Shown one piece after another: positions 1 through 64,000 of a stretch of 64,000 nt of DNA. A program made the translations under genes and the position numbers. The stretch is from an uncultured Anaerolineae bacterium (GTDB lineage: Bacteria; Chloroflexota; Anaerolineae; Aggregatilineales; UBA3940), in assembly GCA_964390105.1 (NCBI GenBank), contig CAYMGV010000001.1, positions 334,000 through 397,999 on the forward strand, given 5' to 3'. Position 1 is the first letter of the stretch, and each line of letters begins with the position of its first letter. The notes below the pieces were generated by a model, which had not been told where the DNA came from, searched no databases, and saw only the letters and a program-made list of their open reading frames with translations.

Positions 1-148
1 TCCTGCTTTCGTCGATCATACGCTCAGGGCACAGTCAGCTTATGTCGATGAGCGTGAGCAGGAAGCCGAATCACTGATGCACCCAAGCGCACGCGAACTT
101 TGCGCATCACAATTCATACAACTCATTACATTCCCGGAACTGGTATGA
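1..148 (+). CDS. 3' end of an unidentified upstream gene (partial; start lies outside the window)
   Basis: Frame 2 is open from the window edge to TGA at 146-148. That stop overlaps the ATG at 145-147 of the next gene (ATGA junction). The visible ~48 residues carry no recognisable motif. Confidence 0.3.
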   Translation, partial: PAFVDHTLRAQSAYVDEREQEAESLMHPSARELCASQFIQLITFPELV

Positions 149-804
149 CCGATAGTCTAACCAACTGGCAGCGATTGGTGACATTCGGATTCCGGCTGCT
201 TTACAATGAACTCGCATGGACATATGACATCGTCGCATGGACGGTCTCGCTGGGGCACTGGACAGAATGGGTCGAGTCTGCGCTGGATGAACTTAACCCA
301 GGAACCAACTCGCACATTCTTGAGCTGGCCCATGGGCCAGGGCACTTACAGCAGCGAATGATCGGTCGTGGCCTGGCCCCAACAGGGCTGGATCTCTCCC
401 CGGCGATGGGGCGAATTGCGAAAGCGCGATTGACAAAAATCTCCCCTGCCCCCGCGCTGGTACGCGGGCAGGCGCAGTCATTGCCGTTTGCAACAGATCA
501 ATTTGATGGCGTAGTCTGCACCTTTCCAACCCCGTTCATCTTCGAGCAGCAAACACTTGATGAGGCCCGGCGCGTGCTAAAACCCGGCAGGACTTTGGTG
601 ATCCTGTTAGGTGCACAATTAACCGGCCCTGGCCCACTCTCTGCGTTCATTGAGTGGCTGTACAAGATAACAGGCCAGCGTGAAGGGCTGCCCAGCCAGT
701 GGATGGATCGTTTTGAAACAGCCGGGCTAACCGCCGATTATGTATACAAAACCATTGATTCAGCCAGGGTGCTGATGATCATCGCGAAAAAGAAAACAGG
801 ATAA
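145..804 (+). CDS. class I SAM-dependent methyltransferase
   Basis: ORF 100-804; I prefer ATG 145 because of the ATGA overlap with the upstream ORF. It has a motif-I-like ILELAHGPGH, DLSPAM after the beta2 position, and VLKPGRTLVIL. The N-terminus YNELAWTYD is typical of this family. Confidence 0.7.
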   Translation: MTDSLTNWQRLVTFGFRLLYNELAWTYDIVAWTVSLGHWTEWVESALDELNPGTNSHILELAHGPGHLQQRMIGRGLAPTGLDLSPAMGRIAKARLTKISPAPALVRGQAQSLPFATDQFDGVVCTFPTPFIFEQQTLDEARRVLKPGRTLVILLGAQLTGPGPLSAFIEWLYKITGQREGLPSQWMDRFETAGLTADYVYKTIDSARVLMIIAKKKTG

Positions 805-808
805 TCCA

Positions 809-1084
809 GTGATCATTTCACCACCGTTTACGTTTGGCATAGCCGTAGCCACACTGTTCGGCACACTTGCACACCTGATCCTGAACGGCAACGGGCGGCG
901 GCTGCTGGCCTATATCTTTGCTGCGTGGGTGGGCTTTGGCGTCGGACAAGCTGCCGGGCAGGTGATGAATATCCGGTTGTGGAGCATTGGTGAACTCAAT
1001 ATGTTAACAGCAGGCATCGGGGCACTGATCGCCATCATCACTGCCGTGATCCTCAGCCCACGTTCCCAATCAGAAGACCATTGA
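809..1084 (+). CDS. small hypothetical membrane protein
   Basis: GTG start 4 nt after the previous stop. The 91 aa contain three hydrophobic segments (FGIAVATLFGTLAHLIL, LLAYIFAAWVGFGVGQAAG, LTAGIGALIAIITAVIL). No family recognised. Confidence 0.45.
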   Translation: MIISPPFTFGIAVATLFGTLAHLILNGNGRRLLAYIFAAWVGFGVGQAAGQVMNIRLWSIGELNMLTAGIGALIAIITAVILSPRSQSEDH

Positions 1085-1098
1085 GACGTTTATGCCGC

Positions 1099-1126
1099 TT
1101 TACATGGGGATGGATTATGTTATAAT
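1099..1126 (+). promoter_or_regulatory. candidate sigma70-type promoter for the DUF948/YtxH pair
   Basis: TTTACA (1099-1104), 16 nt, TATAAT (1121-1126) in an AT-rich gap. A second candidate lies downstream: TTGACA (1174-1179), 18 nt, TACAAA. Confidence 0.35.
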
Positions 1127-1317
1127 CAGAGTTACTACTCAGCCTGATTTTGTACTCAGATTTGCGATCTTGATTGACATTTTGGATTGTGTTCAGGTAC
1201 AAAACATATGGCGTGAAGATCGTTCGATATCTCAAATTAGGCACAAAAAGTGGCCTGAGTAGTTACTAATCAGAATTGATCAGCACACCAATACCTCCCA
1301 CAAAACGGCAGGAGCGA

Positions 1318-1899
1318 ATGACAATACCTGAACCCATCAATCCGCCCAGCAGCACAGGCGATGAAGACATCAAGTCAACGATGATCATCGCGGCAGTGAT
1401 CGCTGCTGTCATCCTGATCGGCATCATTGCCCTGGCGATTGTGTTAGCCCTGAACGCTGATGCAACCGGGCCGAGTGTGGAAATTCTGCGAGACGTGGTT
1501 ATCATCCTGATCTCACTTGAACTGGTCATCATTGGTGCTGCGTTTATCGTGCTCCTGGTTCAATTTGCGCGGCTGGTCAACCTTGTCAACAACGAGGTTC
1601 AACCTCTTCTAAAATCGGCCAATGATACCGTAAACACAGTTCGTGGCACGGCATCATTTATGAGCAAGCACCTCACTGAACCTGTGATGCAGGCAAACAG
1701 TGCGATCTCAGGCATCATGAAGACGGCCAAGGAAGTCGATGCTATCCGAACTGCGGCAGGGTTTGTCAATACGACCCATACCAGCAGCCGTGCCCCCGTT
1801 TTCAACCCTGAACCAGAACAAGGTAAGAAAAAAAACCCGCGAAACAAAGAGGCTGATTTCAAAGCGGCTGGCAAGAGCGAAGAAGCAAGCAAGTCTTAG
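1318..1899 (+). CDS. DUF948-like membrane protein
   Basis: ORF 1276-1899; ATG 1318 follows AGGAG. N-terminal TM helices are followed by a helical region (LVNLVNNEVQPLLKSANDTVNTVRGTASFMSKHLTEPV). This resembles the DUF948 proteins that pair with YtxH. The tail is Lys-rich. Confidence 0.55.
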   Translation: MTIPEPINPPSSTGDEDIKSTMIIAAVIAAVILIGIIALAIVLALNADATGPSVEILRDVVIILISLELVIIGAAFIVLLVQFARLVNLVNNEVQPLLKSANDTVNTVRGTASFMSKHLTEPVMQANSAISGIMKTAKEVDAIRTAAGFVNTTHTSSRAPVFNPEPEQGKKKNPRNKEADFKAAGKSEEASKS

Positions 1900-1933
1900 T
1901 ATCAATTTACAGTCATCCTGGAGGAGACAAATA

Positions 1934-2260
1934 ATGAGCGATAGTTCAGATTTCGGTGCATTTATGACAGGCTTGATTATCGGTGGGCTGGTTGGCGCAG
2001 GAGCATCCTTGCTAATGGCACCACAGTCTGGCGAGGAAACCCGCGAACTGCTGCGTGACCGTGGCATTGAATTGCGTGACCGGGCTGATGAGGAAGTACG
2101 CGAACTGCGCAAGCGTGCCGAGGATACCCTCTCTGACATGCGTGAGCAGGTCGAGGAACTGCAGGTTCAAGCGAAACAGACCATTGATGATGCCCGTGCC
2201 AAGCTGGAGAAGGCATCCAACTCCAATGGCGGTACCGTTGAAGAAACTGGCGAAGCGTAA
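1934..2260 (+). CDS. YtxH domain-containing protein
   Basis: ATG 1934 is preceded by GGAGGAG (1919-1925). The N-terminus FGAFMTGLIIGGLVGAGASLLMAPQSGEETRE is the YtxH signature, followed by a charged coiled-coil. The ORF-track start at 1739 is an upstream extension overlapping the previous gene. Confidence 0.75.
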   Translation: MSDSSDFGAFMTGLIIGGLVGAGASLLMAPQSGEETRELLRDRGIELRDRADEEVRELRKRAEDTLSDMREQVEELQVQAKQTIDDARAKLEKASNSNGGTVEETGEA

Positions 2261-2281
2261 ATCAACTCGATTGATTTGAAC

Positions 2282-2316
2282 GGCGGGGCTGCTTCAGCAG
2301 CCCCGCCCGATGTTTA
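2282..2316. terminator. hairpin terminator between convergent genes
   Basis: GGCGGGGCTGC (2282-2292), loop TTCA, GCAGCCCCGCC (2297-2307): an 11-bp perfect GC-rich stem. It sits between the ytxH-like stop and the nnr stop, with TGTTTAT following on the + strand. Confidence 0.6.
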
Positions 2317-3933
2317 TGCATTGATAGACTGAAAAGCCGTGGGGATTGCATGAAGTACATCTGAGGCCAGTACGGAACGCCCCCCGTGCGCATCAGCAGC
2401 AGTGCGGCCTGCCAGCCCATGCAAATAGGCACCTGATACAGCCGCTTCCCGCGCATCTACCCCCTGTGCCAGAAAACTGCCAATTACTCCGGCCAACACA
2501 TCCCCGGTACCGGCTGTCGCAAGTGCATCATTTGCCAGCGGGATGATGACCGGCAGCGCCGATGGTGCTGCGACTACCGTAAATGCCCCTTTCAGCACAA
2601 CAACACACCCCCATAATTCGGCGTATCGCAGAGCCATCTCCAACCGATCTGACTGTATCTCCGCTGTAGAGCAGCCGGTCAGGCGTGCCATCTCTCCCGG
2701 GTGAGGTGTCAGTACCGTGTTTCCGGAGAGATGCACCCACCATTCATCCACGCCCGTCAGCAGGGTCAGCCCGTCCGCATCGATCACAGCAGGTATATTC
2801 GTGAGTTTAACACCTTCCAGCAGGCCAGCCATGAAACGTGCCGTTTCGGCGGCACGCCCAAGCCCCGGCCCCAATACCATTGAATCGATCTGATCCAGCT
2901 TCAGGGTCAGGACGCCCACAGCCTCCTCACTGATGTTACCCTGGTCGGTTGGAAGAGGTAGCCATATCGGCTCCAGCAGCGATGACGCCAGGACGGGAAC
3001 AGCCGTATCCGGCACTGCCGCCGTTACCAGCCCAGCGCCGCTTCGATAAGCGGCCATGGCCGACAGCCCGACTGCACCGGTATAGCTCTTGGATGCACCG
3101 ACAACCAGCACATGACCAAATGTTCCCTTGTGCGAATCAATTCCGCGCACAGGCAGCATAGACCGTACTTCGATGCCAGAGATGGTCTCAGACAAGGACT
3201 GAGACCATCCGCCAAGATCATCAGGTAAACCGATATCTGCTACCACCAGATCGCCAACATAAGCCGCACCCGGAAAGCTGAAATGACCGGGCTTCGGTGC
3301 GGCAAATGTCACGGTACTGCTCGCCCGGAAAGTCAGTTGATCGACTGCGCCGCTGTCGCAATCAAGCCCACTGGGGCAATCAACCGCAACGATCACGGCC
3401 TGCTGTGATACCCCGCCCTGCCCCGTACTCAGATTGTGGGAAGGATAACTGGCATGTGCTGGGCCTTGCAGCGCCTCATGGACGGCGTGCATCAGCCCAG
3501 CCAGGCCGTCTTCAATGGGCAGACGCACCCCGATACCCAGCAGCGCATCGACCAGCACATCTGCTGCTCTAACCAGATCGGTCAAGATGCTAAGATCGGA
3601 GTCATTATCAGCATCTGCTGTGAAAACGCCAGCATCTTGCGCAGCCTGAAAAACCTTATCCTTACGTGTGCGCGGCTTGAGCAGGTAGGCGCTGACATCG
3701 TGTGACGTTTCCTCCCGGAGCATGCGGGCGGCCACCAGCCCATCTCCACCGTTATTCCCCGGCCCGCACAACACCACAATGTTTGCGTTCTGCCTGCCTG
3801 TTTTCTCTACCCGGTTCAGTACCTCACGGGCAACCGCAGCCCCGGCGATCTGCATCATGAGATCATAAGGATGTCCTGTGGCATCAGCCTCAGCTTCCAG
3901 CGCCCGCATCTGATCGACATCAACCACCTTCAT
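2314..3933 (-). CDS. nnr: bifunctional NAD(P)H-hydrate repair enzyme (epimerase / ADP-dependent dehydratase)
   Basis: The N-terminal YjeF_N half reads VVLCGPGNNGGDGLVAARML. The C-terminal carbohydrate-kinase half reads GHVLVVGASKSYTGAVGLSAMAA...TAGTGDVLAGVIG. I place the start at ATG 3933 (MKVVDVDQMRALE), which overlaps the upstream stop as ATGA. The ORF-track start at 4044 is an extension. Confidence 0.9.
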   Translation of the reverse strand: MKVVDVDQMRALEAEADATGHPYDLMMQIAGAAVAREVLNRVEKTGRQNANIVVLCGPGNNGGDGLVAARMLREETSHDVSAYLLKPRTRKDKVFQAAQDAGVFTADADNDSDLSILTDLVRAADVLVDALLGIGVRLPIEDGLAGLMHAVHEALQGPAHASYPSHNLSTGQGGVSQQAVIVAVDCPSGLDCDSGAVDQLTFRASSTVTFAAPKPGHFSFPGAAYVGDLVVADIGLPDDLGGWSQSLSETISGIEVRSMLPVRGIDSHKGTFGHVLVVGASKSYTGAVGLSAMAAYRSGAGLVTAAVPDTAVPVLASSLLEPIWLPLPTDQGNISEEAVGVLTLKLDQIDSMVLGPGLGRAAETARFMAGLLEGVKLTNIPAVIDADGLTLLTGVDEWWVHLSGNTVLTPHPGEMARLTGCSTAEIQSDRLEMALRYAELWGCVVVLKGAFTVVAAPSALPVIIPLANDALATAGTGDVLAGVIGSFLAQGVDAREAAVSGAYLHGLAGRTAADAHGGRSVLASDVLHAIPTAFQSINA

Positions 3934-4463
3934 GTGCGCATTACCTCCCGGGCACGTATATGAGAAACTGCCACAGCGGCGCTGACGTGGACGTTCATGG
4001 AAAGACCTGCCCCGTACATGGGGATAAATATCGAACCCGCACAATGTGCCAGCACGGACCGGCTGATGCCGTGATCCTCGTTGCCCAGCACCAGTGAGAC
4101 CTTTTCGGGATACGCAAACTCGAAGTAGGGCACAGCAGTATCAGTGATTTCCAATGCAAGGTTCAGGTAGCCATGTTCAGCCAGGGCACCAAGCGCGGTT
4201 TCGGCACGCTCCTCATAACGCCAAGCCACTTTACGATGTTTGTCGCGCGCCACCTTCGTGATCTTCTGGCTATCCGGTGTGGGTGTGGCGCTGCACAGCA
4301 CCACCTCATCAATGTGGAGTGCATCGGCAATGCGGAAGATCGAGCCGACATTGGCCGGGTAGGTGACGCTTTGCAGCACCAGCACGATCTCTGTATGAGG
4401 GGGATGTGCCCGCCGCCAGTCGCGCATGAAGCGCTTCAGGTCAATCCCGCGAAGCTGATTCAT
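3930..4463 (-). CDS. TrmH/SpoU-family RNA 2'-O-methyltransferase
   Basis: SpoU motifs are present: PANVGSIFRIADAL, LVLGNEDHGISRSVL, IPMYGAGLSMNVHVSAAV. The start is placed at ATG 4463 (MNQLRGIDL). The longer ORF to 4562 would run through the upstream membrane ORF. Confidence 0.8.
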   Translation of the reverse strand: MNQLRGIDLKRFMRDWRRAHPPHTEIVLVLQSVTYPANVGSIFRIADALHIDEVVLCSATPTPDSQKITKVARDKHRKVAWRYEERAETALGALAEHGYLNLALEITDTAVPYFEFAYPEKVSLVLGNEDHGISRSVLAHCAGSIFIPMYGAGLSMNVHVSAAVAVSHIRAREVMRT

Positions 4464-4734
4464 CGTAACCGTCTTGATGGCTTTCGCTGTACTTGCGATT
4501 GGCGCGGGCGGCGACTCCTGAGAAAAAAACCAGCGCAACCACCGTGCCGATGATGGGACCACCAGCTACCGCCAGCATCAGCATGATATTCGAGGGCAGC
4601 CCGGCAACCCATCCAACCCCATAGATGATCCCGCCAATCACCAGAAACCCGACTGCCAGCGCCAACCCAACCAGGCATCCGCCTCCCAACCCCGCAGCAA
4701 AGTATTCCGCGGACGTTTTGTTACCCTGGGACAT
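4441..4734 (-). CDS. small hypothetical membrane protein
   Basis: 97 aa with two Gly-rich hydrophobic helices (GLGGGCLVGLALAVGFLVIGGIIYGVGWV, IMLMLAVAGGPIIGTVVALVFF). It overlaps both neighbours in operon fashion. Confidence 0.45.
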   Translation of the reverse strand: MSQGNKTSAEYFAAGLGGGCLVGLALAVGFLVIGGIIYGVGWVAGLPSNIMLMLAVAGGPIIGTVVALVFFSGVAARANRKYSESHQDGYDESASRD

Positions 4735-5209
4735 TATGCACCTTCACTTCTCTCAATTCGGTATCGAGAATCATAAAGGTTTGTTTACCGAAGCGCCCCA
4801 TCAGTTCACCGGGGTTCAGCAGCAGCGTGCGCCCCACCTTTGCCTGGTGAAGCTGGTGATCGTGACCATAGCACACCACATCATACTGGCCCGCTGCCGC
4901 GATAGCCCGCCCGATCTCCGGGTAGTGGTTCACCGCGATCTTCAACCCACCCAGGTCCAACTCAGCAAACTGGCCGTGCAAGGTTACGTTACCTGCTTTG
5001 TTCGCCATGACATTCAGCAGGTGCTGGTCCCCGTCGTTATTGCCAAACACGGCATGGACCGGGCCATTGAACCCTTCGGCAAGCTGCGCCAGCGTAAACG
5101 GTGCGCAGAAATCACCGCAAAAGATCAAGGCATCCGCGGCCATCCCTGGAAGGGCTTTTTCGAGCGCCCAGATGTTGTCATGAATATCGGAGCATATCGT
5201 TACATGCAT
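4721..5209 (-). CDS. YfcE/MJ0936-family metallophosphoesterase
   Basis: Motifs SDIHDN, CGDFCAP, GNNDGD and GHDHQ appear in canonical order. GGAGA lies upstream of ATG 5209. Confidence 0.85.
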   Translation of the reverse strand: MHVTICSDIHDNIWALEKALPGMAADALIFCGDFCAPFTLAQLAEGFNGPVHAVFGNNDGDQHLLNVMANKAGNVTLHGQFAELDLGGLKIAVNHYPEIGRAIAAAGQYDVVCYGHDHQLHQAKVGRTLLLNPGELMGRFGKQTFMILDTELREVKVHNVPG

Positions 5210-5221
5210 AGAGTCTCCGCC

Positions 5222-6118
5222 CTAAATATCACCCGGCACAAGGTTGAGCTTACTCACGGCGTCGGTAACATCGTCCCGCCAGATAAACACACGATTGTAG
5301 GGGGCAATGCGATAATAATCTGAAGGATAGTAAATCTCGCGCGTGGTCATGTCGAGGCAGTAGCGAGAAATCCAATTTGAACGCTGGTATGAGGATAGCT
5401 TCTCACCAGCCACGAGCTTCTTCGTTGTCTCATACAGCTTGACAGCCATACGGAACTCGTAACCGGTCAGGGTTAATGAGTCCTCCCAGATGCCACGCCC
5501 GGCCATATAGGCTTCCTTGGCGGCATCGCGCAGCAGTACAAGGTCCTCATAGGCGGGCAGGCTCGGGTAGATGATCAGGGTAGCCGCCCAGCCGCCCCGC
5601 ACCATCAGCGCGTTAAACGTGGCACGCTCCCAGCGAGTCTTGTTCTCACGTTCGTCCCTTGAATAAGACGGGGCGATATAGGCAAGCAGGCGACCGTAGC
5701 TGTCAAATGGCTGATTAGCGATCCGCACATACAGGCTGCGCTGGCTACCCGACTCGCGGGCAAGCATCTTCTCCAGCAGGTTCTCGAAGAACTCCTTGGC
5801 ATTATCACCCTGTTCCTCCTGCAACGTACCCGCACGTCCCGTGACCAGCCGTGGATGCAGATAGGCAGCCAGCCCTTCCGCTATCGGTGCATGGCCCTGG
5901 ACGATCCACTCGCCAAGCTGGAGTAGATTCTCATCTGAGTTTGACGGCTTACTGCGCCCCGGGTAATGGGTTTCAGGCGCATCGATGCTCAACATACGGA
6001 TCGACATTGAGATATACGGTGTGTCCCCGTCGGTAGCCCTTAGAAACTTACTTGTTCCGAGTGAATCGATGGTGATCCCGGTTGGATCCCAGAACAGCTT
6101 TACATCAGGCATGGTCAC
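5222..6118 (-). CDS. thermonuclease (staphylococcal nuclease-like) domain protein
   Basis: SNase-fold landmarks are present: ATDGDT, RMLSIDAPE, FDSYGRLLAYI, NALMVRGGWA. The start could be GTG 6118 or ATG 6112. It overlaps the upstream gene end. Confidence 0.6.
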   Translation of the reverse strand: MTMPDVKLFWDPTGITIDSLGTSKFLRATDGDTPYISMSIRMLSIDAPETHYPGRSKPSNSDENLLQLGEWIVQGHAPIAEGLAAYLHPRLVTGRAGTLQEEQGDNAKEFFENLLEKMLARESGSQRSLYVRIANQPFDSYGRLLAYIAPSYSRDERENKTRWERATFNALMVRGGWAATLIIYPSLPAYEDLVLLRDAAKEAYMAGRGIWEDSLTLTGYEFRMAVKLYETTKKLVAGEKLSSYQRSNWISRYCLDMTTREIYYPSDYYRIAPYNRVFIWRDDVTDAVSKLNLVPGDI

Positions 6119-7640
6119 TCTCTCCCTTGATCAATCGAGCTACTATCAGCCAACCCCCTACCCCCATCACACTCAGAAGGGTGGCTGTGCCAATCAAAAA
6201 TACAGGCCACGGAAAAGCCATCGAAACGGGTTCAGCCACTGACACAGGCATCTCGTCAACGGTAAACGTGGTGTCAGGCAGCGCGCCGTTATTTGCAGAA
6301 ACGATATATACGGGAGGACCACCAATCATGCAGTAATCCTCAATGGTTTCCTGGCATTCGCCACCAATCAGCGTCAATGTCACTGTGCCGGACTGCGTAT
6401 CGACATCCAACTCGTTACCCCACATATCGTACATCACAACCGGTCCATCGACCTGTACGCTCACCCCCTGAGCAGCAGGCAATCGTGACCATAACATCCG
6501 TATAACTGACTCGTCGTCCGTCAGAACGACTTGTGCCACAGTGCCACGATCAGCCCAGTCGGCACTTTCGACATGCCCCAGCATCTCGATGGCAAAGGCG
6601 GCAGTGTGATAGGCCGGGCGAACCTCGCCAACAGTTCGCGCCAGGCCAAACGGCTCCGGGTTTGCCAACAGGTCACGGGGGGAATCAATCAGCTTGTAAA
6701 ACGAGATCCGTTCGGCTCCTGCCGCAAGCGCCAGTGCCGATGCCTGCGGGACGTATGCGGCCTGCTCCAGAAGGGAGACCCGGAAGGACGGGTCATCAAC
6801 CCAGCGTGCCGGGTCCTGTGATGGTGCGGCGTTGGATTCGACCAACCAGATCCGTTGGTCCATGCCATGGTCACGCAGGATACCGCCGTACTGCTCCAAT
6901 AGGTCAAAGGTGGTAGCCGGGTTGAAATAGATGTGCATGGTCGCCACATCGAAGTAGTAGCCATACTCAGCAGCTTCGGGGTCCGCGATGAGCGCATCCA
7001 TTAACCGCTCAAAATATAATTCCCGGTCGTACAGATCATCCCACCAGTGAGTCATGGCCGCCAGATGCAGCACAGAACCAGGGTTGGCCTCATGTGCCGC
7101 GAGGTAAGAGACTCGCATTAACTGCACAAAGTCGGCTTCATCACCATACCATGAATAGGCAGGATAGGAACGATCCCATATGTCGGGTTCGTTCCAGATG
7201 ATCCAGTGATTGATCCTGCCAGCGTAGCGATTGACAGCCTGGTACACATACGCGGCCCAAAGGTTGCCCGGATCATCGTATGGAAGATACAGCCCTATGG
7301 GCATGCCGTCGTCCGCACGCGCCCATTCGGGGATGTCGATCAGCAGGCCGATCACCTCTCGCCCTGCGGCCAACTCACCATCGAGTTCCTCGTCGTTCAT
7401 ATCGGGTTCCAGCCACTGGTCAGGCCCGTCGGGCTGAATAACCGTCCAGTTAAACTCGGCACGAGTCCAACCAAGGCCGAGGTCCTCGGCAAGTGCTGGG
7501 GCATAGTGCGTCTCAACAGCGCCGAAGGCCCATTGAGGCGGGGCATCTGCCGCCTGTACACGGTCGCTGGCCGTGAGAGTCAGCCCCATTACCAGGAGAA
7601 TCAGCAGCAGTGCAATGATACGATACGCCGGTTTCATCAT
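6105..7640 (-). CDS. secreted, C-terminally anchored glycoside hydrolase-like protein (clan GH-A TIM barrel)
   Basis: Signal peptide MMKPAYRIIALLLILLVMGLTLTASDRVQA. An acid/base-type motif HWIIWNEPD and a later WLVESN are present. A C-terminal TM helix reads WPVFLIGTATLLSVMGVGGWLIV. GH family not assignable by eye. Confidence 0.55.
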   Translation of the reverse strand: MMKPAYRIIALLLILLVMGLTLTASDRVQAADAPPQWAFGAVETHYAPALAEDLGLGWTRAEFNWTVIQPDGPDQWLEPDMNDEELDGELAAGREVIGLLIDIPEWARADDGMPIGLYLPYDDPGNLWAAYVYQAVNRYAGRINHWIIWNEPDIWDRSYPAYSWYGDEADFVQLMRVSYLAAHEANPGSVLHLAAMTHWWDDLYDRELYFERLMDALIADPEAAEYGYYFDVATMHIYFNPATTFDLLEQYGGILRDHGMDQRIWLVESNAAPSQDPARWVDDPSFRVSLLEQAAYVPQASALALAAGAERISFYKLIDSPRDLLANPEPFGLARTVGEVRPAYHTAAFAIEMLGHVESADWADRGTVAQVVLTDDESVIRMLWSRLPAAQGVSVQVDGPVVMYDMWGNELDVDTQSGTVTLTLIGGECQETIEDYCMIGGPPVYIVSANNGALPDTTFTVDEMPVSVAEPVSMAFPWPVFLIGTATLLSVMGVGGWLIVARLIKGESDHA

Positions 7641-8326
7641 CAGGTAGACCAGTTGGGTAAATGTGCAGCAACCAGCCCGACCATTTCAGAGAAACCCTGC
7701 GAAGTCATCTCAGCGCCACCAATGTAACGCTGATCTTCGGCAAGCCGCAGGTCAGCCTGCTCCATTGATACATCTGACTGCACGGCAGATGAGGCGTGTT
7801 TCTCCGAGATCAGGTACTGGAAATCAGCAAAACCGGGCATGGATTCGGCGGTGTCGGGGTCCATGAAAGTGTAGGGCAGCAAGATATCCTCAGTACCCTG
7901 CTGGAGCCGCATCGCCACAACATACCATCCGCGTGGCACCCACGTCCGGCGTTTATGGATGGTGAAGTACCATGCGGTCACCTCGACGGGCTGTGCCCAC
8001 ATGATCTTGGTGGGTTCAACCCCCGGTGAAGTCAGCGTGAGACCATGCTCGTTAATGGTGAGTTCGCGGCCACTCGGCCAGAATTGAACGGTCAGCCACT
8101 CGCCCGCGCGGGCTACCACGACACCAAGCCCAATCCCTCCCATGATCGAATACAATACCCACGGACTATTCGTCCAGCCCATCAGGCGGAAGAATGCCGG
8201 AAACAGGAAGAATATCCCCATGATAATCGCACCAATGGTCAGAACGACCACTGTGAGCCGCGCCGCGCTGTGATTGGGGTCTAGACGATAGATCCGGGTT
8301 TGGTTTAAGATCGGGTCAGTTGACAT
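7640..8326 (-). CDS. hypothetical two-TM membrane protein
   Basis: Two N-terminal TM helices are followed by a soluble domain. Its stop shares one nucleotide with the next gene's ATG (TGATG). No family recognised with confidence; possibly bPH-like. Confidence 0.45.
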   Translation of the reverse strand: MSTDPILNQTRIYRLDPNHSAARLTVVVLTIGAIIMGIFFLFPAFFRLMGWTNSPWVLYSIMGGIGLGVVVARAGEWLTVQFWPSGRELTINEHGLTLTSPGVEPTKIMWAQPVEVTAWYFTIHKRRTWVPRGWYVVAMRLQQGTEDILLPYTFMDPDTAESMPGFADFQYLISEKHASSAVQSDVSMEQADLRLAEDQRYIGGAEMTSQGFSEMVGLVAAHLPNWST

Positions 8327-8446
8327 GATTTTTCACGGATTGCAGGCAGGATCAACAGGAGCCTTAATCAACTCCCCCTAGCGTGTTTACTGGAGTCATT
8401 TTATCATTCTGGCAGGTTACTGTCGAACCATGAAACGAGGAAGCTG

Positions 8447-9328
8447 GTGAGTTTTAGAGGGATATACGCAGCAGTCGTAACACCATTCAGCGCAGATGGC
8501 TCAATGGATTTTGTTGGGCTGAACCGTGTTCTGGGTAATCTAAGCGATGAAGGCTGTACAGGAGTCCTGCTCTCGGGCACAACCGGGGAAGGCCCGTCAA
8601 TGAGCGTAGCTGAACGATTGGCACTGTTCAAAGAAGCAAGCACCAATCACCCCGAACTTACACTGCTGGCCGGGTCAGGTGCGGCCAATCTGGCCGATGC
8701 TGCGGCCTTGACGGCAGGTGCGATTGAGGCCGGTTGCGATGCAGCACTGGTCCTGCCACCGTTCTTCTACATGAACGTGCCGGATGAAGGCTTGTTCAGT
8801 TTCTACAAAGCCATCCTCGATACGATTGATCCCGCTGGCCCCGGCGTGTTCCTGTATCACAACCCAAAGATGGCCCCACCGCTATCGGTTGAACTGGTCA
8901 GCCGCCTGCTGGATAACTACCCCGATATCATCGTGGGTATCAAGGACAGTTCCGGTGATATGACCTACACACGTCAGCTTATTGCGCTGATGGACACCAG
9001 GCCAGTACTTGTTGGTAAAGATAACCTGCTCAGCGTGGCGCTTGACGCGGGTGCCAGCGGCGCGATCACGGCCTGCACGAATGTCCATGCGCCGCTGATG
9101 CTGCGCGTACTTAAAGCACATCAGCAAGGGGATGGCAATCTCGCCGCATATCAGCATACGGTGGATCGTTCGTTTGCGCACCTGACCTCATTTCCGGCGG
9201 CCCCGGCGATGAAAGCCATGCTCGCCGCACGTGGATTGCTATCCAGCGATGCCGTCCGCCCACCGCTGATGACACTCACTCCCGAAGACAAGCCCCGGCT
9301 GCTTGATGACTACCCCCATGAAGGATAA
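8447..9328 (+). CDS. dihydrodipicolinate synthase/N-acetylneuraminate lyase family (DapA-like) aldolase
   Basis: GIYAAVVTPF, SGTTGEGPSMS and the Schiff-base region GIKDSSGD are present. GTG start. True substrate not inferable. Confidence 0.8.
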   Translation: MSFRGIYAAVVTPFSADGSMDFVGLNRVLGNLSDEGCTGVLLSGTTGEGPSMSVAERLALFKEASTNHPELTLLAGSGAANLADAAALTAGAIEAGCDAALVLPPFFYMNVPDEGLFSFYKAILDTIDPAGPGVFLYHNPKMAPPLSVELVSRLLDNYPDIIVGIKDSSGDMTYTRQLIALMDTRPVLVGKDNLLSVALDAGASGAITACTNVHAPLMLRVLKAHQQGDGNLAAYQHTVDRSFAHLTSFPAAPAMKAMLAARGLLSSDAVRPPLMTLTPEDKPRLLDDYPHEG

Positions 9329-9335
9329 CCGTGAC

Positions 9336-10505
9336 ATGGACTTCCCTGTTTCTCTTACCGTTGGCGTTGAAGAAGAATACCAGATCATTGACCCGGAAAG
9401 CCGTGAACTGGCGGCCTACATTCAGCATATGCTGGAGGCCGATGATGTACTGGGGGAAATCCTTAAGCCGGAATTCCTGCAATCCCAGATCGAAATGGGA
9501 ACCCAGGTCTGCCACAATGTCACTGAAATCCGGGATGAGATCAAGCGCATCCGGGGGGCAGTGGCCCAACTGGCCGAAAACACCGGCGTCCGTATTGCGG
9601 CAGCAGGTACACATCCCTTCTCTCACTGGGCTAACCAGGCTATCACCGACCGTCAGCGCTACGTGGATTTTGCCGAGGACATGCAGCAGGTGGTGCGCAG
9701 TCTGCTGATCTTTGGAATGCATGTGCATGTTGGCTTTGGTGATTCGCGATTCCAGCGTGAACTGATGGTCACAGTCATGAACGAGGTGCGCTACTTCATG
9801 CCCCATATTCTCGCCCTCTCGACCAGCTCGCCTTTCTGGATGGGCGAAAACACCGGGCTGAAAAGCTATCGCAACATCGTATTTAAACAGCTCCCGCGCA
9901 CCGGTATCCCGATGCGGTTCCGGTCCTGGAACGAGTATTACAATCACGTACAGCTTCTCAGTGAAATCGGGTCACTGGGCAAGGAGGCGCAAACGACCGG
10001 TCACATCGGCGACAGCACGCGCATATGGTGGGATATCCGCCCCCACCCCAAGTATCATACGCTTGAATTCCGTATCTGTGACGTCGTGCCTCGCATAGAA
10101 GAAGCCGTCACCATCGCGGCATTGTTCCAGGGGTTGTGTGCCATGCTGATCCGTCTGCGTCAACAAAATATGTCATGGCGCACCTACGCCTCGCCACTGA
10201 TCGAGGAGAATAAATGGCGCGCTGTGCGCTATGGTGTACAGGATAAGCTCGTCGATTTTGGTAAGGGGGTGGAAGTGCCGTTCCCGGCCCTAATCGATGA
10301 GATCATCGAACTGCTGGACCCCGTCCTGGATGACCTCGGCTCTCGCAAAGAGGTGGAATACGCTGCTACCATTGCGCGTGAGGGCAGCAGTGCCGACCGC
10401 CAGATCAGGGTATTTGAGCAAGCGAAGAATAAGGGCGCGACTCAGCAGGATGCCCTGAATGCCGTGGTGGACAGCCTGATCGACGAGACATGCGAAGCAC
10501 TGTGA
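9336..10505 (+). CDS. ybdK: carboxylate-amine ligase, YbdK / glutamate-cysteine ligase family 2
   Basis: LTVGVEEEYQIID at the N-terminus, then GTHPF, GMHVHVG and SPFW motifs. I prefer ATG 9336, which has AAGGA 10 nt upstream and lies just after the previous stop. The ORF track starts at 9303. Confidence 0.85.
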   Translation: MDFPVSLTVGVEEEYQIIDPESRELAAYIQHMLEADDVLGEILKPEFLQSQIEMGTQVCHNVTEIRDEIKRIRGAVAQLAENTGVRIAAAGTHPFSHWANQAITDRQRYVDFAEDMQQVVRSLLIFGMHVHVGFGDSRFQRELMVTVMNEVRYFMPHILALSTSSPFWMGENTGLKSYRNIVFKQLPRTGIPMRFRSWNEYYNHVQLLSEIGSLGKEAQTTGHIGDSTRIWWDIRPHPKYHTLEFRICDVVPRIEEAVTIAALFQGLCAMLIRLRQQNMSWRTYASPLIEENKWRAVRYGVQDKLVDFGKGVEVPFPALIDEIIELLDPVLDDLGSRKEVEYAATIAREGSSADRQIRVFEQAKNKGATQQDALNAVVDSLIDETCEAL

Positions 10506-10568
10506 TCTATCGGACGAACGCGATAGACTCATCCTCGGTGATGGCTTAATGAGAAGCAGGGTATTGGT

Positions 10569-11249
10569 ATGAACACACAACGCTGGATTGCCGTCGGCGT
10601 GGGGCTGTTGCTCGTAGCGTGTATCGCAACCAGCAACCTCTGGCTAGGATTCTTTGCAGATGATGATGACGAGGAAATGGCAGCAGCCACCGCAACCGCA
10701 GAAGCCGATCTGGCCGCACTTGAAGCCCGCGAAGCGGACACTGAAGGCACCCCGGAACCCGAAGGGCAGATCGTTGGGTTTGATGAGATCATCGCAGGTG
10801 ATATGGAAGCAGCCGCCACAGAAGAAGTTGATCCACTCATAGCGGATTTGCTGGCCGCACTCGAACAGGAATCACTGGGCGTAGGGGAGGAGCCGGTCGT
10901 GATTCGTGCCGGGGATTTCATCGCGCTGGATGCCCAGCGCCAGGCGGAAGGCGTTGCAACCATCTACCAGATCGGTGATACACGACGTGTACTGCGTTTA
11001 GAACCATTCAGGGTGACGAACGGCCCTGACCTGCGCGTACTGCTCTCTGAGGACAAGACACCTCGCACGGGTGCCGAGGCGCTGCAACCATCATTTATTG
11101 ATCTTGGTCCGCTGCAATCCATTGATGATGTTCAGAACTATGCGATTGAGCAGGAGGTAGACCTCGACAAGTATCGCAGCGTTGTGATCTACAGCATGTC
11201 ACTCAATATCATCTATACCACTGCACCACTTGAAGTGGTGCGTTCCTGA
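10569..11249 (+). CDS. DM13 domain lipoprotein
   Basis: Lipobox LLLVAC, then an acidic low-complexity linker. The C-terminal part reads FIALDAQRQAEGVATIYQIGDTRRVLRLEPFRVTNGPDLRVLL...YRSVVIYSMSLNIIY, which matches the DM13 pattern. Confidence 0.6.
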   Translation: MNTQRWIAVGVGLLLVACIATSNLWLGFFADDDDEEMAAATATAEADLAALEAREADTEGTPEPEGQIVGFDEIIAGDMEAAATEEVDPLIADLLAALEQESLGVGEEPVVIRAGDFIALDAQRQAEGVATIYQIGDTRRVLRLEPFRVTNGPDLRVLLSEDKTPRTGAEALQPSFIDLGPLQSIDDVQNYAIEQEVDLDKYRSVVIYSMSLNIIYTTAPLEVVRS

Positions 11250-12084
11250 TCCCCCCGTGGAACCCCACACCCGCACTCATCTGCAATGGTATTTTGATCG
11301 TGTCGCGGACCATCACAACGAAGCGCTGCTACCCGCTTATAACCCATTGAGCCGCCGCCTCACTGACTACCTCGCGCCCACAAAAGGCCAACTGATCGCA
11401 GACCTGGGCAGTGGCACCGGGTACGCCAGCCTCTCGATTCAACAGCAGGGTGCCAGCCCGGTGGCCTGTGACCTGTCCCATGGGATGCTGCGCACCCCAG
11501 CCAAAGCAGCGCTACTCTGCACGCAATGCGATCTGCACAAGATGCCCTTTGCCACCAACACCTTTGATGGTGCGCTTGCCGGTTTTGCCTTTAACAGCAC
11601 CGCCCCCGCACATACCCTGCGGGAAACACTCCGTATTCTCAAGCCAGGAGCGGCATTAGCAATCTCGGAATGGGGGACCGAAGACGAAATCAGCGCAACC
11701 TTTTCGGATATCTTCGCCGATTACTGTAGTGACTCCCCCTCCCCTACCCTGAAACGCCTGCGTGATCACACCGATAAACCGCTGCCGTGGGAAGACTTGG
11801 AAACGCTGGACGATCTGCGTGACCTGATCGCTGGCTGCGGATTCGTTGATACAACCGATACGATCATCACGCCATCGATCCGGTTTTCGACAGTAGAACA
11901 GTTTATGGCGTTTAAGCTGGCATGGCCGCTGCGCCGTGCCGAGTTTGCCGAAATGCCGGTATCCGTACAAAAACTGTGCCGATCCGACCTGCATGAGAAT
12001 CTGAGCCATGTTTACGCCAACAAAAATGGGCACCTTGAATGGCGTCCAAATGTCATTCTCGTAAAAACCCATAAACCCACCTAG
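11230..12084 (+). CDS. class I SAM-dependent methyltransferase
   Basis: Motif I IADLGSGTGYASL, then ACDLSHGM and ILKPGAALAISEW. The start is uncertain: TTG 11230 or GTG 11257. Confidence 0.7.
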   Translation: MKWCVPDPPVEPHTRTHLQWYFDRVADHHNEALLPAYNPLSRRLTDYLAPTKGQLIADLGSGTGYASLSIQQQGASPVACDLSHGMLRTPAKAALLCTQCDLHKMPFATNTFDGALAGFAFNSTAPAHTLRETLRILKPGAALAISEWGTEDEISATFSDIFADYCSDSPSPTLKRLRDHTDKPLPWEDLETLDDLRDLIAGCGFVDTTDTIITPSIRFSTVEQFMAFKLAWPLRRAEFAEMPVSVQKLCRSDLHENLSHVYANKNGHLEWRPNVILVKTHKPT

Positions 12085-13067
12085 CCGGTCAGGGTGATCA
12101 TTTCCCTGCTCATGGCGGCGGCCTCACCGCGCCGCTTCTCTATCAGCTCCTGTGCAGCTCCTTGTTCCCCTCGACGTGAATAGGCATGTTTACGATAGGC
12201 CAGATCGGTAAGCAAGTTAAAATAACGCCAAGTGGACATCCATCCCGCTGGGCCGGATGCCATCAGCGCGTTCATCCCGGCAGACAGACGCCGCAGCGGC
12301 CTGTAAGCGATCTCGTACTGAGCATCGGACAAGGTTGCGAGGGCAATCTCATCCCGCAGGTTGTCGATGATCCACTGCCGCTCCCGGCGAACAGCGAACA
12401 TCATGATGATGAAGACAAAGAACGTCCCGCCATAACTGGAAATAAACGCAATTAACATGATCCCCGGCGTATTGCCGGCAAGTGAAACTGATATGTTGTG
12501 GATGGCATGCACTGTCATCGCGGCGAGCAACCCGGCTAACGGTGCAGCAAAGCGCATCAAGCCGCTGCGTGCATGCCGCGCTATACCAAATCCAATCCCG
12601 ATCAGGCTGGTGAAGAACGCATGATTCAGACCGAACAACACGGCACGTAACAGGAACAACTGCCCGCTCAGCCCGAAGCTGACGAAATACAAGATGTTTT
12701 CGATGGCAGCAAATCCAAACCCAACAAGGCTGCCGTAGATGATGCCGTCAAACACCCCGTCAAACTCGTTTTTCCAAAGCAGAAAGACAATGCCGACTGC
12801 CATCCCCTTGAAGATTTCTTCGGTGATGGGGGCCATCACCGAAGCCCCAACAAAGTCAGCCAGCGCCCCCGTTTCATCAATGAGCAAAAACGGGATACCA
12901 AGGATAATTTGGCTAATCAGGGAGAGTATCGCAGCAGGCACAAATCCCCACAGGAAGACGGAGAGGATCAACGGCAGCGGCTCCTTTTCATATCGGTCCA
13001 GCCAGTACAGAAAAATGGGGTACAACACCATGGGGACGATCCCTGCGATTATCGAAACCAGAAGCAT
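12081..13067 (-). CDS. prsW: PrsW-family intramembrane metalloprotease
   Basis: Polytopic membrane protein with the EEIFKG (ExxK) motif and later HAIHN, as in PrsW. Confidence 0.75.
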   Translation of the reverse strand: MLLVSIIAGIVPMVLYPIFLYWLDRYEKEPLPLILSVFLWGFVPAAILSLISQIILGIPFLLIDETGALADFVGASVMAPITEEIFKGMAVGIVFLLWKNEFDGVFDGIIYGSLVGFGFAAIENILYFVSFGLSGQLFLLRAVLFGLNHAFFTSLIGIGFGIARHARSGLMRFAAPLAGLLAAMTVHAIHNISVSLAGNTPGIMLIAFISSYGGTFFVFIIMMFAVRRERQWIIDNLRDEIALATLSDAQYEIAYRPLRRLSAGMNALMASGPAGWMSTWRYFNLLTDLAYRKHAYSRRGEQGAAQELIEKRRGEAAAMSREMITLTG

Positions 13068-13101
13068 CAGAAAACGATCCTTTCATGCCGTATAACATCC
13101 A

Positions 13102-14208
13102 TCATCCAGGAGTGGATTGCACTTCCTGCACCTCTCGCCATGTCTGCTCAATCCGATCCGGGAATAGCCGCCGCCATGAGAGCGTCGCGGTGACGAGGCC
13201 CAGTGCCACACCAAACCACAACGTCGAGACACGGATCAGGATGGCGGCTGTCCCCGCGAAACCGGGGTCCTGGTAGCCCAGTACCAGCAACTGCACCAAC
13301 CCCACAATGCTGAACTCCGCTGCACCTAATCCACCCGGCAATCCACTGACTGCGCCAACAATTGTTGCCACCGCCATGATGAAGGTGGATTGCCATAGCA
13401 GCAACCAGCTTGGTTCAAGGCCGAGGCCCCACAGGATAAAAAAATTACCAACGCATTCCCCGGCCCAGCTAAACACGCCCAGCCCCACCGCAACAGCCAG
13501 CGCACGCGGGCGAAACAGGTCGTAGGCGCTGTAGTAGAGTTCCGCGATAGAACCACTGAAGCGATTGACCAAGGGTACTTTTTCAAGCAGATGCAGCCCC
13601 CACCCCACGACGCCCTTGAACTGCACCGCAATGATCGCCAGAATGAGGATGCCCAGCACGAGAAGATAGGCCGGAACGTATTGCTGAAGCACCGTGTTCT
13701 GCTCGGCGGCAGTCAACAGGATGCCAGTAAAGCCAATTGCCCCCAATACCAGCATACCCAATCCATCAGTGACGCGTTCAGCAATAATGATCGGAGCACT
13801 GCGCATAAAGGGCGTGCCCGTCATCGTCTTCAGCACAGCCGCCTTGAGCAGTTCAGCGACTTTGCCGGGAGAGATCGCTAAAACGAAGCCACTCACCCAC
13901 AATGATGCACTATTGCGCAATGATAGTCCTTCGACGCCAATCACCTTAAGATAGTACTGCCACTTTAAAAAGCGGAATACATAGTTATGCAGGGTCAACA
14001 GCAGAACCGGGATCACGAACAACACAGGGAACCCGCTGACGTAATCGCCAATGTCCTGAAGGTCAGTATAAATCAGCAGGATGACGACCACGGCAACCGC
14101 TACCAACCCACCAAGTATCAGATTGCGTTTTAGATCCTTCACAGCCCTTCTTCCCTGAGGATGTGCGGCAGGCTGAATCAAGCCTGTCTTGTCGAGTAAC
14201 ACAGGCAA
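13102..14208 (-). CDS. lysylphosphatidylglycerol-synthase-TM-like (UPF0104, flippase-like) membrane protein
   Basis: About 8 TM segments, with the family hallmark LPGGLGAAE near the C-terminus. TTG start is uncertain. Confidence 0.6.
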   Translation of the reverse strand: MPVLLDKTGLIQPAAHPQGRRAVKDLKRNLILGGLVAVAVVVILLIYTDLQDIGDYVSGFPVLFVIPVLLLTLHNYVFRFLKWQYYLKVIGVEGLSLRNSASLWVSGFVLAISPGKVAELLKAAVLKTMTGTPFMRSAPIIIAERVTDGLGMLVLGAIGFTGILLTAAEQNTVLQQYVPAYLLVLGILILAIIAVQFKGVVGWGLHLLEKVPLVNRFSGSIAELYYSAYDLFRPRALAVAVGLGVFSWAGECVGNFFILWGLGLEPSWLLLWQSTFIMAVATIVGAVSGLPGGLGAAEFSIVGLVQLLVLGYQDPGFAGTAAILIRVSTLWFGVALGLVTATLSWRRLFPDRIEQTWREVQEVQSTPG

Positions 14209-14243
14209 TTGTACACTGTAATTAACTTGGGGCAGGTATTTTT

Positions 14244-15560
14244 ATGGAAACTACACAAACTGCAACTGAAGACACCGGTAATCAAACCAGCGCCCTGCGA
14301 ATAATCAGCCAGGTGGTTGCCACTATCAATGCAACGCTCGATCTGCAGGCGGTCATTGATACGTCGCTGGCGGTCGCATTGAACAGCATTGGCTGTACAG
14401 AAGGCGCCATCTACATGTGGGATGACCGTATTGATGCCCTGAATATGGTCAGCTACAAAGGCTTTGAGATTGATCATGTCCGGGCACAGTTTTCACTACG
14501 AAAGGGAGAGGGTGCCGTTGGACGCGCCGCCGACCTGATGGAGATAGTCAGCGCATCCAGCAGCAACGATGGGCATCAACATATGCAGTACTGCATCCCG
14601 CTTCTCACAGCGCCCAACCGCTTGTTGGGCGTGCTTAGTATCTCAACAGGCATACCACTTTCAGATCATGCGCTGCTGCTGCTGGAAGCTATCGCGGGGC
14701 AGATGTCGCTGGCAATCGACAAAGCGCAGCTGCTTGAACGTGTGCAATCTCACCAGGAAGAACTGGAACGAACAGTAGCGCTGCGGACCAGCCAGCTTGC
14801 GCGCGCAATCGATAACCTGACGAAATCCCTCGCTCGTGCCGAGGAGGCAGATAAACTGAAATCGCTGCTGCTCTCGACCGTATCGCATGAACTGCGGACG
14901 CCATTAGCTACCATCAAAGGTAATGCGTCACTGCTGCTGGATCATCACGAGCAGATCACCAAACCGATGCTGTTGGAGATCGCATCCGATATCGAATATG
15001 AGTCAGACAAACTGACCGAACTGATTAGCAACCTGCTGGAGATGTCTCGCATTGAAAGCGGCAGTCTGAAAATCGACAGGCGCGTCGTTGATATCTCTGA
15101 GGTCATCAATACGGCGGTGAAAGCCGCACAGCGCCGCATTACCGACCATCCTATCCGGCTGGAGAAAGCACCACACCTGATGTGCTACGGTGATACCCGG
15201 CGCATTGAGCAAATCGCCGCCAATCTGATCGACAATGCAGCCAAGTATTCCCCTGCGGGACGCCCTATCCAGGTGGATGTCAGCCAACGGGCTGGCTATG
15301 CGCAGGTCGCTATCATCGATCAGGGTAAGGGCATCGAACTGGAATACCAGGATCGCATTTTTTTACGGTTTTACCAAGCCAGCAGCAAGCCTGATTCCCA
15401 GCGAAAAGGGATTGGGCTGGGCCTTTCAATCTGCAGGGGGTTGGTTGAGGCTCATGAGGGTCAAATCTGGATTGATAGCCAGCCCGGTAAAGGATCGACT
15501 TTCTATTTTACGATACCACTCATCTCATCACAGTCTTCGGAGGTCTCAGATGGCAGGTAA
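14244..15560 (+). CDS. GAF-domain sensor histidine kinase
   Basis: N-terminal GAF-like region, H-box STVSHELRTPLATIKG, N-box LIDNAAKYSP, G-boxes DQGKGI and GIGLGLSICRGLV. No TM segment is evident, so it is probably cytoplasmic. Confidence 0.9.
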   Translation: METTQTATEDTGNQTSALRIISQVVATINATLDLQAVIDTSLAVALNSIGCTEGAIYMWDDRIDALNMVSYKGFEIDHVRAQFSLRKGEGAVGRAADLMEIVSASSSNDGHQHMQYCIPLLTAPNRLLGVLSISTGIPLSDHALLLLEAIAGQMSLAIDKAQLLERVQSHQEELERTVALRTSQLARAIDNLTKSLARAEEADKLKSLLLSTVSHELRTPLATIKGNASLLLDHHEQITKPMLLEIASDIEYESDKLTELISNLLEMSRIESGSLKIDRRVVDISEVINTAVKAAQRRITDHPIRLEKAPHLMCYGDTRRIEQIAANLIDNAAKYSPAGRPIQVDVSQRAGYAQVAIIDQGKGIELEYQDRIFLRFYQASSKPDSQRKGIGLGLSICRGLVEAHEGQIWIDSQPGKGSTFYFTIPLISSQSSEVSDGR

Positions 15561-16242
15561 AAAGGTATTACTCGTGGATGATGAACCGCGCATCCTGCGC
15601 TTTCTATCGACCACGCTCACACTGGAAGACTACGAGATACAGGCAACTGCTGATGGGGAATCCGCATTGAAGGCATTTGCAGAGAATCCGCCGGATGTGA
15701 TCCTGTTGGACCTCGGCCTGCCGGATATTGACGGCTTTGCTATCCTTGAAATCGTGCGGGCTGAATCCATCGTCCCTGTCATTATCCTGACCGCACGGGA
15801 TGAGGAAAAGGACAAAGTGCGCGGGCTGGAACTGGGTGCGGATGATTACCTGACAAAACCGTTTGGCACGCGTGAACTACTGGCTCGGATCCAAGCCGTG
15901 CTGCGCCGCTCAGAGTGGCACCCCAAAACCAGTGAAGCCCCCGAGTTTACGCTGCGAGAACTCACAATCGATTTCAGGGCGCACCGGGTACTGGTCCGTG
16001 AAGAGCAGGTTCACCTGACCCCGACTGAATATGACCTGCTGCGCGTAATGTGCCAGAACAGCGGCCAGGTTCTTAGCCATAATGATCTGCTGAAAAACGT
16101 GTGGGGAGAAGAATACCGTAACGACCTGGCGATCCTGCGTGTCAACATTTCACGGCTGCGCCAAAAGATTGAGATCGACCCCAAACTGCCTGAGTATGTG
16201 CTGACGGTGCCCGGTGTAGGCTATACCATCGCCGAAGCATAG
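15550..16242 (+). CDS. OmpR/PhoB-family response regulator
   Basis: ATG 15550 (MAGKKVLLVDDEP) overlaps the kinase gene by 11 nt. Receiver motifs are VILLDLGLPDIDG and LTAR...KV. The winged helix reads LTPTEYDLL...VPGVGY. The ORF-track start at 15235 is an extension inside the kinase gene. Confidence 0.9.
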   Translation: MAGKKVLLVDDEPRILRFLSTTLTLEDYEIQATADGESALKAFAENPPDVILLDLGLPDIDGFAILEIVRAESIVPVIILTARDEEKDKVRGLELGADDYLTKPFGTRELLARIQAVLRRSEWHPKTSEAPEFTLRELTIDFRAHRVLVREEQVHLTPTEYDLLRVMCQNSGQVLSHNDLLKNVWGEEYRNDLAILRVNISRLRQKIEIDPKLPEYVLTVPGVGYTIAEA

Positions 16243-16248
16243 CAGGCA

Positions 16249-16842
16249 TTAACGGCGGAATCGGAAGCGCCAGTTTGAGCCTGTTTTGTCTTCCTTCGGT
16301 TGCGGTGCGACCTGCCCTTCAACTGGAGATTGCACAATGCGCAGCGTCATACGCAAGGCACCGAGTTCAATCGAATCGCCATCCGACAGCGGGAAATCCT
16401 GCCCACCCTGCAGACGTTGACCGTTGACCCAGGTACCGTTGGTACTGTTCTGATCAATGAGATACAGCATTTGTTCCCCGGGGCGAATCAAAGCATGGCG
16501 ACGCGATACACCATGCCTCATCGCACCATATGGGGCCAGGTCGAGATCGGGGCGGAAGGCACTCATGGGGTCCGCACGACCCAGAACCGTCACACGCCAG
16601 ATATCCAGGCCAACTGTGCTAGCCTGCGGCCCAGTCACATGAAACAGAACGCGCCATGCAGGGCCAGCACGCTGTGATGTCAGATCAGCAGGTGGTGGGG
16701 ATGGTTCAGTTTCCTGGATAACAGGCGGCATTGCAGCCGAAGACTCATCTTCAACACTGATATCTTCTGCGTCAGGCTGCCGTGGTTGATTTAGCGGCTT
16801 GGTGACCAAAAGGGTAAATCCTTCCCTGCTCAATACCGTCAC
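16249..16842 (-). CDS. FHA domain-containing protein
   Basis: The C-terminal FHA reads VSRRHALIRPGEQMLYLIDQNSTNGTWVNGQRL...GDSIELG. The N-terminal half is Pro-rich and acidic. GTG start. Confidence 0.85.
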   Translation of the reverse strand: MTVLSREGFTLLVTKPLNQPRQPDAEDISVEDESSAAMPPVIQETEPSPPPADLTSQRAGPAWRVLFHVTGPQASTVGLDIWRVTVLGRADPMSAFRPDLDLAPYGAMRHGVSRRHALIRPGEQMLYLIDQNSTNGTWVNGQRLQGGQDFPLSDGDSIELGALRMTLRIVQSPVEGQVAPQPKEDKTGSNWRFRFRR

Positions 16843-16993
16843 ATAGTCAGATCATCATCGAATAACAACGATAATTCTAACACTGGGACAACTATTTTCC
16901 ACCTATTTTTACACTGAATCCATAAGTCAGGCAAGGTTGCTGACTATTTCAGCAAACATGACAGGCCGATGATCACTCATGCAGGCTGTCACC

Positions 16994-17029
16994 GTGATGC
17001 TTGCATCACCCGTACATCAGACATATAAT
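16994..17029 (+). promoter_or_regulatory. candidate promoter with overlapping palindromic operator
   Basis: TTGCAT (17001-17006), 17 nt, TATAAT (17024-17029). The palindrome GTGATGC-TT-GCATCAC (16994-17009) overlaps the -35 element. It lies ~65 nt upstream of the double-HTH gene. Confidence 0.45.
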
Positions 17030-17092
17030 GCGCCCATATGAAGAGTACTCATTTTCCTTCGTGATACTACTTAGAAATGATGGTAAGGCATT

Positions 17093-17782
17093 ATGGCTTT
17101 TAACCTCGTCGAACGTATCCAGGTCAAGAACCGTATCATGGGTCTGCTGTTACGTGATGCACGTGAAGATGCGGGCCGCAACCCTGATCAGGTGGCGGAA
17201 CTGCTGGGTATTCCGACCAAAGAGTACCTTGGGTTTGAGAAGGGCCTTCAAGGGCCAACTCTGCCGCAGCTTGAAGTACTCGCCTATTATTATGATATCC
17301 CGCTGAATCACTTCTTCGGGGCACAAAAGACGCTGAAAGCTCAGCGTGAGGAAGACGAGCTAAAGGACCGGGTCCCCGAACTTATGATGCTGCGCCAACG
17401 CATCATTGGCGTGAGGGTTAGGTTACTGCGCGAACAAGCAGGTGCCACCATTGAGGACGTAGCCGAACGTACGGGTCTGCGGACGGATCAGATCACGGCG
17501 GTTGAGCAGGGCATTAAGACACTGCCCGTCAATGAGCTTGAGATGGTTGCCTATGCGCTCAAGGCTAACATTGATGACCTTGTCGATACCAGTGGAACAA
17601 TTGGGTCATGGGTCAAGAAGCAGGAGCAGTTTGAGGATTTCGCAAAACTGCCTGACGATATGCGCGAATTTGTACTCAAGCCAATCAACCAGAGCTATAT
17701 CGACCTTGCGATGAAACTCAGTAAAATGCACGTCGATGAACTGCGCGGTATCGCCGCCAGCATCCTTGAAATCACCTTCTAG
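17093..17782 (+). CDS. XRE-family protein with two helix-turn-helix domains
   Basis: Two Cro/C1-type HTH units: QVAELLGIPTKEYLGFEKG and IEDVAERTGLRTDQITAVEQG. Each is followed by a ...LP..L..L....  segment. There is a C-terminal helical tail. Confidence 0.7.
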   Translation: MAFNLVERIQVKNRIMGLLLRDAREDAGRNPDQVAELLGIPTKEYLGFEKGLQGPTLPQLEVLAYYYDIPLNHFFGAQKTLKAQREEDELKDRVPELMMLRQRIIGVRVRLLREQAGATIEDVAERTGLRTDQITAVEQGIKTLPVNELEMVAYALKANIDDLVDTSGTIGSWVKKQEQFEDFAKLPDDMREFVLKPINQSYIDLAMKLSKMHVDELRGIAASILEITF

Positions 17783-17792
17783 GACTAACCAC

Positions 17793-18329
17793 GTGAGTAC
17801 TTCCGAACAGCTAAAAGATGAAGGAATGCGCCACTTTCAGGATGGTGCCTATTCACAGGCCCTCAGTGCCTTCAATAACGCACATCAGGCCTATAGCGAT
17901 GCGGGTAATACACTGGATGCCGCGGAGATGCTCAACAACATGGGTGTGATCTATCGGCTTGAAGGCAACTACGATAAGGCAGCAGAACACCTGGAAAAAG
18001 CCCGGAAGCAGTTTGAAGAAGCAGGCGACAACAACCGGGCTGCGCAAGCGCTGAGCAACCTGGCACCGCTTTATCACAAGCAGGGTAACCTTGCCAGGGC
18101 AAAACAAGCCTACCGTGATGCCGCAGCGGCTTTCGATGAGATGGGCGACCCCGAAAAACAGGGTGAGGTATTGATGGCGCTGGGCATCATGCTGTTCGAT
18201 AACGGAGATCGTCAGATTGGGCTGGCATCATATGAGGCCGGTCTGATGTTGCTTAAGAACCCGACCGGCAAACAGAAACGCCTGCGCGCTATGCTCAAGT
18301 TCAAAAATAGTATCTTCAGCAGAGTATAA
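17793..18329 (+). CDS. tetratricopeptide repeat protein
   Basis: GTG 17793 lies 8 nt after the previous stop. Repeated 34-aa units carry the A..N.G..Y...G.Y..A pattern (e.g. NNMGVIYRLEGNYDKAAEHLEKA). Confidence 0.65.
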   Translation: MSTSEQLKDEGMRHFQDGAYSQALSAFNNAHQAYSDAGNTLDAAEMLNNMGVIYRLEGNYDKAAEHLEKARKQFEEAGDNNRAAQALSNLAPLYHKQGNLARAKQAYRDAAAAFDEMGDPEKQGEVLMALGIMLFDNGDRQIGLASYEAGLMLLKNPTGKQKRLRAMLKFKNSIFSRV

Positions 18330-18333
18330 CCCT

Positions 18334-18379
18334 AAAACAAAAAGGCCGGCGCTGTCACGACACCGGCCTTTTTGTTTTA
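18334..18379. terminator. bidirectional intrinsic terminator
   Basis: AAAACAAAAAGGCCGGCG...CACCGGCCTTTTTGTTTT: a GC stem flanked by an A-tract and a T-tract. It sits between the convergent TPR and EF-G genes. Confidence 0.7.
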
Positions 18380-18389
18380 GGGTCTTTTG

Positions 18390-20453
18390 CTAGTCTTCCT
18401 CTTCCTCAACCTGTGCAGCGTTGATGATCTCCTCAGCAATATTGCCAGGGACAACCTCGTAGTGGGAGAAATCGAGGGTATAGACCCCCCTGCCCCCGGT
18501 GATCGAACGCAGGTCATTACTGTACCGCTGTACCTCGGCAAGCGGGATCAGCACTTTGACGACATATTTGTTACCCACCGCCTCGGTGCCCTGAACCTGC
18601 CCCCGCCGCGAACTCAGGTCACCAATCACATCGCCCATACTGGTTTCCGGGATCATGACGTTGAGCATCACAATCGGCTCAAGCAGCGCCGGGCCTGCCG
18701 CTTTTACAGCCTTCTTGAATGCTTCGCGGCCAGCGATCTGGAACGCGATGTCCTTGGAGTCAACCGGGTGCTCTTTACCATCGGTCACGACAGCACGCAC
18801 ATCAACAAACGGATACCCCGCAACAACGCCCCGCTCCATCACCTGCTTGATCCCCTTTTCAATTGAGGGAATGAAGCTCTGGGAGATTGCGCCACCAAAC
18901 ACCTTGTTAACAAACTCAAAGCCTTCGCCACGCGGCTGTGGCTCAAGGCGTAAATGGACTTCACCGAACTGCCCGGCACCCCCGGACTGTTTCTTGTGAC
19001 GATGTGAGGCTTCACCAATCTTCGTGATGGTCTCCTGGTAGGGCACCTTGGGTACATGCACGTCAAGGTTTGTCCCCAGCGAGGCCGCACGCTTTATTGC
19101 CACGGCGATATGAACATCGCCCATCCCTTCCATGACGGTTTCATTTGTGGTAGCCTCCTGCCGCCAGAACAACGTCGGGTCCTCGTCGGCAACGCGAGTC
19201 AGTGTCGGCCCCATCTTGGCGGAGTCCGCCTGGGTCTGCGGCGTCACCGCTACGGCATAGACCGGTCTTGGGAATTCAGGGATATTGACGAGAATGACCT
19301 TGCCCTTATCCCCAATGGTGTCGCAGGTCGTCGTGTGAGTGAGTTTGGCTACCGCGCCAACATCACCCGCATGAAGGGTATCGACCTGCAGTTGTTCTTT
19401 ACCCTGCATCACAAACAGAGGGCCAATACGTTCTTCTTCCTCAACCGAGTGATTATAATACCGATTATCACCCTTAAGTTCGCCTGAAATCACGCGGAAA
19501 TAGGTTAACTGGCCAACATAGGGGTCCACCATGGTCTTGAACACATACAAGGCCAAAGGGCCGTTGTCATCAGCGGACAGCTCGACAGCCTCACCCGCAC
19601 CATTCCTGGCCTCAAACGACTCATGCCCACCAGGGGCGGGTGCCAGTTCAAGCAGTAGCTTAGCCAATGCACGCACGCCGATGTTAGCCGTCGCAGCCGT
19701 GTAAACAACAGGCACGAAACTGTAGTCAAGGAGGCCAAGCTTAATACCCTGGCACATATCCTCGTCCGTCAGTTCACCTGCCTCGAAGTACTTCTCCATC
19801 AGGTCGTCATTGGCCTCGGCGGCTTTTTCCATCAACTCGAGCCGGGCGGCCTGTACAGCGTCTTCAACCTCAGGTGGATAGATATCCTCGGCACCTTCAC
19901 CACGGAAGTACTTCATCGTGATCAGGTCCACCACGCCCTGAAAGACATCATCAACGAATACAGGGTACTGGATGGGGGCCAGACGTGCATCAAAGGACTT
20001 GCGAATCGCCTCGTGAACAACATCAAGCTGGAGGTTGTCACGATCCATCTTGTTAACCACGATCATACGCGGCAGATCGAACTTGTCGGCGAATTCCCAG
20101 TACAGTTCCGTACCGACTTCAACACCCGACGAGGCATCGACGAGCAGCAGCGCCAGTTCGGAAACCTTCAGCGCGTTAATCACATCACCCTGGAAATCGG
20201 TATATCCGGGCGTATCCAGGAAGTTCAGCTTCAGACCAGACATCTCCACTGGAACAAGAGAGGTGTAAAGGGACATCTGGCGATCAATTTCGTCCTCATC
20301 AAAGTCCGAGATAGTGGTGCCTTCCATGACACTCCCCAGCCGATTGGTTGCGCCTGCATTAAACAACAGCGCTTCAGCCAGGGAGGTTTTACCACTGCCT
20401 TGATGAGATACTAGTGCGATATTCCGCACCGCGGAAGTCTCATAGACTTTCAT
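18390..20453 (-). CDS. fusA: elongation factor G paralog (EF-G-2 type)
   Basis: Translational GTPase: G1 SHQGSGKT, G3 DTPGYTDF, G4 NKMD. EF-G domains II-V follow. ATG 20453 has GGAGGAAA 8 nt upstream. It is not in a str-operon context, and its G1 differs from the canonical AHIDAGKT. Confidence 0.85.
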   Translation of the reverse strand: MKVYETSAVRNIALVSHQGSGKTSLAEALLFNAGATNRLGSVMEGTTISDFDEDEIDRQMSLYTSLVPVEMSGLKLNFLDTPGYTDFQGDVINALKVSELALLLVDASSGVEVGTELYWEFADKFDLPRMIVVNKMDRDNLQLDVVHEAIRKSFDARLAPIQYPVFVDDVFQGVVDLITMKYFRGEGAEDIYPPEVEDAVQAARLELMEKAAEANDDLMEKYFEAGELTDEDMCQGIKLGLLDYSFVPVVYTAATANIGVRALAKLLLELAPAPGGHESFEARNGAGEAVELSADDNGPLALYVFKTMVDPYVGQLTYFRVISGELKGDNRYYNHSVEEEERIGPLFVMQGKEQLQVDTLHAGDVGAVAKLTHTTTCDTIGDKGKVILVNIPEFPRPVYAVAVTPQTQADSAKMGPTLTRVADEDPTLFWRQEATTNETVMEGMGDVHIAVAIKRAASLGTNLDVHVPKVPYQETITKIGEASHRHKKQSGGAGQFGEVHLRLEPQPRGEGFEFVNKVFGGAISQSFIPSIEKGIKQVMERGVVAGYPFVDVRAVVTDGKEHPVDSKDIAFQIAGREAFKKAVKAAGPALLEPIVMLNVMIPETSMGDVIGDLSSRRGQVQGTEAVGNKYVVKVLIPLAEVQRYSNDLRSITGGRGVYTLDFSHYEVVPGNIAEEIINAAQVEEEED

Positions 20454-20584
20454 ATGCCAATTTCCTCCATTAGACACGTAGGGTATGTATGCACAAGCTA
20501 GCGTGGAGGGACCACGTTGTGTCCAGAGTCAACCAAGTGTGTAACCGGGGTCGCAGAAGATGGGGCACATGCCCGTGCATGAAC

Positions 20585-20614
20585 ATTCTAATAAGAGAAT
20601 TACATACTTGTCAA
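20585..20614 (-). promoter_or_regulatory. candidate promoter of the EF-G paralog
   Basis: On the minus strand: TTGACA (20614-20609), 18 nt, TAGAAT (20590-20585). This leaves a ~130-nt 5' UTR. Confidence 0.4.
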
Positions 20615-20793
20615 TCAGCCGCCCTGCACGAACGTCTGACTGGTGTGTGCGTATGAATCCCGGAGGCATGACGCAACAACTGCAATGTGCCCTGATTCAC
20701 GCTACACGTTATACTCCAAGATACCCTGTTTGCGGTAGGCTTTTTATCCTGACAGGGTGTGACGTTTATTAGGTTTGTCTTCTACAGGTATCT

Positions 20794-22302
20794 ATGAATT
20801 GGAAACGTCGTAGAGATGGGCTGCCTCAGATCAGGCGTCCACCCAACCGTCGGGCTGCGTTCAGTGGAACCCGAAAACCGAGCCGATACTTGCGCTCACG
20901 TGGCTCATCACTGCCGCAAATTGGGCGTTCAAGCACTCGAATCCAGGGACCGGGGACTGTCCTGACCCTGATCATTGCAGGTATCATAGCGATTCTGATC
21001 CTGATCGTCACCAATCAGAGCTGGCTACCGCTGGTTTCCAGGATCATCCCGGACCGCTATATCATGGCGTATGCACCGCAAGCCGTACAGGAAACAGTGT
21101 TTGAGATTGATGTCAACGCACAGGTGCCCACGCCCATCGCCGATACCGGCATCACGGCAGATGACCTGCTCGGCGAGGCCCCCGTCATTAGACCGACCCC
21201 ATCCCCTACCCCGAAACCAACGCCGGAAGGCGGGTATAATCCCGCGGATTTCCCCGATGGCTATGTACAACCGACGCTGGCTCCCATCGCTCCGACTGCG
21301 ACGATTACCCCTGCGGCGGCACTTGCCGTCGATTCCCGCGCGACGGACCGTGAAAACAGCGCAGACCTCACCAATGTTGAGGTGCTGCTGACTGGCTTTG
21401 CTTTCGAACAGCAAGGCTACAACAACTGTGGGCCAGCCTCGCTGCGTGTGAATATGAGTTATTGGGGCGTTGAATTTACCGAGGACGATGCTGCGGCGTT
21501 CCTCAAGCCCAACCCGGAAGACCCCAATGTCCGCCCGGATGAGATGGCCCGCTATGCAGAACGATACGGTTACCAGACTCTGGTCCGCGCAAACGGGAAC
21601 CTGGACCAGCTCAAGCAGCTTCTGCTGGCAGGCTACCCGGTCATGATTGAGACGGGCTATGACCCTGAACCAACGACCGTCGGCTGGACCTCGCACTACC
21701 TGACGCTGGTTGGATTTACGTCAGAAGGCTTCATCGCAATGGATACGTACCGCCGCCCAAACTGGCTCTACTCCTTTGAAGAGCTTGATACCTACTGGCG
21801 CCAGTTCAACCGGCATTACCTGATCATCCACCGTCCAGATCAGGCCGTGGCCGTGGCGTCCATTGTCGGTGAGGACATGGATGAGCGAACCAACTGGGAA
21901 AACGCCCGTGACACCGCTCAGTATGAACTCAGCCTCGACCGGGACGACCCTTTCGGCTGGTACAATCTGGGGGCCAGCCTGACCTATCTCGGAGAATACG
22001 ACAAGGCCGTTTCAGCATTCAATGAGGCACGCCAGATCGGCCTGCCGTGGCGCTGGATGTGGTATCAGTTTGAACCCTATGCGGCTTACATGGAGATTGG
22101 TGCCTACGATGAAGTGATCGCGCTGGCCGATTCCGTGCTGCAAACCAAGGCATCAGAAGAAGCGTACTACTACAAAGGTCTTGCGCTGCTGGCACAGGGC
22201 GATACCAACGGCGCTCAACGCCAGATCGAGCTTGCTTTGCGTTTTAACGAAAACTACCTGGCTGCACAGGCCATGCTGGAATCCCTGGAAAGCGGTGGAT
22301 AG
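20794..22302 (+). CDS. membrane-anchored C39-like cysteine peptidase domain / TPR protein (paralog 1)
   Basis: Basic N-terminus, one TM helix, a Pro/Thr linker, then a C39-like core: GYNNCGPASLRVNMSYWG ... GWTSHYLTLVGF ... AMDTY. C-terminal TPRs. Confidence 0.6.
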   Translation: MNWKRRRDGLPQIRRPPNRRAAFSGTRKPSRYLRSRGSSLPQIGRSSTRIQGPGTVLTLIIAGIIAILILIVTNQSWLPLVSRIIPDRYIMAYAPQAVQETVFEIDVNAQVPTPIADTGITADDLLGEAPVIRPTPSPTPKPTPEGGYNPADFPDGYVQPTLAPIAPTATITPAAALAVDSRATDRENSADLTNVEVLLTGFAFEQQGYNNCGPASLRVNMSYWGVEFTEDDAAAFLKPNPEDPNVRPDEMARYAERYGYQTLVRANGNLDQLKQLLLAGYPVMIETGYDPEPTTVGWTSHYLTLVGFTSEGFIAMDTYRRPNWLYSFEELDTYWRQFNRHYLIIHRPDQAVAVASIVGEDMDERTNWENARDTAQYELSLDRDDPFGWYNLGASLTYLGEYDKAVSAFNEARQIGLPWRWMWYQFEPYAAYMEIGAYDEVIALADSVLQTKASEEAYYYKGLALLAQGDTNGAQRQIELALRFNENYLAAQAMLESLESGG

Positions 22303-22307
22303 ATCGT

Positions 22308-23666
22308 ATGAAGCAACCAGCCCGTAAACCCAATCCCATCCTGGTGTGGGGCAGTCTGACTGCTTCGCTCATCGTACTGCTGCTGGCAATTATGATGCCC
22401 TTGTGGCTGCCTCGCATGGTGCGAACCTTTATCCCGGATCGCTACATCGTGGCCTATGCCCCTGGGTTCGTGCAGGACATCGTATTCAACGCGAATAACC
22501 CCGTCGCCCTGCCGACCGCAGCAGCAGGCGCTGACCAGGAGCAGGCACTAATTGCGGAGTTAGCCGGGCTGGCCGCCGAGACAGCCACCGCATTGCCGAC
22601 TGTAGCTTCGGTGACAGGGGGGCAGACCCCCATCACCCCTACGTTTACGCCACCCTTTGTGGATCAGAGCGCCAGCCCTACCCCTACCCCGGCATCACAG
22701 GTTGAGGACTACGTGCTGCTGACCGGGTTTGAACACGCCCCACAGGGCTGGAACAAATGCGGCCCGGCAACACTTGCCACACAATTGAGCTACTGGGGCC
22801 GTGAGGACGATCAATTCCAGATTTCCGCTGCGATCAAGCCACACGAAGAGGATAGTAATGTCAACCCATGGGAACTATCAGATTATGCTGAGAGCATCGG
22901 CTATGATTCAGTCTATCGAATCAATGGGGATATCGACACGCTAACCCGGTTGATCGCCGCAGGCTACCCCGTGATCATTGAGCGCGGCTTCGATGAACTG
23001 CCCGACGAAGGGTGGATGGGCCATTTCATGCTGATGATCGGGTATGACAACAATGCCCGGGAACTGTACGCACTCGACTCCTATTGGGGCACCAACCGCA
23101 CTCACGCCGATACCAGCTTCCCGGTTGACACCTGGGCCTATGATCGGTTTGACAGCCTGTGGCGGCACTTCAACCGGGCTTACGTGGTCATCGCGCCGCC
23201 GGGCCAATACGCGCAGATCGCGGCCATCATCGGCGATGAGATCGATGACACCATCATGTATTCGCGTGCACTGGAGCAGGCATATACCGAGGTCAACACC
23301 TATGATGACACCTTCGCGTGGTATAACCTCGGAGCCCTGCTAACCGAACCCGGTAACTACGAGCAGGCGGCAACGGCCTTCGATGCAGCACGTGAGCGGG
23401 AACTACCGTGGCGCACCTACTGGTACCGGTTCGAGTTGTACGAAGCCTACTACCAGGTGGGACGCTACGAGGACGTGCTGACGCTGGCATTGTACACCGC
23501 AGACCCAACCAACTACCCCGAATCGGAAGAAGCCCACTACTATATGGGGTTGGTCTATCTCGCACGGGGGCAAAACTCAGCAGCCCGCAGCGCTTTTGAG
23601 AAGGCATTGCGCTACAATCCATACTTCGAACCGGCACAGCAGCAGATCAACACTCTGGGGGGCTAA
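22308..23666 (+). CDS. membrane-anchored C39-like cysteine peptidase domain / TPR protein (paralog 2)
   Basis: Same architecture as the upstream gene: GWNKCGPATLATQLSYWG ... GWMGHFMLMIGY ... ALDSY, plus TPRs. It shares the post-TM motif IPDRYI(V/M)AYAP. It starts 5 nt after paralog 1. Confidence 0.6.
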   Translation: MKQPARKPNPILVWGSLTASLIVLLLAIMMPLWLPRMVRTFIPDRYIVAYAPGFVQDIVFNANNPVALPTAAAGADQEQALIAELAGLAAETATALPTVASVTGGQTPITPTFTPPFVDQSASPTPTPASQVEDYVLLTGFEHAPQGWNKCGPATLATQLSYWGREDDQFQISAAIKPHEEDSNVNPWELSDYAESIGYDSVYRINGDIDTLTRLIAAGYPVIIERGFDELPDEGWMGHFMLMIGYDNNARELYALDSYWGTNRTHADTSFPVDTWAYDRFDSLWRHFNRAYVVIAPPGQYAQIAAIIGDEIDDTIMYSRALEQAYTEVNTYDDTFAWYNLGALLTEPGNYEQAATAFDAARERELPWRTYWYRFELYEAYYQVGRYEDVLTLALYTADPTNYPESEEAHYYMGLVYLARGQNSAARSAFEKALRYNPYFEPAQQQINTLGG

Positions 23667-23677
23667 TCCGCACGCCT

Positions 23678-25282
23678 ATGACTGACGATCCCGAAACGCC
23701 CGAACCTGTCGCAGTCCCACACAAGCCTTCAACCGGCAGTGTTGTTGCAAGATCAACCCTGGTTGTGATGGCCGGTATGGCTGCCGCAACTGTTGTCGGC
23801 CTGATCCGGCAGCGGATTGTAGCGGGTGCATTTGGGACATCTGCTGCACTTGATGCGTTTTCGGCAGCAAATGGTATACCGGAACTGCTGTTTACTATCC
23901 TGGCCGGTGGGGCACTCTCGTTTGCATTTATACCGATATACGCCGAGCTGTTAGAGACGGGCGAAAAAAAAGCCTCCGATTTGTTATTCAGCCAGGTTGT
24001 CAACATCATCTTTTTGCTGACTCTGGCCGCAAGTGTGATTGTCGCCGCGTTTGCCGAAACACTGGTCACTGCCCCGTGGGGGATTGGGCCGTCTTTCCCC
24101 CCTGAAGTTCAACAACTGACTATCCAGTTGATGCGGATTCTGCTGCTGTCCACGCTGATATTCGCCATCAGCAGCATTGTGACCGGGTCATTGCACGCAC
24201 ATCAACACTTTCTTCTTCCCGCGTTTACCAGCGTCGTTTACAGTGGTGGGATCATCGTTGGCGCGGTGGTACTAGCACCATCAATGGGTGTGTTTGGGCT
24301 GGCATGGGGAGCCGTAATTGGTGCGTTTCTCCACCTGGCAATCCAGGTTCCAGGGCTGATTCACTTCGGAATCCGCTGGGTTCCAACGATGCAACTCTCC
24401 CCTGAACTGCGCCGCGTTGCCATACTGATGGCTCCGCGTATTGTGGACCTGATGATGGCGCGGCTCATGATTGACTGGATTAACTCCAATATCGGATCTG
24501 GTTTGGGCGAAGGTCGCGTTTCATCGCTCCGATATGCGTACCAATTGATGAACATGCCCTGGACACTGATCGGTACGGCAATTGGTATTGCCGTCTTTCC
24601 AACGATGGCAGTTCTTGCCAGCAAAAAAAGCCGCGCGGAACAGCGCAATGCCGTCAGCGGAGCCATGCGGGCCGTACTGACCCTGGCAATTCCGGCGGCA
24701 GTTGGGCTTCTTGTGCTGGGCGAACCTATCATCCGTATCCTGTATGAGGGTGGTGAGTTCACAGCAGATAGCACCCGACTTGTGTTTTATGCCCTGCAAT
24801 TCTATACCCTGACGTTGATCAGCCAAACGATGCTGGAGGTCGTGGTGCGAGCGTTTGCCTCGACGCAAGATACCGTCACGCCACTGCTGATCTCCATCGG
24901 CACCACCGTGATCAACGTGGTTCTGGCGTTCACACTGGCCCAGCCGGATCGCCTGTCCCACGGTGGCCTGCCGCTGGCAAACGGCATCGCGGTGGGGATT
25001 GAAGCCATCACGGGGCTGATTATCCTTCATATCCGATGGAAGGGCATCAACGCAGGGCAGATCATACTGGATGCGCTGAAAGCGTTACTGGCATCTGCTG
25101 TGATGGGGGGCAGCATTCTGCTGGTCAACTCTGTGCTGGCCCCATCAGACTTCATGCTGCTGGTGTTAGGCGGCAGCCTCGGAGTTATTGTGTACTTCAG
25201 TGTGGCCCTATTGTTGGGTATCCGAGAAGTCCGGACTGTGCCTGAGGCACTGATCAGAGGGTTGTTCAAACCCACGGTCTAG
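23678..25282 (+). CDS. murJ: lipid II flippase MurJ (MviN family)
   Basis: 534 aa, ~14 TM segments. The N-terminus RQRIVAGAFGTSAALDAFSAANGIPELLFTILAGGALSFAFIP is typical of MurJ. Confidence 0.85.
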   Translation: MTDDPETPEPVAVPHKPSTGSVVARSTLVVMAGMAAATVVGLIRQRIVAGAFGTSAALDAFSAANGIPELLFTILAGGALSFAFIPIYAELLETGEKKASDLLFSQVVNIIFLLTLAASVIVAAFAETLVTAPWGIGPSFPPEVQQLTIQLMRILLLSTLIFAISSIVTGSLHAHQHFLLPAFTSVVYSGGIIVGAVVLAPSMGVFGLAWGAVIGAFLHLAIQVPGLIHFGIRWVPTMQLSPELRRVAILMAPRIVDLMMARLMIDWINSNIGSGLGEGRVSSLRYAYQLMNMPWTLIGTAIGIAVFPTMAVLASKKSRAEQRNAVSGAMRAVLTLAIPAAVGLLVLGEPIIRILYEGGEFTADSTRLVFYALQFYTLTLISQTMLEVVVRAFASTQDTVTPLLISIGTTVINVVLAFTLAQPDRLSHGGLPLANGIAVGIEAITGLIILHIRWKGINAGQIILDALKALLASAVMGGSILLVNSVLAPSDFMLLVLGGSLGVIVYFSVALLLGIREVRTVPEALIRGLFKPTV

Positions 25283-25373
25283 ATGGATTCTCAAAAATCC
25301 TGTAGAAGATCACCTGCTGGATTGTGTAAAATCTAAATGAGACGTCACTAAATAGTTTGAAAGAACGTATAAC

Positions 25374-25880
25374 ATGAACCCTATAGTACGAATCTTAAAC
25401 CATCGTGCCTATCCTGTTTTCGCTGCACTGCTTTTGATCGTCGCTGCAATCCTGTTCACTATAGACTCAAGCGGATTTGTGGCCCTTGACGCCCTATGGC
25501 TGGCCCTCATCACCGCAGGGCTGTTCCTGCTATGGCGCTTGCTGGTTTCGACACAAACCGCTGAAATGGACAGCGTGCAGAAGATCAGGTCACAACTTAC
25601 AAACAGCAAAACTCCCACAATCATTGAGTTTTTCTCCTCGTATTGTGTAGGCTGTATGGCGATGAAACCGGTACTGGATCGACTTGAACAGGAAGCCGGG
25701 GAACGGCTGCAGATCATCCGGCTCAACATCGATGAGGAACCGGGCCGAACGCTGATGGCAGAGTACGATATCGTGTTCACCCCAACGTTCGTATATTTTG
25801 ACAAACAGGGTAACAAGCTGCGAGACAGCATCGGTATCCTTGATCAGGCACGTGTTCTTTACGATCTGGAAATGTCCTGA
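25374..25880 (+). CDS. membrane-anchored thioredoxin-family protein
   Basis: Two N-terminal TM helices, then a thioredoxin fold with a CVGC active site (EFFSSYCVGCMAMKPVL) and the cis-Pro region FTPTFVYF. Confidence 0.75.
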   Translation: MNPIVRILNHRAYPVFAALLLIVAAILFTIDSSGFVALDALWLALITAGLFLLWRLLVSTQTAEMDSVQKIRSQLTNSKTPTIIEFFSSYCVGCMAMKPVLDRLEQEAGERLQIIRLNIDEEPGRTLMAEYDIVFTPTFVYFDKQGNKLRDSIGILDQARVLYDLEMS

Positions 25881-25896
25881 TGGAAACCTGCGTCAT

Positions 25897-26859
25897 ATGG
25901 ATGCCATGATGCAACTGCTGTTTCTGTTTCTTGATGGCGTGGGGCTGGGTGATGATGATCCAACCTGCAACCCTTTCTCGGCTGCTGACCTCCCCACCCT
26001 GTCCAGCCTGGCAGGGCAGCAGCGCTGGCTTACCGGGGCAACTGCTCATCGCACCGATCGAGTTGCATTCATCCCGACCGATGCAACCCTCGGCGTACCC
26101 AAAAAACCACAGTCAGCCACCGGGCAGGCAACCATCCTGACCGGGATCAATGTCCCAGCGCAGATTGGCCGGCACTATGGCCCCAAACCTACGCCGGATA
26201 TTGGTTCCCTCGTGGAAAAGCATTCCGTGGTTAAACGGCTCAGGGAATCAGGCATCTCGTCGCAGCTACTCAATGTGTATTCATCTTCCTACCTTGATCA
26301 GATAGCGCGTGGAAAGCTGCTGCATACCTCGAACCAACTGGCATTTACATCGGCAGGTGTGCCCATGCGAGATGGACAGGCGTATCTCGACGGAACCGGC
26401 ATCAGCGCGGATTTCACCGGTGAGATGTGGGTAGAATACGGCGCGCGCCATGATCAACGGACCCTTGACTACCAGCACCATCAACCCGACAAACCAATCC
26501 CCACCTACAGCCCCGGGGAAGCTGGCAGACTGCTTGCGAATACAGCGCAAGAGAAGCGTTTCTCGTTTTTTGATAACTGGCTGACGGACTATCTCGGCCA
26601 CCGTGGCAAACTGCCCGAAGCGATACGATTAGCGGAGCGCTTTGATGCGGTCATGGCAAGCCTGCTTGAACACTGGGATGATAATCACTACATCCTGATC
26701 ACCAGTGACCACGGTAACTTTGAGGACCTCAGCCAGCGCGGTCATACACGCAACCGGGTTCCAACAGTTCTGATCGGCCCGCAAGCCGGGGAAATAACCG
26801 CAGATATCCGCGATCTGACGCACATCACCCCGCTTATCCAACGCATTTTCGGGATCTAA
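25897..26859 (+). CDS. alkaline-phosphatase-superfamily metalloenzyme (cofactor-independent PGM/phosphopentomutase-like)
   Basis: N-terminal metal-site motif LFLFLDGVGLG and C-terminal ILITSDHGN...GHTRNRVP. ATG 25897. The ORF-track start at 25798 overlaps the previous gene. Confidence 0.6.
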   Translation: MDAMMQLLFLFLDGVGLGDDDPTCNPFSAADLPTLSSLAGQQRWLTGATAHRTDRVAFIPTDATLGVPKKPQSATGQATILTGINVPAQIGRHYGPKPTPDIGSLVEKHSVVKRLRESGISSQLLNVYSSSYLDQIARGKLLHTSNQLAFTSAGVPMRDGQAYLDGTGISADFTGEMWVEYGARHDQRTLDYQHHQPDKPIPTYSPGEAGRLLANTAQEKRFSFFDNWLTDYLGHRGKLPEAIRLAERFDAVMASLLEHWDDNHYILITSDHGNFEDLSQRGHTRNRVPTVLIGPQAGEITADIRDLTHITPLIQRIFGI

Positions 26860-26890
26860 AAAGGCAGGCATATTGCAGCCTGCCTTACCG
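26857..26890. terminator. hairpin terminator between convergent genes
   Basis: AAGGCAGGC (26861-26869), 8-nt loop, GCCTGCCTT (26878-26886). An A-tract precedes it on the + strand, giving a T-tract for the minus-strand lipoprotein gene. Confidence 0.6.
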
Positions 26891-26910
26891 TCTCTGGCTT
26901 GTGCAGGGAG

Positions 26911-27684
26911 TTACTCGCCTGGTGTGGCCGTTTCTTCTACATCGGGCGTTTCCGTGCCATCCTGGGGCGTTGCATCGGGAGTACCTTCCGGCGTTGCGGT
27001 GACCGTCGGATCACCAGTCGGAATTGGGGCCATTACAATAAATTGGAAGGTGTGATTGGTTTCATTCATGCGGAACTGATTTCCACCCAGGTCGGTAAAC
27101 ACATGAACCCCGCCACGCGGCACCCATTCCCCTTGACTGTTCTCAAATCCCGCAGCCTGCCACTCATATTCTGAAGTGAACGGCCATTCGACGAGTACTG
27201 CCCATCCAATGGTATTTCGCTCACTGGCAGAAAGCCTGTTGCGCCAGACATCACCAAAACCGCGCACCGGTTGAAGAAGACCCTCCGGTGGAATCATCAG
27301 CGGGTCGCTTTCAGCGTCGGTGTTTTCGTCCCAGTTATCCACAAAACTGACCCATGTCCCCGTCTCTACCCCGGGGTCAAAGAACAGCACCCAGATTTCG
27401 CCGTTACCGGGGGTAAAATCGGGGTTAGAGACACAACGCTCATCAGTTGAACGGGCAATCCAGAACATACGCCCACGCTCAAAGGGCTGCTCGATCATAC
27501 TGGGTTCACATTCAAAGGAGCGTGCCAGCGCCACTGGCGTTACCGCCGGAGTCGGCTCCGCCGTCTCAGTCACTTCCACAGTGGGGCTGTTGGTTGGTTC
27601 CAGCGTCGCCGCCGAGGAACAGCCTGCGCTCAACAACATCAAAACACCGATTAACCCCAGGTGCCAGGTTGGTTGGTTTGTCAT
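26911..27684 (-). CDS. hypothetical secreted lipoprotein
   Basis: Signal peptide plus lipobox LLSAGC. Thr/Pro/Glu-rich linkers flank a Trp-rich globular core. No family recognised. Confidence 0.5.
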   Translation of the reverse strand: MTNQPTWHLGLIGVLMLLSAGCSSAATLEPTNSPTVEVTETAEPTPAVTPVALARSFECEPSMIEQPFERGRMFWIARSTDERCVSNPDFTPGNGEIWVLFFDPGVETGTWVSFVDNWDENTDAESDPLMIPPEGLLQPVRGFGDVWRNRLSASERNTIGWAVLVEWPFTSEYEWQAAGFENSQGEWVPRGGVHVFTDLGGNQFRMNETNHTFQFIVMAPIPTGDPTVTATPEGTPDATPQDGTETPDVEETATPGE

Positions 27685-27944
27685 ACTACCTCTTCACACT
27701 AACGGATCGAGACTGCATTCTATCGCGCAGTGGCATCCCTTACCACCTCACTGGCGCATGTTTCGATGAGCCTTTGTCCCTGTCCTGCCATCTGTAAGAG
27801 AAAACGAACCGCATCATAACCGGCTCTCTATTGTGCTGAAGGAAGGGTGAGGTTACACTAGTCTTATCGGTAAATAATCAACGATAATCCTTCATATCTG
27901 TATTGTTTTTGGTGCCGTACAATGTGCCAGATTCAAGGGGAATC

Positions 27945-28949
27945 ATGACCCGCATCCGTGTTTCAGTACCCGCAACAAGCGCACCACCTGGCTCCGGCCT
28001 GGACAGCCTGGCGCTGGTGCTTGGGCTGCGCATGGCGGTTGAACTCAGCGAAACGGTTGGCGGGCTGGGCTTCGAGTTTTCAGGTGAGGGAAGTGATCGC
28101 ATCCCGCAGCACGCCAGCAACCTGGTAATACGCGGTGCTGCTGCTGTGTACCGCCTCACCGGGTATATTCCGCGTGGGCTGCACGTCCGAATCGAGAATG
28201 AAATCCCGGTCGGCTACGGGCTGGGCAGCAGTGCCGCTGCCATCCTGGGCGGAGCAGTGGCAGCAAATGTGCTGCTAGGGAAACCCCTTGATGATCACAC
28301 GATTATGCAGCTTGCAGCCCGAATCGAAGGGCGTGCCAACAGCATCACAGGGGCTATGCTGGGCGGGCTGGTTGTCAGCAGCCACTATGACGGCGACCTA
28401 TCCTATGAACGTATACCGGTCGCACCGATGAACCTCGTCATTGCACAACCGTTTGGCGCACGTATCCGGCGGCTGGACCCGGCAGCGGCCCCGAACAACG
28501 TCGATTACAGCCAGGCCACGCTGGTGATGCATGCCCTCAGCCGAGGTGACTATGACCTACTGGCCTATGCACTGGATGAACGTGTGATGAGCCAGTACTA
28601 TCTGCATGCTGTTCCAAACTTCCAGCGCATTGCGTATAACGCACGCTGCTATGGGGCATCAGCCGTAACAGTGAGCGGTAATGGGCCGGCCCTGATCGCC
28701 TTTGCACCGGCTGATCACTATGAGATCGAACAATCACTGATCCGTACACTGCGACGCACCACCGGTTATTCACCACGAACCTGGGTACTGCCGCTCAACA
28801 CCCAGGGCCTCACCTATAGTGAGATTGGTATCGATATCTTCGAACCACCCGCACATGAGGCCCTGTCGCCCGGCTGGCGCAGCTATACCAGCACATACGC
28901 CACACCCTATGGACAGTATGCGCAAAGCCAGGCTTATCCAAACTGGTAA
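27945..28949 (+). CDS. thrB: homoserine kinase (GHMP kinase family)
   Basis: VSVPATSAPPGSGLDSL matches the ThrB N-terminal pattern. The GHMP motif II reads IPVGYGLGSSAAAILGG, followed by EGRANSITGAMLGG. ATG 27945 follows AAGGGG. There is a ~40-aa Tyr/Gln-rich C-terminal extension. Confidence 0.75.
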   Translation: MTRIRVSVPATSAPPGSGLDSLALVLGLRMAVELSETVGGLGFEFSGEGSDRIPQHASNLVIRGAAAVYRLTGYIPRGLHVRIENEIPVGYGLGSSAAAILGGAVAANVLLGKPLDDHTIMQLAARIEGRANSITGAMLGGLVVSSHYDGDLSYERIPVAPMNLVIAQPFGARIRRLDPAAAPNNVDYSQATLVMHALSRGDYDLLAYALDERVMSQYYLHAVPNFQRIAYNARCYGASAVTVSGNGPALIAFAPADHYEIEQSLIRTLRRTTGYSPRTWVLPLNTQGLTYSEIGIDIFEPPAHEALSPGWRSYTSTYATPYGQYAQSQAYPNW

Positions 28950-28974
28950 TTCCAGCTCGCAACAAGTACGATCA

Positions 28975-29007
28975 GCGCCGCTTTCACCTGCGGCGCTTTT
29001 TATTTTC
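28975..29007 (+). terminator. intrinsic terminator after thrB
   Basis: AGCGCCGC, loop TTTCACCT, GCGGCGCT, followed by TTTTATTTT. Confidence 0.75.
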
Positions 29008-29029
29008 GCAGCTCATATGGATAGAACAG

Positions 29030-30025
29030 ATGACAACAGCACATGATCGAGAGAAGGTCGTATTCATCACCGGGGCAACGGGCTTTGTGGGGAGTTACAT
29101 GGCCCGTCGTATGTATCATGAAGGGTACAACGTGGTTGCATTGGAGCGAACGCCCGGCAAAGGGGATGCCCTGCGGGCAGAGGGCATCACGGTCGTGCGT
29201 GGTGACCTGCGCAATATCGAATCACTGAGACAACACTTCGAAACATACAACATCCATAGTGTCATGCACATTGGGGCGTGGCTGGCAGGTGGTAAGAAAA
29301 ATTCACATCTCGTCAACACGGTTGCCACCGAAGCACTGGCCCGAATTGCGTTAGCTCATTCCATTGAGCACTTCGTGTTTACCAGCAGCATCGCGGTGTA
29401 TGGCCTGCATGGTGATACTGATGTCGATGAAACCACGCCCATATCCCCCTACGCCGACCCCTACGGCGACAGCAAGATCAAAGCGGAGCGCATCCTGATG
29501 GCGCTGCACGATGAGGCGGGTCTACCTGTTACCATCATCAGGCCGGGCATGATCTACGGGCCAAACTCACGCGCGTGGGCCGTCCGGCTGGCTCAGTGGG
29601 CGGCAGCAGGCCTGCTGCCGATGCCTCCGCACAACAAAGGTACTGCCTACCCGGTCTACATTGACAACCTGATCGACCTGATGATGCTGACCACCAAACG
29701 CCCCGAAGCCATCGGTCAAGTCTACAATGCCGTGGATAATGGCCCGATCACCATGAATGAATTCTTCGCGGGCTATATGGCAATGACCGGCAGCAGCAGG
29801 GCGCTGCGACTGCCATGCTGGGCCTTCCAACTGGGGGCCACAGCCATGAACCCCTTTGTCCGGGATCGAAACTACTGTTATGTAACAAACCAGCTATGCG
29901 GCAGTGGGTGGATCAGCAACCAGAAGGCTAAAGACGCACTCGGCTGGCAGCCCGCCGTTGGGCTAACCGAGGGCTTGCGCCGCACCGAGGATTGGCTGCG
30001 CGACGAAGGATATCTCTCCGCATGA
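29030..30025 (+). CDS. NAD-dependent epimerase/dehydratase (extended SDR)
   Basis: Rossmann motif VFITGATGFVGSYMARR, the SS...YGDSK catalytic region (YADPYGDSK) and PGMIYGP. Confidence 0.85.
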   Translation: MTTAHDREKVVFITGATGFVGSYMARRMYHEGYNVVALERTPGKGDALRAEGITVVRGDLRNIESLRQHFETYNIHSVMHIGAWLAGGKKNSHLVNTVATEALARIALAHSIEHFVFTSSIAVYGLHGDTDVDETTPISPYADPYGDSKIKAERILMALHDEAGLPVTIIRPGMIYGPNSRAWAVRLAQWAAAGLLPMPPHNKGTAYPVYIDNLIDLMMLTTKRPEAIGQVYNAVDNGPITMNEFFAGYMAMTGSSRALRLPCWAFQLGATAMNPFVRDRNYCYVTNQLCGSGWISNQKAKDALGWQPAVGLTEGLRRTEDWLRDEGYLSA

Positions 30026-30864
30026 TGCCAACAGCCATACTGCTGCTGGTTATTGGCGTGCTGGGGCTGGCGATCCTGTACTGGCAGATCATCCTTGCCG
30101 AGGGTGCGCTGATCGGGCAATGGCTGGTGACATGGCTGTACGACATCGCCGCGCCTCGCTACGACTCCATCAAGCAGTTTGAGGGCGACATCGAAGCCCA
30201 CTACCTCGGCGGGCCGCTGGCATCAGCATTGAGCGATCAGCCTGCTCCGCTGCTGCTCGATGTGGGCAGCGGCACCGGGCGGCTGCCGGATACGCTGCTC
30301 AACCAGCCCACTTTCCAGGGAAAAATCATCTGTGTAGATGCCTCCCGCCCGATGCTGGTTCGTGGTGCACGCAAGCTGAGCAAGTTCAGCCCGGCACGGG
30401 TTGGTTTTATCCTGCGTGATGCGATCCACCTGCCTTTTGCAGATGAGACTTTTGATACCGTTACCTGCCTCGAGATGCTGGAATTCACCCCAGCCCCGGC
30501 GCAGCAGATCGCCGAACTGCTGCGGACGCTAAGGCCGGGCGGGCTGCTTGTGATCACACGCAGGCGGGCCGTTTCCCCGATGCTGATGCCCGGCAAAATT
30601 CACGACGAGCAGGGCTTCGCCAATCTGCTGTACCGGGCAGGTTGCGAACGGGTTGAAGTGCAGCCGTGGCAGGTTGATTATGATTTGTTCTGGGCATGGA
30701 AACCGGGCATGAAGGTGAGCGGCAGCCGCCCCATGCTCGAAGTGCTGCGCTGCCCGGCCTGCGCTACCACCGGGTTCTGGGAAGACCAGAATCACGCTAT
30801 ACTATGCGCTACCTGCGGCGCGCAATACGAGCGACGCGATGATGTTATCAATATGCGCGACTGA
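30022..30864 (+). CDS. membrane-anchored class I SAM methyltransferase with C-terminal zinc-ribbon
   Basis: ATG 30022 overlaps the previous stop (ATGA). It has an N-terminal TM helix, motif I LLDVGSGTGRL, LRPGGLLVI, and a C-terminal CPAC...CATC ribbon (Trm112-like). Confidence 0.7.
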   Translation: MMPTAILLLVIGVLGLAILYWQIILAEGALIGQWLVTWLYDIAAPRYDSIKQFEGDIEAHYLGGPLASALSDQPAPLLLDVGSGTGRLPDTLLNQPTFQGKIICVDASRPMLVRGARKLSKFSPARVGFILRDAIHLPFADETFDTVTCLEMLEFTPAPAQQIAELLRTLRPGGLLVITRRRAVSPMLMPGKIHDEQGFANLLYRAGCERVEVQPWQVDYDLFWAWKPGMKVSGSRPMLEVLRCPACATTGFWEDQNHAILCATCGAQYERRDDVINMRD

Positions 30865-30892
30865 GCGCATACCACAGGCAGGCCATTCAACC

Positions 30893-31678
30893 ATGAAACT
30901 CTGTCAGTATCGACAAGCTGGAAGCACCCCCGCATGGGGCATCATTGAGGGCGATTCGGTCTATGCAATAACCACGCTGCCGGGCAGAATCCTCCCCACA
31001 CCAGAAGCCCTCAGACGCGGTGAAGTCATCGGGGCACTTACGGATGTGCCCCTGAGCGCCCCCTTGCGACCGGGTAAGATCATCTGCGTGGGACGTAACT
31101 ACGCCGCCCATGCCGCTGAGCGCGGCGAGGAAGTGCCCTCTGAGCCGCTGCTGTTTTTCAAACCACCCAGCGCCGTGATCGGGCCCGGCGCGGCGATCCA
31201 ACTGCTGCCCGAGATGGGCCGCGTAGAGCATGAGGCAGAACTGGTCGTGATCATTGGGCGCGAAGGCCGTTTCATTACTGAAGCCGCTGCGATGGACTAT
31301 GTCTATGGCTATACCTGCGCCAATGATGTCAGCGAGCGCGATTACCAGGCTTCTGATGATCAGTGGGCGCGGGCCAAGGGCTTCGATACGTTCTGCCCGG
31401 TTGGCCCATGGATAGTGACCGATTTTGATCCGCTTGGTGTATCCGTGATGTGCCATGTCAACGGAGTTGAGAAGCAGCACGGTCATACGGGTCTCATGAT
31501 ATACTCCATTCCGTTTCTGATCAGCTTTACCTCACGCATCATGACACTCAATCCGGGGGATATCATCCTGACCGGCACACCTGCAGGAGTCAGCCGATTG
31601 ACAGCCGGTGACACCGTCGAAGTGACCGTGGAAGGCATCGGAACACTGCGTAACCCGGTCACATTGCTGGAAGCATAG
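30893..31678 (+). CDS. fumarylacetoacetate hydrolase (FAH) family protein
   Basis: KIICVGRNYAAHAAE, EAELVVIIG and the GDIILTGTPAGV motifs are present. ATG 30893. The ORF-track start at 30839 overlaps the previous gene. Confidence 0.85.
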   Translation: MKLCQYRQAGSTPAWGIIEGDSVYAITTLPGRILPTPEALRRGEVIGALTDVPLSAPLRPGKIICVGRNYAAHAAERGEEVPSEPLLFFKPPSAVIGPGAAIQLLPEMGRVEHEAELVVIIGREGRFITEAAAMDYVYGYTCANDVSERDYQASDDQWARAKGFDTFCPVGPWIVTDFDPLGVSVMCHVNGVEKQHGHTGLMIYSIPFLISFTSRIMTLNPGDIILTGTPAGVSRLTAGDTVEVTVEGIGTLRNPVTLLEA

Positions 31679-31709
31679 GCCCGCTGACACAACGAACCAG
31701 GAGGCATTG

Positions 31710-33446
31710 GTGATTCGCATTTCGACCGACCTAGCAATACAGATTCAACGCGCAATCGAGGCGGCCCAGGCAGCGTCAGACCTGCCAGAGTTTGACATCC
31801 CTGCCTTACCCGTCACACGTGCCAAGAACCCGGAACACGGCGATTACGCCACCCCGGCTGCCATGCAGTTAGCGAGACTGGCTCGCATGAAGCCGGATGC
31901 CATCGCGGAGATTATTGTGAATCATTTTCCGACGGATGTGAGTTACATCGGCGAGGTGGAACGCGCAGGCAGTTTTATCAACTTCCGGCTGAGTGATGGC
32001 TGGCTTCAGAAGCAGGTCGAAGTCATCCTGGCGGAAGGTGCGACCTTTGGCAGCTCTGATGCCTATGCCGGGAAACGCGCGCAGGTCGAGTGTGTGAGCG
32101 CCAATCCCACCGGTCCGATCACGGTGGGACGTATCCGCGGCGGCGTGATCGGTGATACGCTGGGCCGCATGCTAACGACATTGGGCTACGACGTCGAGAT
32201 GGAATACTACTTCAATAACGCGGGGCGGCAGATGCGCAAGCTGGGCGAGAGCCTCAGGGCGCGCTACATGGCGGCCATCACGGGGGAGGAAGCGGACCTA
32301 CCCGAAGGGGGCTACCAGGGCGAGTATCTTATAGATATGGCGCAGGCCCTGCACGCGAAGGATGGCGACAGACACAGCGATCAATCGTGGGAGTTCTTCA
32401 AGGACTACGCAGAGGCGGCCATCTTTGAGATGATCAAGGTATCGCTCAAGCGGGTCGGCATCCGCTTTGATACGTTCTTCAATGAAAATTCGCTCTACGA
32501 GGATGGCTCGGTGTGGACTACGCTGGATCGCCTCAAGGAAGCCGGGTTGGTCTATCAAGGCATGCAGGCGGAACGTGATGATGACCACGGCAAATCCGCC
32601 GAAGATGACACTGAGCCGAGTGCTGACAAAGTGAACCACGCCACATGGATACGGATGCGCCAACTGCGCGATGTATCCATCGACAAGGCGCTGGTAAAAG
32701 CGAGCGGTGAGCCTACCTACCGCCTGCCGGATACCGCCTATCACATCAACAAACTTGAACGCGGGTTCGACGTAGTCATCAACGTGCTGGGCAGTGACCA
32801 CATCGAGGAGGCAAAGGACGTCGCGGCAATGGTGGCCGCACTGGGTTATGACGCAGCCAGGATCAACGTGATCCTGCACCAGTTCGTGACGCTGGTTGAA
32901 AACGATGTGGTCAAGCGGATGAGTACCCGGCGCGGAGATTTCGTGACGCTGGACGAGCTTGTCGATGATGTCGGACCGGACGCGGTTCGTTACTTCATCC
33001 TCGCGCGCTCTCCTAACAGCGAGATCACCTTCGACCTTGACCTGGCTCGCAAGCAGTCCAACGAGAACCCGGTGTACTACATTCAGAACGCATATGTGCG
33101 TTGTGCCAGTATGGCACGAGTGGCCGAAGAACGCGGCATCGATGGGACCGAGGGTCATGTGGCTCTGCTGACGGACTCCGCAGAACTGGCATTGATTCGC
33201 AGGCTGATCGAACTGCCGGAAATCATCGATACCTGTGTAGACACCAGTGAGCCGCATCGGCTGGCATTCTGGGCGCATGAGGAATTAGCCCGCACCTTCC
33301 ACCCGATCTATGATGAGATTCGTGCTTTGCACAGCGACGTTCCCGCAGACCGCGCTAAAGCACGGCTTAAGCTCTATGCGGCGGCGCGGGTGGTCATCTA
33401 TCGGACCCTGAGCCTGTTGGGGATGACGGCACCGGAACAGATGTAA
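31710..33446 (+). CDS. argS: arginine--tRNA ligase
   Basis: Class I aaRS with SANPTGPITVGRIRG (the HIGH-region equivalent) and a MSTRRG KMSKS-like loop. It also has the DALR anticodon-binding C-terminus. GTG 31710 lies 6 nt after AGGAGG (TTG 31707 is also possible). Confidence 0.9.
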   Translation: MIRISTDLAIQIQRAIEAAQAASDLPEFDIPALPVTRAKNPEHGDYATPAAMQLARLARMKPDAIAEIIVNHFPTDVSYIGEVERAGSFINFRLSDGWLQKQVEVILAEGATFGSSDAYAGKRAQVECVSANPTGPITVGRIRGGVIGDTLGRMLTTLGYDVEMEYYFNNAGRQMRKLGESLRARYMAAITGEEADLPEGGYQGEYLIDMAQALHAKDGDRHSDQSWEFFKDYAEAAIFEMIKVSLKRVGIRFDTFFNENSLYEDGSVWTTLDRLKEAGLVYQGMQAERDDDHGKSAEDDTEPSADKVNHATWIRMRQLRDVSIDKALVKASGEPTYRLPDTAYHINKLERGFDVVINVLGSDHIEEAKDVAAMVAALGYDAARINVILHQFVTLVENDVVKRMSTRRGDFVTLDELVDDVGPDAVRYFILARSPNSEITFDLDLARKQSNENPVYYIQNAYVRCASMARVAEERGIDGTEGHVALLTDSAELALIRRLIELPEIIDTCVDTSEPHRLAFWAHEELARTFHPIYDEIRALHSDVPADRAKARLKLYAAARVVIYRTLSLLGMTAPEQM

Positions 33447-33487
33447 CTCTATCGAGACACTCGTAAGACACATTGGGGGGAGATGAC

Positions 33488-34042
33488 ATGGGGTTGAAGG
33501 CTGATAACTGGATCAAGAAGATGGCACTTGAACACGGCATGATCGAGCCGTTTGTTGAAAACCAGGTGCGCAACAACGTGATCTCATTCGGGGTGTCCTC
33601 ATACGGATACGACATACGCGTTGGCAACGAGTTCAAGGTGTTTACCAATGTCCACTCAAAGGTGGTGGACCCCAAGAACTTCAACCCGGAAGCCTATGTG
33701 GATATCAAGGGAGATGAGTGCATCATCCCTCCTAACTCATTTGTGCTGGCGCATTCCGTCGAGCGGATTCAGATGCCGCGCAACGTCACAGCGCTGGTGC
33801 TGTGCAAATCGACCTACATTCGTGCGGGTGTGCTGATCCCCACCACCGTCCTTGAAGCAGGCTGGACAGGGATCATTACGCTGGAAATCTCCAACGTCAC
33901 GCCACTTCCTGCTCGCGTTTACGCCAACGAGGGTATCGCGCAAATCCTGTTCTTCGAGGGTGACGAACCCTGCGATGTGAGCTATGCTGACCGCAAAGGC
34001 AAATACCAGGATCAGGAAGGTGTGGTATTGCCACGCATCTAG
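33488..34042 (+). CDS. dcd: dCTP deaminase
   Basis: The MGLKADNWI start, SYGYDIRV, and the STYIRAGV...EAGWTG...LEISN motifs are present. ATG 33488 follows a GGGGGGAG run. Confidence 0.9.
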
Positions 34043-34109
34043 CAGATTCACTGCGCAATGCGCAATGTGGCAGGTCGCCCATAGAGACGATAAAATACGA
34101 TTTTGCGAG

Positions 34110-34183
34110 GGGCGGTTAGCTCAGTTGGTTAGAGCGCTTCTCTTACAAAGAAGAGGTCACAAGTTCGAGTCTTGTACCGCCCA
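34110..34183 (+). tRNA. tRNA-Val (anticodon UAC)
   Basis: Hand-folded 74-nt cloverleaf. Acceptor GGGCGGT/ACCGCCC, D arm GCTC-AGTTGGTTA-GAGC, anticodon arm CTTCT-CTTACAA-AGAAG. Variable loop AGGTC, T arm ACAAG-TTCGAGT-CTTGT, discriminator A. CCA is not encoded. Confidence 0.9.
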
Positions 34184-34189
34184 CACAAC

Positions 34190-34220
34190 GAGGCCGCACA
34201 TTGTGCGGCCTCGTCTGTTT
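34190..34220 (+). terminator. hairpin terminator after tRNA-Val
   Basis: GAGGCCGCAC, loop ATT, GTGCGGCCTC (10-bp stem), followed by GTCTGTTT. Confidence 0.6.
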
Positions 34221-34233
34221 AACCCGGTGACGC

Positions 34234-35691
34234 CTAATTGAGCGCGCGTTCAACCTCATCAGGGATAACCGTACCCAACCACGTTTCAGGCGTATAGCCC
34301 CATGACGCGCTCATCACGTAACTGTACAATGCGGCAAGGTTGGGTTTGCACTGTTTTTTAGCTTCGCTGTAAAACTGCGCATACTGCCGTCCCTTGATAT
34401 CTTTCCCAATATCGTGGGCGCTGTTGCTGAATTCACTCACGTGAATTTCCTTGTCGGGAAACATCTCGCAGTAATCGTTGATTTCACGCAGCGAGCGGGT
34501 ATAGCCATCTTGTTGCCAATAGGTATGCAGGCAAATGAAATCGCATTGGTCTGCCGCGAATTTTCCTTCCTCAAGGAAATTACCGGAATCGTAGCGCAGT
34601 TTGGCTCCCGTCGCGGTATTGACTTCGTCAAAGCCCGGTGAGAGACCCGGCCAGCCAAACATCGCCCCCGGGAAATCGGGGCGCAGTTTGGAGATCACCT
34701 CCAGCAGAAACTCGCCGAATTGGGCCCCATTATCCCACATCACCCACATCCCTTCCGGGCCATTTTTATGGTGCAGGTTAGGCTCGTTGTGGACCTCAAA
34801 CCGGCGAACACCGGCATCATACAGCCGATGCATGGCTGGCTTAACCTCGTTGATGAAGCTATCAACCGTTCGGCGCGATTCAAACTTACCAAACAGGCGG
34901 GCAAGGATCATCTTGACGCCCAGTGCATGCAGATTGTTAACGATTTCGGCATCGATATCACCCCAGCTTAACACCTTCACTGCCTGCATCTGGGTCTTCT
35001 TGATCAGCTTATAGGCATCATCATTCCAGGGCCATTTGCCAGGATCGGCAGGGCCATGAATGCCACGCAAGGCATGACCGTATTCTGGTTCAAGATAGGC
35101 CGGCCATTTCTCAAGATACCAGCCCGCCGTCCAGCCGGTCCGGCCATCGGGCAATGCAATTGGCAGCCATTCACCTTGCTTGCCGATCAGGGCGCTGTAC
35201 CTCGCGGTATCCCCCATCAGGCTGCATTTGTGAACCGGCAGGATCAATGCAACATCCTTGTAGGATCGATCAGGGCCAGTGCGGACATACAGGCCATCTG
35301 ATTCGGTTGTACGTACCCACACAGCCTCCCCCTCGACCGGGGGCACCGCAACGACATCAGGTGCGACAGGTTCCTCATCCGGGTCTGGCTCGATGGGGTC
35401 AGGAAGTGTTGGCGCGGGAGAGCGCGGCGGATCGGGTGTTTCCCCGGCAGCAGCTCCCCATGCCATACGAACCTTCCAGGCTGGTACGTAACCTGTCTTC
35501 TCGCCAGTCAACCGCACATTGAACCATTCACCCTCCTGGCTAAGTTTGCCCGACACCTCCTCTGGTTCGCCCAGCACGTCCATCAGATCGCCGATGACAA
35601 CGGTGCCAACAACCGGGCTGGTGAAGGCGGGACTCTCATGAACGGTTGTACCAGAGGGTTCAATCGTCATGACGGTAAATGAACTGCTCAT
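34234..35691 (-). CDS. SH3b-domain / clan GH-A glycoside hydrolase-like protein
   Basis: Two SH3b-like segments (GYVPAWKV; GRTGWTAGWYL) are split by a Pro-rich linker. A TIM-barrel-like part follows, with FEVHNEPN and IHVSEFS at the acid/base and nucleophile positions. No signal peptide is evident. Confidence 0.5.
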   Translation of the reverse strand: MSSSFTVMTIEPSGTTVHESPAFTSPVVGTVVIGDLMDVLGEPEEVSGKLSQEGEWFNVRLTGEKTGYVPAWKVRMAWGAAAGETPDPPRSPAPTLPDPIEPDPDEEPVAPDVVAVPPVEGEAVWVRTTESDGLYVRTGPDRSYKDVALILPVHKCSLMGDTARYSALIGKQGEWLPIALPDGRTGWTAGWYLEKWPAYLEPEYGHALRGIHGPADPGKWPWNDDAYKLIKKTQMQAVKVLSWGDIDAEIVNNLHALGVKMILARLFGKFESRRTVDSFINEVKPAMHRLYDAGVRRFEVHNEPNLHHKNGPEGMWVMWDNGAQFGEFLLEVISKLRPDFPGAMFGWPGLSPGFDEVNTATGAKLRYDSGNFLEEGKFAADQCDFICLHTYWQQDGYTRSLREINDYCEMFPDKEIHVSEFSNSAHDIGKDIKGRQYAQFYSEAKKQCKPNLAALYSYVMSASWGYTPETWLGTVIPDEVERALN

Positions 35692-35763
35692 GCTGCACTC
35701 CTTTAAGGTTGTGGGCCTTATGATGGCTCGCGGGGTTACCCACAGTATACAGAAATGGCGGCA

Positions 35764-35797
35764 AACGAAAAACCCCGCATCCCAGGGATGCGGGGTT
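35764..35797 (-). terminator. intrinsic terminator of the gcv operon
   Basis: Minus strand: CCCCGCATCC, loop CTG, GGATGCGGGG, followed by TTTTTCGTTT. It lies 27 nt after the gcvPB stop. Confidence 0.8.
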
Positions 35798-35823
35798 TCC
35801 GGCCAATTGGATTTGGGCAGTGG

Positions 35824-37314
35824 CTAGTCGCCTGCTGGCTCCAGGATCGGACGGCAGCACAGTACCAACTGACGGGCCGCACGCACTTCGTCAAGCCGCC
35901 CCACTGGCGTCGAGTGCGGTGCCTCATGCAGCAGGTCCGGTGAGGTCTTTGCTTCCTCAGCGATGGCAATCATCGCATCTGAAAACGCATCGAGCGTTTC
36001 CTTGCTCTCCGTCTCGGTTGGCTCGATCATCAGCGCCCCGTGAACATTGATCGTGGTCCCGTGGGACTTGCCCAGCGGAAAATAATTCGTAGGCGGATGA
36101 AACCCGTAATCCATCAAACGCTTGGAGACATCCAGCGCGCTGATGTGCAGGTCATCAAGGTCGCCCTCAAGGATAAACTCGTGCATACAGGTGCGGTCAC
36201 CGTAGGGGATCAGCCAGTGATCACGAAGACGAGCCACCAGGTAGTTGGCATTCAGCACCGCTCGCTCACTGACCTCACGCAGGCCATCAGCACCGTTGAC
36301 CAGCATGTAGGCATAAGCCCGGATGATCATGCCAAAATTGCCGTGGAACGATTTCACACGCCCGATGGTATGTTCCGGCTCTGCGAAACCGTACAGAGGC
36401 TGACCGTCCTTCTCACCAACGACATCGACCAGCGGTGTGGGCAGGAAGGGCAGCAGGCGCTCCGAGACCCCCACTGGGCCAGACCCGGGGCCCCCTCCCC
36501 CGTGTGGGGTACTAAAGGTTTTATGGAGATTGTAGTGCATCACATCGAAGCCAAGATCGCCGGGGCGCACGATGCCGAGGATAGCGTTGAAGTTGGCCCC
36601 ATCGCCGTAGACCAGTCCACCACAGGCATGGACGGTCTCAATCACTTCGAGGATATGCTCCTCGAACAACCCAACGGTGTTGGGATTAGTGATCATGAGA
36701 CCGACAACGGTGTCATCACAGGCGGCTTTCAACGCGTCAAGGTCCACGTTGCCACGATCATCACTGGGGAGCTGCACCACATCAAGCCCTGCCATAGACG
36801 TGCTGGCCGGGTTGGTGCCATGTGCTGAATCGGGGATTAGCATCCGTGTACGCCTGGTATCGCCCCGCAGCAAATGATAAGCCCTCATGATCAGAATACC
36901 AGTGAACTCGCCGTGAGCACCGGCAGCAGGTTGCAGGGTTACCCCGGCAAATCCCGCGATCTCTGCCAGCCAGCGCTGCATCTCGTACATCACTGCCAGC
37001 GTGCCCTGTGCCGTCTCAGGGGCCTGATGGGGATGCACCCCACCGAAACCGGGCAGACGCGCCATCTGCTCATTGAGCCGGGGGTTGTATTTCATTGTGC
37101 AACTGCCCAACGGATACATACCACAGTCGATCGAATAGTTCAGGTGTGAGAGGTTGGTATAGTGGCGGACCACATCGATCTCGCTGACCTCTGGCAGATC
37201 GAGATCATCACGCATCAGGTCAGCAGGCAGATCAGCCAGCGGCACATCCGGCTCCGGCAGGCTGACACCCACGCGGCCTGGCGCGCCCTTGTCATAAATC
37301 AGTGATTCGCTCAT
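35824..37314 (-). CDS. gcvPB: glycine dehydrogenase (aminomethyl-transferring) subunit 2
   Basis: PLP site NLHKTFSTPHGGGGPG, SAHGTNPAS, and family-typical length. Confidence 0.92.
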   Translation of the reverse strand: MSESLIYDKGAPGRVGVSLPEPDVPLADLPADLMRDDLDLPEVSEIDVVRHYTNLSHLNYSIDCGMYPLGSCTMKYNPRLNEQMARLPGFGGVHPHQAPETAQGTLAVMYEMQRWLAEIAGFAGVTLQPAAGAHGEFTGILIMRAYHLLRGDTRRTRMLIPDSAHGTNPASTSMAGLDVVQLPSDDRGNVDLDALKAACDDTVVGLMITNPNTVGLFEEHILEVIETVHACGGLVYGDGANFNAILGIVRPGDLGFDVMHYNLHKTFSTPHGGGGPGSGPVGVSERLLPFLPTPLVDVVGEKDGQPLYGFAEPEHTIGRVKSFHGNFGMIIRAYAYMLVNGADGLREVSERAVLNANYLVARLRDHWLIPYGDRTCMHEFILEGDLDDLHISALDVSKRLMDYGFHPPTNYFPLGKSHGTTINVHGALMIEPTETESKETLDAFSDAMIAIAEEAKTSPDLLHEAPHSTPVGRLDEVRAARQLVLCCRPILEPAGD

Positions 37315-38654
37315 GATACGATCTCCTTCAGCGCGGCAACCAGTGCATCAATATCAGCACGGGCGTTCATCTCTGTCACTGCAAACATTACCTGTTTTTC
37401 ACGTTCCGGGTAATGGCGTGCGAGATCAAACCCGCCGATGATGCCATATTCGTCGAACAGTCGAGTGTTGAGATCGGCGGCTGGCATCGGGGCAGTGACA
37501 ACAAACTCCTTGATAAATGAAGCCGTGAGATCGACCGTGTAACCGTCCAATGCGTTGATCTGTTCCGCTGCATAATGCGATTTGTGATAGCACAACTCGG
37601 CGGCTTTTCGCAGGCCGTTTTTGCCCATCGCACTCAGGTAGACGGCAGAGGCCAGCGCCATCAGGCCCTGGTTGGTACAGATGTTGCTGGTGGCACGCTC
37701 ACGGCGGATATGCTGCTCACGCGTGGCAAGGGTTAAGACATAACCGGATTTGCCATCGGGGTCTTCTGTCTCACCAACGAGACGCCCGGACATCTTACGG
37801 ACGTACTGTTCTCGCGTGGCGAAGATGCCAAGATACGGCCCACCATAGCTGAGCGAAAGGCCAAGCGCCTGCCCTTCAGCCACCACAATATCAGCGCCAA
37901 GCTGGCCGGGCGGTTTCAACATGCCCAGAGCCACGGGATCGACAACAAACACGACCAGCGCCCCGGCAGCATGGGCAGCATCGACAACCGCGCTGTAGTC
38001 ATGCACCTGGCCGAAGAAATCAGGGTACTGAACAGCCACCAGCGAGGTGTCTGTATCAATGGCTGCGAGAAAATCCTCACGCTGGTCGACACTTGAATAG
38101 CGGGCTTCACAGCGGACATCGAGGCCCTGCGTGTAAGTCCTGACCACTGCACGGTATTCCGGATGAACGCCGCTACAAAAGACGACCTTCCCTCGTTTTG
38201 CACGAGCGTTGCTGTGGGCCATCAATACGGCCTCGGCCAGGGAGGTTGCGCCATCATAGTGGCTGGCATTAGAGACCTCCATGCCGGTCAGCGCACAGAT
38301 CATGCTTTGGTACTCAAAGATAGCTTGCAGCGTGCCCTGGCTCACTTCAGGCTGGTACGGCGTATAAGCAGTGAGGAATTCACCACGCTGGATCAGGTAA
38401 TCGACCACAGGCGGACTGTAATGATGATAGGCACCGGCCCCAAGGAAACTGGGCGTCTTCGATGCCGGGACCGACTGGCTGCTCAGTGTTTCCAGGGCGC
38501 GCGCGACCTCCAACTGGGATTTGCCACTGGGCAAGTCCAGCCTGGGGAACCGCATCTGCCCCGGAACGTCATGAAACAAAGCCTCAATATCCGTCACGCC
38601 GATAGCAGCCAGCATGGACTGCACATCGGGTTCGGTGTGCGGCGTATATGTCAT
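37311..38654 (-). CDS. gcvPA: glycine dehydrogenase (aminomethyl-transferring) subunit 1
   Basis: FLGAGAYHHYSP, YTPYQPEVSQGTLQ and FEYQSMI motifs. ATGA overlap with gcvPB. Confidence 0.92.
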   Translation of the reverse strand: MTYTPHTEPDVQSMLAAIGVTDIEALFHDVPGQMRFPRLDLPSGKSQLEVARALETLSSQSVPASKTPSFLGAGAYHHYSPPVVDYLIQRGEFLTAYTPYQPEVSQGTLQAIFEYQSMICALTGMEVSNASHYDGATSLAEAVLMAHSNARAKRGKVVFCSGVHPEYRAVVRTYTQGLDVRCEARYSSVDQREDFLAAIDTDTSLVAVQYPDFFGQVHDYSAVVDAAHAAGALVVFVVDPVALGMLKPPGQLGADIVVAEGQALGLSLSYGGPYLGIFATREQYVRKMSGRLVGETEDPDGKSGYVLTLATREQHIRRERATSNICTNQGLMALASAVYLSAMGKNGLRKAAELCYHKSHYAAEQINALDGYTVDLTASFIKEFVVTAPMPAADLNTRLFDEYGIIGGFDLARHYPEREKQVMFAVTEMNARADIDALVAALKEIVS

Positions 38655-38699
38655 TGTACTCTCCAGGTGACAAGGCTGTGCGTTGTAAGCAGGATGCGG

Positions 38700-39098
38700 C
38701 TAACCGCGTTCCTCACTGTAGGCTGTGTATGCGTCCTCATCCATAAGTTCTGCAAGATTTGCGTCATCAGTAATCTTGATCTTCACGATCCAACCCCGCT
38801 CATACGGGTCTTCATTGATCAGCTCAGGCGTATCCTCAAGCACCGCATTCACCTCAAGGATTTCGCCATCGGCTGGCATGTTGATGGGGGCCGATGCCTT
38901 GACTGATTCAACCGCACCGAACTCCTCACCAGCCAGGAAGGTGGTGCCAACTTCAGGAAGCTCCACGTAGACCAGGTCTGAGAGGGAGTCCTGCGCATAG
39001 TCCGAAATGCCAACCAGTGCCTCACCATCAGCCAGCAGCTTGACCCACTCATCGGTACGCGCATATTTCAAACCCGGAACAATCTTCCAATCACCCAT
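38700..39098 (-). CDS. gcvH: glycine cleavage system protein H
   Basis: YARTDEWV, the lipoyl-lysine region GAVESVKASAPINMP, and the ending DPYERGW. AAGGAG lies upstream of ATG 39098. Confidence 0.92.
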   Translation of the reverse strand: MGDWKIVPGLKYARTDEWVKLLADGEALVGISDYAQDSLSDLVYVELPEVGTTFLAGEEFGAVESVKASAPINMPADGEILEVNAVLEDTPELINEDPYERGWIVKIKITDDANLAELMDEDAYTAYSEERG

Positions 39099-39124
39099 TG
39101 ATATCTCCTTTTGAACTTAATCCT

Positions 39125-39166
39125 GAAAGAAAAAGGCACAGCAAGCCTTACAGCATTGCTGCGCCT
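39125..39166 (-). terminator. expression-platform terminator of the glycine riboswitch
   Basis: Minus strand: GGCGCAGCAA, 11-nt loop, TTGCTGTGCC, followed by TTTTTCTTTC. It sits between aptamer 2 and the gcvH RBS. Confidence 0.7.
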
Positions 39167-39340
39167 TCTGTCATGAAAACCTGAGAGATTCACCCGGTTG
39201 GGTTTGCCCCGTCGGTGCCCGTAGGGACTTTCCAGAAAAGCGGCGGAGAAGGGTCCTGATACCTGAGAGTTTCGGTGTGATGCTGCCACACGATCACACC
39301 TTGCCCCTTCGGCGCTCACTATATGAGGCTCTCCCCTTCA
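39167..39340 (-). promoter_or_regulatory. tandem glycine riboswitch (two aptamers)
   Basis: Minus-strand aptamer 1: GGAGAGCC...GCGCCGAAGGGGCAA...ACACCGAAACTCTCAGGTATCAGGAC. Aptamer 2: CTGGAAAGTCC...GCACCGACGGGGCAA...CTCTCAGG...ACAGAAGG. These match the conserved GGAGAG / CCGAAGGGGCAA / CUCUCAGG..GGAC blocks. It sits directly upstream of gcvH. Confidence 0.88.
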
Positions 39341-39371
39341 ACGCCATTATTTGGTTTGTTAATACATCTCA

Positions 39372-39399
39372 ATTGTATCATCCATCCCCGGCATGTCAA
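39372..39399 (-). promoter_or_regulatory. promoter of the riboswitch-gcvH-PA-PB transcript
   Basis: Minus strand: TTGACA (39399-39394), 16 nt, TACAAT (39377-39372). It lies ~30 nt upstream of the first aptamer. Confidence 0.6.
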
Positions 39400-39404
39400 T
39401 TGTA

Positions 39405-40214
39405 TTACACGTTGACCAGGACGTAAGACGGCATGTCAACTGCGCTGCCGACCAACATCGTATTGAACGAATGCATACCAAACTCCATACGCTGGCGGAT
39501 TGACCGCTCGCCAAAGCCACTGATTACGTATCGCACCTTCTCTTTGGGTGCTATGATACGGCCCAGGTTGATGTTTGATTCAAAGGCACTGCGGAAGCGA
39601 GCCTGTATATCGTTGGCATCGATGTATTTCGCCAAGCCAAATACAGGGAAGAACGTGACGACTACGACATCAGTCACGTCGCCACGATGAACAAGCGTAT
39701 GCAATCTATCCGCAAAAGCTGCTGCCAGCATTGCCGAAAACTGACGATCGGTGTAATGCCATTGGATAAACCGAGCGTCCTCAGAGACAAGGCCTTTCAA
39801 CTCCTCGTACTGCTCAGCAGAGTACCCAAGTTCCGCATCGCGTCCACTGTAATCATACCAGGCCAGCGTGCCACAGAAACCAATTTCATCAAGAATGATG
39901 TTCCCCCCTTCTAACCAGTGGAACCCATGCTGATCTGCCGCGGCTGGCAGGTGGCTTGCCCAGAGTTCATCGCTCTGAATACGATCAACTGGACACCACA
40001 GGTCCTGGTTCCCGGCGATGAGCAACCGCTGACAATCCGCCCCATCGAACAGGGTCAGCGCATCCGCGAAGTGTGTGGCACCTACCCCAAGATTGCCCGC
40101 GAGAATCAGTACATCTGGACGCTCCTTCATCATACGCTCTGCCATCCGGGAGAGCATGTCGTGACGCCCAGGGGTATAAAGCAGGTTGGCTGTAATCGCA
40201 ATTCTCATGATCAT
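39405..40214 (-). CDS. metallophosphoesterase family protein
   Basis: DVLILAGNLG and LLIAGNQDLW calcineurin-like motifs. Its start overlaps the mgsA stop. Confidence 0.65.
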   Translation of the reverse strand: MIMRIAITANLLYTPGRHDMLSRMAERMMKERPDVLILAGNLGVGATHFADALTLFDGADCQRLLIAGNQDLWCPVDRIQSDELWASHLPAAADQHGFHWLEGGNIILDEIGFCGTLAWYDYSGRDAELGYSAEQYEELKGLVSEDARFIQWHYTDRQFSAMLAAAFADRLHTLVHRGDVTDVVVVTFFPVFGLAKYIDANDIQARFRSAFESNINLGRIIAPKEKVRYVISGFGERSIRQRMEFGMHSFNTMLVGSAVDMPSYVLVNV

Positions 40215-40582
40215 AAATCCCCGCTGATAATCAATTCAGCCGTCGCCGGGTTAGTTGCCAGTGGTACGTTGTGGACATTGCAAAGCCGTAACAATGTCTG
40301 GATATCAGGATCGTGGGAGTGCTTCTCCAACTGGTCCACAAAGAAGATGACAGCGGCGACCTGATGCTCGACCACGCGCGCGGCAATCTGCACGTCACCA
40401 CCATACGGACCAGAGAGCATCCGCGTTACCTGTATCCCGACCTTCTCGATGAGCAGCCCTCCCGTAGTCCCGGTCGCAACCAGATCAAATCGGGTCAGCA
40501 CATCCTTGTGTGCTTCCGCAAAGGCTATCATGTCATCCTTCTTGCCATCATGGGCGATCAGTGCAATTGTTTGTCTGGCCAT
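40211..40582 (-). CDS. mgsA: methylglyoxal synthase
   Basis: IALIAHDGKKDDM, ATGTTGGLL, SGPYGGDVQI and HDPDIQTLLRL are present. ATG 40582 has GGAGA 9 nt upstream. The ORF-track start at 40663 is an extension. Confidence 0.88.
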   Translation of the reverse strand: MARQTIALIAHDGKKDDMIAFAEAHKDVLTRFDLVATGTTGGLLIEKVGIQVTRMLSGPYGGDVQIAARVVEHQVAAVIFFVDQLEKHSHDPDIQTLLRLCNVHNVPLATNPATAELIISGDL

Positions 40583-40769
40583 AAAATCCATTCTCCATGG
40601 CAGGGCAGGGAACCTGATTGATAGGCATGACGCATGTGGGTATAGTATTAGTATGTGGCACAACCTCCTGAACAGGCAACCGTCGTTTGTGGATTCAGGT
40701 TACAATAGACATAATTATCGTTAAGATTTATTCATATTACCCTTTAGTATCGTACTTCAGGATTGAGTC

Positions 40770-41390
40770 ATGCCAAAAGATGACAAGAAGACCCAGCGGC
40801 TATTCGAGATGGCTACCACCCTGCCCTTTGCAGAAGTTAGGGACGAACGCGGAGAAGACAGCGTTCCCGAATTGGTACGGGTAGCGGAACTGCGTGATAT
40901 GGGCAACCTGCAGGAAGCCATTGACTACGGTAAAGCTCTTATCAAGATGTACCCCGACTACGATCTGATCCCGTTCATGATCGCGTATATCTACTACCAG
41001 AAGGAATACCCCAAGGAAGCCATGCAGGTCGCACTTGACGCAATCCCGCGTTGTCCTCGGAAGTATCGTCTGTATTCCGTCGCAGGGCTGGCTGAGTTCG
41101 ACCGTAACAATTTACCCGAGGCCATTGTGTGGTGGTCACGCAGTGTGCTGGCACAGAGTTCTATCCAGGACTTCCAGGAATATGACCCCTTCATGCACCT
41201 GGGGCACGCCGCCACCGTCGTTGGTAAGAAACACGAATCCGAGTTGATGTTCACCATGACGGATGCCATCGCACCCGAAAAGCCACGCCTCAGCCCGGAT
41301 TTTGTAGACAAGCTGCTGCCCCTGCGCAGCCACTGGGCCAACGACACACTTAAGAAAGTGCTGTCAGAACTTGCCAACCATCTGCAGTAG
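40770..41390 (+). CDS. hypothetical helical-repeat (TPR-like) protein
   Basis: 206-aa all-helical-looking ORF with TPR-like spacing (LQEAIDYGKALIKMYPDY...). No family recognised. Confidence 0.45.
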   Translation: MPKDDKKTQRLFEMATTLPFAEVRDERGEDSVPELVRVAELRDMGNLQEAIDYGKALIKMYPDYDLIPFMIAYIYYQKEYPKEAMQVALDAIPRCPRKYRLYSVAGLAEFDRNNLPEAIVWWSRSVLAQSSIQDFQEYDPFMHLGHAATVVGKKHESELMFTMTDAIAPEKPRLSPDFVDKLLPLRSHWANDTLKKVLSELANHLQ

Positions 41391-41451
41391 ATTAAAACAA
41401 CAGATGTCCTCTTTTCTATCCTGCCTCAGATGATGGTATAATCGCGCAGCG

Positions 41452-42570
41452 ATGGAAACGAAACCCCATTTTACGTTTGATCTCATCGCCCGTGACGGTC
41501 ATGCCCGACGCGGGCGGTTTTATACCCCGCACGGCGTCATCGAAACGCCGGTGTTTGCACCCGTGGGCACACAGGCCGCGGTTAAGGCGGTTACCCCGCG
41601 TGATCTGGATGCGTTGGGGGCCTCGCTGGTCCTCGCCAACACCTATCACCTGTACCTACGCCCCGGTGATGAATTGGTGAGAGACATGGGAGGGCTGCAT
41701 GAGTTCATGAACTGGCATGGGCCAATGCTGACCGACAGCGGCGGCTTTCAGGTGTGGAGCCTCGGCTCGATTAACACCGTCGATGATGATGGCGTCACAT
41801 TCAGATCCCATCTTGATGGCTCCAAACATCGATTTACGCCTGAGCGTTCGGTAGAAATTCAGCAGAACCTCGGCGCTGATATCATCATGTGCTTTGATGA
41901 GTTGGCTGACCCTGACAACTACCCGTACATGAAGCAGGCACTGGGGCGCACGCATCAATGGGCGCAGCGCTGTTATGAGGCGTGGACTAACCGCGACCAA
42001 CAAGCGCTGTTTGGAATTGTGCAGGGTGGTATTTACGATGATCTGCGCATGGAATCGGTAGCAGCACTAACTGCGATTGACTTCCCCGGTTACGCCATCG
42101 GAGGGCTGTCTGTGGGGGAGAGTAAGCCCGATATGTATCGCATACTCGACACGGTGTGCCCGGCGCTGCCGGAAGATAAACCACGCTATTTGATGGGTGT
42201 CGGCACAATACCGGACCTCGTCAACGGGGTGGCGCGAGGGGTCGATTTTTTCGATTGTGTTCTGCCCACCCGCGAGGCCCGGCATGGGGCCGCGCTTACC
42301 CGTACAGGCAGGTTGAACATCGCCAACAGCCAATACCGGTATGACCCGCGCCCTATTGAGGAAGACTGTGACTGCTACTGCTGCCAGAACTTCAGCCGCG
42401 CCTATATCCGACATACCTTCAAGGCCAAAGAGATCATCGCACTGACCCTGCTCTCGATCCACAATCTAAGATCGCTGGTCCGGTTGGCGGAGGAAATGCG
42501 GCAGGCCCTTGACAATGATACCTTCAACGACTATTCGCACCGTGTTCTTGCAGCTTTTGCGGCGGAGTAA
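41452..42570 (+). CDS. tgt: queuine tRNA-ribosyltransferase
   Basis: TPVFAPVGT, LANTYHL, the DSGGFQV catalytic Asp region, GGLSVGE and the zinc site CDCYCC...H. Confidence 0.92.
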   Translation: METKPHFTFDLIARDGHARRGRFYTPHGVIETPVFAPVGTQAAVKAVTPRDLDALGASLVLANTYHLYLRPGDELVRDMGGLHEFMNWHGPMLTDSGGFQVWSLGSINTVDDDGVTFRSHLDGSKHRFTPERSVEIQQNLGADIIMCFDELADPDNYPYMKQALGRTHQWAQRCYEAWTNRDQQALFGIVQGGIYDDLRMESVAALTAIDFPGYAIGGLSVGESKPDMYRILDTVCPALPEDKPRYLMGVGTIPDLVNGVARGVDFFDCVLPTREARHGAALTRTGRLNIANSQYRYDPRPIEEDCDCYCCQNFSRAYIRHTFKAKEIIALTLLSIHNLRSLVRLAEEMRQALDNDTFNDYSHRVLAAFAAE

Positions 42571-42579
42571 TAAAGCATT

Positions 42580-43389
42580 ATGACGATTATCAGGGCGATT
42601 GTACTTGGCATCCTACAGGGTGCCACTGAATTCATCCCGGTTTCAAGTTCCGGGCACCTGGTGCTGGTGCCATGGCTGCTCGGCTGGGGACCACCCGGCC
42701 TGACTTTCTCGGTAACCGTACACCTGGGTACTGCCGTTGGTGTACTGATCTACTTTTGGAAAGACTGGTTAAACATGATGGTCAGCACCATCGAAACGGT
42801 TCGAACCCGCACGATCACACCCTCGTTTCGACTGCTGATGCTGCTGGTGTTTGCCAGCATCCCGGCAGGTGTGATCGGGCTGGTTTTTCATGATGCTTTC
42901 GCGGCGGCCTTCGAGGAGCCGCTGCTGGCGGCAGTGATGCTGTTTGTGACAGCGGGGCTGCTGGCCGCTGGCGAGGTGATCGGCAGACATGAACGCACCA
43001 TCGAAAACATCGACTGGGTGGATGCCCTGCTAATTGGTATAGCGCAGGCAATCGCCATTATCCCCGGTATCAGTCGTTCCGGGGCCACCATCACGGGGGC
43101 ACGGCTGCGCCACATGGAGCGTGAGGATGCCGCGCGATTCAGCTTTTTACTCGCGACACCGATTATCATTGCCGCAGGCGCGCTGGAAATCCTCAGTGCG
43201 CTGGAGGCTGGCCTCAACCTGTCACAGGGCTTGATCCTGCTGGCCGGGTTTGCCTCGGCGCTGATCAGTGCCTATATCGTGATCAGGTGGCTGCTCACCT
43301 ATCTCAAGACCCATTCAACACACATCTTCTCGATCTACTGTGTGGTGATGGGCATCATCAGTCTGTTCGTGTTCTTCATCCGGGGCTAA
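42580..43389 (+). CDS. uppP: undecaprenyl-diphosphate phosphatase
   Basis: GILQGATEFIPVSSSGHL and PGISRSGATITG are BacA/UppP signatures. 8 TM segments. Confidence 0.92.
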   Translation: MTIIRAIVLGILQGATEFIPVSSSGHLVLVPWLLGWGPPGLTFSVTVHLGTAVGVLIYFWKDWLNMMVSTIETVRTRTITPSFRLLMLLVFASIPAGVIGLVFHDAFAAAFEEPLLAAVMLFVTAGLLAAGEVIGRHERTIENIDWVDALLIGIAQAIAIIPGISRSGATITGARLRHMEREDAARFSFLLATPIIIAAGALEILSALEAGLNLSQGLILLAGFASALISAYIVIRWLLTYLKTHSTHIFSIYCVVMGIISLFVFFIRG

Positions 43390-43390
43390 T

Positions 43391-44137
43391 GTGAGACACC
43401 TCGCGGCGGCCCTGCTGGGCTGTTTCCTGCTTTGCGTTGGCTGTGCCCCCTCCCCTGGCAGGCCAGCCTCATCTGACAGCTTGCTGCGCATTGGGACAGA
43501 ACCCGCACTGCATTCGGCTGTCGACCGTGCCATGACGCTGTACGAAGTGTCACATTCAGATATATCGATAAGGGTGGATACGCGCGGCGGGTTGGTCGAG
43601 GCACTTGAATCAGGCCAGCTTGATGCCATCTTCATCATTGACAGAGTCACCGACAATGAGATAATCCAGGCACCCGTAGGCTATGTTGATATAGCCTTAG
43701 TAGTCACCGAGGAATCTCCGCTGAGCAATATCACAGCGGAAGACCTGTCGATAATGATGAAATACGGGGTAGTCACCATTGATGGGGATGTATTCAGCTT
43801 GTTAATTGGAAGTGAATCCACGTCAACATACCGGGCCGTGAGTAATGCGTGGCATGGAGGGCAGCACATCGGGAGCAGTGCGATAGTGTTCCCTGATGAA
43901 CCCACAATGGCAGGCTACCTTCTCACCAACGACACGGTCATCGCGCTGATGCCGGACACACTCAGAACCGATGTCATGCGGCAGTTGACCATAGAGGGCC
44001 AGCAAACCGTTCTTACCGCCAGCGTCATGATCCTGTTCAGGGCGGACTCAGGCCGCCCGGAGCAATTACTGCTGAACTGGCTGCTGAGTGATGAGGGGCA
44101 GTCCGCGCTGGGCGCGTTCATTACTCCCTTGAATTAA
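43391..44137 (+). CDS. lipoprotein with type-2 periplasmic-binding-protein-like fold
   Basis: Lipobox LLCVGC. LLRIGTEPAL...ALESGQLDAIFI resembles PstS/PBP-like substrate-binding domains. No transporter genes are adjacent. Confidence 0.4.
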   Translation: MRHLAAALLGCFLLCVGCAPSPGRPASSDSLLRIGTEPALHSAVDRAMTLYEVSHSDISIRVDTRGGLVEALESGQLDAIFIIDRVTDNEIIQAPVGYVDIALVVTEESPLSNITAEDLSIMMKYGVVTIDGDVFSLLIGSESTSTYRAVSNAWHGGQHIGSSAIVFPDEPTMAGYLLTNDTVIALMPDTLRTDVMRQLTIEGQQTVLTASVMILFRADSGRPEQLLLNWLLSDEGQSALGAFITPLN

Positions 44138-44765
44138 ACCGCTGAAGCCACGGGTTCTCGCGGCGCTCCTCACCTATGGTGGTTTTCTGTCCATGCCCGT
44201 TGTAAACAACCGTTTCATCCGGCAGGGTCAGAAGTTGCGTGCGGATGGAATCCATGAGGATATCCATATTGCCGCCCGGTAAATCGACCCGTCCAATACC
44301 CCGGTTGAACAGCACGTCGCCATCGAATACCACACCGGCATTTGGCTCGTAGAGTGAGATGTGCCCGGGTGCATGACCGGGCGTATCGAGAATCTGAAAG
44401 ATGAGTTCACCAACAGACAGGGTCTCACCGGGCACAAGAAAGAAATCCGGCTCCGGGCTGGGTGGGATCGGGATGTTCCATAAATCAGCCCCACCCCGTG
44501 CCCGCAGCATCGGCACGGCTTCCTCATGAAGCCCCAGCGGTGCCCCGGTCTTCTCGATCATCATGGCATTCCCGCCGATATGATCCCAATGACTGTGCGT
44601 ATCAACGATGAACCTAACTGTGCCTGCGTGGCCCTTGATAGCCTCCAGAATGGCCGGGTCATTCCAGCCGGGGTCAATGATGACGGTCTGACGGGTGATC
44701 TCACACGTCACGACATAACAGTTCGTCTCAATTGGACCGAGAGGAAGTTGTTCAATCAGGATCAT
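44121..44765 (-). CDS. MBL-fold metallo-hydrolase (glyoxalase II-like)
   Basis: The THSHWDHIGG metal motif, TPGHAPGH and a C-terminal NGHG are present. Size is typical of hydroxyacylglutathione-hydrolase-like enzymes. Confidence 0.8.
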   Translation of the reverse strand: MILIEQLPLGPIETNCYVVTCEITRQTVIIDPGWNDPAILEAIKGHAGTVRFIVDTHSHWDHIGGNAMMIEKTGAPLGLHEEAVPMLRARGGADLWNIPIPPSPEPDFFLVPGETLSVGELIFQILDTPGHAPGHISLYEPNAGVVFDGDVLFNRGIGRVDLPGGNMDILMDSIRTQLLTLPDETVVYNGHGQKTTIGEERRENPWLQRFNSRE

Positions 44766-44774
44766 GGCTGATTC

Positions 44775-45683
44775 TCACTGGATAGAAACGTGTTCAAGCA
44801 GGTCGCGTTCAACTCGCTCGCCACGTTCAACTGGCGGATAGGCTCGCATAAAGGTGTACTTCGGGCGTGACAATACGGCTCGGAACACTGCGATCAGATC
44901 GAACAGGGTTTTCCGTCTGTTTTCATCTTCCGGGGTCACTCCGATCTGGCTGGCATGACAGTCCCGGGCCTGTTCAGCAATCGCCTTGTATGATGAGGCA
45001 TCAACACGAGCATGTACCGGGAAGGTATGCTCGACGATCTCGCGCAGGTCAATATCCTTGTTCCGCCCAAATTCGGCTGGGTTCTGACCCAGCAGCGGCA
45101 TGATCGTCACGACCGGCTTGAGCCAGGCGCGGGGAAATGCCTGGTAATAGAGGCGCTGTGGCTGGTATGATGCCAGCCCTTCAGCAAGATGATCCGGGTA
45201 TTCTCCAGGATCGGAAGCTTCATGGAAGGCGCGGGTTGTGGCCTCATACATGCGGATGTGATCGGGATGACCATAGCCGCCAAACGGGTCAAACGTGACG
45301 ACCACCTGGGGCCTGACTTGCCGGATCACGCGCACGATCTGCTCAGTGACTTCACCAGGTGGTGCAGCTACCAATGCACGAGGATGCTCGTTGTCAGGCG
45401 TCCCCGGCATACCAGAATCACGATAGCCCAGCGTAAAAACCTCTTTGAACCCCAACGCCTCACTTGCGCAGGCCAATTCAGCCAAGCGCAGTTCTGCGAT
45501 GCTGTCATACTCATCCAGGTACTTCTCCTCGACCGTACCGACATCGCCGTTTGTCGAACAAATCAGGTATACCTCAGCTCCCTCGTTTACGTAGCGGGCA
45601 ATGGCACCACCCATACCAAATGACTCATCATCCGGGTGAGCGAGGCTGATTAAAATACGGGCACCATGATATGGCTTCTGCAT
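44775..45683 (-). CDS. PIG-L/LmbE-family deacetylase (MshB/Mca-like)
   Basis: AHPDDESFGMGG, GYRDSGMPGT and GYGHPDHI motifs. The ~300-aa length is like MshB/Mca rather than the short BshB. Confidence 0.78.
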   Translation of the reverse strand: MQKPYHGARILISLAHPDDESFGMGGAIARYVNEGAEVYLICSTNGDVGTVEEKYLDEYDSIAELRLAELACASEALGFKEVFTLGYRDSGMPGTPDNEHPRALVAAPPGEVTEQIVRVIRQVRPQVVVTFDPFGGYGHPDHIRMYEATTRAFHEASDPGEYPDHLAEGLASYQPQRLYYQAFPRAWLKPVVTIMPLLGQNPAEFGRNKDIDLREIVEHTFPVHARVDASSYKAIAEQARDCHASQIGVTPEDENRRKTLFDLIAVFRAVLSRPKYTFMRAYPPVERGERVERDLLEHVSIQ

Positions 45684-45697
45684 ACGTATCCCTTGTA

Positions 45698-48346
45698 TTA
45701 ACTCTCTATACGTGTGGATAAAATGTCACTTAAATTGCCCGCCATGAAAGCTGAATACGCTGGTGCGTTATCCAGTATTGGGTCATGCACGGCATCTTCA
45801 CCGGGATAATAGGCGCGAACCATCTCTGGCTGCTCTCCGACCTGCGGTTCTCCACGCAGTGGATCGGGCAGAACCCGCACCAGGGCGCGGATATGCTGCG
45901 TCTTTCCTTCGTCGGTACGACGTGTAAGACGATGAATGCCATCCTCTAACCTTAGCAGACCGTAAGCCCCATATCCACTGACCAGGATGCTATCCTGATC
46001 AGTCACATCACGTACCAGGTACGGCTGATCTTCTGCCCATGCCCGGTACATCTGCATCAACTGTGCGGCCCAATGCGCGGCCTCTGAACGCTTGCCAACT
46101 GGGGTTACGCTCAGGCGGGCGTTGATATGGGGGCTGATTTCGCCCAGCTTCTCAGCAAGCCGAATCCGGCCCATTTCATGAACAATGAACGTATACTTGA
46201 GCATGGCATCGCTGCGATGAGTACCGCGGCCCCCGCCCCTCCCCAACACGTTCTGAAACGCCTCAAAATTGCGCTGAAGCCGCTCAAGCTGCTCGACCCG
46301 GTTACTGAGAGTTGTCACCTCGGATATTTCAACCTGGGCTGTATCGAGGTCATCCCAGACGGAGATCGATGACAACAGCCGCATTCGCTCTGAAAGCTGT
46401 TCGCGCATATCAGCAAGATCGAACTGCGCCAACAGAGAATCCACTTCGCGCCGCAGGGCGGGCAACAATGCGCGCAGTTCGGCGGCACTCAGGGCATCTT
46501 CCATATCGGGGGACACGCCATCAGACGAAAGGTCTGGCAGTTCAAGCGCCGATGCGATGCGCCCCTCACGCATAAACAGCCGTAAAGAGGCACCGTCCGG
46601 CGGTTGGTTACGAATCAACTGCTGGGCCAGTGGGTACGCAATAGCCTTCTCAATCTGGCGGGAGAGATAGCGAGCGCCATAACGTTCGCTGTACCCATGC
46701 TGAACCACCCACTCGATCACGGAGTTCTCGATCTCTACCTCAAGACCGCGCCGCTGAATGCCCTCACGCTGTAGGATTTCCTGCACGCGCCGGTAGGCGA
46801 TCTCACGCAGAACAGACGGAGTCAGCGGTTTAAAGAACGAAATGCTGTCGATGCGGTTGACCAGTTCCGGTGAGAAAAAGCGTACCAGTTCCTCTCGTAT
46901 CTGGTGTTCGTGATCCTCAAGTGAGACGCTGGGGCCAAAGCCCAATCGCGGTGCAGAGAGAATTCGCGCACCAAAGTTACTGGTCAGGATAAATATGGCA
47001 TTCCGCAGGTTGACCACCTCCGAGGTGCCATTGATCAACATACCTTCATCAAACAATTGGAAGAAACGCAGGAACACTTCGGGATGCGCTTTCTCAAATT
47101 CATCCAGCAGGATCACGGAGAACGCCTTATCCTGCAAGCGCATGGTGAACTGCCCGCGCCGCGCTTCCTCGTCGAAGCCATGTGGGTTGCCAAACAGCGT
47201 CCCGACATGCCAGTCCTGTACGTAATCAGCCATGTTGAAACGCACAATCAGGTCTTCACTGCCGAAGAAGAAGGTGGAAAGAGCACGAGCCAGTTCGGTC
47301 TTGCCCACCCCGGTAGGGCCAATAAACAGGAATACGCCCATCGGACGGCGTGGATCATTGAGGCGCGTACGGAGCAGGCTCAGCGTTTGCACTACCGTAT
47401 CAACAGCCGGTTCCTGCCCCAACACATGATGGCCGAACCATGAGCGGACTTCGGCTTCGTCATAAGGCTCATCATCGGTCAGCAGGATGCGTGGCAAGCC
47501 GGTTTTCTCCGCAAACCGTGCAATCACATCCTCAACGGCGAGAACCAGGGCATCTGAAGGTTCGGCAGTGAGCAGGGCCAGCGCTTCGAGAAGCAGGTCG
47601 ATGGCTTTGCCGGGCAGCGCTTCAGCCAACGCAAAGCGCCGTGTCAAATCTATGGCGTGTTCGCTGGCTTCAGGCCGAATTCGCACACCTTCCTTGCGAT
47701 GAATATCCTCAGCTGATGCATGAACAATATCTTGCACGGTCTGGATATCCGGCTCCGTGACCTTGACTTCCATCAGGATGTGCTTGAACTCCGGGTACGC
47801 CGAGAGAAACCCAGCCACGGCATCGGAGCGGCCTTCAGTGATGAGGCGGTTATCTGAACTCTGGAGCTGCCCCAGCAGGAACTGGGCCATATCGAACGGG
47901 TCATCCATCGTGGCACCAGCCGCCAGAGTCGAGGGCAATGCATCAATATACAGAATCACCTCAGGGTGGCTGCCCCACAGGCTCATTAACTGCCCAAGTT
48001 TCTCCTGCCAGCCCAGCACACCGAAAGCACGCAGGATGCTGCGGGCACTCAGCGACCACACCTCGCTGCCCTCAATTGCTGCTGGACAGTCACCCCGGTA
48101 AATGCGCTCGGCAGCAGTGTGGATCACAGCGGTTTTTCCAACACGTGCTGCACCCGTCACCACGATCTGCCCCTTCAGAGGAGAAGCCAGTGACGTCAGA
48201 ATCTGCTCGACCTCGGCATCACGAAAGTACGCAGGCTGTAGGTCGCCAGTCCGTGCCCGCTCAGTGAGATGGATGGCACACTGCTCCAGCAGGCCCCGCA
48301 TCCGGCAAGCACCATCATCAGGTTTACGGCTCGCCTCGGTTGGCAT
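45698..48346 (-). CDS. ClpA/B-type double AAA+ ATPase fused to an RF2-like C-terminal module lacking GGQ
   Basis: D1: GAARVGKT, with a degenerate Walker B ILYIDALP. D2: GPTGVGKT, VILLDEFEKAHP, ILTSNFG, ERYGARYLSRQIEK. The C-terminal ~250 aa carry SVWDDLDTAQ, AHWAAQLMQMYRAWAE, GYGAYGLLRLEDGIHRLTR and VRAYYPGEDAVHDP, which are collinear with RF2 domains 1, 2 and 4. The ATG shares a base with the uvrA stop. Confidence 0.75.
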   Translation of the reverse strand: MPTEASRKPDDGACRMRGLLEQCAIHLTERARTGDLQPAYFRDAEVEQILTSLASPLKGQIVVTGAARVGKTAVIHTAAERIYRGDCPAAIEGSEVWSLSARSILRAFGVLGWQEKLGQLMSLWGSHPEVILYIDALPSTLAAGATMDDPFDMAQFLLGQLQSSDNRLITEGRSDAVAGFLSAYPEFKHILMEVKVTEPDIQTVQDIVHASAEDIHRKEGVRIRPEASEHAIDLTRRFALAEALPGKAIDLLLEALALLTAEPSDALVLAVEDVIARFAEKTGLPRILLTDDEPYDEAEVRSWFGHHVLGQEPAVDTVVQTLSLLRTRLNDPRRPMGVFLFIGPTGVGKTELARALSTFFFGSEDLIVRFNMADYVQDWHVGTLFGNPHGFDEEARRGQFTMRLQDKAFSVILLDEFEKAHPEVFLRFFQLFDEGMLINGTSEVVNLRNAIFILTSNFGARILSAPRLGFGPSVSLEDHEHQIREELVRFFSPELVNRIDSISFFKPLTPSVLREIAYRRVQEILQREGIQRRGLEVEIENSVIEWVVQHGYSERYGARYLSRQIEKAIAYPLAQQLIRNQPPDGASLRLFMREGRIASALELPDLSSDGVSPDMEDALSAAELRALLPALRREVDSLLAQFDLADMREQLSERMRLLSSISVWDDLDTAQVEISEVTTLSNRVEQLERLQRNFEAFQNVLGRGGGRGTHRSDAMLKYTFIVHEMGRIRLAEKLGEISPHINARLSVTPVGKRSEAAHWAAQLMQMYRAWAEDQPYLVRDVTDQDSILVSGYGAYGLLRLEDGIHRLTRRTDEGKTQHIRALVRVLPDPLRGEPQVGEQPEMVRAYYPGEDAVHDPILDNAPAYSAFMAGNLSDILSTRIES

Positions 48347-51258
48347 TATGTTGCTCCCAGCGCCGGGGATGGCACATCAAGTACCTCAGCCAGGAAACTG
48401 CCGGTATAAGACTGTGAGTGCCTGGCAATTTCCTCCGGTGTCCCAGTCGCCACGATCTGGCCGCCCGCGTGGCCGCCTTCGGGTCCTAGATCGATGATGT
48501 AATCCGCCACTTTAATAATATCAAGGTTGTGCTCAATGATAACAACCGTGTTCCCCTGATCGACCAGTGTTTGAAGTACTTCGATCAGACGAGCCACGTC
48601 GTGTGTATGTAAACCTACACTGGGTTCGTCCAGCACATAAAAGGTTTGCCCCGTAGACCGCTTGGCAAGCTCGCGGCTCAGCTTAATGCGCTGAGCCTCG
48701 CCACCTGATAGCGTGGTCGCAGGCTGCCCTAACCGCACGTAACCCAGCCCCACATCGTTTAGAGTTGACACCTTGTTGATGATGCCAGGAAACGCCTCAA
48801 AGACCTCCATAGCCTCAGATACCGTCAAATCCAGCACATCCGCAATGCTAAGCCCCTTGAACTTGACCTGAAGTGTCTCCCGGTTGTAGCGCTGCCCCTT
48901 ACATACATCGCAGGGGATGTAAATATCGGGCAGGAACTGCATCTCAACCTGGATCACACCCTGCCCCTGGCAGGCTTCACAGCGCCCTCCCTTGACGTTG
49001 AAGCTGAAACGTCCCGGCTTATATCCTCTGATCTGGCTTTCGGGCATCTCCGCAAACAGGTTGCGGATCGGGTCAAACATCTTGGTATAGGTTGCCGGGT
49101 TGCTGCGTGGTGTGCGGCCAATCGGGGACTGGTCGATATTGACGATCTTGTCGATATGGTCAATACCGTGCACATCCTCATGCACACCGGCACGCTGGCG
49201 GCTGCCATGCAGCACTTGCGCCAGCCGCTTGTATAACACCTCCAGCAGCAGGGAACTCTTTCCACTGCCGGATACCCCCGTGATGCACACCATCCTGCCC
49301 AGCGGAATATCAACGGTGACATCTTTAAGGTTGTTTTCAGTAGCACCAACAATCGTCAGAGCCTTGCCATTGCCGTTTCGACGTTCTGTCGGCACCTCGA
49401 TGCGCCGGCGGCCTGACAGGTAGGCCCCGGTGATCGAAGCGGGATCATTGATGATGTGTTCGGGTGGGCCACTCGATACGACTGCTCCACCAAACTCCCC
49501 TGCCCCGGGGCCAAGGTCCACGATCCAATCGGCGTGGCGCATGGTTTCCTCATCATGCTCGACGACCAACAGCGTATTGCCAAGGTCGCGCATCCCCTCA
49601 AGCGTCTGAATCAGGCGCATGTTGTCGCGCGGATGCAGCCCAATACTCGGCTCATCCAGCACATAGAGTACCCCCATGAGCTGTGAGCCAATCTGTGTCG
49701 CCAGCCGGATGCGCTGCGCCTCTCCACCGGATAATGACCCAGCGCTACGAGACAGGGTAAGATAGTCGAGGCCCACATTGACCATGAACCTGAGCCGTGA
49801 CTGGATCTCCTTGAGAACCTGGTTGGCAATCGTCAGGTCACGCTCAGAGAGTACAGGCTCACCGCCGTCTTCCCCGGTCAGGATGCGCACCCAATCCAAC
49901 AGGTCACGCACGGGGAGGTTGGTGAGCGTATAGATCGATTGATCATTCACAGTGACAGCGCGTGCCACCGGGTTCAGCCGCTCACCGTGACAAGTCGGGC
50001 AGGGCCGTTCGATCATGTAGCTCTCGATCTTGGACCGGATGTAGTCGGAGCTGGTCTCCCGGTACCGTCGCGACAGGTTGCCAATCACACCTTCATAGCG
50101 AGACTTATACCGGCGCAGATCACCCGCCTTGTTACGGTAGGTAACAGGTATTGCCTTGTTGTCAGTGCCGTATAGCAACACATGTTGATGCTTTTCGGAT
50201 AGCTCACGCCACGGTACATTCATCGGGATGCCATACTCTGCCGCCACTGCCGTCACAACCTGCCGATAGTAGCCTTCCTCGTCCCATGTGTCCCAGCCGG
50301 AAGCGTCGAATGGCCCCTGGCCAAGTGTGATTTCCGGGTTCGGGATGACCATATCAGGTGAAATCTCCAACCGCACCCCCAACCCCTGGCAGTCATCACA
50401 GGCACCGCTCGGATTGTTGAACGAGAAGGTACGCGGCTCGATCTCAGGCAGGCTGATGTTGCAGTGCGGGCAAAACAGGTTTTCGGAGAACAGGATGTCC
50501 TCCCCCGTCTCAGCAACGTTGACAGTTGCAACACCATCGCCCATTTCGAGGGCGGTCTCAATACCATCGGTCAGACGGCTGCGATCCGAGTTAGCTTCTT
50601 CACCATGCGGGTCATCGTAGGCACGAATCACCAACCGGTCGATCACGACTTCGATGGTGTGCGTCTTGTAGCGGTCAAGTTCGATCTCCTCTTCGACCTC
50701 ACGCACCTCACCATTAACACGCACCCGTACGAAGCCCGCCTTGCGGATATCCTCAAATACACGCTGATGATGCCCTTTACGGCCCTTGATGATGGGGGCC
50801 AGCAGCTGCAGGCGCGTGCCTTCCGTCATGTTTTCGATGTTCTCAACGATTTGCTGGGCGGTTTGCCGGATCACTTCACGGCCACAGTTGGGGCAGTGTG
50901 GCACCCCGACCCGGGCATAGAGCAAACGCAGATAGTCATAGACCTCAGTGACCGTCCCCACCGTTGAGCGAGGATTACGGCTCACACCCTTTTGATCAAT
51001 GGAGACTGCCGGGCTGAGTCCCTCGATCTGGTCCACATCGGGTTTGTCCATCCGGCCAAGGAACTGACGCGCATAGGCAGAGAGCGATTCAACATAGCGC
51101 CGCTGCCCCTCCGCGAAGATAGTGTCAAACGCCAACGACGACTTCCCCGATCCGGATAACCCCGTAATGACCACCAGCTTGTCACGGGGTATGTTGAGAT
51201 CGATGTTCTTGAGGTTATGTTCCCGCGCCCCACGGATGATGATACTATCATGCGCCAT
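48346..51258 (-). CDS. uvrA: excinuclease ABC subunit A
   Basis: [47 protein letters not shown], two ABC modules ([18 protein letters not shown] twice) and zinc-finger Cys clusters. ATG 51258 has GAGGGGGA upstream. Confidence 0.95.
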
Positions 51259-51346
51259 GCGTCTTGCTTCCCCCTCAACAACCAAATCCGCACACTTGCG
51301 TACAGATCATTGTAAATTCCAAGGTAGCCTGATATGTTCAGTAATG

Positions 51347-51360
51347 CGAACACTTATTCT
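51347..51360. promoter_or_regulatory. candidate LexA (SOS) box upstream of uvrA
   Basis: CGAACACTTATTCT resembles the GAAC-N4-GTTC Cheo-type box, but the second half-site is degenerate (ATTC). It lies ~90 nt upstream of the uvrA ATG. Weak. Confidence 0.25.
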
Positions 51361-51452
51361 ATCGTGAGCGAGTGCGGTATTCAATCATTCTTGTGATATA
51401 ACATCGTGTAACGTTCGCAACCAGATCACATCAGAGTAAACGACATATCGAT

Positions 51453-52937
51453 ATGGCAGATCAGCGTACACCATCTACAAATAACCTTCCCGTTGAAATT
51501 GATCGCAGGCGCTACCGCCGCGCGATGCGCTTCTTCCGGCGTGCCGGGTTGAACATCGTGTGGTGGGAGATCATCCTTAAGCGCCTGCGTGGTGAGGTCT
51601 TCGTCGCCGAAGGCCGCGAGGAGCGCACGCGCCGCTACGCCCGTGAGTTTCGTGAAGTCGCCATCAAACTAGGCGGCGTGATGATCAAACTCGGACAGTT
51701 TCTCAGTGCGCGTGTGGATGTCATGCCTGATTCGCTGATCGCAGAGTTGGCAGGCCTGCAGGACGAAGTGCCTCCTGTTGATACCACGATCATGATGCAG
51801 GTGCTGCATGAAGAACTCAGCCAGCCAATCAGTGCAGTATTCAGCCACATTGATGAAGAACCCGTGGCAGCAGCATCACTTGGGCAGGTCTACCGTGGCA
51901 AGCTGTTGAATGGCGATCGTGTGGCGATCAAAATTCTGCGCCCCGGCATTGATGTGACCGTCGCCAGCGATATGAAGGCGCTGCACAAGGTCGCCAGATG
52001 GGTCATGTACTGGAAGCTGATCGCAAAGCGTGCCGATGTCCCTGCGCTGCTTGAGGAGTTCGAGCGCATCCTGTGGGATGAGTTGGATTACCGCACCGAA
52101 GCCGACAATGCCGAACGCTTCCAGCATATGTACTATGAAAACATTGAGGTTTACATCCCTGAGATTTATCGCGAGTTCAGCAGCGACCGTGTGCTGGTCA
52201 TGGAGGACGTGACCGCCATTAAGCTGAACGATGTCTCCGCCCTGAAGGAGGCCGGGATCGATCCATCGATGGTGGCCCGGCGCATGATGGACACTTACCT
52301 TCAGCAGTTCTTCCGCTTCGGTTTCTTCCACGCGGACCCCCACCCCGGCAACCTGTTTGTCTACCCGCTGCCGGAAGCTGCCGAACACCAGATGTACGGT
52401 CGGCGCGGGGCGCGGCATCCGGGGCGCGCATTTTATCTTGTGTTCATCGATTTCGGCATGTGTGGAACCATCACCCAACAACGCCGTGAGGGCCTGCGTG
52501 AGACTGTGATCGCGATCGGCACGCGGGATGTCGAGCGTCTGCTGAATTCGCTGCAAACCCTCGAAATCCTTCTGCCCTCGGAATATGATGAGGAACTCAA
52601 AGCTGCGGCGCAGGAATCACTGGACTTCATGTGGGGGAAAAGCCCCCAGGAACTGGCCTACATGGACACCCGTGAATATGAACACCTGATCAAGAAGTAT
52701 CGCAAGATGTTGTATGACCTGCCATTTCAGGTCCCGCAGGATTTCCTGTATGTGGGACGTGCCAGCGGCATTCTTTCGGGTGTGTGTACCGAACTTGATG
52801 AGAACTTTGACCCATGGGATATGGCAGCCAGCAGCGCCCGCAAGCTGCTGACCCGTGAGATGCTAAGCAGCGGTGAAGCGATCTCAACCACGCTGACGTT
52901 CGTAGGCGAGGCGATCAGGCGTCAGCGCGGGGCATGA
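51453..52937 (+). CDS. ABC1/UbiB-family atypical kinase
   Basis: KLGQFLSARVDVMP, AAASLGQVYRG...VAIKILRPG and the GFFHADPHPGNL catalytic loop are present. Confidence 0.85.
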   Translation: MADQRTPSTNNLPVEIDRRRYRRAMRFFRRAGLNIVWWEIILKRLRGEVFVAEGREERTRRYAREFREVAIKLGGVMIKLGQFLSARVDVMPDSLIAELAGLQDEVPPVDTTIMMQVLHEELSQPISAVFSHIDEEPVAAASLGQVYRGKLLNGDRVAIKILRPGIDVTVASDMKALHKVARWVMYWKLIAKRADVPALLEEFERILWDELDYRTEADNAERFQHMYYENIEVYIPEIYREFSSDRVLVMEDVTAIKLNDVSALKEAGIDPSMVARRMMDTYLQQFFRFGFFHADPHPGNLFVYPLPEAAEHQMYGRRGARHPGRAFYLVFIDFGMCGTITQQRREGLRETVIAIGTRDVERLLNSLQTLEILLPSEYDEELKAAAQESLDFMWGKSPQELAYMDTREYEHLIKKYRKMLYDLPFQVPQDFLYVGRASGILSGVCTELDENFDPWDMAASSARKLLTREMLSSGEAISTTLTFVGEAIRRQRGA

Positions 52938-52944
52938 TGCCAGC

Positions 52945-54084
52945 ATGACAGGCGTTGAGGCCAGCATTAAAGCACGTGCGAAGGCACTCGGCTTCTCATC
53001 GGCTGGGATTGTTGCTGCCGCCCCAGGCAGACGCATCGAGGCTTACATGGCCTGGGTTGAGGCTGGCATGCACGGCGAAATGGGCTACCTCGCCCGCGAA
53101 GACCGGCTGAACCGGCGGCGTGACCCTGCCATCATCCTGCCGGATATGCGCTCGATTATCAGCGTGACACTGGATTACTTCACCGGGCACCTCCCCGCCT
53201 ACATTACCCAAGACCCAACGCGAGGCCGCATCGCCAGCTACGCATGGCACACCGACTACCATGATGTGATGCTGGAGAAGCTAGCCGCCCTGGAAACCAC
53301 CCTCACCGGCCTCGCCAGCAACAGCCCCACACATCGAAGTTACGTGGATACCGGGGCCATCCTTGAGCGGGACCACGCCGAATCCGCCCGGTTGGGATTC
53401 ACGGGCAAGAATACAATGCTGATTCATCCCCGCCGAGGCAGCACTTTCTTCATCGGCGAAATCCTAACAACGCTGCCACTCGCGCCAGATCGCCCTACCC
53501 CAACACCGGGGTGTGGCACCTGCACGCGCTGCCTCAAGGCCTGCCCCACCGATGCCTTCCCAACTCCATATCAACTTGATGCGCGACGCTGTATCTCATA
53601 CCTTACTATTGAGTTGAAGGGAGCCATCCCGCATGAACTGCGCCCCCTGGTTGGTAACTGGGTGTATGGCTGTGACATCTGCCAGGACGTCTGCCCATGG
53701 CAGCGATTTGCCGGGGACCAGCATCCGGTCTTATTCTCTATGCCGGATACAGCCTATGCAGCCCCCCACCTTACGGACCTGTTGACGCTGACCGAGGAGG
53801 GTTTCAGGGCGCGCTACCAGGACAGCCCTGTTTACCGTGTTAAACGGCACAGGTTGGTTCGGAATGCGTGCGTAGCGGCAGGCAATAGTGGACACACTGC
53901 CCTCGCGGCCCTGCTGATCCCGCTGCTAAAAGATGACGCGAACCTTGTGCGGGGTCATGCCGCGTGGGCATTGGGCGAGTTAAAGAGGGGGCAGGCAGCC
54001 CTGGCGGATGCACGGCAATCCGAATCTGATGCCTATGTTCATGACGAAATCACGCGGGCACTGACCCTGTTCAACTGGAAGTAA
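52945..54084 (+). CDS. queG: tRNA epoxyqueuosine(34) reductase
   Basis: Two 4Fe-4S clusters (CGTCTRCLKACP, CDICQDVCP), ISYLTIE, and C-terminal HEAT-like repeats (VRGHAAWALGEL). Confidence 0.88.
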   Translation: MTGVEASIKARAKALGFSSAGIVAAAPGRRIEAYMAWVEAGMHGEMGYLAREDRLNRRRDPAIILPDMRSIISVTLDYFTGHLPAYITQDPTRGRIASYAWHTDYHDVMLEKLAALETTLTGLASNSPTHRSYVDTGAILERDHAESARLGFTGKNTMLIHPRRGSTFFIGEILTTLPLAPDRPTPTPGCGTCTRCLKACPTDAFPTPYQLDARRCISYLTIELKGAIPHELRPLVGNWVYGCDICQDVCPWQRFAGDQHPVLFSMPDTAYAAPHLTDLLTLTEEGFRARYQDSPVYRVKRHRLVRNACVAAGNSGHTALAALLIPLLKDDANLVRGHAAWALGELKRGQAALADARQSESDAYVHDEITRALTLFNWK

Positions 54085-54088
54085 CATC

Positions 54089-54715
54089 ATGAGTGAACCG
54101 ACACGTATCCTGCTTGACCTGATTCCACCCGGCAGTGAATCCGCAGCGCTGGAAATCGGTGTTACGCTGCCGCTCTACCCTGGCAGCATCGCCTGTGACG
54201 AACAAACCATCGCCGCTGTATTACACGGTGACCCACTCCCGTATGAGTCTTGCACATTTGATCTTCTCATCTGCCATGACCTGCTGCACAGGGCCACCCG
54301 TATCGACAGGATGGTAGCGGAGTATGCCAGGGTGTTGAAACCCGGTGGTCAGATCGGCCTGATTGAACCTGTCACACCGGGCGAACCTGCGGTGGCCCGA
54401 TTCATTAACGATCTTGAACATGTCCGCTCCACCACACACCAGTGGACGGGTTCAATTGATGACCTGCTCACCTATCTGTCGTTGGCGGCCATTGAAAAAA
54501 CCTTTGATCAAGTCCTCTCAGTGCGTATGGATTTCAACTCCTGGCTGACCAACAGTGACCTTGCATCCAACGACGTGGCCCGCATCAAAGCCGCGCTGCT
54601 GGCAGCCCCGGAAAAGCCGGCTGAATGGCTTGAAGTCGAGCAGACCAGCCACCGGATCACGTTGATGTGCTATACGGCAGTGATCACCGGCAGGAAGTCA
54701 ATTGCCACCAGTTGA
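54089..54715 (+). CDS. methyltransferase-fold protein with degenerate SAM motif I
   Basis: The type-11-like core reads FDLLICHDLLHRA...VLKPGGQIGLIEP. Where GxGxG is expected the sequence reads LLDLIPPGSES. Confidence 0.5.
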   Translation: MSEPTRILLDLIPPGSESAALEIGVTLPLYPGSIACDEQTIAAVLHGDPLPYESCTFDLLICHDLLHRATRIDRMVAEYARVLKPGGQIGLIEPVTPGEPAVARFINDLEHVRSTTHQWTGSIDDLLTYLSLAAIEKTFDQVLSVRMDFNSWLTNSDLASNDVARIKAALLAAPEKPAEWLEVEQTSHRITLMCYTAVITGRKSIATS

Positions 54716-54767
54716 GGGCGGCGGTAGAATCCGCTTTGTGATCATATGCATCACCATGGAGGTTGCT

Positions 54768-55145
54768 ATGAAGCCAATCCAACGATGGGGTTTCGTCCTT
54801 GCCACGCTAAATGACTTCGCTGACATGGAAGGTCAACTTGTGGCACAAAAAACCGAACCCGCCATCTTTGTACCAGATGACCTGATCTACCGTTGGTTTG
54901 AGTCGTTTCTCGATGGTGACGACCTGACCCGCGTTGGGCTGTCTGAACATATACTGGATGCATTAGACGATTTCGATTTTAACCTGCGCGAGTTAATCGA
55001 GATCGTGCCGGAAGACAGTGATGACCCGGAAGAATACATCCGCACTGACGAGGTATGGGGCACGGTCCGTGAACTTGCAGATATTACGCTTGATCGTATC
55101 ATCTACCTGACCACTCCCGCCGAGATTGATTTCACCATCAACTAG
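54768..55145 (+). CDS. hypothetical acidic protein
   Basis: ATG 54768 lies 5 nt after GGAGG. 125 aa, Asp/Glu-rich. No family recognised. Confidence 0.45.
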   Translation: MKPIQRWGFVLATLNDFADMEGQLVAQKTEPAIFVPDDLIYRWFESFLDGDDLTRVGLSEHILDALDDFDFNLRELIEIVPEDSDDPEEYIRTDEVWGTVRELADITLDRIIYLTTPAEIDFTIN

Positions 55146-55164
55146 CAGAGATCACGCAGCCAGG

Positions 55165-55199
55165 GGGCACGGCACGCTGCGCCGTGCCCTTTTTATTTA
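55165..55199 (+). terminator. intrinsic terminator
   Basis: GGGCACGGC, loop, GCCGTGCCC, followed by TTTTTATTTAT. It also argues against the ORF-track miaB start at 55184, which lies inside the hairpin. Confidence 0.8.
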
Positions 55200-55255
55200 T
55201 CACAATTTTTGATATGATCCAGCCCCGTTTGGTTAGTGAGCGTATTGAGAGCGAT

Positions 55256-56653
55256 ATGGTCAGTCAATCTACCCCAAAAACCTACAACATCCGCACATGG
55301 GGATGCCAGATGAACGAGGCAGACTCACAGCGGCTTGCAAGCGAGTTGGAGCGCTTTGGCCTCACCTACGAGGAAAATGCCGATGAGGCTGATATCATCG
55401 TGCTGAATACCTGCGTCGTGCGGCAAAGCGCCGAGGATCGTGCCTATGGGCGGCTGGGGCAGCTTAAGGTATTAAAGCAAAAGTACCCTGAGAAGGTAAT
55501 TGGGCTGATGGGCTGCCTGGTCGGAGTGCGGGACCCGCTGCCACTGCGCCGGAAGTTCCCTCAAGTGGACGTATTTATGCCGCCCAGTGAACCAGCCCCG
55601 ATGCTTGGCTTCCTGGAAGACCGTGGGCTGGAACGCGAGTGGATCGAGATGGAAGCAAGAGAAACAGCCCGGCGACATGCGATCCAGGATGAGGACCTGA
55701 TCCTGCCCGTGCATGAACTCGGACGGATCGTAACGGCACATGTACCGATTGTGCTGGGCTGCTCCCATGCCTGTACGTTCTGCATTATCCCGTACAAGCG
55801 CGGCGTGGAACGCAGCCGTCGCGTTGGTGAAATCATCGCAGAAATCAGATCGCTGGCACGACAGGGCGTGAAGGAAGTCACCCTGCTGGGCCAGATCGTG
55901 GACCGCTACGGCATGGACATCGAAGATGGCCCCGACCTCGCTGACCTGCTGCAACTGGTGCATGAGGTGGAAGGCATCCAGCGTATCCGGTTCCTCACCT
56001 CACACCCCAACTGGATGACGGACAAGCTGCTGCACACGGTAGCCGACCTGCCCCGGGTCATGCCGCACATTGAGGTGCCCGTCCAGGCTGGCGATGATAC
56101 CGTGCTGAAAAACATGAAACGCGGCTATACGCAGGCACAGTACCGGGCACTGGTCGAGAAAATCAGGGGTATTATCCCGGATGTTGCAATCCACACCGAT
56201 ATTATTGTGGGGTTCCCCGGCGAAACCGAGGATCAGTTCATGCAGACCTACAATCTCCTTGCCAATCTCAAACTGGATAAGGCCCACACCGCGATGTACA
56301 GCATGCGACCGAACACCGTCGCAACACGGCGCATGGATGACAACGTCACCGATGAGGAGAAGAAGCGCCGCTTGTTGATGCTGGACAACCTGCAAAAACA
56401 GGTGGTTGGTGAGATCAACAGCAAGTTCCTTGGTCAGACCGTTGAAGTGCTGGTGGAAAGCAACCATAAGGGTAAATGGCGCGGACGGACCCCGCAAAAC
56501 AAGCTGGTATTCTTTGAGGCTGACGGGAACTGGGTTGGAAAGCAGGCCGAAGTTGAGATCACATGGACTGGGCCGTGGAGTATGCAGGGGCGCCTTCCGG
56601 GAAGCAGCGACGCCTCCGTCCCCACCGATGTGATCCGGATTTCAGCACGATAA
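55256..56653 (+). CDS. miaB: tRNA-i6A37 methylthiotransferase
   Basis: UPF0004 N-domain (TWGCQMNEADS...NTCVVR), radical-SAM motif CSHACTFCIIP and a C-terminal TRAM domain. Confidence 0.9.
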   Translation: MVSQSTPKTYNIRTWGCQMNEADSQRLASELERFGLTYEENADEADIIVLNTCVVRQSAEDRAYGRLGQLKVLKQKYPEKVIGLMGCLVGVRDPLPLRRKFPQVDVFMPPSEPAPMLGFLEDRGLEREWIEMEARETARRHAIQDEDLILPVHELGRIVTAHVPIVLGCSHACTFCIIPYKRGVERSRRVGEIIAEIRSLARQGVKEVTLLGQIVDRYGMDIEDGPDLADLLQLVHEVEGIQRIRFLTSHPNWMTDKLLHTVADLPRVMPHIEVPVQAGDDTVLKNMKRGYTQAQYRALVEKIRGIIPDVAIHTDIIVGFPGETEDQFMQTYNLLANLKLDKAHTAMYSMRPNTVATRRMDDNVTDEEKKRRLLMLDNLQKQVVGEINSKFLGQTVEVLVESNHKGKWRGRTPQNKLVFFEADGNWVGKQAEVEITWTGPWSMQGRLPGSSDASVPTDVIRISAR

Positions 56654-56675
56654 CCTTCAACCCCGACCTTCCCTC

Positions 56676-56712
56676 ACAGCGGCAGATACCCCATTCTGCC
56701 GCTGTTTTCATA
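56676..56712 (+). terminator. intrinsic terminator after miaB
   Basis: ACAGCGGCAG, 10-nt loop, CTGCCGCTGT (10-bp stem), followed by TTTCATACCCGTTT. Confidence 0.7.
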
Positions 56713-56758
56713 CCCGTTTGCTATTCAGTTTGGTGCGCCCTAGAATCACAACGTAACA

Positions 56759-57403
56759 TTGAGCAGGAGACAAGACTTGACGCAGATATTCCTGATACGG
56801 CATGCTCAGAACGAGTGGGTCAAAACGGGTCGGCTTGCCGGGTGGACCCCTGAAGTTCACCTCAATGATGAGGGCAGAAAGCAGGCGGCGGCACTGGGAG
56901 AACGCCTCGCCAGTGCGAAGCTGACTGCCGTCTATTCCAGCCCACTGGAACGCGCCATCGAGACAGCCGAGGCCATCACCACACATTATGAGAACCTCAC
57001 CGTACAGATCGAGGAGGGTGTGGGCGAGGTCCGGTTCGGTGACTGGACGGGACAGAAGCTGCGGCAGCTATCCCGCACGCGCTTATGGCGCGTCGTGCAG
57101 GGCGTCCCCAGCTTCGCCCGTTTTCCGGGCGGTGAGAGCTTTTACGAGGTTCAGGTGCGGCTGGTTAGTTCGCTCGAACGAATCCGCACGATCCATTCCA
57201 CCGGTCGCGTGGCGATTGTGGCCCACTCAGACGTGATCAAGCTGGTGTTTGCCTATTACGCAGGCATCCATATTGACCTGTTCCAACGGCTGACCATCTC
57301 ACCGGCTTCGATCTCGATTGTACACCTTGGCAGCTATGGGCCTCGCGTTATCCGCATGAACGACACGGCTCATTACGATCTGTTCAAATCCACCGAAACT
57401 TAG
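56759..57403 (+). CDS. histidine phosphatase family protein (MSMEG_4193-type putative phosphomutase)
   Basis: Catalytic IFLIRHAQNEW, SSPLERAIETAE and VAHSDVIK. TTG start. First gene of the DUF3090 triad. Confidence 0.78.
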   Translation: MSRRQDLTQIFLIRHAQNEWVKTGRLAGWTPEVHLNDEGRKQAAALGERLASAKLTAVYSSPLERAIETAEAITTHYENLTVQIEEGVGEVRFGDWTGQKLRQLSRTRLWRVVQGVPSFARFPGGESFYEVQVRLVSSLERIRTIHSTGRVAIVAHSDVIKLVFAYYAGIHIDLFQRLTISPASISIVHLGSYGPRVIRMNDTAHYDLFKSTET

Positions 57404-57416
57404 GAAAGAGCGCTTT

Positions 57417-57902
57417 ATGGCACAGGAAATTGACCTGGGAAATATTGATTTCATCACCATCGGTACGATAGGCGCACCCGGCAACCGCGTATTCCATTTG
57501 CAGGCAGGCAGCGGGGATACGCTGCTAACCCTGACAATCGAAAAGGAACAGGCTGCGGCGATCACCACCAGCATTAAGAACGTGCTGGATGAGATCGAGA
57601 AGCAGCACGACCGCCCTACCCCTGAACCGACTATGGCGAAATACGACATGGACCTGCGCGAGCCAATCCTGCCCGAGTTTCGCATCGCCCAGATCGGCCT
57701 GGCATACGACGACGACATCGACCGGATGGTACTGGTGATGAATGAACTCCAGACCGAAGATGCCATCGAGCAGCCTTCATTAGTGCGTATGGGGGCCACA
57801 CGCACGCAGATGATGGCACTTGCCATCCACACACGCACGGTAGTGGCATCGGGCAGGCCAACCGCACAGAGTAACGGACATCTGAAAAAAACCTATGACT
57901 AG
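57417..57902 (+). CDS. DUF3090 family protein
   Basis: FITIGTIGAPGNRVFHLQAGSGD...TIEKEQAAA matches my memory of the DUF3090 N-terminal signature. The C-terminus reads SGRPTAQSNGHL. Confidence 0.7.
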   Translation: MAQEIDLGNIDFITIGTIGAPGNRVFHLQAGSGDTLLTLTIEKEQAAAITTSIKNVLDEIEKQHDRPTPEPTMAKYDMDLREPILPEFRIAQIGLAYDDDIDRMVLVMNELQTEDAIEQPSLVRMGATRTQMMALAIHTRTVVASGRPTAQSNGHLKKTYD

Positions 57903-57910
57903 GTTGTGCT

Positions 57911-58648
57911 ATGAACGAGTTTAAACAGCCTGTACTGGGCATTGAAGAAGCGCTCAAGGTGTTAAAAAACGGTGTCATAGAAATCCCCCATGGTCTTCTG
58001 CCATGGGGGTCTAATTACACGCTGCTGGTTACTGTCAAACACGAAGGGCAGGAGCACCTTGCCGTCTACAAACCGGCCAGCGGTGAACGTCCCCTGTGGG
58101 ATTTCCCCGATGGGACGCTGTCCAAACGTGAGGTGGCGGCATTTTTCCTTGACCGTGTACTTGGATGGTCAATTGTCCCGGCAACTGTCCTGCGCAGCGG
58201 CCCGCATGGATTGGGCAGCCTACAGTATTTCATCCCACATGACCCCGACTATCACTACTTCAACTTCGAAGGGAAGCATACACAGCAGACCCGTCACATT
58301 GCGTTGTTTGATATAGTGATAAACAATGCCGACCGCAAGGCCGGACATTGCATCGTTGACGGTGACAGCCACGTGTGGGGCATTGATCACGGTATTTGCT
58401 TTCACTATGAGCCGAAGCTCCGTACCGTCATCTGGGAATATGCGGGTCAATCGCTGACGAGTGATGAACGTGTGGGGCTTGAAAAGCTGTGCGAGAAACT
58501 CGCCGACGCGCCGCTCAATTCAGAGTTAGCCCGTCTGTTATCCAAGCGCGAGATCGAGGCAATCAGCGAGCGCCTGGGTATCCTTCTTGAAAACGGGGTG
58601 TTTCCTGAGCCGGGAACGGGCCGCAGCTACCCGTGGCCGCCCGTATAG
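57911..58648 (+). CDS. SCO1664-family protein with PI3/PI4-kinase-like catalytic core
   Basis: GSNYTLLV, VYKPASGERPLWDFPDGTLSKREVAAF, catalytic-loop-like NNADRKAGHCIV and WGIDHGICF. Confidence 0.7.
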   Translation: MNEFKQPVLGIEEALKVLKNGVIEIPHGLLPWGSNYTLLVTVKHEGQEHLAVYKPASGERPLWDFPDGTLSKREVAAFFLDRVLGWSIVPATVLRSGPHGLGSLQYFIPHDPDYHYFNFEGKHTQQTRHIALFDIVINNADRKAGHCIVDGDSHVWGIDHGICFHYEPKLRTVIWEYAGQSLTSDERVGLEKLCEKLADAPLNSELARLLSKREIEAISERLGILLENGVFPEPGTGRSYPWPPV

Positions 58649-58653
58649 GAGTG

Positions 58654-59484
58654 TTACCGATCCTCGCGCAAATGATGGTAAAGGGCGCGAGCGTTGCTAA
58701 GGTGCAGCGCATGTCCGATACCGTTCAAAGCAATGCGGCTCTTGCCACACTGTTCGATGCTGACATGCAGCGCATCTTCCTCACTTCCATTCCGGTCTAC
58801 AACAGCTTTGACCAGCTTATAGATATGCTCCAGGTAGGCCATATCCTCATCAATACGTTCCGGGATTTCACCCCGCAGAATGACCTCTCCGTGCCCCTGT
58901 ACAATCGTCTCGTATTGCTGCATCCTGATCTGCGAAAGAGTGTCCATCAGATCATGCCAGCAGCCATCTGAGAAAAATGGGACTGGCATCACACTGTCAG
59001 CGGCAAACAGGATACCGGCTTCTTCCATCAGGCAGGTAGTGGAATCGGGGCTGTGCCCCGGCGCGTGACGCAGGTCAAGGGTTACTTCGCCAACTGTGAT
59101 GGCCATCTGCTGCTCGAACGTCAGGTCAGGCAGGCATATTTCCACGTCGTTAAGGTCCCTGGCTGTTAATTTGCTGTTCTCGAGCGCCACCCGTCCACGC
59201 ACGTCCAGCAGATCGCGGCATTGGTCCTGGGCAATGACGGTGGCCCGGGGGAAGAAGCAGGTGCCGTATGTATGGTCAGCGTGATAGTGTGTATTGATCA
59301 CATACCGAATCGGCACATCATGTTGGTCATGCAAAAACCGGACAATTTCGCGCGATTCCACGGGGAATGGCATGGTGTCAATCGCGATAATACCCTCAGG
59401 TGTGTAGATGGCACCTGCCGTCACCTGGGCGTAAAGCGCGCTGGTAAAGACATAGACATTTTGGGCAACAAGTTCTTTTTGCAT
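58654..59484 (-). CDS. MBL-fold metallo-hydrolase
   Basis: NTHYHADHTYG, APGHSPDS and later VQGHG ligand positions are present. Confidence 0.8.
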   Translation of the reverse strand: MQKELVAQNVYVFTSALYAQVTAGAIYTPEGIIAIDTMPFPVESREIVRFLHDQHDVPIRYVINTHYHADHTYGTCFFPRATVIAQDQCRDLLDVRGRVALENSKLTARDLNDVEICLPDLTFEQQMAITVGEVTLDLRHAPGHSPDSTTCLMEEAGILFAADSVMPVPFFSDGCWHDLMDTLSQIRMQQYETIVQGHGEVILRGEIPERIDEDMAYLEHIYKLVKAVVDRNGSEEDALHVSIEQCGKSRIALNGIGHALHLSNARALYHHLREDR

Positions 59485-59885
59485 GAGTCAGATAAGGGCA
59501 GCTTGATACGATCAGGGCGAATAACGATTGATGAAGGAGTATAGTCCAGCGGCCTCTTGTAGTGCAATAACACAGCAGCGCCTCGCACGGTACGAAGCGC
59601 TGCTGATTACTTGTGATAGATAAGCCCCGCCATGGAAGGGGCGTCTTGAGACCCTGGAAACCAGGTGGGCGCTGCCTCATTGGGGCAACGGTGGCTAGAA
59701 GCCTCGTATCAACCAATGAAAATCAATGCCCTATCTCATAACTGTTGGCTCACGGCACCATTCAGATCCCATAGCAGGGCAAACCTGTTTTTAACATATC
59801 CGGGACGGCGCTGCAAGATGCCGCAGTGTTTCATGTCAAGTGCGACTCACGAGACAGAGGTGGACGCATGACCTTTGATCCCATG

Positions 59886-61661
59886 CTACTCGTCCGCAGA
59901 AACAGTCGTCTTAATATGCAGTTCCAGGAGCTGATGTTCGTCCACCGGGCTGGGCGCATCGGCCATCAGGTCAGCGGCACGCTGCGTTTTGGGGAAGGCG
60001 ATCACCTCACGAATGTTTGGTTCACCTGCCAGCAGCATCACGACACGATCAAGGCCGGGGGCAATGCCACCATGCGGTGGTGCGCCGTATTCGAACGCAT
60101 CCAGCATATGGCCGAAACGCTCACGCGCATCATCGGGATCCATGCCGATCAGCTTGAATATGCGCTCCTGGACAGAACGGTCATGGATACGGATGCTGCC
60201 ACCGGCCACCTCATAGCCGTTGCATATGAGATCGTACTGGTTACTCAACACCGAACCGGGGTCTTCCTCCAGCGTATCGAGGTACTCCGGCTTGGGTGAG
60301 GTGAACATGTGGTGAGACGGGTCCCATCGCTGCTCATCCTCGTTCCACTCCACCAATGGGAAGTCGATCACCCACGCAAAGGCCATCTGCGCGGAGTCGG
60401 TCAGTTCGAGGCGATGTCCAAACTCCGTACGCAGATTACTGAGTGCTTCGTTGACCACAGCAGCCTCATCCGCCACCATCAACACAAGGTCTCCGGGCTT
60501 TGCACCGGCACGCTCAACCAGGGCGGCCAGCACGTCATCTGAGTAGAATTTCGCTATGCTCGATTTCGGCGTGCCATCTTCCTGTACGGCCAGTGTCGCA
60601 AGGCCCCTGGCACCCGCTTCTCTTGCGATGTCTTCCAGCTCACCGATCTGTTTGCGGCTGTAATCGGCGCAGCCAGGCACGGTGATGCCACGCACCTTAT
60701 TACCGGCCTCGATGGTGCTGGTAAATACCTTGAACTCACCCTGTACAACAATGTCGCCCAGGTCGAACAACTCAAGTTCAAAGCGCACGTCAGGCCGGTC
60801 GGTGCCATAGCGGTCAATTGCCTCGGCATAGCTCAGGCGCAGGAATGGCTTATGCGGGATCGATTTATCGGAGACCGTCTCCACAACACTGATCATCAGT
60901 TCCTCGATCAGGTCCAGGACATCATCACGCTCGACAAAGCTCATTTCCATATCAAGCTGCGTGAACTCAGGTTGGCGATCACCACGCTGGTCTTCATCAC
61001 GGAAGCAACGAGCCACCTGGAAGTAGCGCTCATAACCCGCCACCATCAGGAGCTGCTTGAGCTGCTGCGGACTCTGCGGCAACGCATAGAACTTACCGGG
61101 ATGCACACGGCTGGGCACAAGATAGTCACGCGCACCTTCAGGGGTACTCTTGAACAGGATCGGCGTCTCGATCTCAACGAATCCGCGCTCGTTAAGGAAA
61201 TTGCGGATGTGCAAAATAGCGCGGTGGCGCAGTTGGATGTTCTTCTGCATACGCTGTCGACGCAGGTCAAGATAGCGATACTTCATCCGGGTTTCTTCGT
61301 TGGGTTCTACGTCACTATTAACCTCAAAGACCGGTGTTTTGGAGGCATTTAGAATCATGATCTCAGATGCCTGTACCTCGATCTCTCCTGTCGCCATGTT
61401 GGCGTTAATCGTATCATCCGTGCGTGCCACAACTTTACCCGTGATTTGTATCACGAATTCACCGCGTACAGTAGAAGCCAGTTTATGGGCATCGGAGGAG
61501 TCTGCACTGTTAAAAACAACCTGGGTGACGCCCCAGCGGTCGCGCAGATCGATAAACATCAGGTTACCGAAGTCACGGCGTTTGTTGACCCAACCGGCCA
61601 GCTTGACTTCCTCCCCCACGTGGGCACTGCGAAGTTCACCGCAGTTATGAGTTTTGAGCAT
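59886..61661 (-). CDS. aspS: aspartate--tRNA ligase
   Basis: OB-fold N-domain ([26 protein letters not shown]), class II motifs ([18 protein letters not shown]; GGIAPGLDR) and the bacterial insertion domain. AGGAGA lies upstream of ATG 61661. Confidence 0.93.
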
Positions 61662-61701
61662 CCGACTTCTTCTCCTGTGATCTGAGGTTGATATTCAGGG
61701 T

Positions 61702-61732
61702 GAAACAAAGGACCGCCCAGGTCAGCGGGCGG
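61702..61732 (-). terminator. terminator-like hairpin inside the aspS 5' leader (possible attenuator)
   Basis: Minus strand: CCGCCC, loop GCTGACCT, GGGCGG, followed by TCCTTTGTTTC. It lies ~45 nt upstream of the aspS ATG and downstream of the candidate promoter. Confidence 0.4.
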
Positions 61733-61874
61733 CTTATGCTTTGTCTATACTGGGCGCAGTGGCTCAGAAACAATTACCGCCACCCAGGGCAGTTTTGCCG
61801 ACATTGTTCAACGCGATGGTGCAGCAGCAGCTCCCATGTGGTTTGTGCAGCGCTTCACACTTTTTAGATACCGG

Positions 61875-61904
61875 ATTGTAGCATAGCATCGATCCAGCCG
61901 TCAA
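61875..61904 (-). promoter_or_regulatory. candidate aspS promoter
   Basis: Minus strand: TTGACG (61904-61899), 18 nt, TACAAT (61880-61875). This predicts a ~205-nt leader. Confidence 0.45.
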
Positions 61905-61974
61905 TGGCATGATGCCAGGGAAGTTGTATGATCAACATAGGTTCTGAAAACAATATGTGATGCAGATTGTAACC

Positions 61975-63066
61975 ATGATGAAGCGAAACAGAATCACCAA
62001 TAAACAGATACTTCTGCCATTAGTGATTGGTGCATTGATCCTGGCAGGCTGCGACGGCAGCGCTGCAACGACCTCAACGCCCGATCAGACCAGCACACAA
62101 GGCACATCAGTAACCCAACCTCCCCCTACTCCAACCGAAGCGGCAGCAGCGGCTTCAACAACTGCACCCTCTATGCCCCTCGGCAATGACTATGCAGCAT
62201 CCCTTGCGGAAGCGGAGGCTGCATTGGATGCCGGGCAACCGGAACGCATGGAAGCAATCCTTGACAGCACCCCAGCCACCAGAACAACGCCAAGTGAGAT
62301 TCTCGTCGAACGGGCGGCATTATACGAAGCGGGAGGGTTCCCGGAACAGGCTGTTCAGAATCTATCCTATGCGCTGATAGATCAGCCAGACCGGGTCGAT
62401 CTACTTCTGAATCGCGCCAATCTCTATCGCACGCTGGGCTACTTCGAGCTGGCGCTTACTGACCTGAACGTAGCCCTTTCAATAGAGCCTGACAACTTGA
62501 CCCTGATGATGGCGCACGGAACACTGCGGCTGGATACTGGTGATGCTGAGGCTGCATTACGTGACCTTGAACCTGTGCGGGATAGTGAAGATGCGCCCCC
62601 GGAAATCTTTGAAGCGCTGGGCCGCGCCTATCTGATGCAGGAAGACTATTACAATGCCTCGTTATGGCTGACACAGGGAATCGTGGAAGACGTGGACAGC
62701 GTGCCTATCCGCATTATGCGGGGAACAGCGCTGCTCTTTCTCGATAATACGGAACTGGCGCTGGGTGATGCAAACATCGTCATCTCGCGAAACCCGGAAA
62801 GCGTTGAGGGGTATGCCCTGCGCGGAACAATCTACTTGAATCTTGGGCGTTGGGATGAGGCTGAACGCGATTTCAATCGCACGTATGAGCTTGACCCAAC
62901 CTTCATCGATGCCCTGTATGGAATGGCCCAGGCTCAGATTGCCAACGGGGACACGGGCACAGCTTTGGCCTCGCTGAAGGCCTATTTAGAGTTGGCCTCA
63001 CCCGGTGACCGCAATTACACGGACGTGTATACGCTTTACAATCAACTCAGTGAGGATGCTGACTAA
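61975..63066 (+). CDS. TPR-repeat lipoprotein
   Basis: Signal peptide with lipobox ILAGC, a Thr/Pro/Ala linker, then ~8 TPR units. Start ATG 61975/61978 is preferred over GTG 61957. Confidence 0.7.
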   Translation: MMKRNRITNKQILLPLVIGALILAGCDGSAATTSTPDQTSTQGTSVTQPPPTPTEAAAAASTTAPSMPLGNDYAASLAEAEAALDAGQPERMEAILDSTPATRTTPSEILVERAALYEAGGFPEQAVQNLSYALIDQPDRVDLLLNRANLYRTLGYFELALTDLNVALSIEPDNLTLMMAHGTLRLDTGDAEAALRDLEPVRDSEDAPPEIFEALGRAYLMQEDYYNASLWLTQGIVEDVDSVPIRIMRGTALLFLDNTELALGDANIVISRNPESVEGYALRGTIYLNLGRWDEAERDFNRTYELDPTFIDALYGMAQAQIANGDTGTALASLKAYLELASPGDRNYTDVYTLYNQLSEDAD

Positions 63067-64000
63067 CAATGCTCCGGGGCGGGATTCACGATGGAAATCT
63101 CGCGTGCCTGGGCAATATCAGCATGAATCTGATTTACCAGGTCCTTAACGTCATCGAACTTCATCTCATCACGCAACTTAGTCACAAACGCGACTGAAAC
63201 CATCTGACCATACAGGTCACCCTCAAAATCGAGAATATGTACTTCAACGGTGGGTTGCAGTTCAGTGCGGTTGAAGGTGGGCCGTAAGCCAATGTTCACC
63301 ACGGACAGCAGCACACGCTTATCAATGCAGGCATAGGCAGCATAGACACCCTGCCCCGGCACAGCCATTTCGCCAGGGACATCAATGTTTGCCGTAGGAA
63401 TACCAATGGTGCGACCGCGTTGAGCACCCTTAACCACCTTACCTGAAACGGAGTAGTATCGCCCAAGCAGGTCAGCCGCCAGGATGACATTACCCTCTTT
63501 GACAGCCTCGCGGATACGGCTGCTGCTATATCGATTCCCCTCATTGTCGGTCACGAAATCCACCACCTGCACTTTGAAACCGTAAGCCGAGCCAACCTGG
63601 CGAAGAAACGCGACATTCCCTTCACGCTGGTAGCCCATAGCAAAGTCCTCGCCTACCCACAATGCGGTTGGGTTCAGGTTATCCACCAACTCGCTGATAA
63701 AATCGCGCGCGCGGATGTGCCGTATAACCTCATTAAATGGATGGGTGATGACCACTTCAACGCCAAGTTCCCCTAAAAGATGGGCCTTATGCCCCGGATC
63801 AGAGAGATAAAAGCCGGTTTGAAACCCACGTGTGACCATACTGGGATGCGGGTAAAAAGTCAGTACGATGGGCACAGCATCCTGGCGGAAGGCGCTTTCG
63901 ATAAGTTGGTTAACCAAGTATTGATGCCCGCGATGAACCCCGTCAAAGGCACCAATGGTCACCAGAGATCGCCCGGAAAGTTTCGCTTCAGATAGTGAGT
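63063..64000 (-). CDS. ribF: bifunctional riboflavin kinase / FMN adenylyltransferase (5' end probably beyond window)
   Basis: GAFDGVHRGHQ nucleotidyltransferase motif, and a riboflavin-kinase half with GRTIGIPTAN...PTVEVHILDF. The reading frame stays open upstream of GTG 63962 to the window edge. Confidence 0.88.
   Translation of the reverse strand, partial: SLSEAKLSGRSLVTIGAFDGVHRGHQYLVNQLIESAFRQDAVPIVLTFYPHPSMVTRGFQTGFYLSDPGHKAHLLGELGVEVVITHPFNEVIRHIRARDFISELVDNLNPTALWVGEDFAMGYQREGNVAFLRQVGSAYGFKVQVVDFVTDNEGNRYSSSRIREAVKEGNVILAADLLGRYYSVSGKVVKGAQRGRTIGIPTANIDVPGEMAVPGQGVYAAYACIDKRVLLSVVNIGLRPTFNRTELQPTVEVHILDFEGDLYGQMVSVAFVTKLRDEMKFDDVKDLVNQIHADIAQAREISIVNPAPEHC

Follow-up and report, generated by a model that had tools for sequence, protein, structure and literature searches.

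The window, which is the whole 64,000-nucleotide stretch of DNA analysed here, encodes a member of a protein family that is widespread in bacteria and undescribed, and in which a flexible linker joins a ClpA/ClpC-type AAA+ ATPase to a release factor 2 (RF2) paralog that is catalytically dead. We tentatively take this family to be a remodeller targeted to the ribosomal A site and possibly coupled to ClpP, a reading that we hold with a little less than even confidence. The fusion is real and old and, as judged from its sequence, the window protein is a pared-down representative of a large family that spans several phyla, domain 3 having been deleted in its lineage. The gene has an ATG start and a frame without interruption, and a protein identical to its product is present in a public collection (P0001). 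The open reading frame on which the earlier note was based is thus real, and the motifs quoted there are all in place. The features referred to below are as follows, all on the minus strand:

45698..48346, minus, AAA+/RF2-like fusion gene (882 aa)
47357..48298, minus, D1 AAA+ module, ClpA/ClpC-type (aa 17-330), from the ClpA model alignment and AAA_lid_9
48131..48154, minus, D1 Walker A, GAARVGKT (aa 65-72)
47933..47956, minus, D1 degenerate Walker B, ILYIDALP (aa 131-138)
46547..47356, minus, D2 AAA+ module and D2-small domain (aa 331-600), from AAA_2 and ClpB_D2-small matches
47297..47320, minus, D2 Walker A, GPTGVGKT (aa 343-350), invariant in A2
47156..47191, minus, D2 pore-loop-1 position, GNPHGFDEEARR (aa 386-397)
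47081..47116, minus, D2 Walker B, VILLDEFEKAHP (aa 411-422), from family motif tables
46931..46948, minus, RLGFGP loop (aa 467-472), at the ClpP-docking tripeptide position in PDB alignments
46487..46546, minus, linker from AAA+ core to RF2-like module (aa 601-620), residues 606-617 predicted disordered (pLDDT <50), dN/dS 0.16
46142..46486, minus, RF2-like domain 1, helical bundle (aa 621-735), from PCRF and prfB matches and RF2 alignment
45860..46141, minus, RF2-like domain 2 (aa 736-829), codon-reading elements lost
45821..45859, minus, 13-aa stub LRGEPQVGEQPEM (aa 830-842), in place of domain 3 and the switch loop
45701..45820, minus, RF2-like domain 4 remnant (aa 843-882), from alignment, dN/dS 0.35
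48346..51285, minus, uvrA, identified from its translation, directly upstream of the fusion gene (context, outside the system)
44775..45683, minus, PIG-L/LmbE-family deacetylase gene (Pfam PIG-L 6.7e-34), 14 nt downstream of the fusion gene (context)

The AAA+ core

Positions 164-727 of the ClpA model align to residues 16-585 of the window protein (NCBIfam search), and the Pfam search places AAA_lid_9 at residues 207-263, AAA_2 at 334-502 (8e-39) and ClpB_D2-small at 508-588 (3.5e-13). As the ClpA alignment begins only at model position 164 and residue 16, the N-domain is absent, and the same Pfam search gave no Clp_N match in the protein. The ClpB-type M-domain is likewise absent: the ClpB alignment falls into two pieces that skip it, D1 is about 310 aa long and the AlphaFold model contains no long coiled coil. 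Both absences had been read from the translation in the earlier note, and the searches bear them out. The full-length AlphaFold model (pLDDT 90.3) was compared with known structures using Foldseek, and its AAA+ part matches ClpC, ClpC1, ClpA and ClpB at E about 1e-40.

The first module has lost its chemistry. The D1 P-loop is kept, with GK[TS] in 79 of 80 family members, but an Ala replaces the expected catalytic Glu of Walker B (IDAL in the window, DE in none of the 80), the Arg fingers (ERRF) and sensor-1 are lost, and neither ERRF nor GATT is conserved in the family. D1 should bind nucleotide but is catalytically dead, as had been proposed from the Ala, and with this combination of losses it can serve only as a nucleotide-binding assembly tier. 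In D2, the Walker B DE and the Arg finger are each found in 80/80 members, ILTSNFG and ERYGARYLSRQIEK are located at residues 453 and 554 of the window protein, and dN/dS is 0.005, i.e. extreme purifying selection. The intact D2 described previously is therefore upheld: every catalytic motif is kept and, on this motif evidence, D2 is an active motor, and its trans-acting Arg finger implies work in a ring.

The pore loops are degenerate in both tiers. The D1 loop of the window protein reads FGVLGW instead of KYRG, the tyrosine of which is lost in the window's clade, and Ar-x-G is found at this position in only 30 of the 80 family members, although long-form relatives retain Y-[IFL]-G. The D2 segment GNPHGFDEEARR, which falls opposite the GAPPGYVGYEEGG loop when ClpB and ClpE are aligned with it, reads NPHGFD; GYVG is lost in the window protein and family-wide, and a Y, F or W occurs anywhere in the segment in only 44/80 members. 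Of the unfoldase or remodelling motor proposed earlier, the unfoldase half is weakened by these tyrosine losses. The degenerate loops argue for a short-stroke remodeller over a classical processive unfoldase.

A conserved L-G-F loop of the ClpP-docking type had been overlooked in the earlier note. RLGFGP aligns to IGL of BAP/ClpA and VGF of ClpE, and x-G-[FLIY] is present at this position in 79/80 members, with flanking loop sequence and length that vary. The confidence of the full-length model is lower in this loop (pLDDT 71-79).

The RF2-like tail

Pfam PCRF (PF03462) matches residues 648-811 at 5.8e-12 (46.3 bits against a cut-off of 24), and positions 3-194 of the NCBIfam prfB model TIGR00020 match residues 630-810 at 8.5e-18, with a score of 64.5 bits against the curated cut-off of 370. 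No RF-1 (PF00472) match was obtained in the window protein, nor in long family members. When compared with PDB sequences, the tail finds RF2 at 4.8e-11 and matches RF2 better than RF1. Similarly, with the AlphaFold model of the tail (pLDDT 88) as Foldseek query, the top 49 PDB matches are all class-I release factors, RF2 being the best at 2.9e-14. The collinearity with RF2 that had been drawn by eye is thus confirmed by profile searches as well as by structure. The Pfam, prfB and fold matches are far beyond chance, and domain 1 and the decoding-centre superdomain of domains 2 and 4 both retain their fold in the RF2-derived module.

In domain 1, the helices of the full-length model span residues 621-734, the conserved FW(D/N)D-type motif reads VWDD in the window protein, and W664 is invariant. 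Domain 2 has its own invariant residues (W759, Y767, W770, G791, L798, G803 and H805) and has lost what RF2 uses to read codons: the GGTE tip of helix alpha-5 has become VGKRSE, SPF has become RRTDEG (at 809), and His214 is replaced by Gln, the His214/Thr215 positions reading Q-H. Across the family the codon-reading columns are variable or K/R-rich, and the tip, which in RF2 touches the codon, has turned K/R-rich. Alignment with E. coli RF2 and family members shows that the stub, with pLDDT <50 at 830-833 in the full-length model, replaces about 100 aa including the GGQ loop, in agreement with the earlier description of a linker of some 13 residues in place of domain 3 and of RRTDEG in place of SPF. 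The domain 4 remnant keeps R-x-Y, and the family D-x-R-T-G is degenerated to DPILD. Since the GGTE tip, SPF and the reading His are gone, the tail cannot read stop codons. Nor can it hydrolyse peptidyl-tRNA, because GGQ is absent from the loop in all 80 family members; it occurs nowhere in the 882 residues of the window protein, as had been noted.

Distribution, evolution and gene neighbourhood

The same fusion is found in >110 homologs and in at least 531 genome loci, distributed over Chloroflexota, Myxococcota, Alphaproteobacteria, Gammaproteobacteria, Acidobacteriota and other phyla. It is present in complete genomes, e.g. those of Archangium minus (CP043494) and Myxococcus sp. Y35 (CP143624), and culturable carriers include Myxococcus, Archangium, Herpetosiphon and Lysobacter; a search of 72,556 plasmids gave no copy. 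Motif counts refer to 80 family members, the invariant residues in E. coli RF2 numbering to 102 Chloroflexota members and neighbourhoods to about 75 loci. Most members have an RF2 paralog of full length whose domain 3 is degenerate and devoid of GGQ; the longer members align to RF2 residues 33-362 of 365 at E 6e-28, and domain 3 is lost entirely in several clades. The N-terminal additions differ between members, some having a TM anchor, others TPR repeats or a HicB-like domain and others none at all, and the RF2-like C-terminus is constant. Residues W144, E195, G197, H199, R324, Y326 and D335 of RF2 (E. coli numbering) are invariant in the 102 Chloroflexota members, and the switch-loop Trp (W-G-S-x-V-R-S-Y) is kept in 29 of them, all with domain 3. 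Between the AAA+ part and the tail, dN/dS rises from 0.024 to 0.19, the tail of the window lineage evolving ~8 times faster than the motor; a value of 0.19 indicates that the tail is constrained and not a decaying remnant.

The earlier note had treated the protein singly, and the phyletic survey shows a multi-phylum family. Its author knew of no described family with this architecture, and we have come to the same result: no description of an ATPase joined to an RF2-like module was found in the literature, none appears in the main survey of release-factor families, no curated family exists for the fusion and no NCBIfam model covers the combined architecture.

We rejected, as having virtually no probability, an assembly or annotation artefact that joined a Clp ATPase gene to a truncated prfB. 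Nothing was found in its favour, the frame is unbroken, the fusion recurs in >110 independent proteins and about 75 independently assembled loci including complete genomes, and both halves are under purifying selection in one frame. The homologs and complete genomes likewise dispose of the join or frameshift between two separate genes that the earlier note had raised.

The ATG of the fusion gene shares 1 nt with the uvrA stop codon (TAATG), and the two genes are probably co-transcribed; the true uvrA start is probably the ATG at about 51258. The question whether orthologs always follow uvrA is answered in the negative, the arrangement being only local synteny: uvrA adjoins the fusion gene in 3 closely related loci of about 75, and is missing next to it in about 70 others. 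Apart from the window, it recurs only in L001, with uvrA upstream, and in L081, where the stop and start also overlap. A PIG-L/LmbE-family deacetylase gene also neighbours the fusion gene in L001 and L014. Among the roughly 75 loci compared, neither a DNA-repair nor a translation-related neighbour is conserved family-wide, no gene recurs as a conserved partner and no defence island was detected. Individual neighbours include RecG in one distant locus (L068) and a DpnII-like nuclease and a DUF2779 protein in two loci; the window copy itself lies in a housekeeping gene string that contains uvrA.

Proposed function and alternative explanations

Domains 2 and 4 of RF2 bind the decoding centre. We infer that the family binds the ribosomal A site from the RF2 fold, the invariant release-factor signature residues and the basic tip. 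The RF2 shell would then be a codon-independent anchor that sets the AAA+ ring at the A site and the factor-binding face, with the ATPase fused beside the domain 1 that would normally face a partner GTPase; Burroughs and Aravind call this domain of RF2 the GTPase-interacting domain (PMC6514570). ATP hydrolysis by D2 would subsequently remodel the bound complex and in this way, much like Pelota-ABCE1, could dislodge a factor or split a ribosome that is idle or stalled. The conserved x-G-F loop of ClpP-docking type allows for another route, in which the ring would pass a protein bound to the ribosome on to ClpP; threading into this protease does not sit easily with the loss of the GYVG and KYRG tyrosines. 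Stable binding of canonical RF2 to nonstop ribosomes requires a stop codon or ArfA (PMC12646239), and a codon-blind shell may therefore need another binding platform. Moreover, the window tail has lost the switch loop and D-x-R-T-G and evolves fast, so that in this lineage its docking on the ribosome may be weaker or different. The tail is placed on the D2, ClpP-facing, side of the ring and not on the usual substrate-entry side.

The tail may also have left the ribosome behind altogether. In this reading, unlikely but worth serious attention, the RF2-derived tail now serves a specialised Clp ATPase as an appendage for substrate binding, regulation or oligomerisation, possibly as an autoinhibitory lid over the D2 face or as a platform for non-ribosomal RNA or protein. 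The loss of codon reading and GGQ, and of all of domain 3 in several clades, would agree with this, as would the rapid evolution and missing D-x-R-T-G of the window lineage, the lack of conserved translation-related neighbours among the loci compared, and a location at the face where partners such as ClpP dock. However, a structural appendage need not stay RF2-like over the full RF2 length (E 6e-28), and here the decoding-centre superdomain fold and the signature residues are invariant across phyla, the switch-loop Trp survives in 29/102 Chloroflexota members and the K/R-rich tip looks like retained RNA binding. Retaining the ribosome and giving the ring its classical task leads to a tethered Clp protease, the hexamer of which would dock on ClpP by its LGF loops and use unusual pore loops to thread, for degradation, a protein held at the stalled ribosome, for example a factor trapped there, a nascent chain after its release or a ribosomal protein. 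The near-universal docking tripeptide (79/80), the ClpP-bound complexes in which the closest structures, ClpC and ClpC1, were found and the Y-[IFL]-G loop in D1 of long-form relatives point this way. We consider it improbable, given that no member retains the D2 GYVG, on which translocation by ClpA and ClpB chiefly depends, that D1, which holds the surviving Tyr in some clades, cannot hydrolyse ATP, and that six tails of 30-45 kDa would emerge next to the ClpP-docking face.

Variable N-terminal modules (TPR, HicB-like, TM anchor or none) on a constant C-terminal one, together with the patchy spread over several phyla, would also suit a conflict or stress effector, in which the dead RF2 plugs the A site and halts translation in abortive infection or dormancy, its deployment being set by the AAA+ ring and N-terminal sensors. 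Conflict systems repeatedly contain release-factor paralogs (PMC6514570), the PADLOC models DolB and PDC-M37B are similar to the AAA core, and the DpnII-like nuclease and DUF2779 protein adjoin two loci. Still, the PADLOC matches are limited to the generic AAA core, D2 is under extreme purifying selection, and the absence from 72,556 plasmids, the lack of a conserved partner gene or defence island among the loci compared and the housekeeping, uvrA-containing string of the window make such an effector decidedly improbable. A role in nucleotide-excision repair, premised on translational coupling to uvrA and consisting e.g. in clearing ribosomes from damaged, transcription-coupled templates, is highly improbable: the uvrA overlap in the window and L081, uvrA upstream in L001 and RecG in L068 speak for it, set against a uvrA neighbour confined to 3 close relatives of about 75 loci and no repair neighbour conserved across the family.

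Returning to the A-site-targeted remodeller, the broader notion of a self-contained bacterial ribosome-surveillance machine, with a codon-blind dead RF2 probing the A site and a Clp-type ring doing ATP-driven work, is doubtful but can be entertained. The ring might split subunits, evict a factor or deliver a ribosome-bound protein to ClpP. If this is true, the family would be a bacterial counterpart, by convergence, of Pelota-ABCE1 or Vms1-Cdc48 in several phyla, and the fusion family may be a new ribosome-directed machine.

Comparison with known systems

Like the window protein, ClpC, ClpC1 and ClpA have two AAA+ tiers with AAA_lid_9, AAA_2 and D2-small and intact D2 catalytic motifs. They are the best structural matches of the AAA+ core, at a TM-score of about 0.8 normalised to the target, and the ClpC and ClpC1 matches come from ClpP-bound complexes. 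These ATPases dock on ClpP, and from its sequence the window protein has a putative counterpart of their docking element, a hydrophobic-G-F tripeptide at the same loop position. Conversely, it lacks Clp_N and the M-domain, its D1 is dead and its pore tyrosines are lost, and the fusion family adds an RF2-like C-terminal module of 260-400 aa. The window protein scores far below the equivalog cut-offs of ClpB (323 vs 1232), ClpA (303 vs 993) and ClpV (290 vs 885), and reaches none of the curated cut-offs for ClpA, ClpB, ClpV, ClpG and ClpK. It further differs from ClpB/Hsp104 in the missing long coiled-coil M-domain of D1. The DolB (Dodola) and PDC-M37B ClpB-like defence ATPases have a similar AAA_2-type core (E 1e-33 and 1e-28), the match covering only aa 299-460, or model positions 132-280 of 375. 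No conserved neighbour resembling DolA was found in the loci compared and, to our knowledge, neither system has an RF-like domain.

In the tail, the collinearity with RF2 (prfB) extends over domain 1 and the domain 2/4 superdomain and holds in both sequence and fold, whereas GGQ, SPF, the GGTE tip, domain 3 and the switch loop are missing in the window protein and an ATPase is attached. Other bacterial derivatives of class-I release factors that serve non-canonical ribosome states, PrfH (RFH) and ArfB, are built in the opposite manner: PrfH lacks domain 1, keeps the catalytic GGQ domain and pairs with RtcB, and ArfB consists of a GGQ domain and a tail, while the present module keeps domains 1, 2 and 4, has a lost or degenerate GGQ domain and has no RtcB partner.

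The closest parallels in logic would lie outside bacteria, if the ribosomal role that we propose is correct. Pelota/Dom34 of archaea and eukaryotes, acting with ABCE1 or Hbs1, is a paralog of release factors that no longer recognises codons, has lost the catalytic Gln and is coupled to an NTPase on stalled ribosomes (PMC6514570). The folds are nevertheless unrelated, aeRF1 on one side and bacterial RF on the other, the partner is an ABC ATPase or GTPase in place of an AAA+ protein, and Pelota and its partner are separate polypeptides, unlike the fusion described here. In eukaryotic RQC, Vms1/ANKZF1 with Cdc48/p97 similarly pairs a release-factor-like ribosome binder with a two-ring AAA+ ATPase (PMC6514570). 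Vms1 is an active enzyme that uses a VIM motif to recruit Cdc48, and the Cdc48 pore loops are working; in the present family the RF module is dead and fused to its motor, and the pore loops are degenerate. Save for the shared AAA+ class, Vms1 and Cdc48 are evolutionarily unrelated to the domains of this family.

Domain composition and predicted fold

The minus-strand ORF at 45698..48346 encodes, on translation, a protein of 882 aa in which the motifs quoted by the earlier note were all found where it had placed them, and from which GGQ is absent. Pfam searches returned AAA_lid_9 at residues 207-263, AAA_2 at 334-502 (8e-39), ClpB_D2-small at 508-588 and PCRF at 648-811 (5.8e-12, 46 bits, the gathering score being 24), and no match to Clp_N or RF-1/PF00472. 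Against the NCBIfam models, residues 16-585 align to ClpA positions 164-727, a start that implies absence of the N-domain, and residues 630-810 align to prfB positions 3-194 (8.5e-18); all NCBIfam scores are far under the equivalog cut-offs.

The RF2-like fold proposed earlier for the C-terminal module (the tail) was borne out. Searched by sequence in the PDB, the tail retrieved RF2 at 4.8e-11, and the top 49 Foldseek matches of its AlphaFold model (pLDDT 88) are class-I release factors only, RF2 being the best (2.9e-14). The full-length model reached a pLDDT of 90.3, with low-confidence stretches confined to the AAA-to-RF linker (606-617) and a stub at 830-833. Its first 600 residues match ClpC, ClpC1, ClpA and ClpB at ~1e-40 (Foldseek), and the AAA+ core is structurally closest to ClpC and ClpC1 as they occur in complex with ClpP.

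A widespread fusion family

Full-length homologs sharing this Pfam set number more than 110 in the protein database; their identities span 35-90%, and all carry generic names ('AAA family ATPase', 'PCRF domain-containing protein', JGI 'ClpA/protein subunit release factor B'). With each species represented by a single genome, a scan gave at least 531 fusion loci, the best 80 of which include Anaerolineae, Chloroflexia and Herpetosiphon giganteus DSM 589; Archangium, Myxococcus and Pyxidicoccus; Hyphomicrobium and Rhodomicrobium; Lysobacter antibioticus and Woeseiaceae; and Acidobacteriota, Armatimonadota and Eisenbacteria. The tail profile is unfit for counting the family, since canonical RF2s also score strongly against it. 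An assembly join or frameshift merging two genes, which the earlier note had named as a possible undoing of its reading, is ruled out by the occurrence of the fusion in more than 110 proteins and ~75 independently assembled loci, and is excluded likewise by the complete genomes among the fusion loci; that the fusion is an artefact is thus exceedingly improbable.

Family members differ at the N-terminus and agree in having the RF2-like C-terminus; the window protein has none of the additions that precede the AAA+ core in some other members. In the long forms from Hyphomicrobium (L054) and Lysobacter antibioticus (L079), the N-terminal ~300 aa open with what appears by eye to be a transmembrane helix, followed by ~250 aa lacking a Pfam match, and some family members may be membrane-anchored. 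Two further homologs (L022, L049) carry a HicB/UPF0150-like domain in the N-terminal ~200 aa (Pfam 1.7e-06), and the N-terminal ~430 aa of P0133 and P0168 resemble TPR repeats by eye. A 364-aa protein (P0127) starts with Met and consists of the GGQ-less RF2-like module alone, with family-type motifs such as KGQFLKKLRS where GGQ would be; this may be either the module encoded on its own or a gene call cut short.

Loss of release-factor function in the RF2-like module

The C-terminus of a typical member (P0003, 1,020 aa) aligns to residues 33-362 of the 365 of E. coli RF2 (6e-28), and the ancestral state was therefore a complete RF2 paralog. Residue states were read in E. coli numbering from 102 Chloroflexota members, and every functional element of RF2 is absent from them: K/R-rich residues stand in place of the GGTE tip of helix alpha-5 and variable residues in place of SPF, His214 has mostly become Gln, and GGQ has become x-G-[LV]-[LF]. 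Across phyla, 0 of 80 members have GGQ at the catalytic loop; the scattered 'GGQ' strings in the tails of relatives were each checked, and none sits there. The RF-1 domain is unrecognised by Pfam, also in the long members. The residues that define the release-factor fold (W144, L192, E195, G197, H199, R324, Y326 and D335) are invariant. RF2 chemistry and codon reading have been lost, and the decoding-centre fold of RF2 is conserved.

Of the 102 Chloroflexota members, 29 keep the switch-loop Trp of W-G-S-x-V-R-S-Y, and each of these 29 retains domain 3. Both domain 3 and the switch loop are deleted, leaving a 13-aa stub, in the window protein and in P0002 (90% identical), and in part in P0022. 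Domain 3 is also gone from several long-form clades (Hyphomicrobium, Lysobacter, some Anaerolineae), so that its loss is recurrent. The D-x-R-T-G motif of domain 4 has been lost as well in the lineage of the window; the copy in the window is a reduced family member without domain 3, and its tail is more eroded than any other in the family.

A dead D1 and an intact D2

The motif states of the first and second AAA+ modules (D1 and D2, the latter including the D2-small domain) identify D1 as a dead nucleotide-binding tier and D2 as the motor.

Table. AAA+ motif states in 80 family members
D1 Walker A GK[TS]: kept in 79 of 80
D1 Walker B 'DE': 0 of 80
D1 Arg fingers (ERRF) and sensor-1: conservation lost
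D2 Walker A: conserved among the members tabulated
D2 Walker B DE: 80 of 80
D2 Arg finger: 80 of 80
D2 sensor-1 Asn and sensor-2 GAR: conserved among the members tabulated

Two features had escaped the earlier note. The canonical pore-1 loops are degenerate in both tiers: the GYVG loop of D2 reads NPHGFD in the window protein and, family-wide, varies and is prone to gaps, and the Chloroflexota and Myxococcota clades no longer have the KYRG tyrosine of D1, long forms keeping Y-[IFL]-G. The pattern is complementary, the long-form clades having Y-[IFL]-G in the dead D1 and no aromatic residue in D2, and the Chloroflexota/Myxococcota short forms having no D1 tyrosine and often H/Y/W-G/A in the D2 loop. 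The second feature is RLGFGP (aa 467-472), a hydrophobic-G-F tripeptide that lines up with the ClpP-docking tripeptides of ClpA (IGL) and ClpE (VGF); G-[FLIY] occupies this position in 79 of 80 members, with a varying flanking loop. ClpB-type proteins are not known to have a ClpP-docking loop. This is an unusual AAA+ design, in which D1 is dead, D2 is intact with degenerate pore loops and a ClpP-docking motif is kept; in addition, the putative targeting domain is C-terminal rather than N-terminal. The design would be relevant to research on AAA+ mechanism even if the target proved non-ribosomal.

Divergence and selection

In the lineage of the window the tail has diverged out of proportion to the AAA+ core.

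Table. Amino acid identity (%) by domain
P0001 (identical to the window protein) and P0002: D1 94; D2 99; RF domains 72-79
P0003 and P0012: D1 74; D2 84; RF domains 56-66

Between the window gene and its close relative at L081, dN/dS is 0.024 for the AAA+ part (0.005 for D2 alone) and 0.19 for the tail. Both halves of the fusion are under purifying selection, the tail being relaxed yet clearly constrained.

Genomic neighbourhood

Genes and sites around the fusion gene:
41452-42570, plus strand, tgt (TGT, 9e-156)
44121-45683, minus strand, PIG-L/LmbE-family deacetylase and metallo-beta-lactamase-fold hydrolase
48346-51285, minus strand, uvrA as listed
51308-51285, minus strand, hairpin just upstream of uvrA
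51384-51356, minus strand, promoter-like site just upstream of uvrA
52945-54084, plus strand, queG (QueG_DUF1730 + Fer4_16)
55184-56653, plus strand, MiaB/RimO-type radical-SAM methylthiotransferase (UPF0004 + Radical_SAM + TRAM)

The ATG of the fusion gene overlaps the uvrA stop codon (TAATG), and the PIG-L deacetylase gene lies 14 nt past it; the deacetylase and hydrolase genes come next on that strand, the gaps being very short. The listed uvrA ORF has a TTG start and ten residues ahead of the canonical UvrA N-terminus (a 19-residue stretch); the true start is probably the ATG at ~51258, nine codons downstream of the TTG. Within 10 kb of the fusion gene, on the opposite strand and outside its operon, are three genes of tRNA modification (tgt, queG and that of the methylthiotransferase); all are translation-related, though their nearness may be coincidence.

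Linkage to uvrA, the constancy of which the earlier note had proposed to test, proved not to be obligate, being found only in the window, L081 (90% identity) and L001 (55%). The homologs in L001 and L014 are likewise followed by a PIG-L gene, and uvrA-X-PIG-L is therefore a clade-specific gene string. Clustering of 1,014 ORFs from 80 loci and the window gave no conserved operon partner, each neighbour family being confined to 10 loci or fewer and never adjacent across clades; ten neighbours annotated with Pfam have unrelated functions. The fusion gene behaves as a stand-alone unit, and a function tied to uvrA, for which the overlapping codons would speak, is very improbable.

A RecG helicase gene adjoins one Hyphomicrobium homolog (L068:12964-15282, minus strand), a second DNA-repair neighbour besides uvrA, and a gene for a DpnII/MboI-like restriction endonuclease domain protein adjoins an Archangium homolog (L016:12964-13815, plus strand); neither is conserved. 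Membership of a defence system was rejected, PADLOC matches being confined to the generic AAA core, as was plasmid carriage, no plasmid record covering 80% or more of the fusion protein.

Possible modes of action

The RF2 shell would still dock at the A site/decoding centre, independently of the codon and perhaps aided by its K/R-rich tip. The AAA+ ring, fused beside RF2 domain 1, described as the 'GTPase-interacting domain' (PMC6514570), would then lie at the factor-binding face, and the bound complex would be remodelled by D2 hydrolysis. Taken as a whole, ribosome-directed models seem to us somewhat better than an even bet. Among them, a non-threading remodeller, splitter or evictor acting at the ribosome, with ClpP use still possible, falls a little short of even chances, and a true ribosome-tethered Clp protease, to which the docking-type tripeptide would be suited, is improbable. 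Apart from these models, an A-site plug serving conflict or dormancy is more doubtful again.

Four cautions attach to the ribosome-directed models: the pore loops are poor, the tail is placed on that side of the ring which faces ClpP, the tail of the window protein is itself so eroded, and RF2 without ArfA does not bind stably to nonstop complexes (PMC12646239). The tail could instead be a repurposed non-ribosomal appendage, a reading that the erosion of the module would fit and the invariant fold-defining residues would not, and which we consider unlikely, though less so than the protease or the plug. It is possible, though less likely than not, that the family represents a truly new class of AAA+ machines directed to the bacterial ribosome.

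Comparison with known systems

The fusion protein has the build of ClpA/ClpC-type ATPases but departs from that family in its N-domain, D1 catalysis, pore loops and equivalog scores, and the RF2 paralog within it departs from RF2 in GGQ, SPF, the RF-1 domain and the cut-off. PrfH and ArfB, both of which keep the GGQ domain, are built the opposite way to the module in the fusion. The fusion is undescribed in full-text literature searches and in the release-factor survey of Burroughs and Aravind (PMC6514570). It is built from known kinds of domain and is real, non-trivial and, apparently, undescribed, and its presence in at least 531 species-level genomes includes genetically tractable organisms (Myxococcus, Lysobacter, Herpetosiphon).

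Bacterial ribosome rescue and recycling are explained by tmRNA, ArfA/ArfB, RqcH, HflX, MutS2/SmrB and RRF/EF-G. We know of no AAA+ machine targeted to the bacterial ribosome, nor of a described catalytically dead bacterial release-factor paralog analogous to Pelota. A dead RF2 joined to a Clp-type motor is a concrete candidate for both. Conceptually it resembles Pelota-ABCE1 and Vms1-Cdc48, in each of which an NTPase works with a ribosome binder resembling a release factor, although those pairs are unfused and their folds are unrelated to those of the AAA+/RF2 fusion.
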